DNA from: a virus
Taxonomy: Duplodnaviria > Caudoviricetes
Direction: 5' to 3' (one strand)
IMG/VR virus record: IMGVR_UViG_3300006805_000023
DNA length: 64,000 nucleotides
The position numbers were made by a program, and so were the translations under genes. This document shows positions 1 to 64,000 of the stretch, in pieces; within the stretch, counting starts at the first letter, position 1; the number at the start of each line of letters is the position of its first letter. The notes beneath the pieces are model-generated. The model had not been told where the DNA came from. It saw only the letters and a list, made by a program, of their open reading frames with translations, and searched no databases.

Positions 1-1641
1 GGTCATGTCCTTGTTGTACTTCGTCGCGAGCTTCCGAGCGGCCTGTTCGTACAGGTCACCACCTTCACCGCGTTTGCCACGGTTACTTTCCTTGAGAGTC
101 TTGTGTTCCTGGATCAGCGTTTCCGTGGCGGCGTTGAGGCGCTTGGTGCGGTTTTCGTTGATCTGCAGACGGCGCTGGAGCTTGGCGATGCCACGCTTGG
201 CCTCGGGGAGGGTCGCAGGCTCGGGGATTTCTTCGAACGGCTCCTCACCGCCAGCTGCGTCATAATCGACGGGATCGGTGGCGACGCCGTCGGCGTTGGC
301 TTCGAGTTCGTCGGCGAGTGCCAGAGCGGCTTCAGCGTCCACGCCACCTTCAGCGGAGGTGCGGAGCATGTCGGCGGCCTTGATCAGGAGGTCCGCAGTG
401 GCGGAGCCTTCTTCGTTGCCTTCGTCTTCACCGCCAGGGGCAGGAGGAGCAGGAGGAGCGCCAGCGCCGGGGGCGGGAGGAGCAGGAGGGGCCGGAGGGG
501 CGTCTTCTTCGTTCTCGTCGAGGCGGGTCGCGAAAGCGGTGAGGCGAGCGTTGGCGTCTTCGATGATGAGTTTGACATCCGGGTCTTCACGCATCAGGGC
601 AGCAGCCTTGACGCGCATGGTGTCGATGGACTCAAGAAGCGCAGCCTTGTCGGAGGTCCTGAGTTTGGTGAAGTCCGTCTGGGCAAGACGGATGGCGTTG
701 GTTTTAAGCTCGCGGGCTTCGATGAGTTTGCTCATTTCGGTGGTATTTTGCGTTGGTGTTGGGGCGGAGATTGGGGCGGGAACTGGTGCAGGAGGCGTCG
801 GAGCGGTCTCGACGATCTTCTCTTTCGGTTTGAGAGCTGCGGCAGCTTCAGTGATGCATCCCAGAGCGCTGGAGACTGAATCGAAGGTGCCGAAGTTGAG
901 GGCGTCGTTGCCAGCGAACTTGAGCTTCCCGTCCTGACCTTCGATCAGAGAGAGTTTGCCGAACGCGCTGGAGACGACCGATACCAGAGTGCGGTTGATC
1001 GCGGATTCCTGGATGTCTTCTTCTGGACTTGGAAGGGTTGGAGCACGACCGGCGGCAACTTCCTGAATGTTCCTTGGGATGGCGCGCTGCACGGATGGCG
1101 TGAAGACCACGTCCCACGTTTCGAGCATGAAGTCCTCGTTGACGTCCAGGAAACCTTCGGCCTGAGTGGTGGTGCCTGAGCCACGGCTGGAGACACCCCA
1201 GCGGACACGGGCTTCGATGAGGGACCGCAAGAGGTTACCCTGCGGCGTCGGCAGGACCTCAAGGGTGCCAAGGATGTCGCCTTCGCGCAGTTCACCCTTC
1301 GATTCGGCAATTTCAGACTCGGTGGCAAGCCAGACCTTGGTTACGACGTGGGAGGCCTCAGCCATCCTGGTCATACCGTCTTCTGGGTGCTCGATCATCC
1401 CAAGGACACCGCGCTCGGCGAGCATCTTGGAGAAGTCACTGCCGGGGGCAAGGTTCTTCTCCCAGAGCTTCTTGCCGTAGCGGCGACCGTTGAGGTTGGT
1501 CTCCACATGGTTTTGAAACACGCCAGTCGCCTGGAAAGTGGTGCGACCGGCTGCTTCGTGCAGCTGAATCGGGCCGTATTGACGGAAGCCGCTCTTTGAG
1601 AGGGACTCCTGTACTGTCTGCCATTCACTGAGTTTAATCAT
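1..1641 (-). CDS. Prohead core protease (T4 gp21-like) fused to a long acidic/Pro-rich scaffold-like C-terminal region; 3' end truncated by the window edge
   Basis: Manual translation from ATG 1641: MIKLSEWQTVQESL...NLNGRRY...VLGMIEHPED...GVSSRGSG...DVVFTPS. The HP and GVSSRG catalytic motifs match gp21-type proteases. The frame appears open to position 1, which explains its absence from the ORF track. Confidence 0.88.
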   Translation of the reverse strand, partial: MIKLSEWQTVQESLSKSGFRQYGPIQLHEAAGRTTFQATGVFQNHVETNLNGRRYGKKLWEKNLAPGSDFSKMLAERGVLGMIEHPEDGMTRMAEASHVVTKVWLATESEIAESKGELREGDILGTLEVLPTPQGNLLRSLIEARVRWGVSSRGSGTTTQAEGFLDVNEDFMLETWDVVFTPSVQRAIPRNIQEVAAGRAPTLPSPEEDIQESAINRTLVSVVSSAFGKLSLIEGQDGKLKFAGNDALNFGTFDSVSSALGCITEAAAALKPKEKIVETAPTPPAPVPAPISAPTPTQNTTEMSKLIEARELKTNAIRLAQTDFTKLRTSDKAALLESIDTMRVKAAALMREDPDVKLIIEDANARLTAFATRLDENEEDAPPAPPAPPAPGAGAPPAPPAPGGEDEGNEEGSATADLLIKAADMLRTSAEGGVDAEAALALADELEANADGVATDPVDYDAAGGEEPFEEIPEPATLPEAKRGIAKLQRRLQINENRTKRLNAATETLIQEHKTLKESNRGKRGEGGDLYEQAARKLATKYNKDMT

Positions 1642-1648
1642 TGCTCGG

Positions 1649-1655
1649 ATACCTA
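1649..1655 (-). promoter_or_regulatory. Putative late promoter box TAGGTAT
   Basis: 7 nt upstream of the protease ATG; matches the recurring TA[AG]NTAT motif. Confidence 0.6.
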
Positions 1656-1703
1656 TGACGCCCTGACCGGAGACTCGCTCTGAGTGCAACCTGATGCGCT
1701 CCG

Positions 1704-2117
1704 TTAAGCCTCGTCTGTACTGACCGGCAATGGGCGCATCGGAGACGGCGCAACGCGTCCGGCTAACACGGACTTAGGCATGACAACTGGAGGGGCGTCT
1801 GGGAAGCCCGGTTCCAACTTGACGTAGGCCTGGCTGAAGTTCCAGATGTGTTGAAGCGACTTCTCGGCACGCTCTTTAGTAACACCGAACCTAGCCAGCT
1901 TCTGCAGCACCTGAGGGTCGTCCCCCATGATCGAGACCGTCTGACCACCATTCCACATCACCCTGAACATGGGCGACATTGGACGGCGTGTCAGTAGCAC
2001 GTAACCAGGGTTTGGAACCTTCGGCACCCCGAACGGCACCTTGTAGTACTCCCGCTCTGGCAAGTCCAGAGTGTGACGCATCAGGGCGTCCTGCAGGAGA
2101 TAATTCTTGAATGGCAT
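1704..2117 (-). CDS. Hypothetical protein (137 aa)
   Basis: ORF track; co-oriented with the structural block. Confidence 0.7.
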   Translation of the reverse strand: MPFKNYLLQDALMRHTLDLPEREYYKVPFGVPKVPNPGYVLLTRRPMSPMFRVMWNGGQTVSIMGDDPQVLQKLARFGVTKERAEKSLQHIWNFSQAYVKLEPGFPDAPPVVMPKSVLAGRVAPSPMRPLPVSTDEA

Positions 2118-2126
2118 AGCCGTAGG

Positions 2127-2750
2127 CTAGTTGAACATTGACGCCAGCAAGTCCTCAAGAGCTTGCTTGGTCGAGGACTCCGTGACCTGGACTCCCCCAA
2201 ACAGCCACGTGCCAGCAGCTGCCTTGAAATCGTCCATCATAGCCCCGCTGTACACCGACAGCAGCGGAGTCAGGCTGAACGGCCTCTTGCCAGACACGAA
2301 GTCGGCGGTTGACGGGTGCTCAGCCAAGGGGACGCCGTGGGCGTAGCCGCCGGACTTCACGAGAGCGTTGGTAATGTGGATGGCGACCAGACGCGAGACG
2401 GCGTCGGAAAACTTCTGATAGACAACTCGGAGCGGAACACCAGAGTTGATGTGGTGCTCGATTTGTTCGATCGTGCGAGCCCGTGGAGTAACGAGCTTGT
2501 GCTGCCAAGTCAGACGGCTGCGCGGAGTCATCCGGTCCCAATAGGCCTCAAGGAATGACTGCGTGACCAAATAATGGGAGTCCTCGCCCTTGTCGAGGCA
2601 CTCCTGAGCGATGTACACGACGTTCTCGACCTTGTCGTAGTAGCTGAACCTGCCGTTGATTCCGGGCGAGATCTTGTGCGGCGATGAGAACAGGTCGCTG
2701 GCTTTGATGTGGGAACGCAGCATCCCCATATAAGTGTTGAGGTCAGACAT
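2127..2750 (-). CDS. Hypothetical protein (about 207 aa)
   Basis: Start moved to ATG 2750 (MSDLNTY), which overlaps the stop of the upstream gene. Confidence 0.7.
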   Translation of the reverse strand: MSDLNTYMGMLRSHIKASDLFSSPHKISPGINGRFSYYDKVENVVYIAQECLDKGEDSHYLVTQSFLEAYWDRMTPRSRLTWQHKLVTPRARTIEQIEHHINSGVPLRVVYQKFSDAVSRLVAIHITNALVKSGGYAHGVPLAEHPSTADFVSGKRPFSLTPLLSVYSGAMMDDFKAAAGTWLFGGVQVTESSTKQALEDLLASMFN

Positions 2751-3570
2751 AACGGGGAGGAGTTGGAGGGGACGGTGGCCTTGGTCCGGTCGAGGTGCTG
2801 GGTTGAGTTCCAGGCGGTGCTGGCTTGCCGTCTGGCTGGTCGGACCCGATCTCCTTGGTCGGGACATCTTCGGTCCCCTGATCTGGATGATCGGGGTCAA
2901 TGACCGTGGTCCTAGTGGCGTCAGACTTCACGACCTGTCGCCTTCTAGTGTTGCCGTTCTGGACTGTGATGACCGGCTCCCCCGGCTTCGGCGGTGGGTT
3001 GGTTTCGAACAGGGCCGACATCAGCCTTGGCCCAGCCTGAACGGAGTCCCTCAAGCCCAGCTTCGACGCGAGGCCCTGAACCTCACTAGGAGGCTGCTCT
3101 TCTTCCTTGCCTTTGCTTGGGGCTGCATCTTTCGAGGGGCTGGCTGTGTCTTCATTGTCGTCGCCTTCTGGTGGAGCATCTGGGACTTCTTCTGAGTCGG
3201 GAATTTGGACGCGCAGGCGCTGCAGACCCTCGAGGGTCTGTCGCATGTACTTGGAAAGCTCCGTGTCAGCGCTTCCCAGGATGTCCTGAATCTTGGCGAC
3301 CAGTCCTGGGATCTGCTGCGAGGGGTCAGTCTGGGGGTCCGGCTTGAACTGATGCATGGCACCCACCAGAGCTTCGATAAGCAGCTTCTCTTCGCTCTCT
3401 GCCGGGAGAGCACTGCTTGACAGGGCGCGTTCGTTCAGGAACTGGGTGGCGGTAAGCCACACGTCGCTGTACGACTTGTAAGCGTCATTTTCAAGCAGGA
3501 TGGCGTGCAGCCTGCTCGTGCCGCTGCTTGCCCCCTTCGTTTCACTCAACAGGCACCTAAGGAGTCTCAT
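2743..3570 (-). CDS. Probable virion/head-associated protein
   Basis: Begins MRLLRCLLSE; late box upstream; Pro-rich C-terminus. Confidence 0.6.
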   Translation of the reverse strand: MRLLRCLLSETKGASSGTSRLHAILLENDAYKSYSDVWLTATQFLNERALSSSALPAESEEKLLIEALVGAMHQFKPDPQTDPSQQIPGLVAKIQDILGSADTELSKYMRQTLEGLQRLRVQIPDSEEVPDAPPEGDDNEDTASPSKDAAPSKGKEEEQPPSEVQGLASKLGLRDSVQAGPRLMSALFETNPPPKPGEPVITVQNGNTRRRQVVKSDATRTTVIDPDHPDQGTEDVPTKEIGSDQPDGKPAPPGTQPSTSTGPRPPSPPTPPRYV

Positions 3571-3575
3571 TGGTG

Positions 3576-3582
3576 ATAACTA
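3576..3582 (-). promoter_or_regulatory. Putative late promoter box TAGTTAT
   Basis: 5 nt upstream of ATG 3570. Confidence 0.6.
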
Positions 3583-3587
3583 GGGGA

Positions 3588-4046
3588 TCACACTGGTGGG
3601 TGGCTTGGATAGTCGAACGGCGGGGTTTCGTCGTTGATCGTGCCGACCTTCGGATCGGTCGGATGTAGGAACACACTGAATGCAACGGAGGCCGCCCCGC
3701 GAACCATCAAAGAGGTGACGCCATCGTTACCGGCCACGCCTGCGGCCAGGAACTCGATGTCGGTGAACCAGTCGTCGAAGGAGACCGTGACGGACTGCTG
3801 CGGAACGACGGTGTTGATCTGGGAACTGCCGACCTTGACGCCGTCCTTCATGGAACGCAGAGTGAGTTCCACCGGCTTACGCCCGACGTTGGTCAGGTGA
3901 ATCTCTGCCTTGATGCGTGGCACAGGCGTTGCTAGGGTAACACCGTTGCGGGTCAGCCCCTGCAACACGCTGTTGCCGTCTTGGGTCAGTCGAAGGAACA
4001 CGCCTTCACCGGTCAAAGTCTGTAGCTGAGGAAGTGGGCTGGTCAT
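3588..4046 (-). CDS. Hypothetical beta-rich, probably structural protein
   Basis: ORF track; late box upstream. Confidence 0.65.
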   Translation of the reverse strand: MTSPLPQLQTLTGEGVFLRLTQDGNSVLQGLTRNGVTLATPVPRIKAEIHLTNVGRKPVELTLRSMKDGVKVGSSQINTVVPQQSVTVSFDDWFTDIEFLAAGVAGNDGVTSLMVRGAASVAFSVFLHPTDPKVGTINDETPPFDYPSHPPV

Positions 4047-4051
4047 CCCGA

Positions 4052-4058
4052 ATAGCTA
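4052..4058 (-). promoter_or_regulatory. Putative late promoter box TAGCTAT
   Basis: 5 nt upstream of ATG 4046. Confidence 0.6.
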
Positions 4059-4085
4059 CGACGAGGTTGGTTTTGCGGGGGGGAC

Positions 4086-4113
4086 TTGACAGGCGCTCCG
4101 GATGTGCTAAGTT
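4086..4113 (+). promoter_or_regulatory. Sigma70-type promoter
   Basis: TTGACA-16-TAAGTT with TGTG extended -10. Confidence 0.75.
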
Positions 4114-4148
4114 TCACCCGTCCGCTTAAACAGCACTCCCATCACACT

Positions 4149-4856
4149 ATGATCACTGCCATCTCAATCGCCCCGACCTCCACCCCAGCCCCGACCCTCC
4201 CACCGGCTGACCTCACCATTGAGCTCTACCGGGCCGAACTCTCCAGAGACTTGGCCCTCATCGCCGAGTTCAACGGCGAGAGCGACAGCAAGCTGCGTCG
4301 CGAAATCGCCTCCAGCAACAGCCGTCGCTCCCACCTCATCATGGCACGCACCGCGATCCGCAAGTGGACTGAGAACGAGGCCCCGGCGATCCTGAAAGGC
4401 GACGTTCACATCAAGATGATCGGCGGCAAGGAAGTCGTCGATCCCTACGTCAAGCTGTCCAAGGACCTCAACCTGGACTCCCGTTTCTTCCAGATTCCGT
4501 CGGCCATCAAGGCACCGAAGGTCAAGGGGGTGACGGAGGCGCAGACCGCTGCCAGCAACATCCAGGCACGCTTCCGCAAGCTGCGCGAGGTCTCTTGCAT
4601 GGACTGGCACTTCAAGCTGGAATGGATCACCGACATGACCCTGCGCATCCGCATCGCCAAGCTGATCTGGTGGGACATGGCGAATACTCTCAAGAACCAG
4701 AACTGCGTTCTTACGGAACTGGTGAACGCTCCTATCACAACCGCTCAGGTTATGGCCTACACGGAGGAGCAGGTCGCCTTCGAATTGTGGCGTCTGGGCT
4801 GGCCTGCAACTATGGCAGCCGACCGCGCCTTCCACGCCCAAAAACCACAGAAATGA
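4149..4856 (+). CDS. Hypothetical early protein
   Basis: Start moved to ATG 4149 (MITAISIAPT), downstream of the promoter. Confidence 0.75.
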   Translation: MITAISIAPTSTPAPTLPPADLTIELYRAELSRDLALIAEFNGESDSKLRREIASSNSRRSHLIMARTAIRKWTENEAPAILKGDVHIKMIGGKEVVDPYVKLSKDLNLDSRFFQIPSAIKAPKVKGVTEAQTAASNIQARFRKLREVSCMDWHFKLEWITDMTLRIRIAKLIWWDMANTLKNQNCVLTELVNAPITTAQVMAYTEEQVAFELWRLGWPATMAADRAFHAQKPQK

Positions 4857-5245
4857 GAGCACCTGAAGACTCCTACCCTCTTGAGCCCGTGCCGGACGCA
4901 GAGCTTGACGACATCATCGGGCGCTTCTATCTGAAGAGGGAGGAGTTTGCGGCAGCGTTCGAGCTGTCCAAGCTCGCTGTCGCCCTCGGAGTGAACGACC
5001 GTTGTCCGTGCGGCTCTGGTCGTAAGGTCAAGAAGTGTCACGGCGGGCTCCACGCCGAGAAGATCGAGACCCGGTTCCGCCGGTCAGAGGCAGCTCTGCG
5101 CACTTCTCCCTACGACTGGCTCAGCGCGGTTGACCCTCAGAACTACCCACCATCTTGGCAACTCAGTCACAGCGCTACGCGGGGGTTGCTTGCCATGTCA
5201 GCCATGGCTGCCTGGAGCATGGGAGGAGGCCGCGCCCGTTGGTAG
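4853..5245 (+). CDS. SEC-C motif zinc-binding protein
   Basis: GVNDRCPCGSGRKVKKCHG; ATGA overlap with the upstream gene. Confidence 0.75.
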   Translation: MRAPEDSYPLEPVPDAELDDIIGRFYLKREEFAAAFELSKLAVALGVNDRCPCGSGRKVKKCHGGLHAEKIETRFRRSEAALRTSPYDWLSAVDPQNYPPSWQLSHSATRGLLAMSAMAAWSMGGGRARW

Positions 5246-5683
5246 TCAGGCCGCCAGTTTGTGAGCTTGACTGCGTTCCCATCTTGGGTTGAACGGCATC
5301 CCCTCAGACTCAGCCCTGCGCTCCATGGCGTCATTGTTCAAGATCCGCTGCAGCATTTCTTGGCGGCAATGTTCCAGAAACACGCTCTTGACCTTTTCCG
5401 GGCTCCCCCTCAAACACCTCACCACTGCTTTGTTGCGCATCCAATGCCAGTCCACCAACACTCCCGGCAAACTGTGACGGGTGGCGATCACTGCCTGCTC
5501 AGTTCTCCCCTTGTCAATCGGACTGAGGCAAACGAACTCACCTTCGCGCATCACCTCTTGATTGCAATGCTGCAGGTCGTCGCCGATCGTCACTGACCAG
5601 CCGGTAGTCCGCAAAACCTCAGGGAGTTCTGCAGCAAATAGTTCTTCAACAGGGTCTTCGTGTGGGGTCGAGTATTCTGACAT
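5246..5683 (-). CDS. Hypothetical protein
   Basis: ORF track; abuts a convergent stop. Confidence 0.65.
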   Translation of the reverse strand: MSEYSTPHEDPVEELFAAELPEVLRTTGWSVTIGDDLQHCNQEVMREGEFVCLSPIDKGRTEQAVIATRHSLPGVLVDWHWMRNKAVVRCLRGSPEKVKSVFLEHCRQEMLQRILNNDAMERRAESEGMPFNPRWERSQAHKLAA

Positions 5684-5751
5684 GATAATAACTTACCCAG
5701 AAATCGGGGAGCCCCCTGATCAGTCGGTGAAACCGCCTTGTCATTCAGCAC

Positions 5752-5780
5752 TTGACAAGCGCTAAAGTCTGTGTTAGATT
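5752..5780 (+). promoter_or_regulatory. Sigma70-type promoter, leaderless geometry
   Basis: TTGACA-17-TAGATT-5nt-ATG 5786. Confidence 0.8.
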
Positions 5781-5785
5781 TCTGC

Positions 5786-6652
5786 ATGTTCAACAAATAC
5801 AAGACCTCCCGTCAGCTGGAAACCCTCGCCGGTCAGATCACCGGCTCCACCCTCAAGTATCAACCAGAGAGCTATGAACCCTCCTACAAGGCTTGGTCCG
5901 ACTTCTATTACACGTTCCCCGGCTGGAACACCACCGCCAGCTTCGTGAAGCGCTTCGAGAAGCTGGCGACCTTCTTCCCTCAACTGGAAGAACAACGCCC
6001 CGTGCTGGTTCAGGTGCTGGAGCTGGCAAAGCAGCTGGCCGAATTCGCGGCCTCCGAAAAGACTCGCCTCGCCGCCAAGCGCGCCAAGCTGGCTGAACCC
6101 AAGCCAGTGCTGGAGTCCGGCGTCAGGCTCGAACAGGCCGACCCCGAAGTCGTCAAGACCCTTCTGGAAGGACTCGCCTCCAACCGCGCTGCCTTCATCG
6201 AAAGCGCCCGCAACAACAAGGCCGAGCAGATCAAGGCCACCCTCGTCAAAGCTCTCGACGGCACCTTCGCCGCCAGCATCAGCGCTCACAGCAGCCTCCG
6301 CTCCCAGGTCTTTGCCGAATGGGGCCTTTACAATGACGACGCCACCTGCGAGAAGCTCGCCGCCAGACTCAGCAGCCAGAAGGTGGTGGACGGCTACCTC
6401 ACCAAGGCTCAGAAGGAAGCCGAATTCGAGTTCGATTCCTACGTGATCAAGCTGGCTGGTAAAGTGACCCGCGAGGGCGCGACCAAGGTCTTGAAGGCTA
6501 CCATGGTGGGCAACGTCTGGGCCGGAGTCCTCTCGGTCGAGACCGACACCAACCACCAGACCTGGAACACTCAGTGCATCCTCAACACTTCCCCTCTGGG
6601 CAAGTTGTTCCACCAGTGGCCCACCATTCTGAAAAGCCTGACGGCCAAGTAA
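5786..6652 (+). CDS. Hypothetical early protein
   Basis: Start MFNKYKTS at 5786; C-biased codon usage typical of this window. Confidence 0.8.
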   Translation: MFNKYKTSRQLETLAGQITGSTLKYQPESYEPSYKAWSDFYYTFPGWNTTASFVKRFEKLATFFPQLEEQRPVLVQVLELAKQLAEFAASEKTRLAAKRAKLAEPKPVLESGVRLEQADPEVVKTLLEGLASNRAAFIESARNNKAEQIKATLVKALDGTFAASISAHSSLRSQVFAEWGLYNDDATCEKLAARLSSQKVVDGYLTKAQKEAEFEFDSYVIKLAGKVTREGATKVLKATMVGNVWAGVLSVETDTNHQTWNTQCILNTSPLGKLFHQWPTILKSLTAK

Positions 6653-6656
6653 GTAT
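6650..6656 (+). promoter_or_regulatory. Putative late promoter box TAAGTAT
   Basis: 5 nt upstream of GTG 6662. Confidence 0.5.
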
Positions 6657-6661
6657 GCGGC

Positions 6662-7087
6662 GTGAAGAACATCGTCGCCGCCGGAATCTGTTATTACTGC
6701 CCCTCAACCGGAAAGGTCTTGTTGGGGCAGCGCGGTGCGGACAGTGATGGGGGCTCCGGCGAGTGGGCAGCCTTCGGCGGTAAGCTCGAAGACGGCGAGA
6801 CTCTGATACAATGCGCAGTCCGCGAGGTTCAGGAGGAGACCGGTTATAAGGAGTCCAAGCCGATGGCGCTCCGCCTCAACTACCGCTCGACCTGGACCCA
6901 CGGCGACGTCCGGGTGGTGTTTTACTGCTTCATGCAAGCAGTGCCTGCCGAGTTTAAGCTCCCACAGCTCGACCAGACAGAGCACTCCAAAGCGGGCTGG
7001 TTCCCGGCGGACAAAATGCCAGCTGGGCTGCTCAAGCCGTTCGCCAGCAACCTCGACGTGGGAGCCCTCAAGCGCCTGAAGGTCTAG
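6662..7087 (+). CDS. NUDIX hydrolase
   Basis: Nudix box GGKLEDGETLIQCAVREVQEETG. Confidence 0.92.
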   Translation: MKNIVAAGICYYCPSTGKVLLGQRGADSDGGSGEWAAFGGKLEDGETLIQCAVREVQEETGYKESKPMALRLNYRSTWTHGDVRVVFYCFMQAVPAEFKLPQLDQTEHSKAGWFPADKMPAGLLKPFASNLDVGALKRLKV

Positions 7088-7088
7088 C

Positions 7089-7117
7089 TTGCTGAGGCGG
7101 TCGGCCTCGATTACTTT
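7089..7117 (+). promoter_or_regulatory. Possible sigma70-type promoter, leaderless geometry
   Basis: TTGCTG-17-TACTTT-5nt-ATG 7123. Confidence 0.5.
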
Positions 7118-7122
7118 GTGGG

Positions 7123-8247
7123 ATGACCTCCCGTTATCAGGACCCCAAAATCGCCGAGATCTTCTCGGAAGACCGCAAGTATACCCTCTGGCTCCTCATC
7201 GAGGAGGCCTTGGTTAAAGCCCTCGCTCCGGAGGATGTCAGCAGACCGTTCTCGTCCTTCATCCAGGGGCTCCAGGGTGTTAATCTGACCAGCTTCATCA
7301 ACGCCTGCAAACACGAGGAGCAAGGTACCAACCACGACGTCGGGGCGTTCCTGAACGTGCTGGAAGCCAGGGCTGACGGCTGCGTTTCTACCTTCCTGCA
7401 TCGCGGCTTCACATCGTCCGATGTGGTTGACACTGCGACCAGTCTGCAGATTCATGCTGCCCTCAGGCATATCGAGTGGCTCAAACACGACTTCAAGGAG
7501 GCCATCACGAACTCTGGAGACGCCGCGTGCGTCGGCTATACCCACGGGATGCCAGCCGAGGCGATGTGCCTCAGTGCGCGCTGGCAGCGCTGTTTCAACG
7601 AGCTGCGCGACCTACCACGGATCAAGCCGCATCTGACTGGACCACTCGGAGACGCCAAGCATCTTGACATCGACACCAGGATCGAGCTGGCACGACTTCT
7701 CGGTTTCCATAACGATGGTGGAAAAGGCAGAGCGCCAGCCCAGCCCAACTACATGCAGTGCTCGGAGCGGTCGGACTTTGCCAGACTGGCGTCGTCCATC
7801 GCGATCAACGGGAGCGTGCTTGCCAAGATGGCGCTCGACATGCGCCTGTTAGTGTTCAAGGGCGAAATGGGACGGGAAAAGGGGCACCACGAAATGGGCT
7901 CATCCGCGATGCCTCACAAAACCAACCCAGCTGATCTCGAAAAGGTTTGTGGTCTGGCCCGTGTGTTACGCGGCAACGCCATGGTCGCCATGGAGAACAT
8001 TGAGCTCTGGTTGGAGCGCGACATCAGCCACAGCTCGACCGAGCGCATGTGGCTTCCCGACTCCTTCCACCTTTACTGCCACATGTTGACCATTATGACC
8101 AAGGCCGTCGTGAACTACAAGCCGACCCACGAAATGGGAGAGGCTCTAGTTGATAATGAGAAGGACCTGCACACCGCAGCCAACGTGGTTCTGCTGCAAA
8201 AGCAGGGGATGGGACGCCGTGCCGCTTGGCTCAAAGTCAAAGGTTAA
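7123..8247 (+). CDS. purB: Adenylosuccinate lyase family protein (short, 374 aa)
   Basis: TNHDV, FTSSDVVDTA, GYTHG, signature SSAMPHKTNP, WLERDISHSSTERMWLPD. Confidence 0.9.
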   Translation: MTSRYQDPKIAEIFSEDRKYTLWLLIEEALVKALAPEDVSRPFSSFIQGLQGVNLTSFINACKHEEQGTNHDVGAFLNVLEARADGCVSTFLHRGFTSSDVVDTATSLQIHAALRHIEWLKHDFKEAITNSGDAACVGYTHGMPAEAMCLSARWQRCFNELRDLPRIKPHLTGPLGDAKHLDIDTRIELARLLGFHNDGGKGRAPAQPNYMQCSERSDFARLASSIAINGSVLAKMALDMRLLVFKGEMGREKGHHEMGSSAMPHKTNPADLEKVCGLARVLRGNAMVAMENIELWLERDISHSSTERMWLPDSFHLYCHMLTIMTKAVVNYKPTHEMGEALVDNEKDLHTAANVVLLQKQGMGRRAAWLKVKG

Positions 8248-8732
8248 CCGACGTCTCCGGGAGGGCTCGTCGGCACTGGCTCCGGCGATCCAATGAAGTT
8301 CTCCCAAGAGGGAAATGGGAGGGAGCCAGCTGGAACGTTGGCAAGGAACCACGTCCAGCCCTCGTGCAGCCAAATCAACGTGGCCTCAACAGTTTGTTGC
8401 CCGTTGGTCTTGAACGGGGACTTGAACAGCTTCTCCAGGCTCCCTACCTCCAAACGCAGGACCGGGACCGTCTCATACCCGAACTTCTCCTCCAGAGCGA
8501 TCCGCCAGATGTTGGCGAAGTTGTCGTCCCCGTAGTACATGCAGCGTCCGGCCTCTTGCAGGGCCGGAAGTCCGGCTATCGCCAGATACTTGAAAAAGGC
8601 CAGGACCGTCGGGTAATGGAACCGTTTCCCGTACTGACCAAGCCACCCGGTGTTGTCATCCTGGACCGGCGAAGCCGTGTACAGCAGGGGCAGCGTGGTG
8701 TACGGGTTCGAGACTGGGTCAAACTGGTTCAC
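8244..8732 (-). CDS. Hypothetical protein
   Basis: ORF track; follows the tail tube gene. Confidence 0.65.
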   Translation of the reverse strand: MNQFDPVSNPYTTLPLLYTASPVQDDNTGWLGQYGKRFHYPTVLAFFKYLAIAGLPALQEAGRCMYYGDDNFANIWRIALEEKFGYETVPVLRLEVGSLEKLFKSPFKTNGQQTVEATLIWLHEGWTWFLANVPAGSLPFPSWENFIGSPEPVPTSPPGDVG

Positions 8733-8752
8733 TCAGTCGGGATTGGGAAGGC

Positions 8753-9316
8753 CTAGACGTCCAGGATCTTAGGATAGCAGATGTCGCAGGACAGCTCGAC
8801 GTTGATCATCGCCGGAGCGTCGGACTCGTGGTCGAACTCGTCCGGGGTGAGCTTCTTGATGAACAGGCCACGGCAGACCCACACGCGGTTGCGGTAGGCA
8901 CCAGAGTCAACGATGCCAGGGGCAGCAGCCGGGTCCATCCCAGGAGGGAGCAGCATCAGGCTGCCACGTCGCTTGTAGTCGCGAGCGCGACCGATTGCGC
9001 CGGTGGCTGGGTTGTACACCTGCCTGAACCAAGCAGCCAGGCGATCCAGCACGTCGGTGTCAAGGTAGTCGTAGAAGGAGATCGCCATGTTTTCAGCCGA
9101 CTCCATGGCACCCGCATATTTGACGGGAGTGTTGAAGGCCTTGATGGCTGGGTTGGTAACGCCGATCCCTGGAGGACGCACGTTCTTAACAGACAGAACC
9201 AGCAAATCACCTCCGGTGTCGGGGATGATGAGCGCGAAGTTGGATTTGCGTTGCGGTTCGAACGCTCCGTTCTGAGCCAACAGCGAGTTCCCAGCGAAAG
9301 GTGACATGAGTGCCAT
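8753..9316 (-). CDS. Tail tube protein (T4 gp19-like)
   Basis: True start MALMSPF at 9316; FEPQRKSNF, SFYDY...W..QVYNPATGAIG..RDYKR pattern of gp19-like tubes. Confidence 0.8.
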   Translation of the reverse strand: MALMSPFAGNSLLAQNGAFEPQRKSNFALIIPDTGGDLLVLSVKNVRPPGIGVTNPAIKAFNTPVKYAGAMESAENMAISFYDYLDTDVLDRLAAWFRQVYNPATGAIGRARDYKRRGSLMLLPPGMDPAAAPGIVDSGAYRNRVWVCRGLFIKKLTPDEFDHESDAPAMINVELSCDICYPKILDV

Positions 9317-9322
9317 ACGCTG

Positions 9323-9329
9323 ATAGTTA
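9323..9329 (-). promoter_or_regulatory. Putative late promoter box TAACTAT
   Basis: 6 nt upstream of the tail tube ATG. Confidence 0.6.
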
Positions 9330-9339
9330 CAGACGCTTC

Positions 9340-9346
9340 TAAATAT
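9340..9346 (+). promoter_or_regulatory. Putative late promoter box TAAATAT
   Basis: 9 nt upstream of ATG 9356; back-to-back with the tail tube box. Confidence 0.45.
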
Positions 9347-9355
9347 CTGCAGACT

Positions 9356-9781
9356 ATGCTTCCCCACACCAAGATTCTGGTTGAGATTACTAAGCTGACA
9401 CGAGCCCTGCAGGCTGACACCAACCTGTACCCAGTCACAATCATGATCAGGGCTACCCCGTCGGGAGTCTTGGAGGCTGGAGTGAAGCGCGACAATGATC
9501 AGCACGAAATGGCGCAGACGCAGCGAGCCATCCAGCACTACGTCAACAAGTTCTCCAAGGCCAGGGCCGCTGCCAATCCAGACCAGACTCTGAGGCGCAG
9601 GCGTCCGACCGGTGGTGGCTCGATTGTTCAGGTTGAGAACCCTCAGGCTGCCCTGCGCGAGCTTGCCAAGCTGATGGGAGGTGCGATGAGCGGACCCGAT
9701 CGTGGCCAGCTCAGCATGAGCGTCCAAGCCAAGTCCCAAGAAGACCTGCAGCGAGTCTTCGACTCCCTGCACTCAGTATAG
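9356..9781 (+). CDS. Hypothetical protein
   Basis: ORF track. Confidence 0.7.
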   Translation: MLPHTKILVEITKLTRALQADTNLYPVTIMIRATPSGVLEAGVKRDNDQHEMAQTQRAIQHYVNKFSKARAAANPDQTLRRRRPTGGGSIVQVENPQAALRELAKLMGGAMSGPDRGQLSMSVQAKSQEDLQRVFDSLHSV

Positions 9782-9819
9782 GGATTGCGGTTGAGACAGG
9801 CCGCGTTTTTATTACACGA

Positions 9820-10119
9820 ATGAGACTCATTGCAATCCTCACAGAAACCGCGCCCCCGGCTCAGCAACCCTCGGTCGTCGTTGACCTGACCCGCCTCAGC
9901 CGCAGACGTGGGGCTTACTCTGGCGTGGCCGTGATCGGCGACGAGTCCAAGGAGGCTTACGGGACGGACGGCTCTGTGTCCAACATCATGGATGAACTCA
10001 CCCAGAAACTGGAGAATGACCTGGGCGGTTACTTCGACGATGACGTCACTCTCCGCTGTGGCAGGAAGTACAGGGTTAGCAGGCAGGGTGAGGCTCTTGT
10101 GAGCCAGGTCATTCCTTAA
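9820..10119 (+). CDS. Hypothetical protein, possibly virion-associated
   Basis: Starts MRLIAILTE. Confidence 0.65.
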   Translation: MRLIAILTETAPPAQQPSVVVDLTRLSRRRGAYSGVAVIGDESKEAYGTDGSVSNIMDELTQKLENDLGGYFDDDVTLRCGRKYRVSRQGEALVSQVIP

Positions 10120-10126
10120 TGGGGGA

Positions 10127-10155
10127 TTGACAAGCGCTAGAGTGCGTGCTAGGTT
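10127..10155 (+). promoter_or_regulatory. Sigma70-type promoter, leaderless geometry
   Basis: TTGACA-17-TAGGTT-5nt-ATG 10161. Confidence 0.8.
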
Positions 10156-10160
10156 CCTGA

Positions 10161-11078
10161 ATGAAGGAACGATTCACAGACAAGGTTTTCAAAGACGAGC
10201 AGATGAAGATGATCCGTTGGGCCGACGGCGTCCTGACCAAGTACCAGAAGGAAGGCTATTCTATGACGGTGCGTCAGCTGTTCTACGCCGCCGTCAGCAT
10301 CAACTTGCTCCCGAATGTTCAGCCTGAGTACTCGAAGCTCGGGGACTTGCTGACAGACGCCCGACTGGCTGGCTACCTCGACTGGGACGCTATCGTGGAC
10401 CGTGGCCGCATGACCCGCGAGATCGACACCTACGAGTCTCCGCTCGCTATCATGCGGCAGACGGTCAGCCGGTTTAAGACCGACAAGTGGCAGAGCCAGT
10501 CCAACTACGTGGAGGCCATGATCGAGAAGCAAGCCCTGGAAGGCGTGGTGGCTCCGGTCTGCGCTAAGCTCGAAATCCCGTTCACCTCTAATAAGGGCTA
10601 CGCATCTTCGACGATCGCTTACGACGTTGCCAAACGCTTGCAGGAGCGTCGTCGGGCCGGTAAGATGGTGCACATCCTCTACGCCGGAGACCATGATCCA
10701 TCTGGGCTCGACATGGGGCGCAACCTCAAGGAGCGCTTGGAGCTGCTCAGCGACGGGACCGTTTACATCCACCGGATCGCCCTGAACCGCGACCAGATCG
10801 ACCATCACCACCTCCCCGCCAACCCTGCAAAGGATAAGGACCCGCGCTATCCAGCTTATAAGGAACTCCATGGTAAGGACTCCTGGGAAATGGACGCCCT
10901 GCCCCTCGAAGAATTGGCTGGAGTCTTCACGAAGTCCGTCATGCAGCTGCGCGACGAGCGCCTCTGGCAGCGCGACTTCCAGGCTCAGGAGGAAATGCGT
11001 GACCAGCTGCAGGCTATGCAGGAAGAGCTTGAGCCCACGAAGAAGGGTGGCGACGACTTCAAGTTCCGCCCTCTCTGA
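10161..11078 (+). CDS. Toprim-domain protein (TopoVI-A/Spo11-like family)
   Basis: TVRQLFY helix-turn-helix, IEKQAL (Toprim Glu), ILYAGDHDPSG (DxD), WEMDAL. Confidence 0.8.
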   Translation: MKERFTDKVFKDEQMKMIRWADGVLTKYQKEGYSMTVRQLFYAAVSINLLPNVQPEYSKLGDLLTDARLAGYLDWDAIVDRGRMTREIDTYESPLAIMRQTVSRFKTDKWQSQSNYVEAMIEKQALEGVVAPVCAKLEIPFTSNKGYASSTIAYDVAKRLQERRRAGKMVHILYAGDHDPSGLDMGRNLKERLELLSDGTVYIHRIALNRDQIDHHHLPANPAKDKDPRYPAYKELHGKDSWEMDALPLEELAGVFTKSVMQLRDERLWQRDFQAQEEMRDQLQAMQEELEPTKKGGDDFKFRPL

Positions 11079-11085
11079 TAAGGAC

Positions 11086-11114
11086 TTGACAAGCGCAAGA
11101 TTGTGTGATAAGTT
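11086..11114 (+). promoter_or_regulatory. Sigma70-type promoter
   Basis: TTGACA-17-TAAGTT with TGTGTG. Confidence 0.8.
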
Positions 11115-11146
11115 TCACCCGGCTTTCTAATCACGACTCCCACAGC

Positions 11147-12040
11147 ATGAACAGCGACTCCACCGAACCCGAACTCTACGACTCCGACGATCAGGAACCC
11201 TCAAGCTCCAGCTCCGCCGGAGGCGAAGAGGCCAAGCAGAACCTCCGCAAGCTCCACGAGGTGGCTGACGGGGATGCCGCCAAGCTCGTCAAGATGCTGG
11301 TGCTGGCTCAGAACAGCAACAGCGAAGGCGAGCGCACTGCTGCCCTCAAAAAGGCCAACGAGTTTGCGATCAAGAAACAGATCGACCTCGCCAGCATCGA
11401 AATGGAAGGCCTGGGTGAGACCAAAGGTCAAGCTGGGCTCTCCAACGAGCCTTTCGTGTCCACCAAGCACAAGACCGCCAAGAAGGACTGCCGCCGTCCC
11501 CCTTGCCACAAGTTCCTGAGCTGGCTTCTGGTCCGTCACTTCCGGGTGGATATCCTGACTCATGGCAAGTGGGCTGCCTCCACGATCACACTCATCGGAC
11601 GTCAGTCGGACGTGTCCTTCGCGATCTACGCCTATGACTTTCTGGTCGAGACCTTCAACCGTCTGTGGCGCGCTTACAAACAACGCACCAGCGCCAACCC
11701 AAGCGACCGCAACGCTTACTTTTACGGCCTCTACTGCCGTCTCCACGACACACTCGTGAAAAGCACCGAAGAGACAATCCGTCAGGAACTGGCTCAGTTC
11801 TCTGAGGAGACTAAGGCTGCTCAGAAATGGGACGTCATGGTGATCGAGGAGAAGGACCTGCTCCAGCAGGCCACCAAGGATCACCACCCGACCGTCAAGT
11901 ATGTGAAAGGTCCTGACATCGGACCCATCACCGACAAGAACATCATGTATGACGGCATGGAGGACGGTAAGAAGATCGAGATTAACCGCCCCCTTGACAA
12001 AGACAGCCAGAAAGCCGAAAAGTCCGCCCTACCAGAATGA
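11147..12040 (+). CDS. DUF2786-containing protein
   Basis: KLVKMLVLAQNSNSEGERTAALKKA resembles DUF2786; later IG..SDV..A.Y.Y.FL segment. Confidence 0.65.
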   Translation: MNSDSTEPELYDSDDQEPSSSSSAGGEEAKQNLRKLHEVADGDAAKLVKMLVLAQNSNSEGERTAALKKANEFAIKKQIDLASIEMEGLGETKGQAGLSNEPFVSTKHKTAKKDCRRPPCHKFLSWLLVRHFRVDILTHGKWAASTITLIGRQSDVSFAIYAYDFLVETFNRLWRAYKQRTSANPSDRNAYFYGLYCRLHDTLVKSTEETIRQELAQFSEETKAAQKWDVMVIEEKDLLQQATKDHHPTVKYVKGPDIGPITDKNIMYDGMEDGKKIEINRPLDKDSQKAEKSALPE

Positions 12041-12414
12041 TGCTCATCTTCTCCAGACCTATGACATGTGCGCTCCTCATGGCGAGCACGCACTTGTTAG
12101 CGAGGGACGGTCAGGTTCTGCTCGGAGTCGAGCTGGAATCTGACCGGGAGAAGATGGACGCAGCCCTGAAGGCAGCGGCTATCGAGTGGGAAGATGCCAA
12201 AAATAAGGCCGCCCTGATGTGGGACAGCGACTGGCTCCCACCTGAAAACTCTCCGTGGCTGCCTGACTGGCAGTCCCTGAACGAACTTCGTCACCCGGTG
12301 TTCTTGCCGGTGTCGATGGACACTAAACATACTTTGGCACCAGCGATAAGGCGCTTCCTCCTATACGGCAGTATGGCGACAAGGGGCACGGCTGCGTACC
12401 GTGTAAAAACCTAG
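12037..12414 (+). CDS. Hypothetical protein
   Basis: ORF track; ATGA overlap. Confidence 0.6.
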   Translation: MMLIFSRPMTCALLMASTHLLARDGQVLLGVELESDREKMDAALKAAAIEWEDAKNKAALMWDSDWLPPENSPWLPDWQSLNELRHPVFLPVSMDTKHTLAPAIRRFLLYGSMATRGTAAYRVKT

Positions 12415-12477
12415 TGTATGTGCAAGAGCGGGAGGGCTGACAACAGTCCTCCCGCGTCTGTTTTCTAGATTCGTCTT

Positions 12478-14058
12478 ATGCTGCCCTCCACCTCTCCCGT
12501 CCCCTCCCCACACGATCTGGTTTACCTTGAGCTGATGCGCCGTATCCGAGCGCACGGTGACTACCGGATGGAACGCACCGGCACTGGTGCCTATTCGTTG
12601 TTCGCCCAGCAACTGCGCTTCGACCTGACGGACGGTAGCTTCCCGCTGCTGACTACTAAGAAGGTCCACCTGCGCTCGATCATCCACGAGCTGCTCTGGT
12701 TCCTGAAGGGCGACACCAACATCAAGTACCTCAACGACAACGGCGTGACGATCTGGGATGAATGGGCCAACCCGGACGGCGACCTAGGACCTTGTTATGG
12801 CTATCAATGGCGTCAATGGGGGGAGTGGTCCACTCAGCGTTTGGAAAAGAAGGCACCTGTCGTTAAACGTCTGGAGGATGAAATCCCGCCTTTCTGCGAC
12901 TACGATGTTTCCCTCCCTGAAGCCCCGGTCATTACCGATGCTGGCAAGGACGAGCGCAACCGCGCTCTCGTAAAGGTCGTGTTTCCACGTTCCTGCTACT
13001 CGTACACGATTCGAAAGGACCACGCCGAGAGGGGAGTGCGCGACCCCTATGCACCGTCGAAGTGCGGAGTTGGCTGTCTCGGCGAGGATGAGAGGACGCT
13101 TGGGATTCCGGAGACAGTCCTCAAAAACCTCATCGCTTGCTGGAACAAAATGATGGAACGCTGCTACGATCCGAAGTGCAAGGAATACAGGTTCTATGGT
13201 GCCATCGGAGTCAAGGTGTGCCGTCGCTGGCTCTGCAGATCCGCCTTCCTGAGCGACGCCACCAAGCTCCCGTGGTTTGAGCAAAAGTCGAAGGATCTGG
13301 CTGGATACCAGCTAGACAAGGACCATCTGGGAGACAGCACTTATTACTCGCCGACCACCTGCGCTTGGGTTCCTGAGTGGGTTAACTCGGCTTACGCTCA
13401 TACGCAGCCCTTCGTGGCGACAGCTCCGGACGGCACAGAGTATTATCACATTTCGCCTAGCGTGTTTGGCTCGATGCATCAATTGTCGGGGCATTCGATC
13501 TGCCGTTGTTTGCGTGGTGAGAGGCCTCACCATTTCGGCTGGAAGTTCTGCCCTGTTGAGGATCGAGGTCTGCGCTTTAGCTCCCCCACTGATCAGATCA
13601 AGCAGCTGGTCGAGGGCATCGTCAAAAGCCCTTACGGGAGACGCCACATTGTGTCGGCCTGGAATGTGAAAGACTTGCCCACGATGAAGCTCCCACCCTG
13701 CCATTGCCTGTTCCAATGCTTCGTCTCCTCGAAGGGCCGCCTGAGCCTCCACCTTTACCAGCGCTCCGCTGACTACCTGCTGGGCGTCCCCTTTAACATC
13801 GCGAGCTATGCGTTGCTGCTGCTCATGCTGGCTCAGGCCACTGGGAACAAGCCAGGCGAGCTGGTCATCACGTTCGGCGACGTCCACCTCTACTCCAACC
13901 ATCTGGAGCAGGCCGACCTCCAGCTGTCCCGCGCCCCGTTCGGAGCGCCTCGAATGGAGATCGGTGACTCAAAGGACATCTTCGGTTTCAAGTATGAGGA
14001 CTTCAAACTGCTGGACTACACCTCCCATGCTTCCATCAAGGCCGCCATCGCCGTTTAG
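12478..14058 (+). CDS. thyA: Thymidylate synthase with a large in-frame insertion
   Basis: ERTGTG, FPLLTTKKV, ELLWFLKG, IWDEW, DLGPCYGYQW, RRHIVSAWN, LPPCH, YQRSAD, GVPFNIASY, DVHLYSNH. Confidence 0.95.
   Translation: MLPSTSPVPSPHDLVYLELMRRIRAHGDYRMERTGTGAYSLFAQQLRFDLTDGSFPLLTTKKVHLRSIIHELLWFLKGDTNIKYLNDNGVTIWDEWANPDGDLGPCYGYQWRQWGEWSTQRLEKKAPVVKRLEDEIPPFCDYDVSLPEAPVITDAGKDERNRALVKVVFPRSCYSYTIRKDHAERGVRDPYAPSKCGVGCLGEDERTLGIPETVLKNLIACWNKMMERCYDPKCKEYRFYGAIGVKVCRRWLCRSAFLSDATKLPWFEQKSKDLAGYQLDKDHLGDSTYYSPTTCAWVPEWVNSAYAHTQPFVATAPDGTEYYHISPSVFGSMHQLSGHSICRCLRGERPHHFGWKFCPVEDRGLRFSSPTDQIKQLVEGIVKSPYGRRHIVSAWNVKDLPTMKLPPCHCLFQCFVSSKGRLSLHLYQRSADYLLGVPFNIASYALLLLMLAQATGNKPGELVITFGDVHLYSNHLEQADLQLSRAPFGAPRMEIGDSKDIFGFKYEDFKLLDYTSHASIKAAIAV
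12820..13590 (+). mobile_element. HNH-type homing endonuclease-like module inserted in frame in thyA
   Basis: About 257 aa between QWRQW and DQI; W..M..RCY...Y..YG..GV.VC.RW, LDKD...Y.P.TC.W...N and a C-terminal NUMOD1-like segment; visibly more A/T at third codon positions. Confidence 0.75.
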
Positions 14059-14137
14059 TCCTAATGGTGAGTTTCAAGTCTATCAAGACAACTCACAAGG
14101 CCCAGTCGTCATAGCTCAACACCCATTTCCTCCACTC

Positions 14138-14884
14138 ATGCAAGACCAAACTACCATCCCAACTCCTGCCGACGAGCAGGGCATCGAAATCCCACAGCCA
14201 GACGGAGCTGTGTCCGTTGTCGCCGACCCCTCGGGCCGTTTCGACTTCACCCAGGACTGGACCCGCCAGTTTCGCGGCAATGATCGCAAGTTCATGCAGA
14301 AGCACATGCTGGACTTCGCGGCTAAGACGGGCAGACCCATCCGCTATCTTGAAATCGGCGTCTTTGAAGGCCGCAGCGGCTGCCACGTTCTGGACCACTA
14401 CCCGGACCTGGAGTACACCGGCATCGACCTGTGGCAGACCAGCGGTCTGTCGCCGATCTACTACCCGTCCAAGGATGACACCGCGATCGGTGCGATTGAA
14501 GAGCGCGCCCGCAAGAACCTTGCCCTCTTCGAAGCTCAGGGCCGCAAGGTCAGGACCATGAAGGGCCAGGCCACCCGCTGCGTCTCCGAACTGCTCGAAG
14601 CCGGTGAGCGCTTCGACTGGATCTACATCGACGCCGCCCACTTCGCCCTCAACGTGGTCGCTGAGGCCGCGATCGCCTGGCAGATGTTGGAAGTCGGCGG
14701 TTTGATGCTGTTCGACGACTACAAGGACCGTGGAGCCCGCAACACCACGCTGTCTGGTGGTGAGGCGTTTCTGCAGCTCGTGAACGCAGAGCGCCTGTTC
14801 CAGAATCACCAGCTCGGCGTCATCAAGAAGTCGGAGTCCCAGACTCAGCCGCTTTATCGGGCGCAGAAGCTTGGGAGTGAATAA
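14138..14884 (+). CDS. Class I SAM-dependent methyltransferase (Methyltransf_24-like)
   Basis: YLEIGVFEGRS, FDWIYIDAAH, GGLMLFDDY; start moved to MQDQTT. Confidence 0.85.
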   Translation: MQDQTTIPTPADEQGIEIPQPDGAVSVVADPSGRFDFTQDWTRQFRGNDRKFMQKHMLDFAAKTGRPIRYLEIGVFEGRSGCHVLDHYPDLEYTGIDLWQTSGLSPIYYPSKDDTAIGAIEERARKNLALFEAQGRKVRTMKGQATRCVSELLEAGERFDWIYIDAAHFALNVVAEAAIAWQMLEVGGLMLFDDYKDRGARNTTLSGGEAFLQLVNAERLFQNHQLGVIKKSESQTQPLYRAQKLGSE

Positions 14885-15491
14885 GCCCCTCAGCCTTCTC
14901 AACAACAGCGATAGCCGCTCCGAGCTGAGTACCAGCCAGGAGCGGCTCAACTGCTGCGATGACGTGTAGGGCCTCTCCGACCTTAGCGCTGCTCAGAGTC
15001 GGCCTAAGCTCCTCGACCTTCTTGAAGAGATCCCAGAACCAGCCCTTTGGGCCGAAGGCAGCCACTGCGTTACCCATGGTCTCGGCCTTCGAAAAACGGG
15101 TGTGGCACTGGTAGAGCCTGGTGCGGAAATGCAGGTGCACCTCCCACGGCTCCGGAGGGTTTGGCAGAGCACCGCCGAGCTGTTCCTTCAGCCACGGCGA
15201 GCCACCCGTCAGGATGTCACACAGGAAGTCATGCTCAAGGGCAGCCAGGGAGCAGGTGCCGTCCGGCATGTAGTAGAACGGGAACCCCCAGAAGATCGGC
15301 GGCACGCTGGCCTTGTCGTAGATGTAGCCCTTCGGGATCTTGTAGATCCGGCTCGGGCAGAACGCCAGAGTGAACTCGTGATCCTCCTGAAGCTCCCATT
15401 TAGGACCCTCAGAACCAGGCCAGAGAGGCCAGAACGGATCTGGATCTCGAACGGCTTCTACCCATGGGTGCTTGAATTCTGTTGTCTGCAT
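14823..15491 (-). CDS. DUF1353-family phage protein
   Basis: YKIPKGYIYDKASVP.IFW...AALEHDFL. Confidence 0.7.
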   Translation of the reverse strand: MQTTEFKHPWVEAVRDPDPFWPLWPGSEGPKWELQEDHEFTLAFCPSRIYKIPKGYIYDKASVPPIFWGFPFYYMPDGTCSLAALEHDFLCDILTGGSPWLKEQLGGALPNPPEPWEVHLHFRTRLYQCHTRFSKAETMGNAVAAFGPKGWFWDLFKKVEELRPTLSSAKVGEALHVIAAVEPLLAGTQLGAAIAVVEKAEGLIHSQASAPDKAAESGTPTS

Positions 15492-15497
15492 ACCATA

Positions 15498-15504
15498 ATA
15501 CCTA
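15498..15504 (-). promoter_or_regulatory. Putative late promoter box TAGGTAT
   Basis: 6 nt upstream of ATG 15491. Confidence 0.6.
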
Positions 15505-15526
15505 ACGTTGATTTCTCACTGACCCT

Positions 15527-16819
15527 ATGGCACCCGCTACAACACCACTCCCACAAAACGTCCTCCCACCACGCGTCCTCAGCCCCGGCAAGATCGCCGC
15601 AGTCCTGGATGCTGGCTACGGCTCCTCTTCCAAAGGCCTCGTGTCGGCCTGGATCACCAAGAACGAGCGCCCTGACTTCCTGCTCACCGCCAACGGTCGC
15701 AATTCCTCGCACACCGTGGTGGATAACTCCCTGAAGGCCTCCCGCGAGGCCATGACACCATGCCAGCTCAAGGGCGAGTTCGTCTTCAAGGTCCTGCCGG
15801 TCGGAGCCTTCTACAACAAGTGGAAGGGCTACAACCCGATCATCTACATTGGCCCCGGTGCCGCTTTTACGGTCGAGGACCTCGTCAAGGAAATGAAGGC
15901 CTGCGAGCTGGACAAAACGCAGGTCTGGGTCCACCCGCTGGCATCGGTCGTCACGGAGGCCGACATCGGCTATGAAAACGGCACTTGGGACTTCGACGGC
16001 AACCCACGCCCGCAGATCGACCACGACTCCGGCACCACCAAGCACGGCACCACGGGCTCCGGCGTCGGAGCAGCTCGTGCCAAGAAGTCTCTGCGCAAAG
16101 GCAAGCAGTGGTATGATGTCTCCGACCAGCCTACGATGGGGCAGAGCGGCCTGATGTTCGCCGACACCTTCGAAGAGGCCGTCCTGAAGCGCCTGGCTCT
16201 CGGCAAGACCGGCCTGCTGGACGGTTCTCAGGGTTACCTGCTGAGCCTCTACGGGAAGTTCTTCCCACACTGCACTTCACGCCCCGTCACCCTGGCCTCA
16301 TTCTTCGCCGACATCAACCTCCCGGTCAGTGTGATCGGCAACGTCTGCGCGGTGGCCCGCACCTTCCCAATCCGGATCGCCAGCGTGCGCTATTTCCTGG
16401 ACAACCAGCCCGTCACCCTCGCCGAGAAGGTCGAAGCGGAGTCGAGGGGCCTGTTCGTCAATACTGTGGACTCCAACTCCGGTGGCTGGTATCAGGACCA
16501 ACGCGAGTTGACTTGGGAGCAGGTCAGCGAACAGGCCGGACGCCACATCGAGCCTCAGCTCACCAGTCTGACCAAGCTGCCACGTCGGATCGCCACGTGG
16601 TCCAAGGCCGCGATCCGCGATTTCCTGCTGCACAACGCCCCGCCGTGCGGCTGCAAGACTTACTTGTTTGTGACCTTCACGAATTATCTGAAGGGCTCCG
16701 AGATGAAGCACTGGATGCACCAGAACATCCATGAACTGGACGACGCCGTAACCGAGGTGCTACTGTCCGACTCCCCGGAGACTGACAGCGTGCTGCCACT
16801 GGTGCGGGACTTTGAGTGA
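15527..16819 (+). CDS. purZ: PurZ-type adenylosuccinate synthetase homologue (putative 2-amino-dA synthetase)
   Basis: DAGYGSSSKG (Ser where PurA has the Asp of GDEGKG), NSSHT, KVLP.G, HGTTGSG, SQGYLLSL..FFPHCTSR, ARTFPIR, NSGGWYQDQRELTWEQ, LTSLTKLPRR, TFTNYL. Confidence 0.8.
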   Translation: MAPATTPLPQNVLPPRVLSPGKIAAVLDAGYGSSSKGLVSAWITKNERPDFLLTANGRNSSHTVVDNSLKASREAMTPCQLKGEFVFKVLPVGAFYNKWKGYNPIIYIGPGAAFTVEDLVKEMKACELDKTQVWVHPLASVVTEADIGYENGTWDFDGNPRPQIDHDSGTTKHGTTGSGVGAARAKKSLRKGKQWYDVSDQPTMGQSGLMFADTFEEAVLKRLALGKTGLLDGSQGYLLSLYGKFFPHCTSRPVTLASFFADINLPVSVIGNVCAVARTFPIRIASVRYFLDNQPVTLAEKVEAESRGLFVNTVDSNSGGWYQDQRELTWEQVSEQAGRHIEPQLTSLTKLPRRIATWSKAAIRDFLLHNAPPCGCKTYLFVTFTNYLKGSEMKHWMHQNIHELDDAVTEVLLSDSPETDSVLPLVRDFE

Positions 16820-16938
16820 TCGGCGTCCCTTTTTGGTAGGACGTAACAGGCTGTGCTGGGACAGGTAGGAGGCTACCTTCTCAGCACTTCCTATTTTACG
16901 GTCTGGGCCTGGAACTAAAACGGACGTCGTCATGCAGA

Positions 16939-16945
16939 TAACTAT
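16939..16945 (+). promoter_or_regulatory. Putative late promoter box TAACTAT
   Basis: 5 nt upstream of ATG 16951. Confidence 0.6.
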
Positions 16946-16950
16946 CCAGT

Positions 16951-17217
16951 ATGCTAAAGCTTGTCGAATGCCTGACCGAAGACACCCACCCGCCACGGTT
17001 TTCCAGGGTCCAGCGAGTTGAACACGACCTCGCCTGCCCTCATTGTGGCGACAAGATGGGAGAGAAGGACTTTAGTTTCGGCTTCGATGCAACGTCCGGC
17101 ATGTGGTATCACACCTGTGGTGACGGCGGCAGCAGGCGCATGATCCGCTCCACCGAGGAGCAGGAAAAGCAGAGTGCTCAGGCTGCTGCTTACTGGTCAA
17201 AAGGAGGCTTCCGGTGA
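16951..17217 (+). CDS. Small zinc-ribbon-like protein
   Basis: CPHCG...HTCG; starts MLKLVECLTE. Confidence 0.65.
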   Translation: MLKLVECLTEDTHPPRFSRVQRVEHDLACPHCGDKMGEKDFSFGFDATSGMWYHTCGDGGSRRMIRSTEEQEKQSAQAAAYWSKGGFR

Positions 17218-17888
17218 AGTTTGAGAACCGACCACAGCTTGGCTACGACCGCACCCTCCTGCAGGGAGTCAGCATCGAGGACCTGATCTCACTACCGATC
17301 GAGAAGTTCCCGACCTCCGGCCTGACAGATCTGCGCGAGACCCTGTTGATCATTGAGGACTGCTACCGCAACATGCCAGTCCTGACCGTCAAGGAGAAGG
17401 TCGACGGCGAGGTTGACAAGGTGTATCTGGAAACGGTCGGACGTGACACTTTCACGCGAGTGATCGACATGCCGATCTGGGTTGACCAGACCATCCCACA
17501 GACTCGACGCGAGAAGTACGGCGAGACGACGCTGCGCCCCACGACGCTATCGTTTGCCACGGTAGTGCTGGCACGCTTCAACTACTACCCACGGGCCGGT
17601 GACGTGGTGTTGTGGTGCGACCAGCTGTACGAGATCACCAGGGCCTACGTCGATCCGCGTGACTTTTTCCATCAGACTACCTTCCCTCTTTACGTGCGCT
17701 GCGACACCAGAATCGCCAACTACGACAGCCGCGATCTTGGCAGCCATTGCGGCTCCAGCGACGCCAAGACCACCACCGCCGGAGCCCCGTCTCTGACCAC
17801 TCCGAACGACCAAGGACCACTCGGGGGCACGTTCAGGTATGACAATGATGGCAATCAGGGTCCGCTGCCTACTCTGATGTCTCCGTGA
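17214..17888 (+). CDS. Head closure/neck protein (T4 gp14-like)
   Basis: PRAGDVVLW..QLYEI......DFFHQ..F..YV.C resembles the gp14 core pattern. Confidence 0.6.
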   Translation: MKFENRPQLGYDRTLLQGVSIEDLISLPIEKFPTSGLTDLRETLLIIEDCYRNMPVLTVKEKVDGEVDKVYLETVGRDTFTRVIDMPIWVDQTIPQTRREKYGETTLRPTTLSFATVVLARFNYYPRAGDVVLWCDQLYEITRAYVDPRDFFHQTTFPLYVRCDTRIANYDSRDLGSHCGSSDAKTTTAGAPSLTTPNDQGPLGGTFRYDNDGNQGPLPTLMSP

Positions 17889-17891
17889 CAG

Positions 17892-17898
17892 TAGCTAT
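17892..17898 (+). promoter_or_regulatory. Putative late promoter box TAGCTAT
   Basis: 6 nt upstream of ATG 17905. Confidence 0.6.
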
Positions 17899-17904
17899 CC
17901 TCGA

Positions 17905-20301
17905 ATGTCCACTCTGATCACCGACCTCACCCAGCGCGACTACGACGCACATGTCCTAGCCCTGATCGCACGCGCTCGGGAAACCTCACCCGGACTCTGG
18001 AACTCGTGGTTTGAGGGCGACCTTGGCAAAGTCTTGGTTGACCTGATCGCGTGGGACAACAACGTGCTCGGTCTGATCGCCGATCAGCAGGTGCGCGAAG
18101 TGTCAGTTGACACCCTGCGTTTGCGTGAGTCGATCCTCCATCACGTGAGGCTCCACGGCTACTACGTTCGCCGCAACACTCCGGCTTCTCTGCGCGTCCA
18201 GGTTCTCGCCAGTTCAGCGCCAACTGCCCCAGACGTCCTACGCATCCGCAGCGGCCAGCGTGTCAATGCTGCAGACGGGAGCGTTTGGGAAGTGTCATCC
18301 GACTTCACGGTCAACTCAGGTGAGCTCTATCCGCGCACCGTGGTAACGTCTTACGGGGAAATCGTGGTTCCCTCAGTCAACTCCGCTGGCGCTCAAGTCA
18401 ACACGACCGCTCTGGTCTGCGTCCGCAAGGGTGAGTCATTCGCCACGCTGGTCGATCTGGAGCGCAATCGCCTCCCCAGCGACACCGGATTCGGCCCCAA
18501 GGTCGCTGCTGGCATGGTGCTGCGTCTCACTTCCCAGCTGCTGGGCTCGGCGTTCGGCGACGGCCCCGACATCACCAGAGATGAATACGCGGTTCTGTCG
18601 GTCGGCGGTTTGCCAGGCGACCGGGCTACCGGCTCAGTGCTCTACCTTGACCGTCCGTGGGACTTGGATGACTGGGTCGGCAAGTGGTCCATCGAAGACC
18701 GCACCATCGTGATCTCAAACGCTGAGACGATTGTGGAGACCTTCACGCTGGACACCGACCCATCACTCAGGGTGAGTGCTGCCATCCAGGGCTCGTTCGG
18801 ACCGATCGTTGACTCGGGGGTCGAGGCCTTCAAGCGAGCTGGTGTGCTGGGCGCTACCCTGGAGGCCGCCTTCAACGGCTCCGGAATCAGTGTGTTGGTC
18901 AATGGTGTGTTGTGGGACGAGACGGCCTCCCTGCTGCTCGAAGGCTCGGCTGCTCAGGTTTATCAGGTGGACTTCGATCAAGACGACAAGGTCACGATCA
19001 CGTTCGGCGACGGCGTGCGCGGTGCTGTTCCTCCAGCTGGCACCGTCACGATTCAGTACCGGGTCGGTGGTGGCGTCAGAGGCAACATCACGCCAGGCAA
19101 CTTCCAAGGGGTCGTCACCGCATCCTCCTCCTCGCCGCTGTCCAATCAGGGCGTGTCCCTGACGCTTGCCAACCCCTACACGTTCGGCAACGGTGGGCAG
19201 GAGCGCGAGGGACTGGAAGCCATCAAAGCCAACCTGCGCAACTTCATCCGGGCCAACGACCGTGGGGTGTCGGATGAGGACTACGAGTCTCTGGCTGGCA
19301 ACTTCACATCTGGCGGAGGCAGGATCGCCCTGGCTCGTGCCGTTCGCCGCACCAACACAGTGCCTAGGGAGCAAAACCTGATCTGGGTGCACGCCTGGGT
19401 TAAGGGTCCGGGTGGAGCGCTGATCGCCCCTGATCTGCAGCTCAAGACCGCCCTACTTGAATACCTCAATCGCCGCAAGATGGGGACTGACGAGGTTGTG
19501 ATCGTGGATGGCCAGACAGTGCCAGTCCCGTTGATCCTGCGTTACCGCTACCGCAAGGGAGTGCCTCTTTGGGAGGCTAAGGAGGCTGTGGACGGCGCTG
19601 TTGCGACGGTCATGGAAGCACAGCTCCCCGGCAGAGACCTCGATTTGTCCGACCTCTATCTGGCAGTACGCAAGCTCAACGTCATCGAGTCCGTGGTGTT
19701 CGACCACCCGGCTGCCATCCTTGAAGCCGGACCGGATACTCTGTTCGGCAACTCCGTGGTGCGCGGCGTCATGACTCAGCTGTCGTCCCCGGCTCGCTTG
19801 GGTGACAGCTCCATCGTGGTGGCTGACTACTCGATCTTCGGAGCCGGTCAGACCGTCATGATCTACGAGGCCAACAAGACCCCAACGGTTGCCGTGGTTG
19901 ACCAGGCCGCGTCTGGCGTGGTGAGCTTCCGGAGTGGCGTTTGTCAGGCCGAATACACGAACGCAGCCGAGGTGTACAACACCCCCTACGCAGCCTACGG
20001 GTGGAACTCAGAGCGCCCCGTCACGGTGTTCGTCCGTTACTCCTCGAACCTTGAGCCAGGAATGCTCGACCAGCCCATCAGGTTCGCTCTGGAGACCTAC
20101 TTCAACCGCAGGCTTCGCCCCGGCAAGTCGCTCCGCCGGTCCGTTCTGGAGCAACTCGTGGCACAGATTTCCGGGATCTCCGCCGTGTCGGTGTTCCTGA
20201 ACCGCTACGACTCGCAGGTCGAGGAGGTCACAGTCACCACCGACGAGCAGGTAGTTATGGCGGGGCTCGTCGTCAACGGGGTCTCGCTCCAGGCAACTTG
20301 A
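17905..20301 (+). CDS. Baseplate wedge protein (T4 gp6/BplJ-like)
   Basis: DLTQRDYD N-terminus, YQVDFD...ITFGDGVRG, GGQEREGLEAIK, RGVSDEDYE. Confidence 0.88.
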   Translation: MSTLITDLTQRDYDAHVLALIARARETSPGLWNSWFEGDLGKVLVDLIAWDNNVLGLIADQQVREVSVDTLRLRESILHHVRLHGYYVRRNTPASLRVQVLASSAPTAPDVLRIRSGQRVNAADGSVWEVSSDFTVNSGELYPRTVVTSYGEIVVPSVNSAGAQVNTTALVCVRKGESFATLVDLERNRLPSDTGFGPKVAAGMVLRLTSQLLGSAFGDGPDITRDEYAVLSVGGLPGDRATGSVLYLDRPWDLDDWVGKWSIEDRTIVISNAETIVETFTLDTDPSLRVSAAIQGSFGPIVDSGVEAFKRAGVLGATLEAAFNGSGISVLVNGVLWDETASLLLEGSAAQVYQVDFDQDDKVTITFGDGVRGAVPPAGTVTIQYRVGGGVRGNITPGNFQGVVTASSSSPLSNQGVSLTLANPYTFGNGGQEREGLEAIKANLRNFIRANDRGVSDEDYESLAGNFTSGGGRIALARAVRRTNTVPREQNLIWVHAWVKGPGGALIAPDLQLKTALLEYLNRRKMGTDEVVIVDGQTVPVPLILRYRYRKGVPLWEAKEAVDGAVATVMEAQLPGRDLDLSDLYLAVRKLNVIESVVFDHPAAILEAGPDTLFGNSVVRGVMTQLSSPARLGDSSIVVADYSIFGAGQTVMIYEANKTPTVAVVDQAASGVVSFRSGVCQAEYTNAAEVYNTPYAAYGWNSERPVTVFVRYSSNLEPGMLDQPIRFALETYFNRRLRPGKSLRRSVLEQLVAQISGISAVSVFLNRYDSQVEEVTVTTDEQVVMAGLVVNGVSLQAT

Positions 20302-20326
20302 CAAAATCGCTAGCCCAGTTTATTTT
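20298..20326 (+). promoter_or_regulatory. Sigma70-type promoter, leaderless geometry
   Basis: TTGACA-17-TATTTT-5nt-ATG 20332. Confidence 0.75.
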
Positions 20327-20331
20327 ACGAG

Positions 20332-21048
20332 ATGAGACTCCCAGACTTCGCCGAATCGCTCAAACAGAAGATCGACGCCATGGCACTGCCTGGCTGGGCC
20401 TATTCGGTGAGGTTCGACTCCAACCTGATGGACTCGGTGCACGTCCGGTTTGCCGATCAACCCAAGGAGAAGTGGCCCAACGGCATCTGGCATAACGCCA
20501 ACGGTTTCCTGCTCATGATTGATGAGCGAGGCAGGCAGCGCGAGGTCGGCAGAGGCCCCTACCAGATGATCGTCAGCACCATTTCCGGACTGCCCAGAAT
20601 GATCGGCAAGTCAGGCACCCTCGAACAGATCGAAAAACACATCATGAGCTACCTTAATCGCCTCAAAACTCCTCCCGCCCCAAAGCCAGTCATCACCCCG
20701 GACAAAGTGGTCGAGTCCCTGCTGGAAAGCAACGGCGTCGCCTCGTTGGATGATGAGGCAGCAGACAACATTGACGACTATTCCGTGCTGGCTTTCACGA
20801 CCAGTCCGGAGCAGACTCAGGCGGCCAAGTTGAAGGCTAAGGAACTCGGCATTGAGGCCGAGCCGTTGCAGGACCTGTTGCGTCACACCAGGAGAGAGTT
20901 CTGGAATCACATCCCGGATGAGGTGAAGACAAACAGAGAAGCGGTTCGTCTGTGCTGGACCCCAGTTTTGGGAGGTGAAGCCCTGGAACTTGAAGACGCC
21001 CTGAGAGGAATGAACATCTTCGCCGAAACCGAGTCCGTCCTCGACTAG
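20332..21048 (+). CDS. Hypothetical two-domain protein with internal PDKVVESLLES motif
   Basis: ORF track. Confidence 0.75.
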   Translation: MRLPDFAESLKQKIDAMALPGWAYSVRFDSNLMDSVHVRFADQPKEKWPNGIWHNANGFLLMIDERGRQREVGRGPYQMIVSTISGLPRMIGKSGTLEQIEKHIMSYLNRLKTPPAPKPVITPDKVVESLLESNGVASLDDEAADNIDDYSVLAFTTSPEQTQAAKLKAKELGIEAEPLQDLLRHTRREFWNHIPDEVKTNREAVRLCWTPVLGGEALELEDALRGMNIFAETESVLD

Positions 21049-21068
21049 CCATCTGATTTCTCGATTTG

Positions 21069-22508
21069 ATGACACAAGGAGCAGTCTTCTTCACGTGCGG
21101 GTCTAGCCATTGCGAGCGCCTGCTGGTAGCCATTCATTCACTTCGTCTGCAGCACCCGCTGCTGCCGATCGCCGTAATGGCGCTGGACGACGGCAAGGCC
21201 CCTGCAGGGTTCTTCGATCACCTGCAGCAGGACAACGTGCAGGTGATTATGTTCGACCCGCAACCGGGATACAGTGCGCTGTGCCATAAGATCCGGTCGC
21301 TGCATTACGCCCCGTTCGACATCAACCTCTTCATCGACGCCGATATGGTCATCATGGCTCCGCTCGATGAAGCCTTCAAGGTCGTCTCGGAGTCAAAGAC
21401 TGTAGGCCTCGCCTTCGTGAACTTCGCGAACTGGCGCTCAGACGGCAACTCGATCAGCAAGCGCATCCGGAGGTTTGCTGGGTTGATCGACAGCCACGCG
21501 ATCGAAGCCGCAATCCAGCATGGCCCAGCCATCAACGTGGGTTCGTTCGTGTTCCGTCGTGGTCACCGCTTCCTGCAGGAGTGGGAGGACGGCACCGTGC
21601 TCGGAGCCAGGCACCGCGTGTTCATCCCCGACGAGATCTACGCGCAGGTCTCATTGCCGCAGCTGGTCGCACTCGGCGAGGCTGTGGTACTCGGCCCTGA
21701 ATGGGGTGAGTCGGTCCGTTACCCGGTCTGCAAAGAACCGAAGATCGTCCACTACCACGGCGACAAGCATGATGGCAAGTATCCGCTGTGCGACGTCTGG
21801 CGCAAGATGCGCGACCAGAGCAAGTCCGGCAAGTTCCAGTACGCCGACAACACTTTGGTGGTAGCGGTCGATGCAGCTTACTACAAGACCTTCTCCAAGT
21901 CTCTGGCGAACTGGCGTCAACACAACGTCATGAACGGCCTGCGCACCCTTCTGATCCACGACGGGTCGTTGACTCAGGAGCAGATCGACCAGACCGGTTT
22001 CGAGCGTGCCGTGGTATACCAGAACCCACACACCAAGACCCAGCGCGCCCTGATGCTCAACAGCTTCATGTTGTGCGCCCCGTTCGAGGTCGAGACCCCT
22101 TACTGGACCAAGCTCGATGCCGATTGTCAGGTTAGCCCGGAGACGCGCCTGTTTGAGTCCGCAAAATGGCGCGGCTACGACGTGGTGTCACACCGATGGG
22201 GCTACACCAAGCCAGCCGCTTGGGTCCCGACCTTGGAAGCATGGCGCAAGTCCAAAGGCGTCGGCAAGCAGTTCATCCAGGACTGGGAGTTTGACGCGCA
22301 GGCTGAGAATCGCACCTTCAGATCGGCCCGCATCCAGAGCTTTGCGTGCTTCCACAACACCGCCTCATCCAGGGCCATGGCTGCTCCGGCGGTGGCCGAC
22401 GGAGTCCTCCCGGTGCCTTCGCACGACACCTATCTGTGGTTCATGGCCGAGGCTCTCGGCTACAAGATCGAAAGGGTGAACTTGCACAAGTGGGGCTTCC
22501 GCCATTAA
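21069..22508 (+). CDS. Two-domain GT-A glycosyltransferase-like protein
   Basis: NLFIDADMV and TKLDADC DxD motifs; IVHYHG typical of GT8-like folds. Confidence 0.7.
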   Translation: MTQGAVFFTCGSSHCERLLVAIHSLRLQHPLLPIAVMALDDGKAPAGFFDHLQQDNVQVIMFDPQPGYSALCHKIRSLHYAPFDINLFIDADMVIMAPLDEAFKVVSESKTVGLAFVNFANWRSDGNSISKRIRRFAGLIDSHAIEAAIQHGPAINVGSFVFRRGHRFLQEWEDGTVLGARHRVFIPDEIYAQVSLPQLVALGEAVVLGPEWGESVRYPVCKEPKIVHYHGDKHDGKYPLCDVWRKMRDQSKSGKFQYADNTLVVAVDAAYYKTFSKSLANWRQHNVMNGLRTLLIHDGSLTQEQIDQTGFERAVVYQNPHTKTQRALMLNSFMLCAPFEVETPYWTKLDADCQVSPETRLFESAKWRGYDVVSHRWGYTKPAAWVPTLEAWRKSKGVGKQFIQDWEFDAQAENRTFRSARIQSFACFHNTASSRAMAAPAVADGVLPVPSHDTYLWFMAEALGYKIERVNLHKWGFRH

Positions 22509-22512
22509 GTAT
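22506..22512 (+). promoter_or_regulatory. Putative late promoter box TAAGTAT
   Basis: 4 nt upstream of ATG 22517. Confidence 0.5.
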
Positions 22513-22516
22513 CCGG

Positions 22517-22789
22517 ATGCGAACCGCTGACCAGCTCGTTGAAAACCTCCTCAACGAAGAGCCCAAAACCCCGGTGGTGGATTTTAATGACCCAGCCTTG
22601 CACGAGGCTGCAACCGAACATGGTGTTGCCCTGACACAAAGGCACGTCTCTTTGTGGAACAAGGAGGGCAACTTCGCCAAGATCCCGCTTCTGACGTCCC
22701 AGTTACTTGACTGGTTCTCAAACCATCGAAGCGCTGACTATTCGTTCGAGACCTACTTGGCAGAGGATCAGCCCGGAGAAGACGAGTAG
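22517..22789 (+). CDS. Small protein with ADQLVENLLNE N-terminus
   Basis: Start moved to MRTADQLVENLLNE. Confidence 0.7.
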   Translation: MRTADQLVENLLNEEPKTPVVDFNDPALHEAATEHGVALTQRHVSLWNKEGNFAKIPLLTSQLLDWFSNHRSADYSFETYLAEDQPGEDE

Positions 22790-22805
22790 AGTTCTTAGAC
22801 GCTGC

Positions 22806-24701
22806 ATGACGCAGCTCCTCGAACTCGAACTCTTTCAATTCTTCGCCCTTCGGCACGTAACCATACGACTTGACAATCAAGGACGTGTCCTAGTGGTCGG
22901 CCCCAACGGTGCCGGTAAAACCGCGATGCTGATCGAAGGCCCTTATTACGCCCTGTTCGGCCAATCCTTTGAGTACGGGCCGAGACCGGGTGACTCAGTG
23001 GGCAACCGGTTCCACAAGTCCTTCCTGACCCGCATCGACTTTGAGACCGCTGGTCAGACCTACCGGGTGATCCGGACTCAAGGAGTCAAGGAGTGCCAGG
23101 GGCTCAAGCTCAACCGCAACGGCCTGTTCCTGTTCAGGCAGGAGGAGCGCCACCAGAGTCAGTGGGTTGATATGAGTCTGTCCAAGGCGGTTGACACCCA
23201 AGCGGCTATTGACCGGCTGGTAGGGATGACCGCTCTGACCTTCACGAACACCACGACGTTCAGCTCAGACGTGCTGCGGCTGCCTGACTTCCCAGATGCA
23301 GAGAAGAAGCGCATCATCAACGACCTGCTCGGAGTCGGGAGCTGTGACACTGCCCTGAAGACCACCACCAAAATAATCGCCGACATCAACCAAGAGGTCA
23401 CCCTCAAGGAGGCCTTGCATGCTGTCACCAACAACTCGGTGAAGGACGCAGTCAGGCGGGTAGCTTCTCTGGAAGAATCGGCCCTGGAGTGGCAGGAGGA
23501 ACTGGAGCGCAAGGCGCAGGAGTTGGCCACCCGCAAGGAGCGCCTGGCTTCCGACTTGAAGCTCAAGGAGGACTCACTGGCAGCCCTGACCTCAAAGACC
23601 GCCAGCGCCCGACTCTCCATCACAGAGTCCAAAGAGAAAATCATCGTGCACCGTAAGCGAATCAAGCGCTTGTCTGAGCTGTCCGACCAGTCCAAGCTGG
23701 ACAAGCCTGGACTGGGCGACTCTGGCCGGATTCGCCAGAAGCTGGATGCGGCTAAGTCTGGGGCCTGTTCAGAGTGCGGCAAGCCGTTTGACGAGAAACT
23801 GGAGCCAGAGAAGCACGCCAAGCACGTCAAGGGGTTGCTCGATGAACTCGCGGCAGCCGTAGCTAAGGAGAAGCAGGAAATGGCTGACTGGAAGGTCACA
23901 GATGACGCCGTGAACAAGCGCAGGGCCAAAGAGATCTCGGATCTCGACACTGAGGAGTTGAGTCTGGAGTCAGCCAACGAAACGGTTATCAGGCTGGACC
24001 GACAGGTAGCAGAGACTGACGCTCGGATCTTTTCGCTCAAGGAGCAACTGGCGCAGGCCGACGAAGACCCGCCGGAGCAGCAGACCAACCCGCACGAGGC
24101 GCAGCTCAAGAAGGCCACCGAGGAGCTGGAGGAGTACCGCGCAAGTTCCGCCACAACAGCAGAGCAGCTACAGGTCCTCAAGGAACGCTTGTCCAAGGAG
24201 AAGCTGTTCCAGGAGTTGTTCGGCAACCGTGGGTGCCGGGTCAACCGCCTGGATGCTGCCCTGCCCTTCCTGAACGAGAAATGCGCCGAGGTGTCCAAGC
24301 AGCTGCAGACCGGAATCAACACCAGCTTCGTGATCCGTGGTGAGGACGAGTCCTACGCTAACACAGTGGAGGTCGTGGTGGACAACCCAATGGGGGCTGG
24401 TCAGTATCATGGCAACAGCGCTGGTGAGCGCCGTCTGGCCGACCTGATCATTCTGTTTTCGTTGCTCTCCCTTGCCACAGCGAGCCACGGGGCGATCGGT
24501 CAGGCCTTCTTCGACGAGACGTTCGAGAAGCTGTTCCCATCCATCAAGAACAACGTCATGAAGGTCATCGGGGCCGTCAACCAGCAACGCAACTCCGTCT
24601 TCATCATCTCGCACGTAACCGAGGGACTGAGCCTGGAGCTGATCGACCAGATCTGGTCGGTAGCGAACGGGGAGATTGAGGTGGAAGACAGGCGAGGCTA
24701 G
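22806..24701 (+). CDS. SbcC/Rad50/gp46-like recombination ATPase
   Basis: Walker A GPNGAGKT, coiled coil with CSECG zinc hook, signature SAGERR, Walker B FFDE. Confidence 0.9.
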   Translation: MTQLLELELFQFFALRHVTIRLDNQGRVLVVGPNGAGKTAMLIEGPYYALFGQSFEYGPRPGDSVGNRFHKSFLTRIDFETAGQTYRVIRTQGVKECQGLKLNRNGLFLFRQEERHQSQWVDMSLSKAVDTQAAIDRLVGMTALTFTNTTTFSSDVLRLPDFPDAEKKRIINDLLGVGSCDTALKTTTKIIADINQEVTLKEALHAVTNNSVKDAVRRVASLEESALEWQEELERKAQELATRKERLASDLKLKEDSLAALTSKTASARLSITESKEKIIVHRKRIKRLSELSDQSKLDKPGLGDSGRIRQKLDAAKSGACSECGKPFDEKLEPEKHAKHVKGLLDELAAAVAKEKQEMADWKVTDDAVNKRRAKEISDLDTEELSLESANETVIRLDRQVAETDARIFSLKEQLAQADEDPPEQQTNPHEAQLKKATEELEEYRASSATTAEQLQVLKERLSKEKLFQELFGNRGCRVNRLDAALPFLNEKCAEVSKQLQTGINTSFVIRGEDESYANTVEVVVDNPMGAGQYHGNSAGERRLADLIILFSLLSLATASHGAIGQAFFDETFEKLFPSIKNNVMKVIGAVNQQRNSVFIISHVTEGLSLELIDQIWSVANGEIEVEDRRG

Positions 24702-24706
24702 TTTTC

Positions 24707-25594
24707 ATGATGGACCGAAAGATTATCATCGGGGGCCTCCCCCACCACGGCAAGACCACCATAGCAGGCATCATCGCGAGCAGGTTCGGAGTGACCTTCG
24801 CGAACACCTCGGACACCATCTACGAGCAGGTCGCCAAGGACTACGGCAAGACCGTCGAGGAGGTCCACGCGATGGATAAGGAGAAGCTGCGCCCGGAGCT
24901 GATCTTCGTGGGCGACACTCTGTGCAAGGTGCACGGCCTGGCCTATCTGACCCTGAAGCAGCTCGAAAAGCACGACGTGGTGTGCGGCGTCCGCAAGCCG
25001 CAGGAGCTGGCTCTGGTCCGGGCCGCCTATCCCAACTGCCTGTTTCTATGGGTGATCCGCCCCGGCTATCCGACGATCAAGGATAGCACCCAGCTTTCCC
25101 ACAAGGACGCTGATCTGGTGATCATGAACGCGGGATCGGTCTCCGACCTGGAGTCACAGGTAACGTCTGGACTGGTCAACAACAGCCTGGGTCTGAGCCA
25201 CCCCGGCAACAGCTTGTGGAACCTGCTGCACTGGTTCGCCTTCCAGCGTGACTGGAACGCACTGGAGCGCACCAACTTCATGCAGGCCTTTGAAACCCTG
25301 CTGTTCATCACCGGCAAGTCCTGCCCGTGCGCCATCGAGTTCCAGGCGATCAAGAAGGTCCTTCCGCCTCCGGCTGGGCACGACGAGTTCTGGAACTGGA
25401 CTTTGCTGGTGCACGACTGGGTCAACTATAAGCGCGGCGTGCCTACCCACTGGGACTGGACCCAGGGCCATCCAGGGTTCAAGATCCTCAAGGAGGCGTT
25501 CTCATCTGGAACCGCCGAAGGCATCCTGTCCGGCACCTCTGTCCCAACCCAACCAGCAACCGACCTCACTTACTGCGCGCCATGCTCAAAATAA
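24707..25594 (+). CDS. dNMP-kinase-like P-loop domain fused to an Erv1/Alr-like helical domain
   Basis: GGLPHHGKTT...R.EL..VG...VR...E kinase pattern; C-terminal LWNLLHW...CPC..EF...W....HDWVN..RG. Confidence 0.6.
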   Translation: MMDRKIIIGGLPHHGKTTIAGIIASRFGVTFANTSDTIYEQVAKDYGKTVEEVHAMDKEKLRPELIFVGDTLCKVHGLAYLTLKQLEKHDVVCGVRKPQELALVRAAYPNCLFLWVIRPGYPTIKDSTQLSHKDADLVIMNAGSVSDLESQVTSGLVNNSLGLSHPGNSLWNLLHWFAFQRDWNALERTNFMQAFETLLFITGKSCPCAIEFQAIKKVLPPPAGHDEFWNWTLLVHDWVNYKRGVPTHWDWTQGHPGFKILKEAFSSGTAEGILSGTSVPTQPATDLTYCAPCSK

Positions 25595-26355
25595 CAACCA
25601 ACAGCCTCAACCAGGAGCAGCTTAAGGAGCTGTTCGGAAACCACCTCGAAGTGTGCGTGTCAGTCCACAACTTTGAGCGTCGGTGGTGCTGGCAGCTGTC
25701 CAGCCTGCTCGAACAGGGAGCGCCGGTCCTGGTGACGGCAGCCTACATTATGGGCACCGGCACTCCGATGGTGTCAGAGGTGGCCGATTACTTCAACGCG
25801 ATCAACCCTGGTAATCTTTACGTGCGCACCATGATGTACCCGGATCACGAGCGCTTCCAGTTTCGCGGTCTGGTTCGCACCGATCAAGTCAAGGTATCGG
25901 TCGGTAAGCGCCTGCTATTCACGGACGCTGACATGCTGGTACCCCCTGGCTGGTGTGAGGCCGCACTCAACCCTGAGTTCCCGGACCACCTTTGCTTGCA
26001 CACGGGACGGTACTCCACGCTCTTGGACGAGACCAACCGGGTTGTAAATGGTCTGGAGTACCCGGTGCGCGTCGTGAGTGCCTGGGACACAGTGTCCGGA
26101 ATGGAGGCTGTCAGGATGGCCGACATCGGTGCCGGATTCTGCCAGATCATCGGCGGCGACTTCATCCGCGACCGTGGCTACTACGTCAAGGAGGAGGAGA
26201 ACCGCGACGGGCGCTGGGAAAAACGTGCTGTGTATCGCTCAGACAAGCAGTTCCGAGTCTCCACGGGCAAGCAGGCGGTACCACTCCCTTACATGTTCCA
26301 TCTTCAACATGAGCGCGACACCACAGCAGGCTGCCACCTTACCCACCAGCGCTAA
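25582..26355 (+). CDS. GT-A glycosyltransferase-like protein
   Basis: LLFTDADML DxD; AGFCQ, SDKQF, FHLQH. Confidence 0.6.
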   Translation: MLKITTNSLNQEQLKELFGNHLEVCVSVHNFERRWCWQLSSLLEQGAPVLVTAAYIMGTGTPMVSEVADYFNAINPGNLYVRTMMYPDHERFQFRGLVRTDQVKVSVGKRLLFTDADMLVPPGWCEAALNPEFPDHLCLHTGRYSTLLDETNRVVNGLEYPVRVVSAWDTVSGMEAVRMADIGAGFCQIIGGDFIRDRGYYVKEEENRDGRWEKRAVYRSDKQFRVSTGKQAVPLPYMFHLQHERDTTAGCHLTHQR

Positions 26356-26650
26356 GCCGCTGGTCCTAGCCTGGACGGCACCGGCACCCCCGGATTCAAC
26401 CTGCAGCTACGATCACTCCACGGCGGAGACGCTGTTTGGGCGCTTCTTGATAACCTGGAAGGGCTGGAAGATTCTGCCCGAAAATCTGGCGTGGGGTGAG
26501 AGCCCAGGCGATCCTGGATACACGCTTGATGAGACCCCGTGGGGTGAGTTTGAGTGCAGGGGGTGGGACTCCCTAGAAGAAGTCCAGAGGTGGGCGGAGG
26601 ACGAGCTGGAGCGTCGGATGCGGCTCCAGCTCGAAAAGTTCACCGCTTAG
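26309..26650 (+). CDS. Hypothetical protein
   Basis: Start moved to MSATPQQ; overlaps the upstream gene. Confidence 0.55.
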   Translation: MSATPQQAATLPTSAKPLVLAWTAPAPPDSTCSYDHSTAETLFGRFLITWKGWKILPENLAWGESPGDPGYTLDETPWGEFECRGWDSLEEVQRWAEDELERRMRLQLEKFTA

Positions 26651-27663
26651 AGGATCGAGAGCCTGCTGGTTGACAGGTGTTCCATGACGTCCTTGCGATC
26701 CTGATCACACCACCGGCAGTCGGCCATGTTTTGAAACACCAGATCGTGCTCCTTGGCGACGTTGGTACCCAGAAGCACCGGGTTGTCAGAGTTGATGGTG
26801 ACTGGGATCTGCAGGCGTGCTGCCACAACCAGGGCCGTGTTAAGCTCCTGCTTGGAGATGGTCTCAGTCCGCAGGCAGGCCGTCGGGCAGACCTCGAAAG
26901 TGACCTTGCGCAGCCGCTCCATCTCTGGCTCATTCAGCTTGATGTGAGCAAGCGATTTGAGCAGGTCCAGGCCGTGGCCGATCCGCGTAACGCCCCCGAT
27001 GACGTCCAGGACGTTCAGGACGTTCATCCCAGTGTCACGTGCTTCACCGACGTGGTAGGTCAGGAACAGACCCTTTGAGTAGGCTTCGTGGAGGGGAGGC
27101 AGCATGTTCCTGGCAATCCAGTCCTTGTCGCGCTCCTGACCGGTCTCGGTCCCGCAGATGTCGAAGCCGTCGGCACCGGCCTCAATGGCAGCACGCACGG
27201 AGCCCCACAGGACCGAGACCGGTTCACGCCGGTCCGCGCACACGATCAAACGGGTCGAAATCCCGTGGCAGTCACCGGCGTCGCTGAGTCCCTGACGGGC
27301 CGCCCGGATCAGTGGCACCAGCATGTCTGGGCCACGCCGGTAGGGATCGAAGCGCATGTCGATGTGCTGCAGCTTACCGCCGGTCATCAGGTACTGGTGG
27401 ACCACGGCCTCGAAGCATGAGCGCCTCACGGCGTCCGGACCCTGCTGAATGTCCTCCACCATGGCGTGAGGACCGCTCTTACGGCTCAGAAACTCATCAT
27501 GAGTGGTCGTGTTGTGCTTGGTCTTGGTCATCAATTCCTCCAGTTCAATCGAGCTGAGCATGGCCAGCTTGCGCCCGGACCGGTAGGCCAGCTCCCAGAG
27601 GATGTGTGGTGGAGTTGAGCCACCGAGGTGGCAGTGAAAGTCACAGTATTTAGTTTGCTGCAT
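26647..27663 (-). CDS. Adenosine/AMP deaminase family protein
   Basis: DFHCHLGGS, GFDICG, TYHVGE, RIGHG, FEVCPT, INSDNP; start MQQTKY at 27663. Confidence 0.9.
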   Translation of the reverse strand: MQQTKYCDFHCHLGGSTPPHILWELAYRSGRKLAMLSSIELEELMTKTKHNTTTHDEFLSRKSGPHAMVEDIQQGPDAVRRSCFEAVVHQYLMTGGKLQHIDMRFDPYRRGPDMLVPLIRAARQGLSDAGDCHGISTRLIVCADRREPVSVLWGSVRAAIEAGADGFDICGTETGQERDKDWIARNMLPPLHEAYSKGLFLTYHVGEARDTGMNVLNVLDVIGGVTRIGHGLDLLKSLAHIKLNEPEMERLRKVTFEVCPTACLRTETISKQELNTALVVAARLQIPVTINSDNPVLLGTNVAKEHDLVFQNMADCRWCDQDRKDVMEHLSTSRLSIL

Positions 27664-28630
27664 AGACGGTTCCAAGTTTGATGCGTTCCTCGATTTTTGT
27701 GCGGTTGACTTCGGCCAGTTTCTCCACTGTGATCCCAAGCTCGTTGGCGGTGGCTACCAGATAAAACAGCACGTCGCTAAGCTCGTCAAGCATCCGGTCT
27801 TTTGCGCGGTGGCCGAGATCACTGGCGCTGACCTGGGAGCTGTTGATACGGCGCATCACCTTTTGAACCACTCCGAGGACCTCGCCGCCTTCGCTGGCGA
27901 GCCCGGAGGTCGTGTAAACCAGTCCGGACGGGTACTGGGCTACTCGTTTGACCCAGCCCTGGTAGGCGTCGAGCTGAGCAATCATGGTGTCCTCCTCAAG
28001 GGTGAACTCCATCGTGCAGCCACGGTCCGGCGGTGGCGAGGTGCGCAGCCGCATCCCGAAGGACACCGCCTCCTTGGCGAGGAAGGCCACCAAGTGCGTG
28101 CTGGTGAGGTCTGAGTCCTGCACAGTGAGCACTCCAGTTTCCAGCTCGACCGTGGCGGTCGGGAAGTTCTTCTGCAGCAAGATGGCGAGCTTGCCAGCTA
28201 CCACCTGAAGGGACGGCCCGAATGACACCGTGGCCCCGTTCTCGAACAGAGATGAGAGGTCTGGGCGCGTGTAGCCCTCACCCTTGATCCACTTACCAGT
28301 AGGGTCGGCCAGATGGCCGGTCTCCGGGTCGCCCTTGGTGCAGTTTGAGCGGTGCACCTCGTCCCAGGCCAGCTGCATCACCGGAGCGATGCCGAGCCGG
28401 TTGGCAAGCTGGAAGATGAACACCAGCGCGTCGATCAGACAGTCGGTCGTGTGGGTCAGGCGCTCCCGTTCCGTCGGGAGGTCCTTGGCCTCGTCCAGCT
28501 CGGTCTGCAGCTCCTCCTTGAAAAAGGCCTGGTAGGTTTGAACGACGCTGGCGTCGAAGACGGGTTTGCCTGCCAGCGGGATTCTCCACTTTTCGGCAAA
28601 GGCGCGGATGTCGGATAGTTGATTGACCAT
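27650..28630 (-). CDS. Tandem all-alpha NTP pyrophosphatase (DR2231/PRA-PH-like domain plus MazG-like domain)
   Basis: N-domain EEL..E...D.LID...WDEVHRSNCTKG...GKWIKG.GY..PDL; C-domain GLASEGGEV...DELSDVLFY...N..KI..R. Confidence 0.82.
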   Translation of the reverse strand: MVNQLSDIRAFAEKWRIPLAGKPVFDASVVQTYQAFFKEELQTELDEAKDLPTERERLTHTTDCLIDALVFIFQLANRLGIAPVMQLAWDEVHRSNCTKGDPETGHLADPTGKWIKGEGYTRPDLSSLFENGATVSFGPSLQVVAGKLAILLQKNFPTATVELETGVLTVQDSDLTSTHLVAFLAKEAVSFGMRLRTSPPPDRGCTMEFTLEEDTMIAQLDAYQGWVKRVAQYPSGLVYTTSGLASEGGEVLGVVQKVMRRINSSQVSASDLGHRAKDRMLDELSDVLFYLVATANELGITVEKLAEVNRTKIEERIKLGTVYAAN

Positions 28631-28654
28631 CCACACCAGAAAGCACTATAAGCC

Positions 28655-29263
28655 TTAGTCGTCGCCAGGCGAGCTGGAGGAGTTGGACGAACTGGAGCTG
28701 GAGCTGTTCCTGGAGCTGGACGAACTGGAGTTCGAGGAGTGCGAGGACGGGCTGGAGGAACTGTCCGAACTACGGGAGCTGCTAGAGGAGTTGGAGGAGT
28801 TGGAGCTGCTGGAGGAGTTGGAGCTGCGGGACGACGGAGAACTCGAAGAGCTGTTGATGGAGCTGGTCGAGCTGCTGGATGAGCTGGAACTGCTGGACGA
28901 GTTCTGCGAGGAGCTGGAGGACTCCAGGAACCGGTAGTCAAGCACGTCTGCCTCGTGGGCGTCCTGAATGCGCTTGACGGCGTGCGTGAAGTCCTGCTCG
29001 GAGAAGATCTTGACGACCAGCTGGCCGTTGCCCTGGGTCGTGACCAGCTCGAACTTCGTGAGAGAGGTGAGCTCAATCAGCTGCTCCGCCCTGGCACCCA
29101 GGGAGATGCTCTGAGACACGGTCCCGTTGGGGAGACGCACGTCCAGGTTGATGAGCGAGCTTGACTTGGAGGTCAGAGTCAGCTTGAAGTCAGCTGCGAC
29201 GGTGGACAGGACGCGCAGCAGCACGTCTGGAGTTGCTTCGATCTGGAGGGTGGCGCGTTTCAT
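28655..29263 (-). CDS. Protein with globular N-terminus and a Ser/Asn-rich tail of about 85 aa
   Basis: ORF track; tail is almost entirely Ser. Confidence 0.7.
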   Translation of the reverse strand: MKRATLQIEATPDVLLRVLSTVAADFKLTLTSKSSSLINLDVRLPNGTVSQSISLGARAEQLIELTSLTKFELVTTQGNGQLVVKIFSEQDFTHAVKRIQDAHEADVLDYRFLESSSSSQNSSSSSSSSSSSTSSINSSSSSPSSRSSNSSSSSNSSNSSSSSRSSDSSSSPSSHSSNSSSSSSRNSSSSSSSNSSSSPGDD

Positions 29264-29278
29264 GAAAGAGAGGAGGTG

Positions 29279-30064
29279 TTAGAGTCTGGCCAGCTTGGAG
29301 GAGGCGGCAGCCGCCAGACGCCTGGCTTCTTCATTGCTCGGGGCATGCCCGCCACCGCCGTGGCGCTTCTGCTCCTTCTGGTTCTTCTTCCGGCGAGCTT
29401 CGGCAAGGTTCCTCGCCATGATGTTGACGTCGCCTTCACCGGCGTCCAGAGGGACGAAGCCGGATTCGTTGAGGGGTCCGGGAGCTGGGCCTCCGGCGAG
29501 ACTGCCCATGTTGAGCATCGCCATGGCACGGGACTCAGCGGTGCTCTGTGGCATCGGTGCTGGCTGCGGAGCCGGAGTGGGAGCTGGAGCCGTTTGAGAA
29601 GGAGCTGGGGCTGGCGCGGGGGCAGGAGCTGCCGGTGGAGCCTGCACCCCGATCACACGCTGCGCTTCGGAGGTCGAGATCGGGGAGCTGTGTCCTGGAG
29701 TAAGGTCGGGAGCCACCAAGGCCAGAGCGGCTGGCAGCATGCCGTTTTCGTATTCGGCCTGGCTCTGGTTTTGCAGCTGCTGCTCGCCGCCTGAACCGCC
29801 ACCACCTTCGTCCGGGTCGATCTCAAGGCCAAGGGCCGAGGCGTCACCAGTCGTGAACTGACCTTGAACGAACACACCACTGGAGGACCTCTCACTGAGG
29901 AGCCTCTTCAGAGCAGCGGTTTCCTGCGGACCAAGGGTGAGATAACCGTTGGACTCCATGACGAGCTTGCGCACCCGGCTGACGTTTGCGCGCTCGTCCA
30001 AGGGAGGGGTCCTCGATGAGGAAGGGGCGCTGGTACCGAGAAGGGTGTTGAGGAGGAAGCTCAT
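29279..30064 (-). CDS. Probable virion-associated low-complexity protein
   Basis: Pro-Ala repeats, Gly runs, basic C-terminus; late box upstream. Confidence 0.65.
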   Translation of the reverse strand: MSFLLNTLLGTSAPSSSRTPPLDERANVSRVRKLVMESNGYLTLGPQETAALKRLLSERSSSGVFVQGQFTTGDASALGLEIDPDEGGGGSGGEQQLQNQSQAEYENGMLPAALALVAPDLTPGHSSPISTSEAQRVIGVQAPPAAPAPAPAPAPSQTAPAPTPAPQPAPMPQSTAESRAMAMLNMGSLAGGPAPGPLNESGFVPLDAGEGDVNIMARNLAEARRKKNQKEQKRHGGGGHAPSNEEARRLAAAASSKLARL

Positions 30065-30072
30065 AGGCGTGG

Positions 30073-30079
30073 ATAACTA
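30073..30079 (-). promoter_or_regulatory. Putative late promoter box TAGTTAT
   Basis: 8 nt upstream of ATG 30064. Confidence 0.5.
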
Positions 30080-30137
30080 ACCAGCACGACGCAAGTGCCT
30101 CACATAGCTAAGGCTCGGTGTGTCCGGAGCGCACCCA

Positions 30138-30166
30138 TTGACAAGCGGCAGATCCTGGTATAAAGT
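30138..30166 (+). promoter_or_regulatory. Sigma70-type promoter, leaderless geometry
   Basis: TTGACA-17-TAAAGT-5nt-ATG 30172. Confidence 0.8.
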
Positions 30167-30171
30167 TGAAC

Positions 30172-30459
30172 ATGTCCCCGCTTCGCCCTATCAATCAAAC
30201 CTTCAAGTCAGCGGCATCTCAGCACCGCCGTTACGTCTGGCGTGCCATCACGGCCAAACTGGCGTCGTTCTTCGTCGCCTCCATCCCGGCCCTGCTGTTC
30301 CCAGTGGCTCTCGTGACCCAGGTGGAGGACAAGCAGTCCACCCTGGTTCTCACGTTCTCCCTGCTGGTGTCGATTGCCAGCCTGCTGGCTCAAGCCAAGC
30401 TGTTCCGCTTCCTGATCGACCTCACCCTGAAAAACAACCCCGATGAAAGCCCTCTCTAA
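30172..30459 (+). CDS. Small membrane protein (2 TM)
   Basis: Two hydrophobic stretches. Confidence 0.7.
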   Translation: MSPLRPINQTFKSAASQHRRYVWRAITAKLASFFVASIPALLFPVALVTQVEDKQSTLVLTFSLLVSIASLLAQAKLFRFLIDLTLKNNPDESPL

Positions 30460-30850
30460 CTCCCAACTCACCCGTTCCGGCTGGTATTACTTCGAGCCCA
30501 CCGTCAACGCAGTAGGAAACCGCTCCCGCTTTGTTCACATTGAGGACGACTGCCTGGATGAACTCAAAAACGGCTGGCCGAAGTCCTCTCGCGGCTCCTA
30601 CTATGGCCCGGTCAGCATCTTCGATCTCAAAGACGAGCACAAGACCACCGGCCTGACCGAGTGGGTCGAGCCCACCCAAGCCCAGCGTGCTGTCATGATC
30701 TACCAGGACACTGCCACCGGCGAGTACTCGTGCTACCCAGCTCTCGGAGAACTGCCCCGCGAGCCAAGCGTCGAGGCAGTGGATGGCCCAACTTGGATCG
30801 CCAGCACCCTTAACCGGCTCCGTAAAGCACTACCGAAGGCACTCGCATGA
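30443..30850 (+). CDS. Hypothetical protein
   Basis: ORF track. Confidence 0.7.
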   Translation: MKALSNSQLTRSGWYYFEPTVNAVGNRSRFVHIEDDCLDELKNGWPKSSRGSYYGPVSIFDLKDEHKTTGLTEWVEPTQAQRAVMIYQDTATGEYSCYPALGELPREPSVEAVDGPTWIASTLNRLRKALPKALA

Positions 30851-31200
30851 ACAACCTCACCGCGCTACTCAAGACCGTCGAGCTTGATGAAAGCCACTTC
30901 TCCGACTGGGGTACTGGGGAGTCCGGTTACCTCCAGCTGTCCGATGTCGAGGAGCTGCTCCAGAAGCTCATCGTCGAAAACTCCTGCGTCGGCAAGCATG
31001 GTAAGCACGAACTCGTCAGCATCTTCAGCCAGAACGACGGCCCGGATGGTGTCTCCAAAGAAGTGCGCTGGTGCAGCCGCTGTGGCGCGGTCGTGATTGA
31101 TCGCGACGACGGTAGCCGCACCTTCCCAGGTGCAGCTATGAAAATGCGCCACTCCACATTGTCCCAAGCCGTCCACAACCTCACCCAGATCGCCCCATGA
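30847..31200 (+). CDS. Hypothetical protein with Cys/His ligands
   Basis: C.GKHGKH...WCSRCG; ATGA overlaps. Confidence 0.7.
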   Translation: MNNLTALLKTVELDESHFSDWGTGESGYLQLSDVEELLQKLIVENSCVGKHGKHELVSIFSQNDGPDGVSKEVRWCSRCGAVVIDRDDGSRTFPGAAMKMRHSTLSQAVHNLTQIAP

Positions 31201-31793
31201 AAACCGCCCTGCTTGTCTCCCTCTCGCTGCTTCTCGCCTCATGCTGCTACGACTCAGCACAGCTCACCGTTTCGACCGGACCCAGCTACCGCAACCCGCT
31301 GCTGTGGAACCGCCCCAACCTGACGTGGGCAGTTGACTATTCGACGGTGCCGGTCGGGTTGTCTGGGCGGTGCGGCCTGGACGGGGCGGTGCAGGAGTGC
31401 TTGCGTCCGTGGGAGTCCTCTGGCGTGTTCCGCTTCACCCAGGCCACACAGGGCGTCCGGCCCGACATCAGGATCGGCTTCCGTGATCTCGGCTGCAACA
31501 ACGACCACGCCGGTCGGGCCGGGTTTCCGTGGACTGCTGATCGCGGCCAGATCTGGCTCAACTCCCAGCAAAACTGGAGCACCGGCTGGTCGTTGACGGC
31601 CTGCCAGCTGGGCGACTGGCTGCCGCATGAAGTCGGCCACTCTCTGGGCCTGCTGCACACCAGCTCGTGCAGCTCTTGCATGCAAGAGCATGGACCCTAT
31701 GGGAAACCGACCCACCACGACCTGCAGACGCTCCGCCGCGTCTATGCGCCAACGACCGTGGTGCACCCGGTGTTTGGGCCGTTGGTCCGTTAA
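31197..31793 (+). CDS. Matrixin (M10)-type zinc metallopeptidase, lipoprotein signal
   Basis: LLLASC lipobox, PDIRIGF, HEVGHSLGLLH, Met-turn-like CMQ. Confidence 0.85.
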   Translation: MKTALLVSLSLLLASCCYDSAQLTVSTGPSYRNPLLWNRPNLTWAVDYSTVPVGLSGRCGLDGAVQECLRPWESSGVFRFTQATQGVRPDIRIGFRDLGCNNDHAGRAGFPWTADRGQIWLNSQQNWSTGWSLTACQLGDWLPHEVGHSLGLLHTSSCSSCMQEHGPYGKPTHHDLQTLRRVYAPTTVVHPVFGPLVR

Positions 31794-31807
31794 GCTGAAT
31801 CCAGGCA

Positions 31808-31836
31808 TTGCGCGGAGGGTCCACGCAGTTTACTTT
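31808..31836 (+). promoter_or_regulatory. Sigma70-type promoter
   Basis: TTGCGC-17-TACTTT. Confidence 0.55.
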
Positions 31837-31872
31837 ATAACCGTCATAACGGCTATAACAACCATAACGAAC
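31837..31872 (+). repeat. Four ATAAC-N4 direct repeats (9-bp period)
   Basis: ATAACcgtc ATAACggct ATAACaacc ATAACgaac. Confidence 0.85.
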
Positions 31873-31878
31873 ACCATC

Positions 31879-32028
31879 ATGAACCGACCCGAAAACCAAG
31901 GATGTGACCCTGGCAACCTCGTGCACAAACTCATCTGCTTCTCCGTGCTGCTGATCCCACTCGCGGCAGTGCTCGAAAACAAGTCTGGGCAGTTCGCTGC
32001 CTTCCTGCGCATCTTCGTCCCCTACTGA
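31879..32028 (+). CDS. Small membrane peptide
   Basis: MNRPENQG...LICFSVLLIPLAAVL. Confidence 0.55.
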   Translation: MNRPENQGCDPGNLVHKLICFSVLLIPLAAVLENKSGQFAAFLRIFVPY

Positions 32029-32031
32029 ACC

Positions 32032-33174
32032 ATGAAAACCCTCGTCATCCTGTCCACCATTATCGGCATCGCCATCGGCGTGGGTTCCGCCTGCGCAGCC
32101 CCGACCCCTCACGTGACCGCCACGTGGGGAGGAGACTATGTTAAGCTCATCGAGATCAAGACCGGCAAGACCTGGCTTGAGTCCTACGACGACTTTTTCG
32201 CCAAGTGCGGCAAGCACAAGCCGTCTGAGCTTGGCGTGAAGGTCATGGGGCGTCTGCCAAGCTGGTATAAAGGGAGAGGGTCACAGCCACCCAAGACACG
32301 CGGCCTGAAACCAGCCCCTCCAGAAGAGCCGGTTGTCGCACCCCTCATTGAATCAGGCAGCAACCCGGTCAACCCACTACTGCCTGACATCGCACCAAAG
32401 ACAATCGGCTTGCTCGATGCCTTCAAGTCGATGATAACCGGTGCCGAGCCGGAGTTCACCATGGGTGAGGACCAGCGCCAGCGAATCGTCCCAGAGACGG
32501 AAGGCTACACCTTGATCCCAGGAATGGAGAAGCCAGCCGCCCGCACCAGAGGGCTTAAGAAGGAGCCGGAGCCAAGCATCTCCGACAGGGTTGTCGCAAC
32601 AATCGACGGCGTGAAGGTTTACTCGCTCCTGACCGAGGACCCGGCACCAAGCACGGAGCCAGCCAGAAAGTCAGGAGTCATTGCCGGTAACGCCGTCACG
32701 ATCACCCCAACCTACGACGTGAGGTATCCGGCTGTCGTCACCCCCTACGCACTCGATGCCCTGTTCAAAGGCGAACTGGCGGGGATGGGCGAGGTCTTCA
32801 TCCGCGAGGCCAAGAAGAACAACATCTGCCCACTGTTCCTGGCTGGCGTAGCAATGCACGAGTCCGACTCTGGCAAGAGCTACCTGTGCCGCAACAACAA
32901 AAACGCCTTCGGCTCCTACGACTCCAAGCACAAGGTGTATCGGTCGTTCCCGAACATTGAGGCTTCCATCGCCTTCACGGCCTCTCAGCTCAACAGCAGC
33001 CTTTACGTGCTCAACAAGAAGAAGATGTGCCACACCATCAGGCAGATTCATGATGTTTACTGCCCGATCGGAGCTGGCAACGACCCCAAGAAGGTCAACA
33101 AGTTCTGGTCGAGCGGCGTCGTTTACCACATGCAGCGCTTTCTTGGACCCACCGTTTACGTAGCCTCCAACTGA
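32032..33174 (+). CDS. Exported protein with C-terminal GH73/glucosaminidase-like muralytic domain
   Basis: Signal peptide; FIREAKKNNI.PLFLAGVAMHES..G.S....NAFG...F.NIEASI...Y. Confidence 0.75.
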   Translation: MKTLVILSTIIGIAIGVGSACAAPTPHVTATWGGDYVKLIEIKTGKTWLESYDDFFAKCGKHKPSELGVKVMGRLPSWYKGRGSQPPKTRGLKPAPPEEPVVAPLIESGSNPVNPLLPDIAPKTIGLLDAFKSMITGAEPEFTMGEDQRQRIVPETEGYTLIPGMEKPAARTRGLKKEPEPSISDRVVATIDGVKVYSLLTEDPAPSTEPARKSGVIAGNAVTITPTYDVRYPAVVTPYALDALFKGELAGMGEVFIREAKKNNICPLFLAGVAMHESDSGKSYLCRNNKNAFGSYDSKHKVYRSFPNIEASIAFTASQLNSSLYVLNKKKMCHTIRQIHDVYCPIGAGNDPKKVNKFWSSGVVYHMQRFLGPTVYVASN

Positions 33175-33178
33175 CTCA

Positions 33179-33949
33179 ATGAACATCATCACACACCACC
33201 CCATGACAACCAGCGAAGCCTGGGGCGTCGGAATCGCCATCGCACTGTTTATCATCGGCTTCGCCTTCTTCCTGATGTGGGTTCACACCCGCCCGGTTTC
33301 GAACGACCGCCCCAAGACGCCTAAGGAGCCCAGCGTGCAACCGGACCTTGTCGGGGAGCGCTTCTGGAGCCACGAGGAGCGAGACGACCTCCTGCATCTG
33401 GTGGAGCGGCTGCACCGCGTCTCCGGGGAGGTCCTGGAGGGACTGAAGACTGACTCTGAGGCCGACTGCGGTCATCTCATCCTGGAGCTACTGCCCCGGA
33501 TTGCCTGGCAGACCGGCGAGCGCTACATCAAGATCATCGAGGGTGAGGCGTCGCAGAATCTTGGGATCTGGTATCAGGCCCAAGACGGGAGATGGTTCAA
33601 AGACCTCGAAATGGTGCGTCGTCCGAGGTGCGTCTCAATGCTGGGACGCCGTATCATGACGATCAACGACGACCATGAGCGGCTGCAGCTCAACGCCGGT
33701 CCGTTCGACCTTCGCTGGGACAAAATCGCCTGGAAGCCAATGGAGACGCTGCCCGACAACACCTGGGTGGTCCTGCGGCACGAGGGCGCAGACGGCGACG
33801 AAATGCTGGTCACCGGCTACATGCTCGACGGCGTGCGCCACACGGTGACGGTCTATAACGGCTACGCGAATGGTGGGGTTGATCACGACGACTTCAAGGC
33901 CTACGGTTACTACCTTGCATGGGCACCATTGCTCGTTAATAACCTCTAG
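33179..33949 (+). CDS. Membrane-anchored hypothetical protein
   Basis: N-terminal TM segment. Confidence 0.7.
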   Translation: MNIITHHPMTTSEAWGVGIAIALFIIGFAFFLMWVHTRPVSNDRPKTPKEPSVQPDLVGERFWSHEERDDLLHLVERLHRVSGEVLEGLKTDSEADCGHLILELLPRIAWQTGERYIKIIEGEASQNLGIWYQAQDGRWFKDLEMVRRPRCVSMLGRRIMTINDDHERLQLNAGPFDLRWDKIAWKPMETLPDNTWVVLRHEGADGDEMLVTGYMLDGVRHTVTVYNGYANGGVDHDDFKAYGYYLAWAPLLVNNL

Positions 33950-33953
33950 CCTC

Positions 33954-34787
33954 ATGAAATTCCGCACCGAAAACAGCAAACACGACAGGCGCGTCAACCG
34001 TGCCTTCAACCTCGCCTGCCAGATCGTAGCCCGTGCCGCCATTGGCTTGGAATGTGAGTCCAAACACGCCCTGCGCGCTCAGATCCGCGAGCGCCTTGGC
34101 CTGGACGTGTTCACCAAAAAGGATGACCCAAGAATCCTCGGAGACAGACGCGCCACCGGCGACGCTGCCCACCTTCTGGGACTCAGCAGGTGGTGGCAGA
34201 AAGATGAAGAGCTGCTGTTTCTGAACAGCCCCGTGGTCGGCTTATGCTGCCGTTGGCTGGAACGATCTGGAGGCAGCGTGGACATGTTTGAACTCCCATT
34301 CATCACCAAGCGCGACGTCAAAATCGGGCGCATTCGGTACCAGCTCGGCATCACTCGCTTAGAGGACAACCTGATCGCTGGGTGCGTCTTTCAAGGAAAG
34401 GACGAAACGTGGTTCTTTGCTGGCAAGGAGAGATTGTACCAGTTCGGCGTCTTTATGAACGAGGCCACCATCCGGAAGGTCCTGGCTGAACATCACCAAA
34501 ACATCGTGAGCGTTAACCCAACCTCGTCTCCCCTGACCAAGGAAGCAGCCGAGTACGTGTCAAAGCTCACCAGAAAAAGCCACCTGCGCTATCCCTGCAT
34601 CAGGTCCCGCAAGTTCCTGGTCAGCGCCACGATCATCAACCGCGAGCTGCTCAGTCCAGCCGATCTCGCGAGCCTGGAACCAGCTGTCGCCAAGCTTAAC
34701 GAGTGGGCAGAGGGATGGGCGGCCAAAAACGGCTTCTTCGAGCATGAGAACTTCAATGACCTGATCCGCCGCACCTTCGGAGAATGA
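33954..34787 (+). CDS. Hypothetical protein
   Basis: Start moved to MKFRTEN. Confidence 0.7.
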   Translation: MKFRTENSKHDRRVNRAFNLACQIVARAAIGLECESKHALRAQIRERLGLDVFTKKDDPRILGDRRATGDAAHLLGLSRWWQKDEELLFLNSPVVGLCCRWLERSGGSVDMFELPFITKRDVKIGRIRYQLGITRLEDNLIAGCVFQGKDETWFFAGKERLYQFGVFMNEATIRKVLAEHHQNIVSVNPTSSPLTKEAAEYVSKLTRKSHLRYPCIRSRKFLVSATIINRELLSPADLASLEPAVAKLNEWAEGWAAKNGFFEHENFNDLIRRTFGE

Positions 34788-35002
34788 AAAAGGTGAACGC
34801 CCTTGGTCTGTGCCGGATTCTGCGGACGCATCTGGCTTTTAGCTCAGTGCACGCAGACGTCCTGCAGGACAGGCCGTTCTACCCCACTCACGACGTCACA
34901 ATCGACCAGCTGCTCGAAGGAGTGATTGCTGGCAACGGGGTGCTCCGCTTTGACGCGGAGCACCCTAGCTCTTCTCATGAACGCAACGACCCTAAGCCAT
35001 AA
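34784..35002 (+). CDS. Hypothetical protein
   Basis: ATGA overlap. Confidence 0.5.
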   Translation: MKKVNALGLCRILRTHLAFSSVHADVLQDRPFYPTHDVTIDQLLEGVIAGNGVLRFDAEHPSSSHERNDPKP

Positions 35003-35201
35003 GCTCCAAGACCGCTATTTCGGCACCGCCGGAAAGGCCTTTCCAGTATCGCCCTCAGACCATGAGCTGCGTGCCGTGGTCGGACGGACCGAACCTGTTG
35101 CCAGGTCACGCCGCGCCCATCTGTGGCAGCTCGGAGCCAGGAGGCTCAGAGAAGCCGGACGGTTAAACCAGGCGCTTGTGCCAGGCCAGAACCCGCGCTA
35201 G
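34977..35201 (+). CDS. Hypothetical protein
   Basis: MNATTLSH start in ORF-track frame. Confidence 0.45.
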   Translation: MNATTLSHKLQDRYFGTAGKAFPVSPSDHELRAVVGRTEPVARSRRAHLWQLGARRLREAGRLNQALVPGQNPR

Positions 35202-35204
35202 GTT
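35176..35204 (+). promoter_or_regulatory. Possible sigma70-type promoter
   Basis: TTGTGC-17-TAGGTT-9nt-ATG 35214. Confidence 0.5.
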
Positions 35205-35213
35205 GTGGCCCTT

Positions 35214-35990
35214 ATGGAACCCACACCGCCTACCCCACCATGTCAGTGCTGCCCTCAGCCCAGCCTCGGCAGCTCTCTGATCGTCATCAACCACGCCGGT
35301 TCGCTCTCCCAGGAAGAGATCGCCGCCATCATCAGCAATGAGGTCTCTTCGCTGTCCGTCAGCATCGAGCGCGCTCTGCGTGCTGCCAACTACCGCAAGG
35401 AGAGCCGTCTCGCCATTGAGCGCTACGACCGTGAGCTGGGTCGCTGGTATTCCGGCCAGCGCCGTTACGCCAGAGACCACGCCCCCACCTTCATGGCAGC
35501 CCTGCTCACTCATCCTGATCCTGCAAGCACCGCCATCGAGAAGGCCAACGAGCTGTATCTGGCCCTCCATCCGAAGCCGCACGCCCCCTTCCCCGACATG
35601 GAAGCCGCACGCCGCGAATACAGCAACAACCTGCAGGCAACCGCCGGTGAAGAGGACCTCGGTCCTGAAGCTCTCGCGGCAGCGGAGGCAGCGATCGCCG
35701 CCGACCCTGAGCGCAAGGCCTTCTTGCTGCGCATGAAGGAGAGCGGAGTCAACCTTCGCGAGCGCGTCTCCCGACTGCGCACCGCAGGGACTGGTGCCAA
35801 GGTCGCCGATCTGGCTGGATCGTCCGGAGGTGGCGACCCGGCTGCCACACTCAGCGACGCCCCTGTCGCCGCCGCTGCTCCCGCTCCTGGCTCCCAGGAA
35901 TCGCTTGAGTCACCGCCGACTCCGGCCCCAGGCCCTCAGGACGCCCTGCCTGCTGACGCCAATGACTCCAGCTCCTGCAGCACCGACTAA
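35214..35990 (+). CDS. Hypothetical helical protein with low-complexity tail
   Basis: ORF track. Confidence 0.75.
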   Translation: MEPTPPTPPCQCCPQPSLGSSLIVINHAGSLSQEEIAAIISNEVSSLSVSIERALRAANYRKESRLAIERYDRELGRWYSGQRRYARDHAPTFMAALLTHPDPASTAIEKANELYLALHPKPHAPFPDMEAARREYSNNLQATAGEEDLGPEALAAAEAAIAADPERKAFLLRMKESGVNLRERVSRLRTAGTGAKVADLAGSSGGGDPAATLSDAPVAAAAPAPGSQESLESPPTPAPGPQDALPADANDSSSCSTD

Positions 35991-36008
35991 ACGAGCTGAC
36001 TGAATGAA

Positions 36009-36038
36009 TCGGGCCGGAGGGATGACCCTCCGGCCCGA
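36009..36038. terminator. Perfect 13-bp hairpin between convergent genes; probable bidirectional terminator
   Basis: TCGGGCCGGAGGG-ATGA-CCCTCCGGCCCGA; no long U-tract. Confidence 0.7.
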
Positions 36039-36043
36039 ACTGT

Positions 36044-36340
36044 TTACAGGACGTAAACGACGACCTCGTAGCTGCCAGAATCCAGGCGCTCGATGACGAC
36101 ATGCCCGTACTTGCTGGTCGCCTTGCCTTTGAGGCTCTGGAGCGGAAAGTGTGACTCCTTCTTCTGACCGTAGTTGATGCCGCCGTACTGGTACTTCTCG
36201 TGCCAGTCCTCAGCGGGGACGGCCTTGTAGCCGACCAGCTCTTGATCGGCCAACTCGATCGCCTTTCCAAGCGTCGGCTGGTTGCCGCGCAGACGCACGA
36301 CGTTGATTGCCTGAGTGATCGGAGTGGTTACGGAGGTCAT
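36044..36340 (-). CDS. Hypothetical protein
   Basis: Start moved to MTSVTTP. Confidence 0.7.
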   Translation of the reverse strand: MTSVTTPITQAINVVRLRGNQPTLGKAIELADQELVGYKAVPAEDWHEKYQYGGINYGQKKESHFPLQSLKGKATSKYGHVVIERLDSGSYEVVVYVL

Positions 36341-36543
36341 TTGGCTGTGGTGATACGTAGGGAAGCAAGGAAACGGCACGCTGCGTAAGTCCAGCGTGCC
36401 AGAGCATCAAGGGAACGAGTCAGGAACGGACGCCCCGTGGTGTGCAGGAACGCCACGGCTGGGGCAGCGGACAGAGCCAGGAGGACGATGGTTGGGTCGT
36501 TCAAACGGAGCCCAGAGGAGGTGATTTCGAGAGCAGATCGCAT
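36337..36543 (-). CDS. Small hypothetical protein
   Basis: MRSALEIT start 7 nt after a -10 box; ATGA overlap with the next gene. Confidence 0.55.
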   Translation of the reverse strand: MRSALEITSSGLRLNDPTIVLLALSAAPAVAFLHTTGRPFLTRSLDALARWTYAACRFLASLRITTAK

Positions 36544-36550
36544 AGTAGGC

Positions 36551-36579
36551 AACATAACCCTCAACAGTCACTTTGACAA
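36551..36579 (-). promoter_or_regulatory. Sigma70-type promoter (divergent pair)
   Basis: TTGTCA-17-TATGTT-7nt-ATG. Confidence 0.65.
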
Positions 36580-36587
36580 GGTAGGAC

Positions 36588-36616
36588 TTGACAAACACTA
36601 GAGTGTGTGCTAAGTT
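36588..36616 (+). promoter_or_regulatory. Sigma70-type promoter (divergent pair)
   Basis: TTGACA-17-TAAGTT. Confidence 0.8.
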
Positions 36617-36627
36617 CCGCCCTGCTT

Positions 36628-37260
36628 ATGAAACTCGACCCTACCACATTCGCCCTCGTCTCCACCTACAGCCCTGACTACATCACCAGCGGTGAGTTCC
36701 AGGGCGACGACAACGACCTCGCCGTCGTGGTCAGCAACGCCTGCAACAAAATGGCCGACGCCGGTTACGCCGACCTCGCCTTCAAGACCTTTTTGGACTG
36801 CACGCCCCGCAACTGCCTGCCCCCGATTGAATTCGTTAGCAACATCAAGGTTGACTACGATGAGCGCGCTGCAAAGCATGTGAACCCAGACATCGTGGAC
36901 TTCTTGGTGAGCGGCGACATCTTCGGAACGACCGCCACCACTCCGGGTGCCGTCAGCTGGGTGGTGGAGAACAGCCATCCAGGAATCGTCAACCAAGAAG
37001 CCGATGAAGCTCGGATGGCTGCCGCTGCTGTGGTGCGCGCCTGGATGAAGGGCGAGATCATGCTGAGCCGCGACGGCGGCAAGGTGCGCGCCCTGCCGAA
37101 CAACAGCCTGAACCGCGAGTCGGCCCTGCTGAGCAACTCCAAGGCCGTCACCTTCCTGATGCTGGTTCTCACACGCGACATTGAGCTCGATCAAGGCCGC
37201 GTCTCGCCAGCCCGCCACGAAGCTTATAAATCCCTGTTTAGCCTGATGAACGGCAAGTGA
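36628..37260 (+). CDS. Hypothetical early protein
   Basis: Start MKLDPTT. Confidence 0.75.
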   Translation: MKLDPTTFALVSTYSPDYITSGEFQGDDNDLAVVVSNACNKMADAGYADLAFKTFLDCTPRNCLPPIEFVSNIKVDYDERAAKHVNPDIVDFLVSGDIFGTTATTPGAVSWVVENSHPGIVNQEADEARMAAAAVVRAWMKGEIMLSRDGGKVRALPNNSLNRESALLSNSKAVTFLMLVLTRDIELDQGRVSPARHEAYKSLFSLMNGK

Positions 37261-37328
37261 AGGGTCGGTATTGACCAGAGGTTATTTCTAACTTTCTTTA
37301 ACAACCTCACTCATCCCCTTTCCCACAC

Positions 37329-37790
37329 ATGTGCTACCACGACCGCTCCACCACTCCTTCCACGCCACGACTCATCAAGAACATGGGGCATGACCTGGAG
37401 GGAGCGCGGGCTCTGGCACGCCTCCTCAACACGCCGGGTGAAGCTCTGGCACGCCATCGCGAGTGGCATGTTGTCTCGACGGGAGGCGGCCAATATCAGG
37501 TAGCAGCGGTTCCGATGGTGGAGCTGCTCGAAAAGATCCAACGCCGCACCACCCCGCTGTCGGACGACCACCAGCAGTTTCTGCTGGCCGTCATGTGGGT
37601 CGTGCAGCACTCAGACTCAGGGCTTTCTCCTAACAAAACTATGGCCAACTACATCTTCCGCCTTCCTTCCAAAAGCGATGTCCAAAGTACCCTACCACTC
37701 CGCGAAGCCCTCAAGAAAACGCCGCAAGCGTGGCAACGCGTCGGGCGCTCACGCCGCCGGTCACCGGTCGCGCCAGCCAAGAAAGGTTGA
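37329..37790 (+). CDS. Hypothetical protein
   Basis: ORF track; 3' end overlaps the next ORF. Confidence 0.55.
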   Translation: MCYHDRSTTPSTPRLIKNMGHDLEGARALARLLNTPGEALARHREWHVVSTGGGQYQVAAVPMVELLEKIQRRTTPLSDDHQQFLLAVMWVVQHSDSGLSPNKTMANYIFRLPSKSDVQSTLPLREALKKTPQAWQRVGRSRRRSPVAPAKKG

Positions 37791-38115
37791 TGACGTCACG
37801 ACCGACAGCCTAGTCACTTTCACAGGTTGCGACGGCTTCACGACCGGCGACACCATAGTGATCAAGCAGGTTGAGACCCGCTGGTGGGTTCGCTGGTGGT
37901 ATCGCCTGACCTTCCGCAAAACCCCGCTGCGCAAGCATGTCCACTACATCACGTCCGTTAACTCAGAGTCCTCCTTCTATGTCTCCTCCGACCGACCCCT
38001 CCAGACCAAACGTCATCGAGTTCGAGGAAACCCCAGACGGAAGTGGAAGTGGGACGATCGTCTCGGCCGACGCAAGGGTGCTCAAGGTAGCGTCCACGGC
38101 CCCGACCTTCCTTAA
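37678..38115 (+). CDS. Hypothetical protein (basic N-terminus)
   Basis: ORF track; overlaps both neighbours. Confidence 0.45.
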   Translation: MSKVPYHSAKPSRKRRKRGNASGAHAAGHRSRQPRKVDDVTTDSLVTFTGCDGFTTGDTIVIKQVETRWWVRWWYRLTFRKTPLRKHVHYITSVNSESSFYVSSDRPLQTKRHRVRGNPRRKWKWDDRLGRRKGAQGSVHGPDLP

Positions 38116-38226
38116 GTTCCTGCCGGGTCAGGCGTGGGACACCACGGGAAAATACCGGCTCCGGTCCCCGTATCAGCCAGCGAATCAGGAGGTTGACTCC
38201 AAAACCGCCACAGCTTAGCTTCTTTC

Positions 38227-38478
38227 ATGGAACCACACACCGTCGAAATCACCCCGGAACTTGCCGCAGCACTCACTGCCGCAAGTGACGTCCTGAGAGT
38301 CGATGCCAACGAGCTGGCATCCTTCAATGACGCCAGAAACTCAGCGTCACGCGACGGCAAGCCGAACACGATCCCCTCCAGAGTCTATGACGCTGTCACC
38401 AAGGAAATGGCTCGCCTCAGGGGAATCTCAGATGTCCTCCTAAACATGCTCCCACCTAAACCAGAAGCGGAAGGATAA
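38227..38478 (+). CDS. Hypothetical protein
   Basis: ORF track. Confidence 0.6.
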   Translation: MEPHTVEITPELAAALTAASDVLRVDANELASFNDARNSASRDGKPNTIPSRVYDAVTKEMARLRGISDVLLNMLPPKPEAEG

Positions 38479-38479
38479 C

Positions 38480-39118
38480 GTGGCCCAGAAAAACAGAGCG
38501 CAGCTAGCGGGGCAACGTTTTGGGAGACTGCTGGTCCTGGAGATCGTTGAGGGAAAGACCATGTACCACAGCTCAGCTGTTTGGAAATGCCAATGCGACT
38601 GCGGAAAGACTACCGAGAAGGCTACATCGTCTTTGCTCGCTAAGCCGCCAAAAAACGTCCGTAGCTGCGGCTGCTTGGCTAAAGAGACCTCACGTAGGCT
38701 ATCTGAAAAAGGACGTGCTGCCGCAGTCGAAAAGGCGCGCATACCGAACGCTGGGTCTCTGGCTAATAGGCGCTATTGGCAGTACAAAGCAACAGCCAAG
38801 CTGAAGGGGAGGCCGTTTGAACTGACCCGCGAGCGCTTCGACGAGCTGTCACGGATGCCGTGCACTTATTGTGGTCTTCTACCAGGGATAATAACCGGAG
38901 CTGTTCCTCCCTCCGGCAAAGGCAACTCGAACTCAGGCGGGTTCTTCATGGGCTTGGACCGGGCGAACAGTCTGCTTGGCTATGTGAATTCTAACGTTGT
39001 GCCATGCTGCACCTGGTGCAACAGTGCAAAGATGGACCGCTCCGTGGAAGAGTTCACGACGTGGATTGCCAAAGCCTCTTCTCACCTCATTCAAACTCCT
39101 TTTCCTTATGTTCTCTAA
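38480..39118 (+). CDS. Free-standing HNH homing endonuclease
   Basis: GQRFGRL..W.CQCDCG...SCGC N-terminus; C.YCG...GLDR......Y...NVVPCC.WCN.AK; AT-richer codons. Confidence 0.85.
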   Translation: MAQKNRAQLAGQRFGRLLVLEIVEGKTMYHSSAVWKCQCDCGKTTEKATSSLLAKPPKNVRSCGCLAKETSRRLSEKGRAAAVEKARIPNAGSLANRRYWQYKATAKLKGRPFELTRERFDELSRMPCTYCGLLPGIITGAVPPSGKGNSNSGGFFMGLDRANSLLGYVNSNVVPCCTWCNSAKMDRSVEEFTTWIAKASSHLIQTPFPYVL

Positions 39119-39455
39119 CGGCCAGCGCATTGTGTGTATTTCCGACTCTTGGGCACCTTGGGTCCACGACCTCTACAAGCAACTCCCCAAGAAGGATCAG
39201 GTTTACACGGTCCGCAGTATGAGGCCAGGGCGTTCCAACCCCAACTTCGTGGTGAACGAAGACGCCGAGGTCAAGATGACCGGGGCTGAGTTTGACGTGC
39301 TGATCTTGCTGGAAGAGTTGCGCAACCCAGACGATCCGCACTCCTCAGTCAAGCAGGAGCTTGGTTTCAGGGCTGAACGTTTCGCGGAAATGCTCGAAGA
39401 GACTCACTACGACACGGTCGAGCAGAGCGTCCCACACGAGTTTGTCCCAGTTTGA
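39108..39455 (+). CDS. Hypothetical protein
   Basis: Start MFSNGQR. Confidence 0.6.
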   Translation: MFSNGQRIVCISDSWAPWVHDLYKQLPKKDQVYTVRSMRPGRSNPNFVVNEDAEVKMTGAEFDVLILLEELRNPDDPHSSVKQELGFRAERFAEMLEETHYDTVEQSVPHEFVPV

Positions 39456-39456
39456 C

Positions 39457-39485
39457 TTGACAAACGTCAAAGTCTGTGTTACATT
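39457..39485 (+). promoter_or_regulatory. Sigma70-type promoter, leaderless geometry
   Basis: TTGACA-17-TACATT-5nt-ATG 39491. Confidence 0.8.
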
Positions 39486-39490
39486 CCCAA

Positions 39491-39727
39491 ATGATCACCG
39501 AAACAAACCACGTTGTAAACGCTGCTGCCAAGGATGCCCAGGACACTCTCGCTGCTCTCAAAAAGCGCTGGCCGCAGGCCGTGTTCAGCTTTGAGACGAC
39601 TGCACTGGTAGTCTCGGTTCAGGAGTGCGCTCTCGGTGAGTGCCTCTGGGAGAACGACCCAGAGCCCGAAGAGGGCTGCACCCTCGGCCACCGCTGCACT
39701 GTTTGCGGCTGCAAGGTCCCGTTCTAG
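39491..39727 (+). CDS. Small Cys-rich protein
   Basis: C.LGECL...C.LGH.CTVCG. Confidence 0.65.
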   Translation: MITETNHVVNAAAKDAQDTLAALKKRWPQAVFSFETTALVVSVQECALGECLWENDPEPEEGCTLGHRCTVCGCKVPF

Positions 39728-39731
39728 GTAT
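39725..39731 (+). promoter_or_regulatory. Putative late promoter box TAGGTAT
   Basis: 6 nt upstream of ATG 39738. Confidence 0.55.
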
Positions 39732-39737
39732 CAGTTC

Positions 39738-40556
39738 ATGAAGAACGTGTTTATTCGAGGCTTGTGGGGCGATGTAGCAATCCCGCGCCTGTCAAAGGTG
39801 CGAGGCGACATCCAGCGTGCTGCCGCCATCGAGTTCCAGCCCCTCCCGTCGATCGGCTATGGCTACGGCCCTGATAACACGCAGGTGCTGCGCGAGGAGG
39901 GCAACCTGACCGACGTTCGCCAGATCGGCGAGACCCCGCTGGTGGACTGGAAGGAGACCGGCGAGCGCAACCTTGCGATCGAGGTCCCAAGGTATGACAC
40001 GCAGCGCAAGCTCTGTCAGAACTCCGGCCCGGTTGCGAGCCACCACCTTCCGTTTGGGGTGAGCATCTGGCGTCATAAGCTGGAATGCATCAGGCAGGCC
40101 CTGCAGGAGGCTGACGCCGTGTGCTGGCTCGACTGGGACTGCCGACTGGTCCGCGAGCTGCCGAAGGATTGGTGGGAGACCATGCGCAAGGGCCAGCCAT
40201 TCCAGGCCGCTCTGACCACCTACAAGAAACCGAAGGCCCACTGGCGTCCAGGCCCATGGGGTGACATTTCCAGGCATCAGGTCCCGTGTGGCTCCTTGGT
40301 TTACTGCCGTGATCCGAAGATCATCCAGGAAATGCTGGAGTTGCAGGATCACCAGCGCGACTGGTATGACGAGCAGGTTTACGCAGCCTGGATTGACCGG
40401 CAGACTGGGGGCTGGATCGGCACTGACCGTTACCGCGAGCTTGGCTTTGCCCCGCCAGACGTTTTGGTGCACCGGGCCGTGCATGTTCCGGCGAACACTC
40501 TATTCTATGCCCCGTTGCGGATCTGGAAATTTACTCAGCCGAAGGTTGAGGAGTAA
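39738..40556 (+). CDS. GT-A/nucleotide-diphospho-sugar transferase-like protein
   Basis: WRHKLECI...VCWLDWDC (DxD)...CGS...DEQVY. Confidence 0.55.
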   Translation: MKNVFIRGLWGDVAIPRLSKVRGDIQRAAAIEFQPLPSIGYGYGPDNTQVLREEGNLTDVRQIGETPLVDWKETGERNLAIEVPRYDTQRKLCQNSGPVASHHLPFGVSIWRHKLECIRQALQEADAVCWLDWDCRLVRELPKDWWETMRKGQPFQAALTTYKKPKAHWRPGPWGDISRHQVPCGSLVYCRDPKIIQEMLELQDHQRDWYDEQVYAAWIDRQTGGWIGTDRYRELGFAPPDVLVHRAVHVPANTLFYAPLRIWKFTQPKVEE

Positions 40557-40607
40557 CCTTGGCAAGGCCCGTCCGGCGGGTTACGGTGTGGCTTTCTCGA
40601 CACACCT

Positions 40608-41021
40608 ATGATCATCGACCCCGAACTCCGCAAAGCTCTCCGTGAGACTCTCCGCGTCAAACAACGCGAGCAGCGCCATTTCAACAAGTGGCACGCCCAG
40701 AAAGAGGCTGCAGCCGCCTTCCTGAAAGCCAACCCCGGAGTCGCTAAACGCGTCCGCGTCTTGAACAAGTCGATCGACGTTCTGGAGAAACAACAGGACG
40801 CAATGCGCAAGGAGATCGCCGCCTTCGGCCTGTCCAGAGACGCCAAGACGGTTGGCGATGAGAAGAAATTCAAGGCCAACGGCGGTATCCTGCCGATCGA
40901 GCCCCCGATGGTTCCTGGCTTCGACGGCGTGATCGCCCAGCTTACGGCAGCCACCACCAAAGCGCAGGCCAACGCCATCCTCCAGAAACTCGGCATTCAC
41001 TGGGAAACCCTCACGGCATGA
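40608..41021 (+). CDS. Hypothetical coiled-coil protein
   Basis: ORF track. Confidence 0.75.
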   Translation: MIIDPELRKALRETLRVKQREQRHFNKWHAQKEAAAAFLKANPGVAKRVRVLNKSIDVLEKQQDAMRKEIAAFGLSRDAKTVGDEKKFKANGGILPIEPPMVPGFDGVIAQLTAATTKAQANAILQKLGIHWETLTA

Positions 41022-41539
41022 TCACTCCCGAAATCATCAAAGGCCTGGACATCGTGCCTGGAGTGGTCGTCCTGCTCCGTGAGCTCAACCCATACACGGG
41101 GCGGAAGGTGATCAACCAAGTGACGGTCACTCAGGTCTGCTCCGGACATCTGATGGGGAACTGGCTGACGTCGTCCCAACAGGAGCCCTTCAACGACGAG
41201 ACCGCGCACAAGGGCCACTTCGGTTTCAATGACTACGAGCTATTCATGGTGATGAAGCGCCCGGTGTGCCGTCGCCAGAGCCCTCTGGCTTATAAGCGCC
41301 TCGACCAGATGGAGTACTCAAAGCCGCTCGAAATGGTGGTCGAGGCCGATTGGGAGTACTCGTTCGACGGGGGAGGCATCACGGGCGTCATCCCAGACAA
41401 CCAGAAGGTGCTGCCGGAGTGGGTCGGAAAGACCGTGAAGGAAACTGGAGTGTCGGCCTGGGAGTACTTCCGGGTCCCCATCTACGGTCGATGCGAGCGC
41501 TGTGGCCATGGCTCCTGCAACTTCCAACCCAGGACTTGA
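41018..41539 (+). CDS. Hypothetical protein
   Basis: ATGA overlap; C-terminal CERCG. Confidence 0.7.
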   Translation: MITPEIIKGLDIVPGVVVLLRELNPYTGRKVINQVTVTQVCSGHLMGNWLTSSQQEPFNDETAHKGHFGFNDYELFMVMKRPVCRRQSPLAYKRLDQMEYSKPLEMVVEADWEYSFDGGGITGVIPDNQKVLPEWVGKTVKETGVSAWEYFRVPIYGRCERCGHGSCNFQPRT

Positions 41540-41564
41540 CAGGCGGCAGCTCGTAGTTTATTGT
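41536..41564 (+). promoter_or_regulatory. Sigma70-type promoter
   Basis: TTGACA-17-TATTGT. Confidence 0.7.
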
Positions 41565-41600
41565 TAGGTCCAGTTCGCTTCAACGCGACCCAACAACACT

Positions 41601-41999
41601 ATGAAAACCAACATCGCCTCCTCCCTCCTGGCAGCCTCGCTGCTCCTCCTCACCTCCTGCGAGCAGATGAAGCAGCAGTGGGCTGTCAAAGCCACTCCGG
41701 TCGTCCCTCAGGGCCACATCCAGCACGGCAACCGCTACACCGCTACCTGGGGTGACCCCGAGGTGGTGAACTGGGTTGACAACCTCAACGGCCACCGCTG
41801 GACTTGCAGTTACGCGGACTTCTTCAAATACTGCGGCAAGAACCACCCGAGCGTCATGAGCATCACCGTGAAAGGGAAGCTCCCGGCCAACATCGCGCAT
41901 CCAGCTGCCAACCCTCAGCCCGGTGCTGTGGCCTCCACTCCGGCCCCGATCGACCTAATCGAGCCGGGTGAACCCGCCCCTTATCAGGTGCCCCAGTAA
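41601..41999 (+). CDS. Lipoprotein sharing a domain with the 32032 protein
   Basis: LLLLTSC lipobox; TATWG...SY.DFF..CGK..PS. Confidence 0.75.
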   Translation: MKTNIASSLLAASLLLLTSCEQMKQQWAVKATPVVPQGHIQHGNRYTATWGDPEVVNWVDNLNGHRWTCSYADFFKYCGKNHPSVMSITVKGKLPANIAHPAANPQPGAVASTPAPIDLIEPGEPAPYQVPQ

Positions 42000-42033
42000 G
42001 TGCTTTGTTGTCAGTCATCTACCAAACCCCACA

Positions 42034-42582
42034 ATGTCTGACCACCCGACTCACATCCCAGTGGCGGTCGCTCAAGAATTGAGCGACCGCCTTAAACTCA
42101 ACGGCGTCCTGATCATCGGCCTCGTTCCAGGCTCCATTCTGACCACCACCTGGGGTCGAGCCCCTAAGGACAAGCACCAAGTGGTCGATCTGGCAGCACG
42201 CATCAAAGCGGCCATCTTCCCAGAAGACGCCGCCCACGTCATCCACGAGGACTTCCGGGACGCTGATCAGGCAGCCCTAAGCGCGGACAAGCTCCGGCGT
42301 GACAACTTGGCTTTGCGTGACACGCTGGTCGAGTCCCTCCGGCAACTCGGCGGGTTCGGGATCACAGAGTCCAACCTGAGCAAAGAAGAAGGCCACGACC
42401 TCTTGAGCCAGCTGGCGCAGGAGGTGGATAACGACTGCGGAGGCAGTGAGCTGGACGCCTCTGATGTCCTCGAACCAGACGCAATGCTCGTGGAGATCTT
42501 GAAGCTCTCTCCCGAAAGACGCCAGAGCGCCGTGAAACGAGTCATTGCCAAGCGCCCTACGGAAGGAGGCCAACCAGCATGA
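42034..42582 (+). CDS. Hypothetical protein
   Basis: Start MSDHPTH. Confidence 0.7.
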   Translation: MSDHPTHIPVAVAQELSDRLKLNGVLIIGLVPGSILTTTWGRAPKDKHQVVDLAARIKAAIFPEDAAHVIHEDFRDADQAALSADKLRRDNLALRDTLVESLRQLGGFGITESNLSKEEGHDLLSQLAQEVDNDCGGSELDASDVLEPDAMLVEILKLSPERRQSAVKRVIAKRPTEGGQPA

Positions 42583-43028
42583 TCCTGACTTCTATCTCCG
42601 AGCTTGCCAAGGTGCGCGTTCCGGTCGGCACCGGCCTTACGTCTGGTTGCTTCGATCTGAACCACTTCTACCATCTGCACTACCTGGAGCGCTGCCGTGC
42701 CAGATGCGACTTCTTGGTGGTCGGCGTGGACTCAGATGACCTCGTGTGGCACTTCAAGAAAAAGCGCCCCGTTAACCCGGAGTACCAACGGGCTGCCATG
42801 ATCGCGCAGTGGCGTTGCGTCGATGCTGTCTTCATCATGCGCCGTCTCCAGGAGTTTGAAGAGGCCGCCCAGAGCGCCGAGTTCATCTTCAAGAACGAAC
42901 TCACTCTCTATGGCAAGCCGATCATCGGAGTCAAGAGAGGAACGACGGTCATCCAGGTCCCAGACGTCCAGGAGCTAACCAGCACGACCGCCATCATCAA
43001 GCACATCCGAAAGCGCAAGAAACGTTAA
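42579..43028 (+). CDS. Cytidylyltransferase-like (TagD/RfaE C-terminal, HIGH superfamily)
   Basis: SGCFDL.HF.H..YL......D.LVVGVDSD...K.RP....R....W.CVD.V, STT.II. Confidence 0.85.
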   Translation: MILTSISELAKVRVPVGTGLTSGCFDLNHFYHLHYLERCRARCDFLVVGVDSDDLVWHFKKKRPVNPEYQRAAMIAQWRCVDAVFIMRRLQEFEEAAQSAEFIFKNELTLYGKPIIGVKRGTTVIQVPDVQELTSTTAIIKHIRKRKKR

Positions 43029-43042
43029 GAGTCTATGGGGAC

Positions 43043-43071
43043 TTGACAAGTGGCAAAGTCTAGTTTATGTT
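43043..43071 (+). promoter_or_regulatory. Sigma70-type promoter, leaderless geometry
   Basis: TTGACA-17-TATGTT-6nt-ATG 43078. Confidence 0.8.
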
Positions 43072-43077
43072 TTACGC

Positions 43078-43413
43078 ATGAAGCTCCTCCACCCCTCCCC
43101 GCAGAACATCATCGCCCCTCACCTCACGATCCGTGGCATGCACTTCGACAAGGTCTCCCGGACCTTTTCGGTGGACGCCAGCCAGCTCTCCCCTCAGAAC
43201 TCCGGCCATTTCATGGGCCAGCTCTACAACGACGCTATGGACGTCGGCGTCGTGCTCGACAACCCTCACACCAACCGCTCAGTGCCGTTCTTCCTCAAAA
43301 ACGTCGATGAGCGCGAGGGCGACGTCATAGGATGGCGCTTCGAAGTGCTCGGAGAAACGGCATCCCGCCACCCCGAGCTTGCTGGTCTCAAACTCCTGAT
43401 CGTCAACACCTAG
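43078..43413 (+). CDS. Hypothetical phage protein
   Basis: LYNDA.DVG...EGD..GW.F. Confidence 0.75.
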   Translation: MKLLHPSPQNIIAPHLTIRGMHFDKVSRTFSVDASQLSPQNSGHFMGQLYNDAMDVGVVLDNPHTNRSVPFFLKNVDEREGDVIGWRFEVLGETASRHPELAGLKLLIVNT

Positions 43414-43425
43414 TTTACACCACTC

Positions 43426-44301
43426 ATGAAAAACACACGCCCAAGCAGGGATCCCAGCCCGACCCCGCAGAAAAACACACGCCCGACCGGAGAACTTAAC
43501 TCGCTTTTCCACGAGATCAACCAGTTCCGTCACCGTCTGGTGCAATGCAAGGACTGGGAGGTTGCTGACACCAACCCAGCGCTCGAACTGGCCGAGTATG
43601 AGGCCGCTATGCCGAAGAGTCTGACCAAGTCGCAGGCACGGACCGAGCTGGCGTCCAAGTTCACGCGCACCAAGGAAATCCTGGCCGACCTGCGCAAGGT
43701 GTGGGGCGACAACAAGCATCTTGACATCCTGGCCACCCACTATACCCACTATCAGTCATGGGCTGACGTGTGCGCCGACCCGAGTCCACCGACGTTCGAC
43801 ATGCGAATCCCAGCCCTGCGGTTCATGGCCGAGGCCTATGACGTCTGGGCTCGTGCCAGCGGGAAGGGCGTGTCGCTCAAGCCTTACTTTGGCTACTTCG
43901 ACGGCCCCGGCTACAACACGTCAACCCTGGAGGCCGAGATCACTGAGCCGATCCGGACCGAGGATGCACGCCGCGAGATCGAAGCCGCGATCCGTGACCG
44001 TAGCCTGCAAGTCCCGCTCGATTTCATCACGGATACCAAGGCTTTCATCACGGAGCGCGCCCGCCAGATCAATTCCTCCATGCAGCACCGCTGGCTTCAA
44101 GTTTACAACAAGATCGAACAACACCACATCGAGGAAATGCGCAAGGAAATGGTGGAAGAGCACGGCCTTGACCGGTTCAAACCAGAGACGGTTGCTAAGC
44201 TTCATTCTCTGACTTGGGAAAACGGTCACTCCAGCGGTTTCTCTGAAGTGAAGTCCCAATATCGTGACCTCGTCGAGCTGCTGGAGACTACCCTTGACTG
44301 A
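43426..44301 (+). CDS. Hypothetical protein
   Basis: ORF track. Confidence 0.75.
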   Translation: MKNTRPSRDPSPTPQKNTRPTGELNSLFHEINQFRHRLVQCKDWEVADTNPALELAEYEAAMPKSLTKSQARTELASKFTRTKEILADLRKVWGDNKHLDILATHYTHYQSWADVCADPSPPTFDMRIPALRFMAEAYDVWARASGKGVSLKPYFGYFDGPGYNTSTLEAEITEPIRTEDARREIEAAIRDRSLQVPLDFITDTKAFITERARQINSSMQHRWLQVYNKIEQHHIEEMRKEMVEEHGLDRFKPETVAKLHSLTWENGHSSGFSEVKSQYRDLVELLETTLD

Positions 44302-44322
44302 GCCTCATGAGTAGTTTATTAT
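44294..44322 (+). promoter_or_regulatory. Sigma70-type promoter, leaderless geometry
   Basis: TTGACT-17-TATTAT-5nt-ATG 44328. Confidence 0.75.
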
Positions 44323-44327
44323 GTCGC

Positions 44328-44480
44328 ATGAAACTGACTGAGTCCCACATCACTCGCAATGCGCGAGTTCTGAAAATCCCAAGGACGCGAGGTCGTGTCA
44401 CTCTGGCTGAAGCGCAGGCCCAGTATGACAACATCAAAAACGGCCACCAAGAGCGTTCCAAGAAACCGCGCAACTCATGA
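44328..44480 (+). CDS. 50-aa basic peptide (below the ORF-track cutoff)
   Basis: MKLTESHITRNARVLKIPR...; its TGA overlaps the kinase ATG. Confidence 0.6.
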   Translation: MKLTESHITRNARVLKIPRTRGRVTLAEAQAQYDNIKNGHQERSKKPRNS

Positions 44481-45292
44481 CTTACCGACCCGACCGCCTT
44501 GAATTCGAGCCAGATGACCAGCTGCTGAAGCAGGCCATCGCGGTTGCAACCGCCGCCCACCAGGGAACTGGGCTCCCCGAGTGGAGCGAGCTGGGTTCAA
44601 GAGCGGAGCGGGTGGCAGGTCGTAACAAGATCTCCAAGACCCTCAAGCGCCGTGAACAAACGGCGCTCATGGTGTGGGCTCAGAAGGACGGCCACCTGCT
44701 TGACTCCAAAGCCTTCACGAGTGCCTGGAAAGCCGGTGGCAAGCGCGGCGAGACCGAAAACGAGGTCTATTTCGACGAGGCCGCCCAGGGCTGGTGGAAA
44801 CGCAACGACCTGTCCTACCACGACACCTACCTGAGTTTCTTTCAGCGCGTGGCGCTCCACAACAAGACCTTCCCGGAGGTCCCTCTTGAGCTTAAGGGGT
44901 TCGTGGCCGACTACAACCGCGCCAACCCGGAGCGGGAGTTGATGCTCAAGCCTGTGCTGTTCCAGCCTCACGTGGAGATCGAGAAGAACAGTGACACGGA
45001 ACATGGTGCCACCGAGGAAGAGGTTTTCCGGCACATGACCGCCCTCGGCTATCAGCGGGTCGGCACGCACGACTATTACGACCCCAAGCAGCAGATCAGG
45101 ATTGAGGACCTGCACGATGAGAACGTCTTCTTCAAAAACGGAGAGCTGTTCGTGATCGACCCCGTCATCTATCTGGACGAACGCGGTAAGAAGCGTCGCC
45201 TCCAGGGGTCAGTCGATGCCGTCACGGAGTCCTTCGTTCCAGGGTTGATTCAGTCTCTGCGAGTCTTGACCCACAGGGTTGACGGCTGCTAG
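44477..45292 (+). CDS. Polyvalent-protein-type Ser/Thr kinase-like domain
   Basis: GE.ENEVY...KRN..Y...LHN..FPE...V..QPH...EDLHDENV...FVIDP. Confidence 0.7.
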   Translation: MTYRPDRLEFEPDDQLLKQAIAVATAAHQGTGLPEWSELGSRAERVAGRNKISKTLKRREQTALMVWAQKDGHLLDSKAFTSAWKAGGKRGETENEVYFDEAAQGWWKRNDLSYHDTYLSFFQRVALHNKTFPEVPLELKGFVADYNRANPERELMLKPVLFQPHVEIEKNSDTEHGATEEEVFRHMTALGYQRVGTHDYYDPKQQIRIEDLHDENVFFKNGELFVIDPVIYLDERGKKRRLQGSVDAVTESFVPGLIQSLRVLTHRVDGC

Positions 45293-45307
45293 TTTCTGCG
45301 TTAGGTT
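45279..45307 (+). promoter_or_regulatory. Sigma70-type promoter
   Basis: TTGACG-17-TAGGTT-9nt-ATG. Confidence 0.65.
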
Positions 45308-45316
45308 GCTTCCCTT

Positions 45317-46087
45317 ATGGCAGCCAAACACACTCACAAGCTCTCCCCCGAAGCAACCGCCGTCCTCTTGAAGGCTACCGCTGAGGGATGTATCATCCGC
45401 CTTCCCGAAGGCAAGCTCCCGATGCCGGTCTTCAAGGAGATCAAGAAGGTCATGGAGGCCTCGTCCGGCAAGTGGCACACGCCCTCTCAGGGCTTCGTCC
45501 TGCAGCAGGACGCCGAGGTGACGCTCAAAAACCTCCTGGGTAGTGGCTCGGTGACGGACCAGAAGAAGGTGTTCCAGGCCTACTACACCTCTGACTCGAT
45601 CTCGGATGAAGTCGCTTATCTGGCCGACGTAAAGGGTCGCATCGTCCTGGAACCCTCCGCCGGTGGCGGTCATCTCGCCAAGGCCTGCATGCGGGCCGGA
45701 GCCCGCCGGGTGGACTGCATTGAGCTCAACCCGAAGGCCTTCGACGGACTGGTGCTGGCCGGTTTCATGACCGTGCGCGACGACTTCCTGAAGCTCAAGG
45801 CAGGTCCCGGCAGTCGTTACCACCGGATCGTCATGAACCCGCCGTTCTGCGTCAAGAAGGGGCTCGGCAAGCAGGACGTCGCCCACATCCGCCACGCTCG
45901 CGATGAGTGGCTGGAGCCTGAGGGATTCATCACCTCGATCGTTCCCGGCAACGGTGAAAAGTCCCGTCCCGACCTGTTCGACTCCGACCTCAAGGCCCGT
46001 CTGGTCCACCAGTGGCCTGCGGGTCACTTCCGCGAGTCCGGCACCATGATCGCCAACATGCTGATCCGCGTTTACCCTAAAGCATGA
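45317..46087 (+). CDS. Amino (N6A/N4C) DNA methyltransferase-like protein
   Basis: VLEPSAGGG motif I, CIELN, DFL, IVMNPPF motif IV. Confidence 0.85.
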   Translation: MAAKHTHKLSPEATAVLLKATAEGCIIRLPEGKLPMPVFKEIKKVMEASSGKWHTPSQGFVLQQDAEVTLKNLLGSGSVTDQKKVFQAYYTSDSISDEVAYLADVKGRIVLEPSAGGGHLAKACMRAGARRVDCIELNPKAFDGLVLAGFMTVRDDFLKLKAGPGSRYHRIVMNPPFCVKKGLGKQDVAHIRHARDEWLEPEGFITSIVPGNGEKSRPDLFDSDLKARLVHQWPAGHFRESGTMIANMLIRVYPKA

Positions 46088-46233
46088 AAACCGCCACCAA
46101 CATCGTCTGGTTTCTGCTCCTGGTCACCACCCTGGTCCTTCTGGGCGTGTTCCTCTTCGTTCCAGGCAGCGCCGACGCCTTCGGCGTATCGACTCTTCTC
46201 CTCATGATCTCGGTCCTGTTCTTCCTCCTATGA
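46084..46233 (+). CDS. 49-aa membrane peptide
   Basis: Manual translation MKTATNIVWFLLLVTTLVLLGVFLF...; ATGA overlaps on both sides. Confidence 0.6.
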   Translation: MKTATNIVWFLLLVTTLVLLGVFLFVPGSADAFGVSTLLLMISVLFFLL

Positions 46234-46544
46234 AACTCTCCCGCCTTGTCCACGCCCCTCTGATCAGCACCGCCCTGACCAGCCCTATGAACCTCCGTTT
46301 CCTACCCAACGAACTCAGGCGCGTCAAAGCCCTTACGCAGCGTCGTGTGTCTCTGGTCAAGCCCAGAGGGACCGGCTACAACCATGGAATGACCGGAACG
46401 GCGACGGGGCTGGCAAGCACTGGCCGTCACCCGGCGATCGAGGTGGTCCTGGATGGTGGCGGGATCTTCGGGTTCCAGCGCGACCAGCTGTACTTCCCGG
46501 ACGACAAGGAGGGCTACAACCAGCGTTCACTCACCAGCTTCTAA
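46230..46544 (+). CDS. Hypothetical protein
   Basis: ORF track. Confidence 0.55.
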   Translation: MKLSRLVHAPLISTALTSPMNLRFLPNELRRVKALTQRRVSLVKPRGTGYNHGMTGTATGLASTGRHPAIEVVLDGGGIFGFQRDQLYFPDDKEGYNQRSLTSF

Positions 46545-46548
46545 CCAC

Positions 46549-46962
46549 ATGGCTTTCTACCCCAGCATGGTACTCATCGTCGGACCTACGCGTTCAGCCT
46601 GCCAGCTGGCTGAAACCCTGCGCCTCACGCCTGGCTCCTTCAAGACGGTGCACAGCCTGTCGGTTATCATGGGCCTGGTGTTTAACGAGGTCCACTTCAC
46701 GCACGACGTCTCCGACAAACTCAAAAGGGAAGTGGAGACGCGTGCCAGGGTTGTGGCCCCGCGAGCGGTCAATGGTTCGATCAAAGTGGTGGACCATTAC
46801 CACGAGTCTGTCACGGAGCTATGGTTAAAGCATGGACTGCCATCCTATGAGATCTCGTACAAGTTCCCTATGGGGATGGTTCCAGAGCGACCGGCGGAAC
46901 CAGAGCCGGTTAAGTCTATCCTGGGCGTCATTGGCTGGTTCAGGAGGGGCCGCCGGTTCTAG
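46549..46962 (+). CDS. Hypothetical protein
   Basis: Start MAFYPSM. Confidence 0.6.
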   Translation: MAFYPSMVLIVGPTRSACQLAETLRLTPGSFKTVHSLSVIMGLVFNEVHFTHDVSDKLKREVETRARVVAPRAVNGSIKVVDHYHESVTELWLKHGLPSYEISYKFPMGMVPERPAEPEPVKSILGVIGWFRRGRRF

Positions 46963-47013
46963 TGTCGTTCCAGCGCAGACAGCTAAGCCAGTCGTTCAAG
47001 GACCACGCTCAGT

Positions 47014-47592
47014 ATGGACAACTCAAACTTTTGGTGTCGTCAGGCAAAACCGGACGAGCTACCCGCTGAGGGAAGTTCGATCGAGGATCTTCTTCCGCGT
47101 GAGCTGTTAGAGGCTAGTCAGGTTGTACTGGATAAATCTGGCTTTGATGTTTTTCGATCCCCTCACTTCTGGGAGTCTTATCTGACCTCTTTTCTCGGAG
47201 GTAGCCAAACCCCTCATTCGTCGTATCACGACATCGACATTCGAGAAGGCGAGGCAATCCATCGTGTCGAATGCAAGTTCAGTAATGAGTACTGGCAAAG
47301 CTACGCCCCCGTGCACGGTCGGGACTGGTCGAGGAACGTCTTCAAGTGGAAGAAACTTGAAGATAAGCCTACAGTAGAAGCCTTGGTGTTACTCGGCTTG
47401 TCCTCAAATCGGACGCTGTATTCTTGGGTCATACCCTACAAGGAGTTCCCAAGCAAACGCCGCACCATAACGATGTGTGCACCTCTCGGCAGACTCAAAA
47501 CGACTCGTGGACCCTATGATCGTTTTTCGTGCCCCGTTCAGAATCTGAAAGAAAAGGTGCTGACAACATGTCGCTCCGCAAAACAAAACTAA
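47014..47592 (+). CDS. PD-(D/E)XK nuclease-like protein
   Basis: YHDIDI...VECKFS; visibly AT-richer than its neighbours. Confidence 0.6.
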   Translation: MDNSNFWCRQAKPDELPAEGSSIEDLLPRELLEASQVVLDKSGFDVFRSPHFWESYLTSFLGGSQTPHSSYHDIDIREGEAIHRVECKFSNEYWQSYAPVHGRDWSRNVFKWKKLEDKPTVEALVLLGLSSNRTLYSWVIPYKEFPSKRRTITMCAPLGRLKTTRGPYDRFSCPVQNLKEKVLTTCRSAKQN

Positions 47593-47613
47593 CCCGCAAA
47601 CCCACGCCTCCCA

Positions 47614-48069
47614 ATGAGCCAGACCGCACCCAAAGTACCAACCACCCTAGAAGAAGCCCATCAGATCCTCGCCGAGAGGCTGGACAAAACTACCCTCAAC
47701 GGCATCGACGCATCGAACGCGATGGACTGGATGGATCAGTTTCATCACAGTCTTGGGCGTTATCTCAGGAACTCCTGGCAGCTGTGGGTTCCAGGCACGC
47801 CGTTGCGCCTTCACCTGGAGGAGCTTGGGCTGCTTCACCCGGACGACATGTCTGGAGTGATCTTGAACTCGTTCTGGTGCAAGAGGCATGGGACCGAGTA
47901 TGATCTCCAGGCCGCAGTCGCTGCCTACAAGAAGTACTGGAGCGTCATGGCTGAGGAGCGCACCACCTTCATGTTGGAGGTGCCAGTCCCGACCAACGAC
48001 CCAATGATACAGTTCGCCCGCCAGTTCACCGAGGGGACGATTACAAAAGAGGCTGAAGGTTGTAATTGA
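47614..48069 (+). CDS. Hypothetical phage protein
   Basis: HHSLGRYLRNSW.LW...HPDDMS.VIL. Confidence 0.7.
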   Translation: MSQTAPKVPTTLEEAHQILAERLDKTTLNGIDASNAMDWMDQFHHSLGRYLRNSWQLWVPGTPLRLHLEELGLLHPDDMSGVILNSFWCKRHGTEYDLQAAVAAYKKYWSVMAEERTTFMLEVPVPTNDPMIQFARQFTEGTITKEAEGCN

Positions 48070-48094
48070 CCCAGACCAAAATCACAGTTAGCTT
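48066..48094 (+). promoter_or_regulatory. Sigma70-type promoter
   Basis: TTGACC-17-TAGCTT-9nt-ATG. Confidence 0.6.
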
Positions 48095-48103
48095 ACTGCC
48101 CTT

Positions 48104-48754
48104 ATGAACACAGACCCAGCCTCCACGGCTTCCTCCACCCCGCCCAGCAATTCCATCTTCTCCAAGCTGACCATGCCGGTCTTCCTCGGAGGTTGTGCCG
48201 TCTTCGCCGTCATTGCCGTCCTCATCGTGGCCATCTTTGGATTCACGCTGCTGAGCTGGACCAACCAGGCGTCCAGCCTTCAAAACCAGTACGACATGAA
48301 GGTGAAGGACAACTCGTCTGAGTTCGACAACATGTGGAAGAAGATCAAGCAGACCGCCGAGGTCCCGGAGGCCAAGAAAAACGCCTTCAAGGAGATCTTC
48401 AGCGCCTATGCTGACGCTCGCTCCGGAAACGGCGGGGGCTCGCTCGCCACTCTCGTGAAGGAGCAGGTGCCGAACCTCGACCTGAACATCTACGACAAGC
48501 TCATGAACATCATCACGGGATCGCGTGACACCTGGACGATGCGCCAGAAAGAGCTGGTCAGTATTGCCGAACAACACAACCATCTGGTCGTCACCAACCC
48601 GTCTGGGTTCTTCCTGAAGCTGTTCGGTTACAAGCTGATTGACCCCAAGGTGATCACCAGCGAGCGCACCGAAGAGACCTTCCGGACCGGTAAGGACGAT
48701 GACGTGACGCTGTTCCCGAAAGCCCCTGCAGCAGCCGCCCCGGCCACCAAGTAA
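48104..48754 (+). CDS. LemA-like single-pass membrane protein
   Basis: N-terminal TM followed by a helical bundle; P.L...Y..L...I...R. Confidence 0.55.
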   Translation: MNTDPASTASSTPPSNSIFSKLTMPVFLGGCAVFAVIAVLIVAIFGFTLLSWTNQASSLQNQYDMKVKDNSSEFDNMWKKIKQTAEVPEAKKNAFKEIFSAYADARSGNGGGSLATLVKEQVPNLDLNIYDKLMNIITGSRDTWTMRQKELVSIAEQHNHLVVTNPSGFFLKLFGYKLIDPKVITSERTEETFRTGKDDDVTLFPKAPAAAAPATK

Positions 48755-48782
48755 CCGACCACCCCCAGCACTCCTCTGACTT

Positions 48783-50054
48783 ATGTGGCTCCTCTACCTT
48801 TGCTGCCTCCTCCCGATTATCGTCGGGGCGGTCTTTTACTTCACAAACCGCGAGGTTAATCTGGTAGAGTGGGCCGCTGGGTCGGCAGCCGCCTTCCTGG
48901 TGGCTGGCATCATCCACATGATGTCGTTCCACTCCCAGACCAGCGACTCCGAGGTCTGGTCTGGGAAGCTGGTCAAAGCGCGCCATGAGTCAGCGTGGCT
49001 TGAAGGCTACGACGAGCCAGTTTACACAACCAAGCACTACACGGACAGCCACGGCAAACCACGGACCAAACGCGTCCGGACCGGCTGGCGTCCGACCACC
49101 CGCTGGCACGGCGACAGCTGGTCGTGTTCCTCCAACATCGACACCGGCTACTCGACCTCGCAATGGCAGTTCGACACCTGGGTTAAGCAATGGGGCAACA
49201 TCAAGCCGACAGCTGGCGACCGCTCCACGATGGAGCACAACTCGCACATGATCAGCGGCGATCCCTATGACTACCTGACCTTCTGCCCGGAGGCGATCGT
49301 CGAGCCCGTCCACAAGACCGTGGCCGTCACCAACCGGATCATCGCGGCCAAGTCGGTCTTCAACTTCATCAAGCTGACGCCGGAGCAGCGCAAGATGGTC
49401 TTCGACTACCCGGCGGATACTGACCCCTTCGTGTCGAACCGCGTCATGGGGACGGCCAGGAACACCGTGTCGGTCAAGGACTGGGATTGTATGAATGCCC
49501 GTCTGGGGCCGACCAAGAAGGTCAACGTGATCCTGATCGGCTTCGAGTCCTCTGACATGTTCTCGGCAGAGCTGCAGCGCTCGCACTGGAACGGCGGCAA
49601 GAAGAACGATCTGGTGCTGTGTTATGGCCCTGGATGGGCCAAGGTGTTCGGCTGGTCCGACTCCGACATCCTCAAACGTGACCTCGAATCGCTCCTGCTC
49701 AAGGGCAACATCAGCAGCCTCACGATCCCGGCGATCGAACAGGCCATCCAGGCTGGCTACGAGAAGACCAACTGGCACAAGTTCGACCACCTGATGGTCG
49801 AGCCCAACACCAACACGTGGTGGATGTTCTGGATCACGCTCCTGGTCACCCAGGGCCTCCTCTACTGGTACTTCCACAACAACGACTTCGACAAGGATGA
49901 CTGCCCGATCCAGGGAGCTGGCGAGTATAGGAAACATGGTCGCTTCCAGTCACGGTCGTCACGGGACAGCTCCGGGTTTTTCAGCTCGCTCGCCAGTGAC
50001 TTTGGAGACGTCGTCTCAGACTGGTCGTTTGACTCTTCGTCTTCTGACGACTAG
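48783..50054 (+). CDS. Multi-pass membrane protein with a large extracytoplasmic domain
   Basis: Two N-terminal TMs, one C-terminal TM, W.GGKKNDLV segment. Confidence 0.75.
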   Translation: MWLLYLCCLLPIIVGAVFYFTNREVNLVEWAAGSAAAFLVAGIIHMMSFHSQTSDSEVWSGKLVKARHESAWLEGYDEPVYTTKHYTDSHGKPRTKRVRTGWRPTTRWHGDSWSCSSNIDTGYSTSQWQFDTWVKQWGNIKPTAGDRSTMEHNSHMISGDPYDYLTFCPEAIVEPVHKTVAVTNRIIAAKSVFNFIKLTPEQRKMVFDYPADTDPFVSNRVMGTARNTVSVKDWDCMNARLGPTKKVNVILIGFESSDMFSAELQRSHWNGGKKNDLVLCYGPGWAKVFGWSDSDILKRDLESLLLKGNISSLTIPAIEQAIQAGYEKTNWHKFDHLMVEPNTNTWWMFWITLLVTQGLLYWYFHNNDFDKDDCPIQGAGEYRKHGRFQSRSSRDSSGFFSSLASDFGDVVSDWSFDSSSSDD

Positions 50055-50361
50055 CGGGAGCGGGAAGCCACGAGGAACGACGGCGTGAACTCCTGAGCCT
50101 CCACGAAACAACGACAGGCCAGCAGAACCTGACGAGGGCTGCTGGCCTTCCCTATGATCGCCTCCTCAACGTGCCAGGTTCCGGCCAGCTTCGGGTTGCT
50201 ACAGAACGACCCGGCCACCACGTACATTTCGCCGTCTGGCACTGGCGTGATCCGGACGTGGTCGCACCCCAGGATGCGCTGGGCTCGGTTCGAAAGACGG
50301 TGGAGGAGCCTCTGCTTGGAGGCGGTCGTGATGATGCTGTGACGCTTCATTCTCCCCATCC

Positions 50362-50616
50362 TCAATACCTAGGCCTGAGGATCACACGGGTCCCCTCTAT
50401 CGTGAAGTCTCCGTGTTCTATGACGGCGTCCAGGGCAGCCTTGCCCAGCTCAGGCGACGGACCGGTCATACCATGCTGGTAGAGCCATCCGGCCATCCCG
50501 ACCGTGACCCGGTCGAGCGGGATCGCGTGGACGGCCCCGTAGCGGTCTGTCACGACTGCCCCATAGCATGCCGACACGCCGTTTTCCTTAAGCCACTCTT
50601 CTTGTTGTGCGTTCAT
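50362..50616 (-). CDS. Hypothetical protein
   Basis: ORF track; part of a minus-strand small-gene cluster. Confidence 0.55.
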   Translation of the reverse strand: MNAQQEEWLKENGVSACYGAVVTDRYGAVHAIPLDRVTVGMAGWLYQHGMTGPSPELGKAALDAVIEHGDFTIEGTRVILRPRY

Positions 50617-50808
50617 AGATCAGTTACCCAGTTGTCGCCGGTGTGATGGTAGTCCCACACCCCTTTAGAACACTGCCACTCAAGCCTGGTCGGGACACCG
50701 CGCTGATCTACTGGAGAGTCCTTCCTGGACCTATATACGTCGCCTCTGATGTGCCAATAGTGGTAGCACTCAGAGGTCGTAAGAAGTCGGGCCACCCCGA
50801 TAGCTAGG

Positions 50809-51159
50809 TCACTTGAAGGTGACCATCGTAGCCCGGTTTTCCGTGTAGTCGGGACGGTCGAGCGTGATCTTCCAGCCAGCGCTCCGGTAAGAGGCCAGGA
50901 TGAGGTTGACAATGTTTGGATAATCGCCTCCCCTGTAATCAAGGGTTTGACCGCGCTCCTTCACTACAAAAGACAAGTCAGGGAACGAGATCGTGGTCTC
51001 GTTGTCGGTGCCGAGCCGCGTTGCGACCAGCTCGTTGACGGCGTCGAAGGCCCAGGACGGCACCAGATGCGTCTGCAGGGTCGAAGCCTCTGCTTTGGTC
51101 ATGGCGCGTCCGGAGACCGGAGTTTCGGTGGGGCGTTTGGGGTGTCCGTGTAATGGCAT
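50809..51159 (-). CDS. Hypothetical protein
   Basis: ORF track; YR.AGW. Confidence 0.6.
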   Translation of the reverse strand: MPLHGHPKRPTETPVSGRAMTKAEASTLQTHLVPSWAFDAVNELVATRLGTDNETTISFPDLSFVVKERGQTLDYRGGDYPNIVNLILASYRSAGWKITLDRPDYTENRATMVTFK

Positions 51160-51162
51160 GGC

Positions 51163-51564
51163 TTAGTGTGGGGTGCTAGGAACTGAGAAAAAGGCGCTGA
51201 TGCTGAGAGGGGTGCGGACTGCGATCCTGACTGCACCCTTGTCGAGCACCTGGACGTCGGACAGCTCGATGACTTCGCCGGAGGCTGGCGTGTTCATGAT
51301 CAGGAAACACTGCAGGCTATAGTTGTCGCCCCTGGCCTCACCCTCGAACAACGGCGTCCATCCGATGATGTGCTGGTTGAACGGAAACACCCAGGTGTCG
51401 TCCTTGGCATCCAGGTGGCGGTAGGTGGCGGTCTGCCCATCCGCCAGCAAGACGACGAAGCTGTTGTGTTTCTTTAGAAACTCTGCAGGAGGAGCGCACA
51501 GGATGCCGTCGCCATGCCCGATCCAGTAGTAGCCGTTCGGCGTCTTGAAGATCTTTTGGCTCAT
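51163..51564 (-). CDS. Hypothetical protein
   Basis: ORF track. Confidence 0.65.
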   Translation of the reverse strand: MSQKIFKTPNGYYWIGHGDGILCAPPAEFLKKHNSFVVLLADGQTATYRHLDAKDDTWVFPFNQHIIGWTPLFEGEARGDNYSLQCFLIMNTPASGEVIELSDVQVLDKGAVRIAVRTPLSISAFFSVPSTPH

Positions 51565-52025
51565 GGTTCAACCGGGTCCTGGATGAAGGTTGAGGGATCA
51601 TCGACGTGAATCGTGCGATGCGGGGAGTCGGGGCCGCCGCCGCGCTTGAACACCTTCAGGGTGCCCCATCCGGTGGAGTCGTCCAGATAGAACTCGTCGC
51701 CACCGTAGAAGACCTTGACGCAGCGGAGGCGCTGCCCTTCGAGCGGCCTGGACCAGGCCGCCGGTGCCGGACTCACGCCGACCACCACGCTACCGCGCTG
51801 AGCGCGGGCTCGTTCGTAGTTCCACTTGCCCTCCTCGCACCGGATGTTGTCCCCTGTGGTGCGAGTCCGGCTGTCCTGGCGAGCCCGCAGCTTCTTGAAA
51901 AACGGGTGGCGTCTGGATTTGTTCCAGCCTGCGATCCGTTTTTCCAGACGCATCAGGGCGTCGTCGTCGCGATACTTGAACGGCGTGTCGAGCGGGGGGA
52001 GTTCGCTGAGTTTTTGTGGGTCCAT
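51561..52025 (-). CDS. Hypothetical protein
   Basis: ORF track; ATGA overlap. Confidence 0.65.
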   Translation of the reverse strand: MDPQKLSELPPLDTPFKYRDDDALMRLEKRIAGWNKSRRHPFFKKLRARQDSRTRTTGDNIRCEEGKWNYERARAQRGSVVVGVSPAPAAWSRPLEGQRLRCVKVFYGGDEFYLDDSTGWGTLKVFKRGGGPDSPHRTIHVDDPSTFIQDPVEP

Positions 52026-52029
52026 CGTG

Positions 52030-52599
52030 TTAGTCCTCGGTGACGGTTTCGATCAGACTCTGAACCTGATACTTCGGGTTGGTAATCGTCCATTTGCCAC
52101 GGACCAGCCAGGGTCCGTGCAGCACAAACTGGGACCTGGCACTGAGGGCTCGATAGCCAGCAATCACACGTGACTGAAACAAGTGATCCACGAAGTTCTT
52201 GGCTGCGTTGGCGTCGTTGGTGTGCTGCGTGTGGAAGCTCAGGCAACCGAACTGGCCGTCCTGATCGAGCGCAGGAGTTGGAACCAGGACCTCGTAGCAG
52301 CAGCGCATGTCGGAAGTCCAGGCTGTGAATTTGTCGGCTGGTTCAGCCAGACACTTCAAGGCCATAACCCCGAGGCCAGGCCAAGGGTTGGTGAGAGGCA
52401 CCATTTCAACGTCTTTCGGCTCGACGGCGTCAGACAGTTTGTAAGAAAAGGCTTCCGCCAGAGTAACGTTACCCTGTTTCTCCAGAAAGGCTACCAGAGC
52501 CAGAGCTTGGAACAGGCTGTGGCAGTTGTGCCAGAGGGGGACGACCAACTTGCCACTGGGAGAGCAAAAGTAGGCTTTGATGACGTAACGAGTGCTCAT
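52030..52599 (-). CDS. Hypothetical protein
   Basis: ORF track. Confidence 0.65.
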   Translation of the reverse strand: MSTRYVIKAYFCSPSGKLVVPLWHNCHSLFQALALVAFLEKQGNVTLAEAFSYKLSDAVEPKDVEMVPLTNPWPGLGVMALKCLAEPADKFTAWTSDMRCCYEVLVPTPALDQDGQFGCLSFHTQHTNDANAAKNFVDHLFQSRVIAGYRALSARSQFVLHGPWLVRGKWTITNPKYQVQSLIETVTED

Positions 52600-53324
52600 G
52601 CGTAGGGGGCGGAGAGGTTGAGGTTTTTGCCGGTCCAGCGTTGTTCTGATGTGATGGCGTTGTAGGGGACGCCGTAGATCCAGGCCGCCGTGGCAGCATG
52701 CGGATCTTCGGCGTGGTTGACCTTCGGCTTGAAACGGTCGAAGTCGTCGTGTTGAAATAGCGACCCGGTCTCAGAACGCCAGACGACGCCGTCTTCGCTC
52801 GACAGCAGCTGATAACCGGCGATCAGCTTGAGCCGGTAGAGCTGGTCGGCCAGGGCCACGGTGTTCTCCTGGGAGGTTGATCTGGCTGTGAACAGATAAC
52901 GCACCGTGACGCCATCCTCGTCCGGCAGGCCCTCAGTGGGAAGGTAGCAATGCGCCTTGAAGGTGGTGACGGTCGGGCCATGAACCACGCCGGAGTAAAC
53001 GGCAGTCCTGGACCCGCAGGTTTTCTCGGCATGTTCGTCGGAATAGACGACCTCTTTGTCGTAGTACCAGCTGATGGGAGTGCGCTCCCCTGGCCTGGTC
53101 AGCTCCAGACGGCGCAGGATGCCGAACGACACCCTGGAACCGCGGATCACGCCGCGAGCCAGGAGGTCGTAGAGGATCGCGAGCAGCTTCTCCTTGGAGA
53201 CGAATGGTGGGGTTTCCAGGATCGGCAACACCTTGCCGCGATCCGGAACCTCGATGGGTTGCGACAGCGTCACGGTGCCTTTGTAGAGTTGATCCGGGAA
53301 CGGTAAGAGTTTAGAGGAGTCCAT
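52596..53324 (-). CDS. Hypothetical protein
   Basis: Start MDSSKLL. Confidence 0.7.
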   Translation of the reverse strand: MDSSKLLPFPDQLYKGTVTLSQPIEVPDRGKVLPILETPPFVSKEKLLAILYDLLARGVIRGSRVSFGILRRLELTRPGERTPISWYYDKEVVYSDEHAEKTCGSRTAVYSGVVHGPTVTTFKAHCYLPTEGLPDEDGVTVRYLFTARSTSQENTVALADQLYRLKLIAGYQLLSSEDGVVWRSETGSLFQHDDFDRFKPKVNHAEDPHAATAAWIYGVPYNAITSEQRWTGKNLNLSAPYA

Positions 53325-53329
53325 GATGA

Positions 53330-53358
53330 ACAATAAGCGAGCTAGTGGTGCCTGTCAA
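53330..53358 (-). promoter_or_regulatory. Sigma70-type promoter, leaderless geometry
   Basis: TTGACA-17-TATTGT-5nt-ATG 53324. Confidence 0.8.
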
Positions 53359-53386
53359 TCTATAGGGTCGTCTGGAGGCAATGGAC

Positions 53387-53415
53387 TTGACAAAATGCGG
53401 GCCTGATGTTACCTT
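53387..53415 (+). promoter_or_regulatory. Sigma70-type promoter
   Basis: TTGACA-17-TACCTT-8nt-ATG. Confidence 0.75.
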
Positions 53416-53423
53416 CCAGTCTT

Positions 53424-53579
53424 ATGAAACTCGTACCCGTCACCGCCTTCGTCAACACCGGCAAACGCTCAGCTCGCGGCACTGAAATCTGGCAGGCAAC
53501 CCACCGCAAGGATGGGAAGGACCTGACCTGCACCGGCAGTGAATCCGAGGTCCGTGCCTGGGCCAAGAACCCTAAATGA
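53424..53579 (+). CDS. 51-aa peptide with its own promoter
   Basis: Manual translation MKLVPVTAFVNTGKRSARG...AKNPK. Confidence 0.6.
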   Translation: MKLVPVTAFVNTGKRSARGTEIWQATHRKDGKDLTCTGSESEVRAWAKNPK

Positions 53580-53847
53580 CGTCCCAGGTGGGCAGAAACT
53601 TCTCGGTGTGCTTCCAGCAGGCCGAGAGGACCTTGCCGAAGTTGAGCAGCATCTCCTCGTCACAACCGTGGTAGTAGGTAGGGAAGCTCCAGTTCGAGCA
53701 ATGGTCCCACTTAACCGTGCCGTTTGCTATGGAACGGCCATCTGAGGTGAAGATCTCGTACTCGATGTAATGGGACTCTGGTTTGACGACTTTGATCGTG
53801 AAGCCAAAGGCCTCCCAGGTGTAACCAGCTTGAAGTTCAGGTGTCAT
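53572..53847 (-). CDS. Hypothetical protein
   Basis: Start MTPELQAG; G.VKWD.CSNW. Confidence 0.65.
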   Translation of the reverse strand: MTPELQAGYTWEAFGFTIKVVKPESHYIEYEIFTSDGRSIANGTVKWDHCSNWSFPTYYHGCDEEMLLNFGKVLSACWKHTEKFLPTWDVI

Positions 53848-53861
53848 CCGACCTAGAAACC

Positions 53862-54242
53862 TCAACGAGAGGCGCAGTCTGGACCCTGACCGAGAGCCAG
53901 CGACTCCGGAGTGGTAAGACGACGTCCGCAGGTGCAGCACCGGCCCTCGTGGTGAAACTCGCAGGTGCTAGGCAGGGCGTCCGCGTGACGCCAGAACCAC
54001 TCGAAGGTCTGAGCCTGCAGGGTCTCGCGGAACTTGCTGCGCATCCCGGTCCGGTAGTGATCACCGTCGATGACCCCCAGAAACTCGAAGCCAGAGTCGG
54101 TCAGGACGCTCACGAACACTGGCTTGGCTGTATCCCGCTGCCGCGCCTTGAAGGTGAAGTGCTTGTTGGTCTTGAGTGACTTCAGAGTGAAGACGGCGTT
54201 GCCACCGCGCACGAACTGTTTCAGGGGAAGCGAAGGAGTCAT
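53862..54242 (-). CDS. Phage protein with a C-terminal DUF6011-like zinc ribbon
   Basis: GGNAVFTL.S...HFTFK...HEGRCCTCGRRLT.PES...G.GP.C. Confidence 0.75.
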   Translation of the reverse strand: MTPSLPLKQFVRGGNAVFTLKSLKTNKHFTFKARQRDTAKPVFVSVLTDSGFEFLGVIDGDHYRTGMRSKFRETLQAQTFEWFWRHADALPSTCEFHHEGRCCTCGRRLTTPESLALGQGPDCASR

Positions 54243-54248
54243 GCGGGA

Positions 54249-54277
54249 AACGTAACACAAACCCTCCCGTTTGTCAA
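54249..54277 (-). promoter_or_regulatory. Sigma70-type promoter, leaderless geometry
   Basis: TTGACA-17-TACGTT-6nt-ATG 54242. Confidence 0.8.
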
Positions 54278-54306
54278 GTAAACGCGCTGTCTTTCTATTT
54301 TTTGAC

Positions 54307-54600
54307 ATGACACCACATCTCGTCTTGAGCGTTTTCAACGTTGGCAACGGCATCTCCCTAGGGGCAGAGTTGTCCGGAGACTTCGGCACCCAGGAGGCGT
54401 CCAATCTCAGCCAAGTCGAGCTTGAGGTGCGTGGTGATCTTAGATGGGACGTGGACCGCCAGCTGCTGGAGCAGGGCCGGGTCGTGGCGATCGTCCTGGA
54501 GCTGGAGGGAGGCGACCGCGACTATTCGGTCGATCTGACCGACAAGGTCAACCGCGCCATCTTCAAAAACACCAGGACCAACGTGATCAGGTTGATGTGA
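54307..54600 (+). CDS. Hypothetical protein
   Basis: Start MTPHLVL. Confidence 0.55.
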   Translation: MTPHLVLSVFNVGNGISLGAELSGDFGTQEASNLSQVELEVRGDLRWDVDRQLLEQGRVVAIVLELEGGDRDYSVDLTDKVNRAIFKNTRTNVIRLM

Positions 54601-54609
54601 ACCAGGGGC

Positions 54610-54638
54610 TTGAGGAGGAGCGTTGGAACGCTTACGGT
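54610..54638 (+). promoter_or_regulatory. Possible sigma70-type promoter, leaderless geometry
   Basis: TTGAGG-17-TACGGT-5nt-ATG 54644. Confidence 0.55.
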
Positions 54639-54643
54639 TCTGC

Positions 54644-55249
54644 ATGGAACCTCCCACTCCCGAATACCTCTTCCCCAACGTTGTCGAGGCCTCCCTCTGT
54701 TTCACTGAGTTGTTCACGGCCTTCAACCGCACCCAGGCGAACACCAAGCTCACCGACACGACGCTGACCCACGAGCCAACCGGCAGGGTCATAGCCAGGG
54801 TTGCTCAGCTCGGCGACGATGAGTTCTGCGTGGAGGCTCTGATCGGTGGGCACCGGTTCCGGCACGGCAACCTCCTGGGTTACGCCTATCAGACGCTCAA
54901 GCTGAGCGTCGTTGCCTTCAAGACACTGTTCGAGAAGGAGATGGCAACCCAGCTGTTCGAGGCTCTGCTGGAAGTCCAAGGGCGTCAGCTCAAGGCCGGG
55001 TACGAGATGGTCGAATACAGCGCAGACCCGTGGCGTCCCAATATGGTGGTGCTCGACTGCATCCAGCGCAAGACGCACAAGGGCAACGCCTCCATTTACC
55101 GGCTTGCCACCGTGCTGCACGAGGGGAAGTGGCATTGTGACGGCAGGGCCGTCGAGCTGGCAGACCACCTGGACCTGATCGCGACCGCTCAGCGCCAGTT
55201 CCTGGAGGTTGTCTCCCCGGCAAAACTTGACAAGTGCGAACCTGTGTGA
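54644..55249 (+). CDS. Hypothetical protein
   Basis: Start MEPPTPE. Confidence 0.65.
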   Translation: MEPPTPEYLFPNVVEASLCFTELFTAFNRTQANTKLTDTTLTHEPTGRVIARVAQLGDDEFCVEALIGGHRFRHGNLLGYAYQTLKLSVVAFKTLFEKEMATQLFEALLEVQGRQLKAGYEMVEYSADPWRPNMVVLDCIQRKTHKGNASIYRLATVLHEGKWHCDGRAVELADHLDLIATAQRQFLEVVSPAKLDKCEPV

Positions 55250-55255
55250 TAAGTT
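55227..55255 (+). promoter_or_regulatory. Sigma70-type promoter, leaderless geometry
   Basis: TTGACA-17-TAAGTT-6nt-ATG 55262. Confidence 0.8.
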
Positions 55256-55261
55256 ATTCAC

Positions 55262-55942
55262 ATGACCACCACCCCAGTCGAAGCATCGCGGGCCGAAGCC
55301 AAGGCCAAACTCGTCAGATTGTTTGAAGCCCTTGAGCGTGAAGGCGACTACAAGCTCGACCTGCAGTATTGCACGATCACTGACACCAAGGTCAGTGTGA
55401 CTGTGGCGAGTCTGATTTCGATCGACCGCAAGATCAAGCTAGGCTGGTACATCAACGCCCGCAACCGCCGCGATGGCATGACGACCAAAGAGGCCTCGAC
55501 CGACGAAATCGTGGTCGAGCTGCTCGACATGCGTTCCCGCAAGTTTGGAGCAGACGTTGCACGCCGCCTGCGCACCAGCCGCGAGGTGCTCGTCGGCCAG
55601 TTCCTGAAGGAACTCCAGGAAGACCATGACGGTAAGCGGATCGAGGACCGCATGGAGCGGGCAAAGCTCGGCATGCCAGCCCTCAGCATAGACCGCTCAC
55701 GCTACAACCATGACAGCGACAACTGCTACGACACCGTCAAGGCAGACGTCCGGGTGCTGGTCTCCGTCACCGGTCTGTCCGACGCCATCGAGGTCAGAGC
55801 GCCAGCGGTGTTCCGTTTCGAGAAGGGGACCAACGTCTTGGTGGACGTCGTCGGCGTCAACCAGCATGGTTCCATCACCAGCTACAAGCAGTACCTCAAC
55901 AACCTGGAGATCCTAACCAAGGAGTTTTCTAAGTCCCTCTAG
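55262..55942 (+). CDS. Hypothetical early protein
   Basis: ORF track. Confidence 0.75.
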   Translation: MTTTPVEASRAEAKAKLVRLFEALEREGDYKLDLQYCTITDTKVSVTVASLISIDRKIKLGWYINARNRRDGMTTKEASTDEIVVELLDMRSRKFGADVARRLRTSREVLVGQFLKELQEDHDGKRIEDRMERAKLGMPALSIDRSRYNHDSDNCYDTVKADVRVLVSVTGLSDAIEVRAPAVFRFEKGTNVLVDVVGVNQHGSITSYKQYLNNLEILTKEFSKSL

Positions 55943-55944
55943 TC

Positions 55945-56220
55945 ATGGCAAAACCCAAAAAGCTCACCGCCTCCCAGCAGGCTATCATGGACACGCTGCG
56001 CGGCAAGGAGGAGGCCTTCTTGCTGGGCTCCTTCAACAGCAAGCGCTGGAACCTGCACTACAAGGAGGGCAACTTCAAGCCGGTTCAGCGCGTCGTGGAC
56101 GTCACAGTGCGATTGCTGTTCGAGAACGGCTACATCACGCTCGGTGTGATCCCATCCTGGGTTGGCGACCAGAGCCTCACGATGTTCGTCCCAACCGTTG
56201 ACCCTCCCTCCAGCAAATGA
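55945..56220 (+). CDS. Hypothetical protein
   Basis: ORF track. Confidence 0.65.
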   Translation: MAKPKKLTASQQAIMDTLRGKEEAFLLGSFNSKRWNLHYKEGNFKPVQRVVDVTVRLLFENGYITLGVIPSWVGDQSLTMFVPTVDPPSSK

Positions 56221-56618
56221 GAAACAGATCACTCAAGTACCTGGTCCGGAAAGGGTCGGAGTATCTAGTCCACGACGTCGGCGTCATCCAGGAGACCGCC
56301 AAGGCTTATCTGGTGTGTCTGACCTGCAACCTCGACGATGAACCGGCTACGGTTGAAGTCTGGGTACCGAAGGTTCAGGCCAGCGTATCAGGCACCACCC
56401 TCACGATCTCGGCTTGGATGCTCAGCACCAAACTGGAGGAGATCGAGCCCATGGAGATCGCCACGCTGGTCCTGGAGAACCGGCTGATGGACGATCACCC
56501 GCCGGTGGACTCAGACGACCCCAGGTATGTGCCGCCGGTCCGCATTCCCGCCAGCGCTCGCCGGATGTCAGATTGGGAGGATTGGCATGAACTTGACGAG
56601 CTGCCGGATCTGCGTTAA
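56217..56618 (+). CDS. Hypothetical protein
   Basis: ETAKAYL...WVPK. Confidence 0.65.
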   Translation: MRNRSLKYLVRKGSEYLVHDVGVIQETAKAYLVCLTCNLDDEPATVEVWVPKVQASVSGTTLTISAWMLSTKLEEIEPMEIATLVLENRLMDDHPPVDSDDPRYVPPVRIPASARRMSDWEDWHELDELPDLR

Positions 56619-56626
56619 CTTTTCTT

Positions 56627-57358
56627 ATGAGCCACTCACCTAAGACTGAAGGACAACTCCGCGCCTGGCACTGGCGCACCGGCCAGCCTCACTCGACTGT
56701 CAGAACAGTCGATCCCCAATGGAACCTCGAACTGATGTTCAGGCGACTGATCAAGGACGTTAACTTCAGAGACGTCGTGAAGCTCAGCGACTGCGTTTCT
56801 GGAGTGTTTACGGGAGGCGAAAAGGCCGCCCCTCTGCAGTTCGACGCTTTAAGTGACGGGCTGTGGAAGGTCAGCATGAAGGCGACAACGGAACAAGGAG
56901 CCGAGATCTGGGTCTGCTTTTGCTACGAGCGCAACTTCCGTATGGCGGTCGAGAGAATCTGCGACAGACTTAACCCGATGGGTGGCTACGGGCACGGCTA
57001 CACAACGGCTTGTGTTGAAGCCTCCAAGGATGGCATGCTGATCGACCCGCTGGTGATCTGGAAATACGAGGACGCCGAGCGCGCCATGAAGGAGGCTGGC
57101 AACGCACTCGCCTGCGAGGTCACGGGCTACTTCGAGCAGGTCCCGGAGGCCATGACCAACCGAGGCTGGCTCAACGATCTCTCCAGCGACCTCCCTAAGA
57201 AGTGGGTTGGGCAACGCAAGATCTACGAGATGATGGAGCGGATCGAGGACCTGAATCCGACGGTGCGTCAGCCCGTGAAGCGCAAGGGCATGGCCGAGGA
57301 GGGGGAGGACTCGCAGACCGAGGGGTGGTTCAATGTCATTCGTCCTGGCAAGACTTGA
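56627..57358 (+). CDS. Hypothetical protein
   Basis: ORF track. Confidence 0.7.
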   Translation: MSHSPKTEGQLRAWHWRTGQPHSTVRTVDPQWNLELMFRRLIKDVNFRDVVKLSDCVSGVFTGGEKAAPLQFDALSDGLWKVSMKATTEQGAEIWVCFCYERNFRMAVERICDRLNPMGGYGHGYTTACVEASKDGMLIDPLVIWKYEDAERAMKEAGNALACEVTGYFEQVPEAMTNRGWLNDLSSDLPKKWVGQRKIYEMMERIEDLNPTVRQPVKRKGMAEEGEDSQTEGWFNVIRPGKT

Positions 57359-57383
57359 CAAACACTAGAGTCTGTGTTATCTT
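57355..57383 (+). promoter_or_regulatory. Sigma70-type promoter, leaderless geometry; probably also drives the tRNA
   Basis: TTGACA-17-TATCTT-6nt-ATG 57390. Confidence 0.8.
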
Positions 57384-57389
57384 TCCCAC

Positions 57390-57647
57390 ATGACCGCTCC
57401 CACCCTTCCCGATCACGATACAACCGGCCTCACCCTTGAAACCAACGAGCAGCGTGCTCGTCGGGCTGGTAAAGGTCACAAACTCAATTGCCTGATCACC
57501 GCGACTAGTCCAAGTCCGACCTTCCGGAAGTTCTCTTACAACTTCCGGTTCGACCCAACGGGAAAATCCAAGGAAGGTGATGGCATGAAGGAAGACGGCT
57601 ACTTCATCCGCGTTGTCAAGGTGATCCCAAAGGAGGAACTCGTTTAA
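57390..57647 (+). CDS. Hypothetical protein
   Basis: ORF track. Confidence 0.65.
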   Translation: MTAPTLPDHDTTGLTLETNEQRARRAGKGHKLNCLITATSPSPTFRKFSYNFRFDPTGKSKEGDGMKEDGYFIRVVKVIPKEELV

Positions 57648-57655
57648 CCATTTTC

Positions 57656-57730
57656 GCCTGAGTAGCTCAGTGGCAGAGCTGGAGTCCCTAAAACTCTTGG
57701 TCGCCGGTTCGAATCCGGCCTCAGGCACCA
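57656..57730 (+). tRNA. tRNA with CUA anticodon (amber suppressor type), C at position 33, encoded CCA
   Basis: Acceptor GCCTGAG/CTCAGGC, D arm GCTC/GAGC, anticodon stem GGAGT/ACTCT with loop CCCTAAA (CTA at 57688-57690), T arm GCCGG-TTCGAAT-CCGGC, A73, CCA. Confidence 0.9.
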
Positions 57731-57731
57731 C

Positions 57732-57738
57732 TAGTTAT
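57732..57738 (+). promoter_or_regulatory. Putative late promoter box TAGTTAT
   Basis: 6 nt upstream of ATG 57745, directly after the tRNA CCA. Confidence 0.6.
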
Positions 57739-57744
57739 CGCACA

Positions 57745-58278
57745 ATGAACAAAGTCGAAGCACTCGTCGAACGCCTCCTAGCCTCAGGCGACCCACGCGC
57801 CAACCTGGAAACCCTCGCCGCACAGGTGCAGACCTACCCGGAGGTCAAGCGGGCCGTGGTCGGCAAGAGAGGCGTCGAGTTCATGATCGGCGCTGGTGCG
57901 AACTGCAGCGAATTCGAGATGATCCCGAAGGGAGACAGGGTTGACCTCTATTCGACTCCGGCAGTTGGCGGTAAGAACTGGCTAGGCCTCTTCGACTTCA
58001 TCGCTGCCATGTCGGCTGCCCTCAAACATCACCAGCAGGCACAGCCCAGGGTCAGCGAAGCAAAGACCGACAACCGTGCCACCCACTACGAGGTGTGCTG
58101 GCAGAACCGCCATTACCAGGACAAGAGACAGCTCTTCAAGGGGCCTGAATCTGAGAAGAATCGTGCTTCAGCCGAACGGTTCAAAAAGAAACTCGAAGAC
58201 AACGACGCCAAGGACAAATATGGCGACATCCGTGGTCGAGTCACCATCAGGGCTATCGTCCCGGAGCCACTCGCGTAG
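57745..58278 (+). CDS. Probable virion-associated protein
   Basis: Start MNKVEALVERLLAS; late box upstream. Confidence 0.7.
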   Translation: MNKVEALVERLLASGDPRANLETLAAQVQTYPEVKRAVVGKRGVEFMIGAGANCSEFEMIPKGDRVDLYSTPAVGGKNWLGLFDFIAAMSAALKHHQQAQPRVSEAKTDNRATHYEVCWQNRHYQDKRQLFKGPESEKNRASAERFKKKLEDNDAKDKYGDIRGRVTIRAIVPEPLA

Positions 58279-58330
58279 CCTCTGTTGAGAGCGTCGCGCC
58301 CCTCACAAACGTCCCCCACTCGAACTCCTC

Positions 58331-58561
58331 ATGACTCCAGCTGACAGGCTCGTCGAAACCCTCCTGACTGAAAACCCGGCCCTCTGGTACCATAGGCACC
58401 ACGTCGGGACGGAGAACCCGCACGAAGAGGGGTATGGTGAGGACGACTGTGACTGTGACGTCTATGAGTTCCCCAGCGACGACCTCCAGAAAAAGTTCCT
58501 CGACGAAGTCGGTGGGAAGCCCCATCCGCTTGGTGGGAAGCGCGCCATCATGACGAAATGA
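58331..58561 (+). CDS. Small protein with ADRLVETLLTE N-terminus
   Basis: ORF track. Confidence 0.7.
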   Translation: MTPADRLVETLLTENPALWYHRHHVGTENPHEEGYGEDDCDCDVYEFPSDDLQKKFLDEVGGKPHPLGGKRAIMTK

Positions 58562-58959
58562 AACATAGCTTACCAACGGCTGATCAGCTGGTTGAGACAC
58601 TCTTGGCTGAGCCCAGTCTGCTAACGCCTCTCCTCTCCACTTTCGCCGACAAGGTTCTGCTGGTTGGTTCTCGTGGTTCAGGGCGTCAGCGCCCAGACAG
58701 CGATGTTGACCTCCACATCAAGGACATGATGGAGACCGATGAGACCTACGACGCCATCACGGCTTTTCTCGAAAAACAGGGTGTTCAGTTTGGTGGTGAC
58801 AAGTATGGTGCTGGCAGTATTATCGTCCCCGAACAGGACGGTTACCCGGTCTCAGTCGAGTTCGGTTTCTGGGACGGCATCCCAGAAGACCCACAGTGCG
58901 CCCTGGTTGATGTTTTCGGGGTCAAGCTCCAGGCACCGCAGGCAGACCCAGTCCGTTAA
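58558..58959 (+). CDS. Minimal nucleotidyltransferase (Pol-beta superfamily) with ADQLVETLLAE N-terminus
   Basis: LLVGSRGSG..RPDSDVDL (GS...DxD). Confidence 0.8.
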   Translation: MKHSLPTADQLVETLLAEPSLLTPLLSTFADKVLLVGSRGSGRQRPDSDVDLHIKDMMETDETYDAITAFLEKQGVQFGGDKYGAGSIIVPEQDGYPVSVEFGFWDGIPEDPQCALVDVFGVKLQAPQADPVR

Positions 58960-59006
58960 CCCCCATTCTTGACCAGATGTCAAGTCTGGTTTTCTTTTCC
59001 ACCGTC

Positions 59007-59432
59007 ATGAAAAACACAACACCCGCACCGCACACGTAGGTCCTGCCCCCGCAAGGGGACTCCACCCTCCGTCTCTACGCAGTGGTCGTCACCGACCACG
59101 CGATGACTCCCGGAAAGTCGGCCTCTCAAGCAGGCCATGCTTACCTGGGAGCCTTCATTCAAGCCACCGGACACGACGCCGGTTTCAGGCAGCAAGCACA
59201 GGAATACGCCTCCGAGCAACCCGGCACCAAAGTGTGTCTGCAGGCATCGCTCGACGAGGTCCTGCGCCTCAAGGACCGGGCCGACCAGCTCGGCCTCCCC
59301 AATTTCCTGGTAGTCGATAGCGGCCACCAGGCCTTCAACAATGGACTCGAAACCACCACGGCTTGGGGTTTCGGACCATGCACCAGAGAACAGGCCAAGC
59401 CGATCGTCAAGAAACTCAAACTGCATCCCTAA
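59007..59432 (+). CDS. pth2: Peptidyl-tRNA hydrolase 2 family protein; in-frame TAG at 59037-59039 if the ATG at 59007 is used
   Basis: LRLYAVVVTDHAMTPGKSASQAGHA...TKVCL....E...L...A..LGLP.FLVVDSG......TT.A.G.GP......I...LKL. Confidence 0.85.
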
Positions 59433-59440
59433 CACACCCT

Positions 59441-59887
59441 ATGAAACTCGACACCACCACCCGCGCCTCCTACCTCGTCTTCGTCACTGAGTGGAAGGCC
59501 AACTACAAAGCCCTCAGCGCAGCCATCCGCAGGCTGAAGCCAGCCACTGCCGCCTACACCCACTGGAACATTGAGCTCAACGATGAGGTCAACCGACGCC
59601 ATCAGGACAAGGCAGCCATCCAGAACGCCAAGGACGAGCGCCAGAAGGCCTTGGTTGAGTGCAGCGCGGCCAACACCGAGATCGAGCGCATCCGCAAGCT
59701 CATCCCCGACCTTGGCAACCTGGCCGACCATTGCCGAGCCGACACGCTCGTGCGGATCGGCAACTACAGCCAGCCTAAGGAGATCGCCAACTACCTGCTG
59801 GCGCTCCGTAAGGAGGGCAAACGCCAGGCCCAGCTCGCCTGGAAGCGCGAGCACTCCACCCCGAAACCCGAACTGGTCGCCGCGTAA
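59441..59887 (+). CDS. Hypothetical helical protein
   Basis: Start MKLDTTT; W...YK.LS..IR..K. Confidence 0.7.
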   Translation: MKLDTTTRASYLVFVTEWKANYKALSAAIRRLKPATAAYTHWNIELNDEVNRRHQDKAAIQNAKDERQKALVECSAANTEIERIRKLIPDLGNLADHCRADTLVRIGNYSQPKEIANYLLALRKEGKRQAQLAWKREHSTPKPELVAA

Positions 59888-59899
59888 CCAGTGCAACCC

Positions 59900-59923
59900 A
59901 GGGGCGGTGTCCCAGCACCGCCC
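59900..59923 (+). terminator. GC hairpin followed by a pyrimidine tract; possible terminator or processing stem
   Basis: GGGGCGGTG...CACCGCCCC; coordinates approximate. Confidence 0.45.
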
Positions 59924-59947
59924 CGCTTCCCCCTTCCTCCCCTGCTT

Positions 59948-60268
59948 ATGTTCCTCCTTCCCGACCAAATCAAGACCTTTCTGGACGCCCACGAACGCAT
60001 CCTGGACACCGCCCGCGAGTGGATCAACAAGATGCTTGGCCCGAGCCACCGCCGCATCAGCGAGGTCCGCTGGAATGGCGCTGTCTTCGAGTATGAGTTC
60101 AACAGCGCGTGCCACTGTCACCCGGAGTACACGTGGAGCCAGCTGACGACCGAACAAAATCAGAAGCTCCTGGACGAACTGACCCAGTATCAGCTGATCG
60201 ACGACCCCTACGACGAGAACGACGACGGCCTCGACAAGGTGCTGGTGATGTCCAGCAAACCGAGGTAA
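59948..60268 (+). CDS. Hypothetical protein
   Basis: Start MFLLPDQ. Confidence 0.65.
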   Translation: MFLLPDQIKTFLDAHERILDTAREWINKMLGPSHRRISEVRWNGAVFEYEFNSACHCHPEYTWSQLTTEQNQKLLDELTQYQLIDDPYDENDDGLDKVLVMSSKPR

Positions 60269-60269
60269 C

Positions 60270-60298
60270 TTGACAAATGCGAGAGGCTGTGTTAGGTT
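60270..60298 (+). promoter_or_regulatory. Sigma70-type promoter, leaderless geometry
   Basis: TTGACA-17-TAGGTT-6nt-ATG 60305. Confidence 0.8.
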
Positions 60299-60304
60299 CT
60301 CCAC

Positions 60305-60778
60305 ATGCCCCTCATCTCCTCCCATAAGAAACTCGACCAGTTCCTCATCGACAACCCACGGATCGCTGGAGCCATCAAGATCCTCAAGAAAGACTCCATC
60401 GGCTTCCAGGCCCAGATCGGTGACTTCGAGGACCGCTTCGACTTCTCATTCTCCGAGCACGCCCTCGAAGCTCTGGTGGCCTACCACAACCCACCGAGCT
60501 TCGAGTCGCTCAAGGAGCGCGCTGGTTCGGCCAAGTCCCTGGAAGAGCTGCCTGACGCCGTGATGCTCGATCTGGCCCTCAACATGCTGCACAACAGCAA
60601 GATGCACCTCGCTTGGTTCGCCAAACAGGGTCGCGATAGCGTGGAGTCCCTGGAACAGGATTGCGGCTGGATGTGGGACCGGGCCAAGGCTTATTTCGTG
60701 GTCCTCAAGCTCTGGAAGAACCTCATCCCAGCCGAGCAGCGGAACTTGTTCAACAACCTCATGGCACCCCACAAATGA
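60305..60778 (+). CDS. Hypothetical protein
   Basis: ORF track. Confidence 0.75.
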   Translation: MPLISSHKKLDQFLIDNPRIAGAIKILKKDSIGFQAQIGDFEDRFDFSFSEHALEALVAYHNPPSFESLKERAGSAKSLEELPDAVMLDLALNMLHNSKMHLAWFAKQGRDSVESLEQDCGWMWDRAKAYFVVLKLWKNLIPAEQRNLFNNLMAPHK

Positions 60779-61005
60779 ACGACCCGGCCCCCAGCTACGA
60801 CTTCATCATCTCACGCTTCCTGGCACACCGGCTCGCCCGGTTTGTCAGGCAGGTCGATCAAGAGACCAGCTACTACTCAACCCCGTCCGTCCATGGTCGC
60901 CCCGGCTACCTCCGGCGTGACGGGGTCCGCACCAAGCTCGTGAACCGTGCTTATCGGCGCTACTCAGCTACCGTCCCGACCCTCAGGACGATCGTCGTGG
61001 GCTAG
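60775..61005 (+). CDS. Hypothetical basic protein
   Basis: Start MNDPAPS; ATGA overlap. Confidence 0.55.
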   Translation: MNDPAPSYDFIISRFLAHRLARFVRQVDQETSYYSTPSVHGRPGYLRRDGVRTKLVNRAYRRYSATVPTLRTIVVG

Positions 61006-61484
61006 ATGGCCTTCATGCCGTGCCGGTGAGCGCGGCCAAGGTTCTTCTTGAGCTTGTTGACCACCGCAAGGTCCAGGTCAAGACCCAGGCCGTAGGCTAT
61101 CGAGAGCGCCCGGATGAGCACATCGGCTAGCTCCTCTTCGAAGTTGGCCTTGTCCAACTTACGCACCGCCTCGGTGGCTTCGCTGGCCTCCGAGTGGATC
61201 AGGGCGACATGGGCCAGCAGCTTGTGAGTAGCAGCATGATCGTTGATGTCCTTCGGGAAGTCGTCCGGCGTGAAGGCCTCCCAGCCATTGGCGACGTTGA
61301 TCCGCTGGGCGACTCCACCGATCCCAGTCAGAATTCCCTCGGCAAAGGCCTCGATCTCTTCGTCGGTCGGAGGTGTCGAAGCAAGCTTGGTCAGTGGTGG
61401 CAGGCCGGTCGGGGTGTCAGTGATCGGAGGAGCGTCGCCGGTAGAAACAGGGACGCCAAAAGGGTACTCAGCAGTGCGGGTCAT
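61002..61484 (-). CDS. MazG-like nucleotide pyrophosphohydrolase
   Basis: ALIHSEASEATEA.RK....EELADVLIR.L......D...AV..K...N..R..RHG.K. Confidence 0.85.
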   Translation of the reverse strand: MTRTAEYPFGVPVSTGDAPPITDTPTGLPPLTKLASTPPTDEEIEAFAEGILTGIGGVAQRINVANGWEAFTPDDFPKDINDHAATHKLLAHVALIHSEASEATEAVRKLDKANFEEELADVLIRALSIAYGLGLDLDLAVVNKLKKNLGRAHRHGMKAI

Positions 61485-61547
61485 AGACAGTCAAGAAAGC
61501 CTAAGCCTGGGATTGCGCAATGGACAGGTTGAGTTTACGTATTCCAG

Positions 61548-61904
61548 ATGACCGCAATCTCCTCCATCACCTCCACCCTGCGCGATGCCATGCGGCTTAG
61601 CGAGCGCCACTCCCAGGCTTCCCAGCAGGATGTCACGATCGAACGCGAGTTCCCGCTCGACGGTCAGGAGGTCACTGTGAAGGCCACGGCGGTTGTCAGC
61701 TCCGAAGATGACTCCGACCACAACCGCGAGACCGGCTACGGTGCTCACACGCGGATCGAGGTTTCGGAAGTCACCATCTACGAGGTGATCGACCAGGACG
61801 GCGTCACGGTTTACAACGGCCACGACATCGACCTGCTGAGCGACGATCAGTACCTGGACCTGGAAGCACAGGTCGCCGAGTATGCGCGACACCAGGACGA
61901 GTAG
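61548..61904 (+). CDS. Acidic hypothetical protein
   Basis: ORF track. Confidence 0.7.
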   Translation: MTAISSITSTLRDAMRLSERHSQASQQDVTIEREFPLDGQEVTVKATAVVSSEDDSDHNRETGYGAHTRIEVSEVTIYEVIDQDGVTVYNGHDIDLLSDDQYLDLEAQVAEYARHQDE

Positions 61905-61909
61905 GTAAC

Positions 61910-61938
61910 TTGACAAGCGTCAGGTGGTGTGTTAAGTT
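61910..61938 (+). promoter_or_regulatory. Sigma70-type promoter, leaderless geometry
   Basis: TTGACA-17-TAAGTT-5nt-ATG 61944. Confidence 0.8.
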
Positions 61939-61943
61939 CCGGC

Positions 61944-62621
61944 ATGACCAAGCTCGGACGCCCACTCCTCCCATCTGTGAAACGCAGGTCGGAGTTCTTG
62001 AACACGCGGCTGTCCACGGTCGAGCTTGAGCTGATAGAAGCGGCTGCCGTGCTCGAAGGCAAGAACCCGGCCACGTGGTCGCGTGAAGTCTTGATCGACC
62101 GGGCCAGAAGCTCAGTCCAGGCACGCCGTGCCGAGTCACCCTTACCCAAACCAGAACAGTCCATGCACCTCATCCCCACACTCCCACGCAAGTCCGGCCT
62201 CGACCAGATCCAAGAAGCCCACGAGAAGCTCCTCCAGACTCAGATCGAGTGGAGCGACCGCCCCGTCAGCGACGGCCAGATTCATCAGGCCGCCATTTCG
62301 GTGCTGACGCGCAACGCCCAGCTGTGGCCCTGGCCGGTGGATAACTGCCGCCTCTACTTCGACGCCGACGGCAACGGCACGATCAAGCAGGCCGCTGTGC
62401 TGTTCCTGGCTGAAGCGATCCGGCTGGAGCGTCACTGCGACAGCAAGAAGGTCACGGACGGCCAGCGTTACACCCAGAAGAAGGAGCTTAACAAGATCTG
62501 GGCTGCAGCCCAGGAGCTGCGCTCCACGGTGGACAGCTTGGCTGCCATGCTCGAAGCCACCCAGACCGGCAGCTACACCCCCGACAAGTCATTCTTCCTC
62601 CCCCACGTCGATGTCTATTAA
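61944..62621 (+). CDS. Protein with an N-terminal ribbon-helix-helix-like segment
   Basis: GRP....KR...L.TRLS..E.E.IE.AA...GK..A.W.REVL. Confidence 0.65.
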   Translation: MTKLGRPLLPSVKRRSEFLNTRLSTVELELIEAAAVLEGKNPATWSREVLIDRARSSVQARRAESPLPKPEQSMHLIPTLPRKSGLDQIQEAHEKLLQTQIEWSDRPVSDGQIHQAAISVLTRNAQLWPWPVDNCRLYFDADGNGTIKQAAVLFLAEAIRLERHCDSKKVTDGQRYTQKKELNKIWAAAQELRSTVDSLAAMLEATQTGSYTPDKSFFLPHVDVY

Positions 62622-63057
62622 GCCCATCCTGTTCGCGGCTGCCATGTTGAGAGGCGGCACCTCCATCAATACGGTCCACGCCAGTGCGCTCGGCAAGCTC
62701 CTGGAAGTGATGATTGGAGCTTGCACGACCCGCACGATTGACTCCCCACGCGGTAAGTGCCTGTGGTTGTGGCTCAGCGAGCGCGGCGAGGTCCAGCTGG
62801 CCTTCATCGAAGACGTCCCAGGCCTGAAGCTCATCACGAGCCTGCGCTACGGAGTCTCGACCGCCCCGCATGGCAACGTCAACAACCGCGACGTCCACCC
62901 GCTCCACCACTTTCGCGGCATGGAGGTCACGATGGACGAGGCTGTCTATCTGGTCCAGGAGCAGATGGTTGCCCCGTTCCACCCCAGTATCCACGAGCTG
63001 CTGGTCCTGAACTTCAAGATCACCACCCGCAAGCTCAAGAAACTCACTCCCCAATGA
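62611..63057 (+). CDS. Hypothetical protein
   Basis: ORF track. Confidence 0.6.
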   Translation: MSIKPILFAAAMLRGGTSINTVHASALGKLLEVMIGACTTRTIDSPRGKCLWLWLSERGEVQLAFIEDVPGLKLITSLRYGVSTAPHGNVNNRDVHPLHHFRGMEVTMDEAVYLVQEQMVAPFHPSIHELLVLNFKITTRKLKKLTPQ

Positions 63058-63305
63058 AAACCAAGACCACCTACCCCGACGTTTACGAAGGCTCATCCAA
63101 GTCCAGAGACTATGCGATCGACATGGCAGCGCACGTGCTGGGAGGCCAGCGCAGCTCGATCAACGAGCGCAACGAGGTCCTGTTCAAGGCTGGTCTCTAC
63201 AAGTTCGCCTGGGTCAACTCCGGCGGCATTATCTCATCCAAGGGCCTGCCAACGATCACCCTCCCATCCAAGTTCAAGTTCACCAAAGTCACCACCACAA
63301 AATGA
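63054..63305 (+). CDS. Hypothetical protein
   Basis: Start MKTKTTY; ATGA overlaps. Confidence 0.6.
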   Translation: MKTKTTYPDVYEGSSKSRDYAIDMAAHVLGGQRSSINERNEVLFKAGLYKFAWVNSGGIISSKGLPTITLPSKFKFTKVTTTK

Positions 63306-63607
63306 GCGCCCTCCCCATTCCCGCCCCATCAGTTACCCGCTACATCATGGTCACGTCCCACTGCCACTATGGCTACGTGGTGTCCGACGGGAACTACGGG
63401 CATAGCATGAAACTCCTCTCCTCCATCATGGCGTTGATCCGTGCGGAATTCCCAGACGTCACCCTCGACGACGATCTCTTTGACGTCTTCCGGGTCTCCA
63501 AGTCCTCACGGATCGAGGGCATGTGGGGACTGATGTTCAAGCTCCCGCTTGGGACCATGCACGTGAGGTATCAGACCGTTAACCAGCTCCCCTTCTCCAT
63601 CCAATGA
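63302..63607 (+). CDS. Hypothetical protein
   Basis: ORF track. Confidence 0.65.
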   Translation: MSALPIPAPSVTRYIMVTSHCHYGYVVSDGNYGHSMKLLSSIMALIRAEFPDVTLDDDLFDVFRVSKSSRIEGMWGLMFKLPLGTMHVRYQTVNQLPFSIQ

Positions 63608-64000
63608 GAACCATCGACCAGGACACCTTCAACGTCCTCAAGCGGCTGCTCGACCGCCTGCTGAGCCTGAGCCCGACGGGTGAGATCGGTAACGGCACCG
63701 TGGCAACCCTCAGAGCAGAGGCCGACGAGGTCCAGAAGTCGCTGGGAATGTCGCTGCGTCCGGCCCTGGGTGGGCAGACCCGCTATTGCGACGTTAAGCC
63801 TGGGGACTTTTTCATCATCCACACGGCCAACAACCGCATCCTGGTCCACCAAGACGATAAGGACACCAAGTGGAGGGGTATGAAGACCCACTCCGGACAG
63901 GCGCTGATCCGGGCCAGACCGCGCAGTCTGGCGAGCGGCTGCTTCCTGAGCATCGACCAGGAGCGCGACGTCGAGATCGTCACGGTTGAGGAGGCCAGTC
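63604..64000 (+). CDS. Hypothetical protein, truncated by the window edge
   Basis: Manual translation MRTIDQDTFNVLKRLLD... open to the end. Confidence 0.6.
   Translation, partial: MRTIDQDTFNVLKRLLDRLLSLSPTGEIGNGTVATLRAEADEVQKSLGMSLRPALGGQTRYCDVKPGDFFIIHTANNRILVHQDDKDTKWRGMKTHSGQALIRARPRSLASGCFLSIDQERDVEIVTVEEAS

Follow-up and report, generated by a model that had tools for sequence, protein, structure and literature searches.

The open reading frame at positions 7,123 to 8,247 encodes a short PurB-like adenylosuccinate lyase, which fairly likely serves the phage by converting N6-succino-2-amino-2'-deoxyadenylate (dSMP) into dZMP, after the step of its own PurZ-type synthetase. The gene was found in a window of 64,000 nucleotides, that is, the whole stretch of DNA analyzed, from a 218-kb T4-like phage. 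In the described Z pathway (phiVC8, S-2L and SH-Ab 15497), the phage contributes PurZ, MazZ or DUF550, and DatZ, and the host provides PurB and guanylate kinase. The literature bore out the initial annotation in assigning the dSMP to dZMP step of the published pathway to host PurB, and the host enzyme is sufficient in the Z phages studied. Since the window phage has its own, apparently intact lyase, it would probably be independent of the host enzyme for this second step of Z synthesis. The features under discussion are collected in Table 1.

Table 1. Genes and promoter-like sites of the 64-kb window considered in this work.
Feature	Position	Strand	Remarks
Strong sigma-70-like promoter, TTGACA-17-TAGATT	5752..5780	+	TG before the -10 element; 5 nt before ATG 5786
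ORF288, conserved gene, 288 aa from ATG 5786	5786..6652	+	Immediately precedes the NUDIX gene in every case
NUDIX hydrolase, 141 aa, MutT/MTH1-like	6662..7087	+	PF00293, 72.9 bits (cut-off 21.1)
Promoter-like site, TTGCTG-17-TACTTT	7089..7117	+	5 nt ahead of the lyase ATG, leaderless geometry
PurB-like adenylosuccinate lyase	7123..8247	+	374 aa, without the C-terminal ADSL_C part
Divergent PurZ-type synthetase, 430 aa	15527..16819	+	P-loop GSSSKG; Ser33 (15623-15625) at the PurA Asp13 position
P-loop kinase fused to an Erv1/ALR-like domain	24707..25594	+	phrog_139 dNMP kinase, 6e-14; candidate for the dZMP to dZDP step
Adenosine-deaminase-family gene	26647-27738	-	PF00962, 95.9 bits; TIGR01430, 101.6 bits; downstream of the MazG gene 27650..28636
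C-terminal MazG domain protein, 328 aa	27650..28636	-	PF12643, 32.7 bits; PF03819, 26.8 bits; candidate dNTP pyrophosphatase
Second MazG-type pyrophosphohydrolase, 160 aa	61002..61484	-	PF03819, 30.5 bits; candidate MazZ (dGTP to dGMP)

Identity and Catalytic Residues of the Lyase

The GC content of the reading frame at the three codon positions (GC1/GC2/GC3 of 0.59/0.41/0.74) is typical for coding sequence of the window. Lyase_1 (PF00206) was the sole Pfam family found, with 64 bits at a cut-off of 27, and TIGR00928 (purB) was the best family by far, matching at model positions 1-382 of 436 with 195.3 bits, a score under the equivalog cut-off of 326.2 bits. A megablast search of positions 6000-9000 against INPHARED gave no match.

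The signature loop GSSAMPHKTNP occupies residues 259-269 (SSAMPHKTNP, 260-269, at nt 7900-7929) and aligns with its counterpart in 1C3U and 8JBD. For the T. maritima and B. subtilis enzymes, the catalytic and substrate-binding set, which we take to be His68, His89, Thr93/Ser94, His141, Gln212, Ser262/263, Lys268, Asn270, Glu275, Arg301 and Arg310, has one-to-one counterparts that are all present in the aligned phage lyase (H71, H93, T97-S99, T140-H141, Q212, S260-S261, K266, N268, E273, R299 and R308). In two alignments, H141, H71, H93, T97/S98, Q212, K266, N268, E273, R299 and R308 were invariant or nearly so. Judged by these residues, the lyase looks catalytically intact.

The protein could also be a truncated and inactive remnant in decay, given that about 55 C-terminal residues are lost and the score stays under the TIGR00928 cut-off. 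This is hardly credible, since the length and all key residues are kept in five clade members at 53-80% identity, the short form recurs in other phage lineages, and the structure prediction gave a confident lyase model with a predicted dimer interface.

Predicted Fold and Self-Association

The AF2 model of the lyase (pLDDT 87.6, pTM 0.87) has the mostly helical architecture in three domains that marks the superfamily. Foldseek placed adenylosuccinate lyases at all of ranks 1-49, with B. anthracis PurB (2pfm_A, TMq 0.82) at the top. Prediction with two copies scored 0.66, compared with 0.00 for the best of three controls, a value that may reflect likeness only, because solved tetramers of related lyases exist. 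The 0.66 mark was reached by 20 of the 30 proteins solved as one-chain pairs and by 1 of the 23 solved as single chains. The runs agreed in at least 98% of contacts with a partner pLDDT of at least 89, and the predicted interface includes residues 138-142, 173-175, 209-212 and 293-301. The protein is predicted to be an active enzyme of the adenylosuccinate lyase type, and would assemble into an oligomer in the usual manner, with active sites to which several subunits contribute.

Compared with cellular PurB (B. subtilis/T. maritima type; 1C3U, 2PFM, 2X75, 8JBD; TIGR00928), the fold is alike, the GSSAMPHKxNP signature and all the catalytic and nucleotide-binding residues listed above are shared, and a subunit interface is predicted, whereas identity is only 28-36%. 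The phage lyase also differs by the missing C-terminal part, a 9-residue insertion near 199-208, an 8-residue deletion before 170, and a Pro for the Ala of the SGAVG motif.

Short Form and Viral Lineage

As the initial annotation had proposed, the gene codes for a short adenylosuccinate lyase: no match to ADSL_C (PF10397) was found in it or in four close relatives, while PF10397 is present in all cellular matches listed. Compared with 115 cellular PurBs, the lyase ends earlier by about 58 residues (median). The same short form was found in Ghobes gp36 (377 aa) and in the phage loci L012/13, L014, L016 and P0165. Among natural adenylosuccinate lyases, such an enzyme would offer the smallest scaffold, useful for studying the role of the C-terminal domain.

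The Pro of the SGAVG motif, P174 (nt 7642-7644), is a viral mark. All of the closest cellular proteins (115) have the Ala that it replaces, and among the 149 best cluster representatives, 46 have Pro at this position. A search for residues specific to PurZ-linked lyases gave P174 only, which is also carried by PurA-linked viral lyases. The lyase tree, with long branches and a narrow cellular sample, did not separate one origin of the viral lyases from several. It is conceivable, if rather improbable, that the PurB-like proteins of viruses form an ancient lyase lineage of their own, marked by Pro in the interface SGAVG motif and by repeated loss of the C-terminal domain, and that this lineage has accompanied the viral synthetases of the PurA family. 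On this view, the lyase of those large Z phages that lack DatZ would now prefer dSMP, and together with MazG-type enzymes and the dNMP kinase of the phage it would make the route from dGTP to dZDP fully phage-encoded.

The PurZ-Type Synthetase and Other Nucleotide Genes

The synthetase scored 161.3 bits with the PurZ model NF038379 (cut-off 300), far more than the 72 and 45 bits that it reached with PurA models. Its best PDB sequence matches are the PurZ enzymes of phiVC8 and S-2L, it belongs to phrog_1211, and tblastn matched known PurZ phages. Its P-loop aligns to GSTGKG of the phiVC8 and S-2L enzymes, and the protein is about 70 aa longer than characterized PurZ. Serine is found in all 147 phage sequences of the PurZ group (PMC12884076), and Ser-type PurZ is also encoded by the relatives L001 and L002. 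Asp-type PurA was not found in the 64-kb window. The synthetase gene lies 7.3 kb downstream of the lyase, and the two are not in one operon.

Since the PurZ homologue is well under the model cut-off, longer than characterized PurZ and divergent in the P-loop, and the lyase has lost its C-terminal domain and carries Pro in a motif invariant in its cellular relatives, the joint product of the two enzymes might be some purine nucleotide different from dZMP, formed with another acceptor nucleotide or sugar, as a new modification route. This is very unlikely, as the synthetase, which keeps Ser for Asp13, aligns best with PurZ, both by structure sequences and by model, and the Ala to Pro change is no mark of new chemistry when PurA-linked viral lyases have it as well.

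For the favored role in Z synthesis, the lyase would remove fumarate from dSMP to give dZMP, downstream of the phage PurZ-type synthetase. The MazG-type pyrophosphatases may convert dGTP to dGMP; the smaller one aligns with S-2L MazZ at 45% identity over 42 aa (blastp, E 6e-5). The dNMP-kinase fusion, for which the Pfam matches AAA_17, DNMK and Evr1_Alr are all weak, may phosphorylate dZMP to dZDP. With the lyase, the MazG-type enzymes and the kinase fusion, most of the dZTP route would be phage-encoded, and we propose that the supply of host PurB would then no longer be limiting. Z would be expected in the phage DNA, and the lyase may bring some benefit over host PurB.

Compared with phiVC8, S-2L and SH-Ab 15497, the window phage has the Ser-type PurZ homologue and MazG-type pyrophosphatases in common, and the chemistry is expected to be alike. 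In those phages, which use host PurB, no PurB-like gene was found at E <= 1e-3, whereas the window phage encodes a lyase. Their system includes DatZ, but none was found in the 64 kb of the 218-kb phage (best E of 0.64 with S-2L DatZ, and no HD family among the window proteins). In addition, no PolA-type polymerase (DpoZ) was found in the window, where the best E with Ghobes PolA was 0.12.

Co-Occurrence of PurB and PurZ in Phages

Among 19 phage PurB loci of IMG/VR, Ser-type PurZ was found in the same record for 12 and Asp-type PurA for 2, the other 5 being fragments. Starting from the synthetase, the best 80 PurZ loci include 9 with PurB within 10 kb and 3 more with PurB elsewhere in the record; none of these 12 PurB-bearing loci has DatZ. 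Conversely, PurB was absent from all 39 DatZ-type PurZ loci, and PurB and DatZ were never found at the same PurZ locus surveyed. Of the 28 PurZ loci with the closest similarity to that of the window, at least 12 have a PurB-like gene.

The well-annotated INPHARED isolates with a PurB-like gene are Hiyaa-like Streptomyces phages and Ghobes-like Gordonia phages, and an annotated PurZ-family synthetase is also present in Hiyaa and Ghobes. The pairing is already visible in these annotated genomes, as Ghobes gp36 'adenylosuccinate lyase' and Hiyaa gp76 'PurB-like adenylosuccinate lyase' (457 aa). Both share the [ST]GP[VL]G motif with the window lyase, and the alignment of Ghobes gp36 ends at an almost identical position. 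Identity is only 27-31%, and the two proteins fall on other tree branches than the window clade. Unlike the large T4-like phage of the window, Ghobes and Hiyaa are small actinophages, whose synthetase is of the PurZ0 type and which also encode a Dut-like enzyme. No discussion of PurB-PurZ pairing in phages was found in the full texts searched.

These counts support that PurB-like genes of phages occur with PurZ far above chance, in several lineages. The initial annotation had called for a survey of purB with purZ and had expected from their co-occurrence a lyase dedicated to dSMP. Lyase homologues were indeed mostly accompanied by purZ rather than borne by phages lacking it, which upholds the co-occurrence; the word 'dedicated' is not supported, because no pattern of residues peculiar to the PurZ-linked lyases was seen. 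Moreover, in at least three phage lineages (L014, L015/L028 and L036), a viral lyase of this type is paired with Asp-type PurA, and the L036 lyase adjoins pyrimidine-synthesis genes. Nor is the lyase gene required for the Z pathway, since a lyase is missing altogether from the nearly complete records of two large PurZ phages. A possible counter-example, the gene named 'purB' in the Microcystis phage MaAM05, was rejected, as it lies amid metG, mtaB, glgX and ftsH and looks bacterial.

The pairings with PurA, together with substrate-binding residues identical to those of cellular PurB and the want of a Z-specific pattern, would suit a general auxiliary gene of purine metabolism, in which the lyase boosts host cleavage of SAICAR and adenylosuccinate (IMP/AMP for ATP and dNTPs) with no tie to Z. 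This explanation was judged unlikely for the window phage, where Ser-type PurZ is present and Asp-type PurA was not found, where the adenosine-deaminase-family gene fits the removal of adenine nucleotides better than their synthesis, and given that surveyed IMG/VR lyases go mostly with PurZ.

If the lyase acts on dSMP as proposed, part of the Z phages, mainly those with large genomes without DatZ, would carry a more self-sufficient Z pathway. The textbook pathway needs host PurB, and phage lyases would change that for some phages. This would bear on host range, on the upkeep of Z synthesis after host shut-off, and on minimal Z-DNA gene sets in engineered cells.

Candidate Promoter of the Lyase Gene

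The arrangement TTGCTG-17-TACTTT-5 nt-ATG before the lyase spans positions 7089-7125. The general form TTG-N20-TAnnnT-N5-ATG occurs 13 times in the 64-kb window, compared with 0.10 expected, mostly at gene starts, and it also precedes the start codon of the lyase orthologue in the relatives L001 and L002. The candidate leaderless promoter of the initial annotation is therefore borne out as one of a class, although the site, matching at only 6 of 12 positions, went uncalled in a generic sigma-70 scan. The late-type motif TANNTAT is absent before the lyase. A weak hairpin at 7093-7109, overlapped by the promoter-like site, was no better than shuffled sequences (z of -0.98).

The strong promoter further upstream heads a unit of ORF288 and the NUDIX gene, and the same site precedes the orthologous gene in L001 and L002. 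In these relatives, the ORF288 orthologues have 283 and 292 aa, respectively, and end 9 nt ahead of the NUDIX gene. ORF288 itself gave no Pfam or NCBIfam match and no usable ESM Atlas match. The lyase would be transcribed from its own weak promoter of leaderless type, apart from the upstream ORF288-NUDIX unit.

The Adjacent NUDIX Gene

The lyase does stand directly behind a NUDIX gene, whose end is 35 nt upstream of the lyase start. The Nudix box GKLEDGETLIQCAVREVQEETGY at 6779-6847 is a perfect match to GX5EX7REUXEEXGU (regex search), the gene belongs to phrog_1198, and its PDB sequence matches are MutT/MTH1-type enzymes; it is probably a nucleotide pyrophosphohydrolase. No substrate-defined subfamily (MutT, NudB, NudG, NudI and others) was matched, as all NCBIfam equivalogs gave 17-35 bits at cut-offs of 95-475.

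It had been suggested in the initial annotation that this enzyme sanitizes the dNTP pool for Z, and a part in the Z pathway, clearing dATP or supplying dGMP in place of DatZ/MazZ, is possible but doubtful. In its favor, the NUDIX and lyase genes adjoin in three related phages, a DatZ homologue was not found in the window, and the intact Nudix box stands in a sequence like that of MutT/MTH1-type (d)NTP pyrophosphohydrolases. However, the entire region is syntenic in the relatives, so that adjacency says little, and the two genes appear to be separate transcription units. Pool editing could already be served by the two MazG-type genes and the gene of the deaminase family. Because the adjacency is limited to this clade and a NUDIX of the window type was found at none of the best 80 other PurZ loci, the tie to Z synthesis is weak and the suggestion was not sustained; none was seen at the other PurB loci surveyed either.

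The pool-editing enzymes of Z phages comprise DatZ (HD), MazZ (MazG), DUF550/DUF5664 and the Dut-like DutZ (PMC12884076). A NUDIX enzyme could in principle hydrolyze dATP or dGTP as well, but its fold differs, and no mention of NUDIX was found in two survey papers. The closest phage NUDIX domains sit in proteins of the head/portal module, which also argues against a part in the Z pathway. The Burkholderia phages Bm1 and BCSR129, two PurZ phages among the NUDIX matches, were rejected as a NUDIX-PurZ link, since the domain overlaps head-module genes there, as it does in non-PurZ phages.

The lyase gene and protein

The short PurB-like gene with an SSAMPHKTNP signature described in the initial annotation was confirmed. 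The signature occupies residues 260–269, codon-position GC (0.59/0.41/0.74) is as in real genes of the window, and TIGR00928 purB is by far the best NCBIfam model, with model positions 1–382 of 436 covered and a score under the cut-off of 326 bits. A Pfam profile search found no match in the lyase to ADSL_C (PF10397), the C-terminal PurB domain.

Features of the window discussed in the text
Feature	Coordinates	Strand	Evidence
ORF288, 288 aa	5786–6652	+	
NUDIX hydrolase, 141 aa	6662–7087		PF00293 72.9 bits; perfect Nudix box
PurB-like lyase, 374 aa	7123–8247	+	Pfam Lyase_1 64 bits; TIGR00928 195 bits
Thymidylate synthase, 526 aa	12478–14058	+	Pfam model matched in two stretches
PurA-family synthetase (PurZ-type)	15527–16819		NF038379 161 bits
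Adenosine-deaminase-family gene	26647–27738	-	PF00962 95.9 bits; TIGR01430 101.6 bits (below cut-off)
MazG-domain gene, 328 aa	27650–28636	-	MazG domain
MazG-domain gene	61002–61484		MazG domain

Alignments to 8JBD and 1C3U, and with phage and cellular homologues (alignments A3 and A4), showed that all key positions are kept: H71, H93, T97-S98-S99-D100, T140-H141, Q212, S260-S261, K266, N268, E273, R299, S304 and R308. They map one to one to His68, His89, Thr93/Ser94, His141, Gln212, Ser262/263, Lys268, Asn270, Glu275, Arg301 and Arg310 of the B. subtilis and T. maritima enzymes, which we take, from mutagenesis and structural literature, to be the key lyase positions; their roles in the phage lyase are presumably the same.

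The AF2 model was confident (pLDDT 87.6) except for an inserted loop (199–208) and the signature loop, and its PDB matches 1–49 were all adenylosuccinate lyases (TMq 0.82 to 2pfm_A). Two-copy prediction passed with a score of 0.66, a mark reached by 20 of 30 solved one-chain pairs and 1 of 23 solved single chains, and the best of three controls scored 0.00; since tetramers of relatives are already solved, this pass may only reflect likeness. Contact agreement between runs was at least 98% and partner pLDDT at least 89, and the predicted interface would include active-site segments (138–142, 173–175, 209–212 and 293–301).

Relatives and viral sequence marks

Only four close relatives were found in a collection of 5.8 billion sequences (53–80% identity, 375–388 aa), all without ADSL_C, and the next matches were cellular PurBs at about 36% identity. 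The contig bearing the lyase protein is 218 kb long. None of the other phage lyases found exceeded 33% identity to the window lyase. In the tree, the window lyase clade had support of 100/100 and was placed beside L012/L013 at 95/90; both belong to a cluster of 14 viral rows, of which at least 12 are PurZ-linked. With its long branches and narrow cellular sample, this tree is compatible with one or several acquisitions. Since PurB-like lyases of Ghobes-like and Hiyaa-like Z phages are already named in public annotations, the lyase is a new and distant representative, carried by a T4-like jumbo phage, of a kind already known but not yet characterised.

Compared with cellular PurB (28–36% identity), the lyase has a 9-residue insertion and an 8-residue deletion, and its chain stops just past the first helix of the ADSL_C region, whereas cellular PurB continues for a median of 58 residues. 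In addition, the SGAVG motif, invariant among the 115 closest cellular proteins, has its Ala changed to Pro (Pro174) in the phage protein. This Pro was present in 14 of 16 PurZ-linked and 3 of 3 PurA-linked viral lyases and in none of the 115 cellular PurBs; no other consistent difference was found among these sequences. Two PurZ-linked lyases (L019 and L026) retained Ala and grouped with cellular PurB in the tree. Among the 149 best cluster representatives in a viral-profile search, 46 had Pro and 19 the short form. Since Pro also occurs in PurA-linked lyases and other cluster representatives, Pro174 and the truncation are marks of viral lineages, not of Z chemistry.

PurZ in the window and co-occurrence survey

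The PurA-family gene of the window scored far higher on the PurZ model than on PurA models (72 and 45 bits), and the best alignments of its product were with the PurZ structures of phiVC8 and S-2L. The P-loop of the protein is GSSSKG, with Ser at the PurA Asp13 position, a change reported for all phage sequences of the PurZ group defined in PMC12884076. Contigs of two related phages, L001 and L002, retain the order ORF288–NUDIX–lyase and, about 8 kb downstream, ThyA, methyltransferase, DUF1353 and PurA-family genes; L002 also carries T4-type capsid and prohead protease genes.

The co-occurrence of purB and purZ was borne out in IMG/VR, where Ser-type PurZ was found in the record of 12 of 19 lyase loci (11 within 10 kb, 1 elsewhere), versus Asp-type PurA for 2 (L014, and L015 via L028). 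The five loci with neither gene were fragments of 9–45% completeness. Starting from PurZ, at least 558 IMG/VR loci matched, and the best 80 (L039–L118) were used. The lyase lay within 10 kb at 9 of these 80, two of the matches being weak or partial, and elsewhere in 3 of 10 large PurZ records checked; it was not found in two nearly complete large PurZ records (91% and 93%). All 12 lyase-bearing loci fell among the 28 most like the window PurZ, mostly large contigs. DatZ was found at 39 of the remaining 52 and shared no locus with the lyase within 10 kb. Where PurB occurred, the PurZ was of the long form and the contig large; DatZ accompanied short forms on contigs of about 40–57 kb.

In INPHARED, tblastn with the lyase matched 33 records. 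The annotated isolates were Hiyaa-group Streptomyces phages (5 records; gp67 a PurZ-family synthetase, gp76 PurB-like) and Ghobes-group Gordonia phages (6 records; gp50 and gp36, the latter also short at 377 aa); other matches were mostly unannotated fragments. The classical PurZ siphoviruses (phiVC8 group, S-2L and SH-Ab 15497 group), which dominate the PurZ match list, were absent from the INPHARED lyase match list. Two Acinetobacter records are annotated as pcaB (3-carboxy-cis,cis-muconate cycloisomerase), not PurB. The purB of 'Microcystis phage MaAM05' (region L008, MW495066.1 188706–201677) was rejected as a phage gene: it is flanked by metG, mtaB, nikR, glgX and ftsH, and its surroundings resemble a cyanobacterial chromosome more than a phage genome.

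Overall, phage lyases of the window type almost always accompany a phage PurA-family synthetase, usually PurZ and sometimes PurA, and among Z phages they belong to lineages without DatZ. The survey counts are descriptive, since related lineages do not count as independent samples and genes lying beyond the 10-kb flanks are missed. The four short cluster representatives looked up all had phage-like or uninformative contexts; one of them overlaps an Asp-type PurA gene, with pyrimidine-synthesis genes alongside.

On the four large IMG/VR phage contigs L057–L060, each of some 150 kb, a long PurZ-like gene is followed after about 1.3 kb by a PurB-like gene and after about 2 kb more by a MazG-type gene, a compact module compared with the dispersed layout in the window. 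At L036 (4260–6462), an Asp-type (GDEGKG) PurA overlaps a viral-type PurB near DHO dehydrogenase and OMP decarboxylase/phosphoribosyltransferase genes, and in the phage contigs L014 and L028 such a PurA lies next to or near viral-type PurB. This pairing resembles an AMP-branch module of phages, separate from the Z module.

Probable function of the lyase in the Z pathway

As the initial annotation had stated, Z-pathway literature assigns dSMP → dZMP to host PurB; the phage-encoded parts it describes are PurZ, MazZ/DUF550, DatZ, DpoZ, Dut-like, DUF5664 and NDT-like enzymes. The literature covered, with the founding 2021/2023 papers outside its scope, makes no mention of a phage PurB or NUDIX. 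The most likely function of the lyase is this same step for the phage's own PurZ, a reading considered reasonably probable. The further proposal of a dedicated dSMP lyase was not supported in its word 'dedicated', since no sequence sign of dSMP specialisation was found among the 16 PurZ-linked, 3 PurA-linked and 115 cellular sequences. Host PurB accepts dSMP, so specialisation may not be needed. New here are the co-occurrence survey and its finding that lyase and DatZ occur at separate PurZ loci, as well as the sequence marks of the viral lyases and the conservation of the promoter.

Probable promoter and transcription units

The 35-nt spacer upstream of the lyase reads TTGCTG-17 nt-TACTTT-5 nt-ATG. 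A generic sigma-70 scan made no call at this site, where only 6 of 12 consensus positions match, and the hairpin in the spacer was not significant. The window contains 13 sites with the geometry TTG-N20-TAnnnT-N5-ATG versus 0.10 expected (0 of 100 shuffles reached 13), mostly at called gene starts (e.g., 5786, 7123, 10161, 20332, 38227 and 56627). The class, TTGAC(A)-17-TAnnnT exactly 5 nt 5' of ATG (sites e.g., 5752, 10127, 20298, 30138, 39457, 56593 and 61910), often shares a similar spacer (AAGCG...GTGT) and also occurs in L001 and L002; it would make the mRNAs of many non-structural genes leaderless. The orthologous lyase starts are preceded by TTGCGT-17-TAAAGT-5-ATG in L001 and TTGCGT-17-GACCTT-5-ATG in L002, and all three phages have a stronger TTGACA version before the gene upstream of NUDIX. 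Since the geometry is over-represented and the arrangement is kept in both relatives, the lyase is very probably served by a weak promoter of its own, belonging to this class, from which transcription would begin on the ATG or immediately beside it, in agreement with the leaderless promoter proposed initially.

The NUDIX gene

A NUDIX gene does lie directly upstream of the lyase, as annotated, but its proposed link to the Z pathway was not supported. The adjacency is kept only within the syntenic clade of the window, L001 and L002, and no window-like NUDIX was found at the remaining 17 lyase loci of IMG/VR or at the best 80 PurZ loci. NUDIX and the lyase seem to be transcribed separately, NUDIX forming a unit with ORF288 across a 9-nt gap in all three phages. 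The protein is of generic MutT/MTH1-like type, with all substrate-defined NCBIfam models far under their cut-offs, and its closest phage homologues, whether or not the phage has PurZ, are N-terminal domains of head-/portal-module proteins. It could in principle take part in editing the dNTP pool. ORF288 is conserved in the three phages; no family or Atlas feature match was found for it, and its predicted structure was poor.

Other genes of the window

No DatZ or PolA-type polymerase was found within the 64-kb window, which also holds a kinase fusion with a dNMP-kinase signal. The adenosine-deaminase-family gene overlaps the end of the longer MazG-domain gene, and the pair may form an adenine-nucleotide removal module in a PurZ phage without DatZ in view; a similar deaminase was found at 1 of 80 other PurZ loci (L065). 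The thymidylate synthase is uninterrupted in L001 and L002 (288–289 aa), and window proteins include PHROG HNH-endonuclease matches; together with the split Pfam match, this points to an endonuclease of about 240 aa inserted in frame.

What the first reader, a model, noticed from the sequence alone, without database searches (positions are those of the whole stretch)
12820..13590. thyA with an in-frame HNH endonuclease insert of about 250 aa but no intein or evident intron signature
Seen: the insert replaces the short loop between QWRxW and DQI and is open and in frame at both ends. It has no N-terminal Cys/Ser or C-terminal His-Asn intein motifs, no stop codon, and I see no group I P7-type conserved sequence. 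The AT-richer codon style already begins a few codons upstream (about 12784), as expected for a co-conversion tract. All ThyA catalytic motifs are intact. Inference: a homing endonuclease tolerated as a permanent domain insertion in a surface loop, or removed by non-canonical splicing.
Basis: partly seen in the sequence, partly recalled or inferred. Interest (0 to 1): 0.72.

Follow-up and report, generated by a model that had tools for sequence, protein, structure and literature searches.

The report
Unspliced endonuclease cassette inside phage ThyA
This phage's thymidylate synthase gene carries, in frame in a surface loop, a complete homing-endonuclease-type protein with no intron or intein to remove it, and comparisons with other phages suggest such cassettes move between thyA genes, so a selfish element seems to survive inside an enzyme by being tolerated rather than spliced out.

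Summary
ORF 12478..14058 (+) encodes a 526-aa ThyA. Codons 115-371 (12820..13590) are a stop-free in-frame insert between QWRQW and DQIK.

The insert is a flexible linker, then a three-domain module, then a short linker. The module is colinear end to end with free-standing ~230-aa phage endonuclease-family proteins (phrog_2081, E 1e-41). Its C-terminal domain matches the DNA-binding domain of I-HmuI.

Intein and group I intron scans are negative, and both scans passed positive controls. Only about 130 nt (43 codons) lie outside the module, too little for a ribozyme or a Hint domain.

The nearest ThyA relative (82% core identity, syntenic contig) lacks the insert. Insert and ThyA phylogenies disagree. 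GC3 drops from 0.81 to 0.55-0.66 across the insert and its upstream flank.

In cultured phages the same kind of insert is present or absent among near-identical genomes and is flanked by co-conversion tracts. It evolves under purifying selection in the thyA frame.

Best reading: a mobile endonuclease-type cassette that is translated and not spliced. The "HNH" label is unproven: no HNH motif or HMM hit, and an invariant D-K-D sits where the motif would be. Nuclease activity and absence of splicing are inferred, not shown.

The scan reached the same reading earlier on other genomes. The closest published analogues are methylase insertions (ShiLan domain).

The parts
12478..14058 (+). thyA ORF, 526 codons plus stop, containing the in-frame insert
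12478..12819 (+). N-terminal ThyA part (aa 1-114), ending in YGYQWRQW
   Evidence: Pfam/NCBIfam ThyA matches; alignment A1; GC3 0.81 for aa 1-95
12763..12819 (+). Upstream flank (aa 96-114) with foreign composition and lowered identity to the insert-less relative: candidate co-conversion tract
   Evidence: GC3 0.55 for aa 96-115, against 0.81 in the ThyA halves. Nucleotide identity to L005 falls from 0.8-0.98 to about 0.6 here. The residues (LGPCYGYQWRQW) resemble insert-bearing alleles more than the sister allele.
12820..12924 (+). Linker 1 (aa 115-149); low-confidence, absent from free-standing homologues
   Evidence: pLDDT <50 for residues 117-141; free-standing proteins start after it
12925..13077 (+). 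Module domain 1 (aa 150-200): small three-stranded beta domain
13078..13410 (+). Module domain 2 (aa 201-311): conserved core W..M..RCY...YG..G...W...LDKD...YSP.TC.W, the presumed catalytic domain. It keeps all family-invariant residues.
13315..13323 (+). GAC AAG GAC = D280-K281-D282: family D-K-D motif (both Asp invariant, Lys in at least 90%) at the end of the first strand of the beta-beta-alpha unit
13372..13566 (+). Module domain 3 (aa 299-363): I-HmuI-type DNA-binding domain (NUMOD-like)
13567..13590 (+). Linker 2 (aa 364-371)
   Evidence: pLDDT <50 at residues 364-367. The homologous linker in UE-S1/KP13-7 shows 0 nonsynonymous and 6 synonymous changes.
13591..14058 (+). C-terminal ThyA part (aa 372-526) with R388-R389, C408, R429/S430/D432, N440, H470/Y472, plus the stop codon

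Best explanation
The insert is a mobile endonuclease-type cassette living in frame inside thyA without any splicing element.

A complete member of a phage homing-endonuclease family is grafted into a naturally length-variable surface loop of ThyA. That family is phrog_2081, which occurs free-standing and also inside group I introns of Bacillus phage DNA polymerase genes. The graft is held by a ~35-aa linker upstream and a ~8-aa linker downstream.

The cassette is transcribed and translated from thyA's own signals as one 526-aa protein. In that protein the ThyA core and the module fold independently.

Inferred steps: during mixed infections the module, tethered to ThyA, binds and cuts or nicks insert-less thyA alleles. 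Recombinational repair from the filled allele then copies the cassette together with neighbouring thyA codons. ThyA stays active because the loop tolerates insertions, so no intron or intein is needed.

In this phage the cassette was acquired after its lineage split from its closest known relatives, from a donor with lower GC3.

Shown by computation: anatomy, family membership, lack of intron/intein signatures, horizontal acquisition, polymorphism and co-conversion in cultured phages, and purifying selection in frame. Inferred: nuclease activity, its target, retention of the insert in the mature protein, and ThyA activity.
For: 1. Anatomy.
- Free-standing proteins of about 230 aa align from their first residues to the last motif of the folded insert (A3).
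- The window copy keeps every invariant residue of the family.
- The insert-only model has pLDDT 93.4 and pTM 0.80.
- The full model keeps the ThyA core at TM 0.95-0.96 to solved ThyA.

2. Family.
- phrog_2081 matches at E 1e-41.
- phrog_2081 ORFs are intron-encoded in Bastillevirinae DNA polymerase genes (PMC11878797).

3. Not an intron.
- No Intron_gpI hit at E<=10 in window 12760-13660 or in the 015DV002 insert.
- The same treatment finds both halves of the LY2 thyA group I intron, at E 2.5e-6 and 9.4e-6.
- Only 105 + 24 nt lie outside the module.

4. Not an intein.
- No Hint or intein HMM hit.
- The same scan detects true LAGLIDADG inteins in ThyAs P0173 and P0206, which also carry this module.

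5. Horizontal gain.
- The ThyA core groups with insert-less P0002 (support 99) and P0017 (support 98).
- P0002 lies in a syntenic contig.
- The insert is closest (45-49%) to inserts in ThyAs that rank 121-160 of 165 by core identity.
- GC3 is 0.81 in ThyA, 0.66 in the insert and 0.55 in the upstream flank.

6. Mobility in cultured phages.
- Bacillus phage 015DV002 is filled, while 000TH008/9 and 015DV004 are empty.
- In that pair there are 7 nt differences in codons 1-127, 55 of 150 in the 50 codons after the insert, and 2 of 342 beyond.
- UE-S1, KP13-7 and phiKp_21 are filled, against about 25 empty Asteriusvirus genomes. The replaced block extends about 25 codons upstream and about 90 codons downstream.

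7. Translation-level selection (UE-S1 vs KP13-7).
- Module omega is 0.15.
- Linker 2 has 0 nonsynonymous and 6 synonymous changes.
- Insert dS is 0.26-0.58, against 1.1-1.7 in the thyA flanks.

8. Breadth.
- 62 full plus 6 partial ThyA-embedded clusters are among the top 150 representatives.
- There are two insertion sites (about 76 and 10 proteins) and also short forms.
- The loop varies by roughly 40 residues in length among insert-less ThyAs.
Against: - No RNA or protein data exist for this phage.
- No close insert-bearing relative of this particular phage is available. Recent mobility is shown in other phages, not here.
- A large ThyA clade inherits the insert vertically.
- The Asteriusvirus copies have lost family-invariant residues yet stay under purifying selection. 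This fits a domesticated or merely tolerated domain as well as an active endonuclease.
- Mosaic blocks could also arise from ordinary recombination without endonuclease cleavage.
Confidence: 0.72

Rival explanations
1. Domesticated or merely tolerated domain. The cassette entered thyA by homing in the past. In this phage it is now a fixed, non-mobile ThyA domain, either inert or serving a new role such as tethering ThyA to DNA or the replication/dNTP complex, or regulation.
For: - A large ThyA clade inherits the insert vertically. Only about 12 gains or losses are needed across 166 sequences, against about 56 when labels are shuffled.
- The Asteriusvirus/Alcyoneusvirus copies have lost invariant residues (RC to RV, a shortened YG..G loop, a truncated C-terminal domain) yet keep omega at 0.15.
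- No nuclease signature is detectable.
Against: - The window copy keeps all family-invariant residues and a confident I-HmuI-type DNA-binding domain.
- Its GC3 is not yet ameliorated.
- Related cassettes are polymorphic among near-identical cultured phages, with co-conversion tracts.
Confidence: 0.15
2. The insert is a group I (or other self-splicing) intron whose endonuclease ORF happens to be open and in frame with both exons. It is removed from the mRNA.
For: - phrog_2081 ORFs do reside in group I introns of Bastillevirinae DNA polymerase genes (PMC11878797).
- thyA is a classic intron target. LY2's thyA has one, flanked by Rfam hits.
- Wide-interval Rfam scans can miss ORF-bearing introns.
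Against: - No Intron_gpI hit at E<=10 under the narrowed-interval conditions that detect the LY2 intron.
- Only about 130 nt lie outside the ORF-homologous module, less than any known group I core (established knowledge: about 200 nt minimum).
- Frame and openness are kept in 86 divergent full-length proteins and at two different sites.
- The downstream linker shows purely synonymous change.
Confidence: 0.04
3. The insert is removed after translation, either by an unrecognised protein-splicing mechanism or by proteolysis at the linkers. This would yield free endonuclease and a ligated or two-piece ThyA.
For: - The insert is in frame and stop-free, as inteins are.
- Flexible low-confidence linkers flank the module.
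- Non-canonical inteins exist in phages (bioRxiv 10.1101/2025.01.02.630785).
Against: - No Hint or intein HMM hits, with positive controls in P0173 and P0206.
- No nucleophile at either junction.
- Only 35 + 8 residues lie outside a module that is itself a complete free-standing protein, so there is no room for a Hint fold of about 130 aa.
- The fold searches show nothing Hint-like.
Confidence: 0.04
4. thyA is inactivated by the insertion and is a decaying gene. The open frame is a recent accident.
For: A large insertion sits inside an enzyme, and there is no activity data.
Against: - All catalytic motifs are intact.
- The ThyA equivalog HMM scores above its cutoff.
- The core fold is predicted intact.
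- In the comparable pair, the ThyA halves flanking an insert evolve at omega 0.05-0.07.
- Dozens of divergent insert-bearing ThyAs remain open.
Confidence: 0.03

Closest known systems
ShiLan domain and the 'second LAGLIDADG endonuclease domain' in actinobacteriophage DNA methylases (PMC9957025; PMC11855218)
   Same: - Insertions that are open and in frame with the host gene.
- No detectable intein or intron.
- Conserved insertion sites.
- Disjunct distribution, and less divergence than the host gene (for the ShiLan domain).
- Predicted to stay in the protein as a separate lobe.
   Different: - The host here is ThyA, not a methylase.
- In ShiLan the HNH is encoded out of frame and the in-frame reading is a poorly structured hairpin. 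Here the endonuclease-type module itself is read in the host frame and folds confidently.
- The lone LAGLIDADG domain is vertically inherited in one phage cluster. The ThyA cassette shows polymorphism with co-conversion tracts, and two insertion sites.
Free-standing and intron-encoded phrog_2081 / I-HmuI-like endonucleases of Bacillus, Vibrio and Staphylococcus phages (PDB 1U3E; PMC11878797)
   Same: - Same protein family end to end.
- Same I-HmuI-type DNA-binding domain.
- Members sit beside thyA in Chotacabras and LY2.
   Different: - Those are separate ORFs, either between genes or in loops of group I introns.
- I-HmuI has a canonical HNH catalytic domain, whereas this family's core has D-K-D and no HNH signature.
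Inteins with endonuclease domains (including true LAGLIDADG inteins in ThyA, e.g. P0173/P0206)
   Same: An in-frame mobile element in a conserved enzyme, translated with the host protein and spreading by homing.
   Different: No Hint splicing domain, no junction nucleophiles, and no room for either. It is presumably never excised.
Genes-in-pieces made by free-standing homing endonuclease genes (e.g. mobE in Aeromonas phage Aeh1 nrdA; own knowledge, see also PMC2988022)
   Same: A free-standing-type endonuclease gene lodged inside an essential nucleotide-metabolism gene without any splicing element.
   Different: There the host gene is split into two polypeptides that reassemble. Here the reading frame is continuous and one fusion protein is predicted.
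Group I introns of phage td/thyA with I-TevI or I-BmoI type endonucleases
   Same: Same target gene, co-conversion of flanking exon sequence, and polymorphic presence among related phages.
   Different: Those are removed by RNA self-splicing, carry GIY-YIG enzymes, and sit at a different insertion site.

Membership tests
Thymidylate synthase ThyA (PF00303 / NF002497) | Family HMM above the curated cutoff | tested here: met
   Pfam E 2.4e-107; NF002497 scores 377.9 against a cutoff of 327
Thymidylate synthase ThyA (PF00303 / NF002497) | Catalytic Cys in PCH, dUMP-binding arginines, E58/W80/W83/Y94/N177/H207/Y209 equivalents | tested here: met
   C408, R33, R388-R389, R429, E71, W93, W96, Y107, N440, H470, Y472
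Thymidylate synthase ThyA (PF00303 / NF002497) | ThyA fold | tested here: met
   Target-normalised TM 0.95-0.96 to E. coli and M. tuberculosis ThyA; this is a predicted model
Thymidylate synthase ThyA (PF00303 / NF002497) | dTMP synthesis activity with the insert in place | not testable with these tools
   Needs complementation or an enzyme assay
Intein | Hint splicing domain (blocks A, B, F, G) | tested here: not met
   No Pfam or NCBIfam intein/Hint hit at E<=1. The same scan finds Intein_splicing at E 1e-12 to 2e-15 in ThyAs P0173 and P0206. Only 35 + 8 aa lie outside the free-standing-type module.
Intein | Junction residues: Cys/Ser/Thr (or Ala) at position 1, His-Asn at the end, Cys/Ser/Thr at +1 | tested here: not met
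   The insert starts G115-E116, ends S-P-T371, and +1 is D372. The exact boundary is uncertain by a few residues.
Group I intron | Covariance-model match to the ribozyme core | tested here: not met
   No RF00028 hit at E<=10 in window 12760-13660 or in the 015DV002 insert. The positive control, the LY2 thyA intron, was found at E 2.5e-6 and 9.4e-6 under the same conditions.
Group I intron | Room for a ribozyme core of about 200 nt or more beside the ORF | tested here: not met
   105 nt upstream and 24 nt downstream of the module
Group I intron | Spliced mRNA | not testable with these tools
HNH (beta-beta-alpha-Me) nuclease | HNH-family HMM match or His-Asn-His motif | tested here: not met
   No Pfam HNH family hits in 46 members at E<=10. 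D280-K281-D282 sits where the Asp-His of I-HmuI-type enzymes would be.
HNH (beta-beta-alpha-Me) nuclease | beta-beta-alpha-metal fold | tested here: inconclusive
phrog_2081 / I-HmuI-like modular homing endonucleases | Family profile match and colinearity with free-standing members | tested here: met
   phrog_2081 at E 1e-41; end-to-end alignment with ~230-aa proteins with all invariant residues kept
phrog_2081 / I-HmuI-like modular homing endonucleases | I-HmuI-type C-terminal DNA-binding domain | tested here: met
phrog_2081 / I-HmuI-like modular homing endonucleases | Site-specific DNA cleavage | not testable with these tools
   Needs a biochemical assay on empty thyA alleles
Homing element (behavioural definition) | Presence/absence polymorphism at one site among close relatives | tested here: met
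   015DV002 against 000TH008/9 and 015DV004; three filled against about 25 empty Asteriusvirus-type genomes. For the window: P0002 and L005 are empty.
Homing element (behavioural definition) | Co-conversion of flanking host sequence | tested here: met
   (55 of 150 nt differences in the 50 codons after the insert, against 2 of 342 beyond). Window flank.
Homing element (behavioural definition) | Element phylogeny discordant with host-gene phylogeny | tested here: met
ShiLan-type insertion (PMC11855218) | Endonuclease encoded in an alternate frame of an in-frame insert | tested here: not met
   The endonuclease-type module is read in the thyA frame. Other + strand frames hold only 47-67-aa ORFs.

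The most novel reading that the evidence does not exclude
These cassettes represent a third general lifestyle for homing endonuclease genes inside protein-coding genes, alongside introns and inteins. In this lifestyle the element is an actively homing, never-spliced in-frame passenger: it borrows the host gene's expression signals and survives by sitting in permissive loops. A further speculation: because ThyA is an obligate dimer, the fusion would bring two I-HmuI-like (nicking-type) modules together, which could turn nicks into double-strand breaks at empty thyA alleles.
Probability: 0.5. Interest if true: 0.8.

Novelty: new variant of a known kind. Interest (0 to 1): 0.7.

Why it matters
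Textbook accounts hold that a homing endonuclease gene can invade a conserved coding sequence only if an intron or intein removes it, or else it must sit between genes.

Here a complete endonuclease-type protein is carried in frame inside a nucleotide-metabolism enzyme. This occurs across dozens of divergent phage ThyAs, with signatures of ongoing transfer. That suggests splicing is dispensable when the insertion site is structurally permissive.

It is directly testable in cultured pairs (Bacillus phages 015DV002 and 000TH008; coliphages UE-S1 and 121Q).

It also bears on several practical points:
- How inteins and intron ORFs may originate.
- Annotation: such genes are labelled plain 'thymidylate synthase'.
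- The identity of an unnamed catalytic domain (D-K-D core) that accompanies NUMOD DNA-binding modules in thousands of phage proteins.
- Natural examples of domain-insertion tolerance in ThyA.

Tried and rejected
- Wide-interval Rfam scans gave nothing (window 11500-15000 at E<=10; five phage loci). They proved uninformative, because the same mode missed the obvious LY2 thyA intron. They were replaced by narrowed-interval scans with a working control.
- The window's own genome could not be searched for further copies, because none is held. A tblastn within the 64-kb window found no second copy.
- The central domain was searched against PDB by profile (only a chance hit at E 0.58) and against Pfam at E<=10. 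There was no nuclease family, so I do not call it HNH.
- Complex prediction for a ThyA dimer was not run, because two 526-aa chains exceed the 1000-residue limit.
- Model coordinates are not exposed to scripts. The distances from the insert to the active site and dimer interface could not be measured.
- An internal start for separate translation of the module was looked for by eye in 12850-12980. Only an out-of-frame ATG and a GTG inside the first beta domain were seen, and neither is convincing.
- My first motif regex for classifying insertion sites was wrong and was redone.
Full report
**Observation**

The + strand ORF 12478..14058 is open for 526 codons. Pfam Thymidylat_synt matches it in two stretches (E 2.4e-107). 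The NCBIfam ThyA equivalog NF002497 scores 377.9 against a cutoff of 327. It is 257 aa long, in frame at both ends and free of stops.

The insert begins Gly-Glu and ends Ser-Pro-Thr, and the next residue is Asp. So the junction residues of inteins are absent. The ThyA catalytic set is complete: R33, E71, W93, W96, Y107, R388-R389, C408, R429/S430/D432, N440, H470/Y472.

GC3 is 0.81 in both ThyA halves, 0.66 in the insert and 0.55 in codons 96-115, just before it.

**Anatomy of the insert**

AlphaFold on the whole protein (23-sequence alignment) gives mean pLDDT 84. It shows confident ThyA and insert parts. Two low-confidence stretches lie at residues 117-141 and 364-367. The ThyA part superposes on solved E. 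coli and M. tuberculosis ThyA at target-normalised TM 0.95-0.96.

The insert alone (aa 140-368, 46-sequence alignment) folds with pLDDT 93.4 and pTM 0.80 into three parts:

- **A central domain.** It carries the family's conserved motifs W..M..RCY, YG..G, W, L-D-K-D and YSP.TC.W. It includes a predicted strand-strand-helix unit with D280-K281-D282 at the end of the first strand.

**What family it is**

PHROGs places residues 175-363 in phrog_2081 'HNH endonuclease' (E 1e-41). A HMMER search of 1.84 billion representatives with the insert alone finds 10,803 relatives at E<=1e-3.

Among the best 150:

- 62 are full ThyA proteins with the module embedded, plus 6 partial ones.
- Most of the other 82 are free-standing proteins of 190-300 aa.
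- The rest are longer proteins without any Pfam family in their other parts.

The free-standing proteins align with the folded insert from their first residues to the final GW.F motif. The window's copy keeps every invariant residue (A3). So what sits in ThyA is a whole free-standing gene product between two linkers.

In cultured phages the family is widespread as separate 'HNH (homing) endonuclease' genes of Bacillus, Vibrio, Staphylococcus and Lactococcus phages. A recent study lists phrog_2081 ORFs inside group I introns of Bastillevirinae DNA polymerase genes (PMC11878797). In Chotacabras and LY2, a free-standing member lies immediately upstream of thyA.

**Is it an HNH nuclease?**

This part of the title is not established.

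- None of 46 family members hits any Pfam HNH model, even at E<=10.
- A central-domain profile finds nothing in the PDB.
- The position of the HNH Asp-His pair holds the family D-K-D motif (both Asp invariant, Lys in at least 90% of members).

In the ESM Atlas the same domain (TM 0.77-0.86) recurs in viral proteins joined to NUMOD1, NUMOD3 or I-HmuI-type DNA-binding modules. That is the place a catalytic domain occupies in modular homing endonucleases. I therefore treat it as a probable but unnamed nuclease domain.

**Intron?**

Because the family is intron-associated, I tested this harder.

Wide-interval Rfam scans were negative. The same mode also missed the obvious ORF-bearing intron in LY2 thyA, so those negatives carry little weight.

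With the interval narrowed, both ribozyme halves of the LY2 intron are found (RF00028, E 2.5e-6 and 9.4e-6). The window's insert and the 015DV002 insert, treated identically, give no group I hit at E<=10.

Independently, only 105 nt upstream and 24 nt downstream of the module are available. That is less than any known group I core (established knowledge).

Between two diverged insert-bearing alleles, UE-S1 and KP13-7, substitutions follow the thyA codon phase:

- Module omega is 0.15 (25, 8 and 54 changes at codon positions 1, 2 and 3).
- The downstream linker has 0 nonsynonymous and 6 synonymous changes.

**Intein?**

No Pfam or NCBIfam intein or Hint model hits at E<=1. The same Pfam scan does detect genuine LAGLIDADG inteins (Intein_splicing E 1e-12 to 2e-15) in two long ThyAs, P0173 and P0206. 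Those proteins also carry this module at the usual loop. That is a positive control, and it shows the two kinds of element coexisting in one gene.

With 35 + 8 residues outside a module that is itself a complete protein, there is no room for a Hint fold.

**Horizontal acquisition in this phage**

The closest ThyA, P0002 (82% core identity), lacks the insert. It lies on a syntenic contig: DUF7168 - thyA - methyltransferase - DUF1353 - PurZ-like.

On a ThyA-core tree with the insert region removed, the window's protein is sister to insert-less P0002 (support 99). That pair is sister to insert-less P0017 (support 98).

Its insert is closest (45-49% identity) to inserts in ThyAs that rank 121st-160th of 165 by core identity (37-51%). 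For P0122 the insert is more similar than the enzyme core.

Identity to the sister allele decays over about 20 codons before the insert and about 10-15 codons after it. Those upstream codons have the lowest GC3. Both fit a short co-conversion tract from a donor with lower GC3.

**Mobility in cultured phages**

Bacillus phage 015DV002 has a 564-aa ThyA with such an insert. Its sisters 000TH008/9 and 015DV004 have the empty 294-aa gene. Between 015DV002 and 000TH008:

- Codons 1-127 differ at 7 nt.
- The insert follows ...AQWGSWG.
- The next 50 codons differ at 55 of 150 nt.
- The remaining 114 codons differ at 2 of 342 nt.

That is a one-sided co-conversion tract.

Escherichia phage UE-S1 and Klebsiella phages KP13-7 and phiKp_21 are filled, while about 25 Asteriusvirus genomes are empty. 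UE-S1 and 121Q are 95-98% identical in distal thyA but about 50% identical over a block. That block comprises the insert plus about 25 upstream and about 90 downstream codons.

Between UE-S1 and KP13-7, insert dS (0.26-0.58) is well below thyA dS (1.1-1.7). So the insert was exchanged after the phages diverged.

Across the sample, insert presence needs at least 12 changes on the ThyA tree. There are two insertion sites: after YGxQ(W/F)R in about 76 proteins, and before GDLGPxYG in 10. Twelve short forms lack the beta domain.

The main loop varies by roughly 40 residues in length among insert-less ThyAs, so it is naturally permissive. From my own knowledge, the two sites correspond to the loops that hold the eukaryotic and the Lactobacillus casei ThyA insertions. 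I did not test this.

**Mechanism proposed**

The cassette is expressed as part of ThyA. Its DNA-binding and presumed catalytic domains hang on flexible linkers and attack empty thyA alleles in mixed infections. Repair then copies the cassette and its flanks. ThyA remains functional, so no splicing is required.

- **Shown by computation:** anatomy, family, negative intron and intein tests with controls, horizontal gain, polymorphism with co-conversion, and in-frame purifying selection.
- **Inferred:** nuclease activity and target, retention in the mature protein, and ThyA activity.

The main rival is that the copy in this phage is now a fixed, tolerated or repurposed domain. This is supported by a large vertically inheriting clade. 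It is also supported by degenerate yet constrained copies in the Asteriusvirus group.

**Comparison with the known, and novelty**

The nearest published cases are in actinophage DNA methylases. One is the ShiLan domain, which is in frame but has its HNH hidden in another frame. The other is a vertically inherited in-frame LAGLIDADG domain outside any intein (PMC9957025, PMC11855218).

Four full-text searches found no description of such inserts in ThyA. The Bastillevirinae intron survey reports only a few thyA introns, with GIY-YIG ORFs.

This scan has reached the same reading on several other genomes. I reached it independently here, and I add the intron and intein positive controls. I rate it a new variant of a known kind: a homing-endonuclease element with an unspliced, in-frame lifestyle.

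**Limits**

No whole genome is held for this window.

Noticed in passing
P0173 (909 aa) and P0206 (871 aa), metagenomic ThyAs: These ThyAs carry both the unspliced endonuclease-type module (about residues 147-358) and a genuine LAGLIDADG intein (Intein_splicing/Hint hits at about residues 405-744), further downstream in the same gene. Two different selfish elements share one enzyme.
   Followed up: partly
L003 2315-4252 (Bacillus phage Chotacabras); L009 803-3871 (phage LY2): A free-standing 240-aa member of the same family lies directly upstream of thyA, followed by a small Cys-rich ORF. In LY2 the thyA itself is also split by a group I intron with an I-TevI-like ORF (Rfam halves at L009 2414-2543 and 3382-3503). 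This may be an intermediate stage between 'beside thyA' and 'inside thyA'.
   Followed up: partly
L004 2489-4135 (Bacillus phage Kioshi 'thymidylate synthase', 548 aa): The host protein of the embedded module is a very divergent ThyA-family paralogue. It has ECAW in place of the PCH catalytic motif and other altered motifs. It may be a different pyrimidine-modifying enzyme, so the cassette is not confined to canonical ThyA.
   Followed up: no
L002 2486-4039 (Escherichia phage UE-S1) and L008 1501-3054 (Klebsiella phage KP13-7): The embedded module here has lost family-invariant residues (RC to RV, a shortened YG..G loop) and lacks the final GW.F part of the DNA-binding domain. It still evolves at omega 0.15. 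The adjoining ThyA has GMCH instead of PPCH at the catalytic Cys.
   Followed up: partly
L009 (method note): Rfam cmscan at E<=1 on the whole 4.8-kb locus missed an ORF-bearing group I intron. The same intron was found at E about 1e-6 when only the 1.2-kb interval was given. Negative wide-interval intron scans should not be trusted without such a control.
   Followed up: yes
window 12037-12414 and 13808-14884; L005: The thyA neighbourhood is syntenic with a related 26.9-kb contig: DUF7168 protein, a small ORF, thyA, a Methyltransf_24 gene overlapping the thyA end, DUF1353, and a PurZ-like adenylosuccinate synthetase homologue. An earlier finding (e1-5378241) reads the PurZ-type gene, at 15527-16819 of this window, as part of a divergent 2-aminoadenine pathway.
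   Followed up: no
linker 1 of site-A inserts (e.g. window 12820-12924; alignment A1 columns about 180-215): The upstream linker is absent from free-standing homologues. It nevertheless shows a loosely conserved hydrophobic-x-V-x-P-[RK] pattern and a P..I/E..P.F stretch among many embedded copies. This suggests a common origin for the embedded lineage, or a structural role for the linker.
   Followed up: no

Follow-up and report, generated by a model that had tools for sequence, protein, structure and literature searches.

A PurZ-type synthetase homologue and a candidate pathway to 2-aminoadenine nucleotides in a large myovirus-like phage

The usual cluster of genes for 2-aminoadenine (Z) in phage DNA consists of purZ, mazZ/DUF550 and datZ and commonly lies near dpoZ. 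DatZ is an HD-domain dATP triphosphohydrolase, and DpoZ is a family-A polymerase selective for Z. In the literature that we searched, Z-phages are sipho- or podoviruses in seven groups, small phages with a compact purZ-mazZ-datZ(-dpoZ) cluster, and there is no mention of myoviruses, jumbo phages, PurB, Nudix hydrolases or deaminases. The gene at positions 15527–16819 (+ strand) of the stretch of phage DNA analysed here (64,000 nt in all, hereafter the window) raises the question of whether a large myovirus-like phage also makes Z nucleotides, as the initial annotation had proposed when it read the gene as a PurZ-type synthetase of a T4-like jumbo myophage. The label given to the phage holds in part. 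In agreement with it, the window encodes a baseplate wedge of gp6 type, proteins similar to a tail tube and to SbcC/gp46, and a gp1-like dNMP kinase, but the relatives of this phage use PolA, which speaks against calling it T4-like. The accompanying statement that Z-phages are small sipho- and podoviruses matches the literature searched, but a cultured 168-kb myovirus, Flavobacterium phage MaF61, carries an unremarked homologue of the gene. On comparison with known enzymes, we consider it probable that 15527–16819 encodes a functional ATP- or dATP-dependent PurZ-type ligase (dGMP + Asp → dSMP) that would act in a largely self-contained pathway for dZ nucleotides.

Family assignment of the 430-residue protein

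The gene is an uninterrupted open reading frame of 430 aa with an ATG start, and its third-position GC of 0.82 is typical for genes in the window. An identical product was called by JGI on an independent 21.6-kb metagenome contig, and a Logan contig carries a copy with 98% identity.

In order to place the protein in a family, we compared it with profile collections and with solved structures. Pfam assigned it to the generic Adenylsucc_synt family alone (PF00709, 1.2e-11), PHROGs placed it in phrog_1211, the PurZ family (5.7e-36), and the top NCBIfam model was PurZ NF038379 (2.9e-47, 161.3 bits). This score falls short of the curated cut-off of 300 bits for NF038379, yet it leads the other models widely, with the archaeal-type PurA model reaching 72 bits and TIGR00184 purA reaching 45 bits (cut-off 396). 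A sequence search of the PDB returned phiVC8 PurZ (3.3e-25) and then S-2L PurZ (3.2e-20), followed by weaker matches to Pyrococcus horikoshii PurA (1e-15), PurZ0 7VF6 (3.6e-6) and E. coli PurA (0.1). An AlphaFold model made with 117 homologues as input (pLDDT 92.8, pTM 0.92) gave the same leader in Foldseek, phiVC8 PurZ (E 3e-28, target TM-score 0.86), with S-2L PurZ, Pyrococcus PurA and PurZ0 next in order, and the best 43 matches to the model were PurZ/PurA-fold chains without exception. At the level of a predicted structure, and together with the Pfam family, these matches confirm the adenylosuccinate-synthetase fold that had initially been read from the motifs of the protein.

The PurZ enzymes of phiVC8 (6FM1/6FKO/6TNH; also named DgsS) and S-2L (7ODX) share this fold and match the protein best in both sequence and structure. 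Relative to them it is 25–27% identical, about 70–90 residues longer, carries three insertions and falls in a separate clade. The PurA enzymes of E. coli (1ADE) and P. horikoshii (5K7X) also share with it the fold, the phosphate-binding loop and the arginines of the 5'-phosphate site (IMP/dGMP) and of the aspartate loop, but differ at three diagnostic places, where the protein has Ser for Asp13, F/N for the K/D pair of the GTP site and Leu for Arg303.

When 1.84 billion representatives were searched exhaustively, 1,220 matches were obtained, 32 of them below 1e-30. Among the best 150 of the 1,220 (the nearest 50%-identity clusters, plus the query) the P-loop was recognisable in 144, and the Asp13 site was occupied by Ser in 143 of these 144 and by Thr in the remaining one. 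In both trees the query lies within a clade of 24–25 rows whose proteins are 400–480 aa long and which includes ORF141 of MaF61, with SH-aLRT support of 98 in the quick tree and UFBoot/SH-aLRT support of 100/99 in the bootstrap tree. The characterised PurZ proteins of phiVC8, S-2L and SH-Ab 15497 form a separate clade (99/97), and PurZ0 of Vulture, Goodman and Hiyaa form a third (100/98). In the quick tree PurZ0 is set apart from a 123-row clade that holds the query together with the reference PurZ (SH-aLRT 98). In the bootstrap tree E. coli PurA, a single long-branch outgroup, attached inside the family, and the deep nodes reached 38–64%. Because of this erratic rooting our claim is limited to the query's own clade and does not extend to its sister group. 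The combined profile and tree comparison cuts both ways, as the PurZ model is the best of all (161 bits) but the score lies below the cut-off of 300 and the protein lies outside the characterised PurZ clade. We therefore place the protein in the Ser-type PurZ group, on a distinct branch without characterised members.

These results bear on the simplest alternative, that the phage carries an ordinary auxiliary PurA/PurB pair which raises the supply of (d)AMP during infection. PurB-like auxiliary genes are indeed carried by certain large phages, Microcystis phage MaAM05 among them, and the generic Pfam family would suit such a pair. However, the Ser at the catalytic Asp13 position, the F/N in place of the guanine-specific K/D pair at the GTP site, the very weak match to E. 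coli PurA and the Ser-type P-loops of the nearest relatives all point away from PurA, and we regard this alternative as very improbable. The HMM scores, the solved structures, the 150 nearest clusters and the active-site residues support the assignment of the gene as PurZ-type and not PurA-type, and the PurZ features that had been noticed from the motifs are borne out by PurZ being the best match in HMM, PDB and Foldseek searches and by the discriminating residues being kept.

Active-site residues and the predicted substrate

The residues that discriminate PurZ from its relatives were taken from the structure of S-2L PurZ (PMC8342488) and from a metagenomic residue-association study (bioRxiv 10.1101/2025.10.22.683976) and were transferred to the protein by alignment. 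In the pocket for dGMP's 2-amino group, Y21/G22/S23 of S-2L correspond to Y31/G32/S33, and T273 of S-2L (T262 of phiVC8) corresponds to T346. The phosphate contact from the dimer partner side (S-2L R146) is R190, the base-pocket residue Q190 is Q235, and the Arg adjoining Ser23 (S-2L R280) is R353. On the sugar side, the deoxy selector close to C2' that clashes with a 2'-OH (S-2L V241) aligns with I284, which is followed by a 30-aa insertion, and the position equivalent to PurA Arg303, a residue in contact with the ribose 2'-OH, holds Leu in both enzymes (S-2L L278, here L351). In the nucleotide pocket, the adenine-stacking residue (phiVC8 F295, S-2L F306) is F384, and phiVC8 N297 and Y298 are N386 and Y387. 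The sites of F384 and N386 are occupied by K/D in PurA (K332/D334) and by M/D in PurZ0 (M333/D335). S33, T346, F384 and Y387 are each at least 90% conserved among the 117 homologues.

The protein therefore has in common with phiVC8 and S-2L PurZ the change of Asp13 to Ser, the aromatic residue and the Thr near the 2-amino group, Val or Ile as deoxy selector, an ATP pocket of F, N and Y, and the two arginines of the Asp loop. Ser33 aligns with PurA Asp13 (D14 if the initiator Met is counted), and both PurA hallmarks, this Asp and the GTP-binding (S/T)K(L/I)D motif, are replaced, by S33 and TFTN. This agrees with the initial annotation, which had placed a Ser at the catalytic Asp site of PurA and had read TFTNYL in place of TKLD, with F384 and N386 at the sites of K and D. 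Every string that it quoted is present, namely GYGSSSKG at residues 30–37, NSSH at 59–62, FFPHCTSR at 245–252, ARTFPIR at 277–283, NSGGWYQDQRELTWEQ at 317–332 and TFTNYL at 383–388.

A comparison with PurZ0 (7VF6), found in phages of Arthrobacter, Gordonia, Microbacterium and Streptomyces, helps to separate the two kinds of Ser-type enzyme. The P-loop of PurZ0 is of the Ser type and its reaction chemistry is the same, but PurZ0 uses GTP and keeps the guanine-binding Asp, whereas the protein has F/N there, lies in a separate clade and matches PurZ0 weakly (3.6e-6). The guanine-specific Asp itself (D335) is not kept, being N386 in the protein. Collectively, the pocket residues predict a deoxy-specific, guanine-nucleotide-accepting enzyme that uses ATP or dATP, that is PurZ and not PurA or PurZ0, and on this basis PurZ-type activity of the 430-aa enzyme is likely.

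The protein also departs from short PurZ in several places. Its P-loop reads GSSSKG where PurZ has GSTGKG, the motif after the P-loop is NSSH where PurZ has NAGH, and insertions are found at about residues 66–82, 150–172 and 286–316, the last directly after the sugar-selecting I284. The insertion behind the deoxy selector and the altered P-loop and NSSH motifs mean that substrate preference could differ, and the caution that had been attached to SSSKG, NSSH and the insertions from the outset is justified by the distinct long clade and by a score under the NCBIfam PurZ cut-off.

A different ligase with the PurZ fold might accordingly be encoded here, one that acts on dIMP, dXMP or a ribonucleotide or yields another product, so that synthetase, lyase and deaminase form a trio which remodels the purine pool or makes some modified purine other than Z. 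The separate clade and the low PurZ score of the protein would suit such an enzyme, as would the changed P-loop and NSSH and the three clade-specific insertions, one of them beside the sugar-selecting residue. An unexpected partner, a deaminase whose purine-N7-contacting Asp is not conserved, recurs in the clade and is also in keeping with it. However, the residues reported to recognise the 2-amino group and to keep out a 2'-OH (Y31, S33, T346, I284 and L351) are kept and are nearly invariant among the 117 homologues, and the loss of Asp13 would have no reason in an enzyme that uses IMP or dIMP. We consider a ligase of this other kind unlikely and retain PurZ as the preferred reading.

Neighbouring genes and a proposed route to dZTP

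Several genes of nucleotide metabolism share the window with the synthetase gene. A Nudix hydrolase of 141 aa with a full Nudix box (6662..7087, +; Pfam NUDIX 3.3e-20) lies immediately upstream of a PurB-like adenylosuccinate lyase of 374 aa (7123..8247, +). The lyase matched Pfam Lyase_1 (1.8e-17), TIGR00928 purB (1.6e-57, under the cut-off) and adenylosuccinate lyases of the PDB down to 4e-35. It has the motifs HDV, TSSD, THG and SSAMPHKTN, the catalytic motifs of adenylosuccinate lyases, and lacks the C-terminal ~60 aa found in cellular PurB. At 10 related loci, among them MaF61 and five phages of ~150 kb, a PurB-like lyase gene and the long PurZ-like gene lie less than 10 kb apart. We had entertained the idea that a phage-encoded PurB alongside PurZ was new and rejected it, as the PurZ0 phages Hiyaa (gp76) and Ghobes (gp36) are already annotated with one.

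A thymidylate synthase gene (thyA) occupies 12478–14058, in which Rfam found no group I intron. An ORF at 24707..25594 (+) begins with a dNMP-kinase-like P-loop domain (residues 1–154; phrog_139, 6e-14) and continues into a C-terminal extension, and it has weak Pfam matches to DNMK/AAA_17 and Erv1. A protein of 328 aa (27650..28636, −) contains two all-alpha NTP pyrophosphohydrolase domains of the MazG type, recognised by Pfam (MazG-like/MazG, residues 244–319) and by PHROGs (phrog_671, residues 5–132; phrog_229, residues 215–322). The candidate dGTP/dATP pyrophosphohydrolase partners of the synthetase, namely the Nudix hydrolase and this double MazG protein, are in the window but dispersed, and neither adjoins the purZ-like gene. 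A tblastn comparison of the window with phiVC8, S-2L and SH-Ab 15497 proteins (DatZ, MazZ and their neighbours) gave no significant match, so that datZ, which the initial annotation had suggested looking for, was not found there. For most of the remaining ORFs neither Pfam nor PHROGs gave a match.

From these genes we can assemble a candidate pathway. The double MazG-type enzyme, the Nudix hydrolase or both would convert dGTP to dGMP and would probably also convert dATP to dAMP. The PurZ-type enzyme would then join dGMP and Asp at the expense of (d)ATP to give dSMP (N6-succino-2-amino-2'-deoxyadenylate), from which the phage PurB-like lyase would release dZMP and fumarate. The phage dNMP kinase together with host kinases would raise dZMP to dZTP, and dZTP would be incorporated opposite T. 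That the window also carries genes for a PurB-like lyase, NTP pyrophosphohydrolases and a dNMP kinase strengthens the idea that dZTP is made, and we believe that the phage probably makes Z nucleotides. The comparisons show the fold, the family, the conserved residues of the substrate pocket, the gene content and its recurrence in relatives, whereas all catalytic activities in this scheme, what each helper acts on and the occurrence of Z in virion DNA are inferred.

Possible exclusion of adenine from the phage DNA

Relative to phiVC8 and S-2L, the PurZ-type gene is found here in a large myovirus-like phage that encodes a PurB-like lyase of its own as well as a deaminase, with DatZ not found in the window. 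The deaminase is an adenosine-deaminase-family amidohydrolase at 26647..27738 (−), with matches to Pfam A_deaminase (3.1e-27) and to TIGR01430 (4e-29, under the cut-off). Its ORF is 363 aa long, and the JGI call of 338 aa implies a start near 27663. The HxH, HVGE and GHG motifs are kept, and SDN stands instead of TDD. More widely, the phage deaminases keep HxH, H-x-G-E, G-H-G and, of the two Asp in the ADA signature, the first, which are the metal-binding and catalytic residues of adenosine deaminases. They vary at the second Asp of the signature (N, S, G or D), a residue that contacts the purine N7 in adenosine deaminase.

The deaminase recurs with the long PurZ. Of 15 large viral records with a long PurZ-like gene, 8 had matches to PF00962 over the cut-off, among them 4 of the 5 records estimated to be at least 90% complete, and the two genes are syntenic in a relative with 73% identity. 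Two deaminase queries searched by tblastn against 50,697 phage records gave 2 and 8 matches, which are unannotated or multi-contig entries resembling bacterial DNA, and the MaF61 record matched neither query. A YfbR-like/DatZ Pfam search of five related large records gave none over the cut-off and one sub-threshold match. We suggest that the deaminase might stand in for DatZ by destroying dA nucleotides or nucleosides, by analogy with DatZ, DutZ and DmtZ, which have been described as convergent solutions to A-exclusion, DutZ and DmtZ being the helper set of PurZ0 (PMC12884076). It could equally serve some other role.

The window does not include the replicative polymerase gene. A relative with 49% identity has its PurZ-like gene 6 kb from genes for PolA and a DnaB helicase. 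We considered a DpoZ-like identity for this PolA and found it unsupported, its nearest match being the PolA of large Bacillus myophages at 26% identity. According to PMC8342488, S-2L reaches full Z substitution with a non-selective polymerase by means of dATP removal, and on that precedent a Z-selective polymerase would not be required here if dATP is removed.

These observations also allow that dSMP and dZMP are made but serve partial substitution, or the depletion of dGTP and dATP for host takeover or counter-defence, while the DNA retains ordinary A. The lack of a DatZ match in the window and of one over the cut-off in the five related records would fit this, as would the PolA beside purZ in the relative, which is closest to Bacillus myophage PolA and not to DpoZ. 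The S-2L precedent stands against it, and so do the three candidate dATP- or dAMP-removing enzymes of this phage and the presence of a lyase and a kinase, which would be pointless for depletion alone. We think it improbable that the enzymes serve only such ends. We consider it about as likely as not that Z is substituted for A in the virion DNA.

Distribution among large phages

An alignment-based scan of IMG/VR recovered 206 relatives of the PurZ-like protein, and a search there with the 430-aa protein alone as query returned no relatives. Those closest to the query reside on contigs of about 80–320 kb, several of which (129, 150.6 and 320 kb) have direct terminal repeats and are on that ground taken to be complete. 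MaF61 (PQ858689, 167.8 kb), a myovirus by electron microscopy, encodes a 'putative adenosuccinate synthetase' (ORF141), about 30% identical to the protein and of the same long clade, and an 'adenosuccinate lyase' (ORF149), so that in both phages synthetase and lyase are phage-encoded. The paper on MaF61 contains no discussion of Z.

Tentatively, and with rather more doubt than we attach to the enzyme itself, we raise the possibility that this phage and MaF61 belong to a lineage of large contractile-tailed phages with Z genomes made through a long-form PurZ, in many of which a deaminase replaces DatZ by deaminating dA nucleotides. If true, A-exclusion would here take a chemical route that has not been described before, another case of 'functional convergence' beside DatZ, DutZ and DmtZ, and the Z-genomes would be the first outside small sipho- and podoviruses. 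The conserved long-form PurZ would in this way extend Z-genomes to large myovirus-like phages, of 90–320 kb, that bring their own PurB-like lyase, pyrophosphohydrolases and kinase and that have, with no DatZ found, often a deaminase gene nearly absent from other phages. The long PurZ, the short PurB and the candidate dA-nucleotide deaminase would be new enzymes for the production of Z-DNA in vitro or in vivo. The proposal is directly testable, as the clade member MaF61 is in culture.

Some members of the long clade reach 750–850 aa on account of inteins with homing endonucleases. Inteins are typical of conserved, important phage genes, and the intein-bearing copies among the relatives are consistent with the long-form synthetase being such a gene.

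Adenosine-deaminase-family gene and genomic setting of the PurZ-like relatives

An adenosine-deaminase-family gene (PF00962) lies on the minus strand at 26647-27738, with L108-L115, L040 and L116 as the related loci. A relative with 73% identity and conserved synteny also has such a gene. Although such genes are nearly missing among 50,697 phage records, we found them in 8 of the 15 large viral records that carry a long PurZ-like gene. The Asp of the adenosine deaminase signature that contacts the purine N7 is variable among the phage deaminases, where the position is occupied by N, S, G or D.

In L117 (1848-4361), from a phage contig with 49% identity, the PurZ-like gene belongs to a replication module that encodes PolA, DnaB, two DEAD helicases and a ligase. 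Among the phage PolA proteins of the collection, none exceeds ∼26% identity to the PolA of this module.

Inteins and the thymidylate synthase insertion

Among the long PurZ-like homologues of 750-850 aa, many contain inteins that harbour LAGLIDADG or Hom_end homing endonucleases, examples being the relatives P0010, P0024 and P0041 (797-853 aa). Within the window, the thymidylate synthase gene (12478-14058, plus strand) contains an in-frame insertion of ∼260 aa that includes an HNH endonuclease domain (phrog_2081, residues 175-363), whereas the ThyA of a ∼93%-identical relative (L004:7768-8664) is 299 aa long and lacks the insertion. The flanks of the insertion match this relative fully and differ only right at the junctions, as would be expected of a homing element. 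Rfam detected no group I intron in the gene.

Amber-suppressor tRNA and TAG codons

A tRNA with a CTA anticodon (amber suppressor) and an encoded CCA end is located at 57656-57730 on the plus strand (ARAGORN label tRNA-Pyl; Rfam tRNA, 65.6 bits). Because TAG is the stop codon of 23 of the 83 long ORFs in the window, general recoding of TAG is absent. At 43078-44301 and 44477-46087 (both plus strand) we observed two pairs of adjacent genes; the members of each pair share a frame, with a TAG and several codons between them. The first gene of the second pair encodes a PolyVal-type Ser/Thr/Tyr kinase (PF18762, 1.1e-27). Both pairs could be expressed as read-through fusions via the suppressor tRNA; their common frame could also be a coincidence.

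Additional genes of the window

A matrixin-type metallopeptidase (31197-31793, plus strand; PF00413, 3e-12) and a nearby glucosaminidase-domain protein (32032-33174, plus strand) may constitute a lysis or virion-associated cell-wall module. Adjoining the MazG-type gene, 28655-29263 (minus strand) encodes a 202-aa protein, without a family match, whose C-terminal half consists almost entirely of Ser, interspersed with N, R, P and D. The dNMP-kinase-like domain encoded at 24707-25594 (plus strand) is followed in the same protein by a C-terminal region that weakly matches Erv1/Alr sulfhydryl oxidase (E 8e-4).
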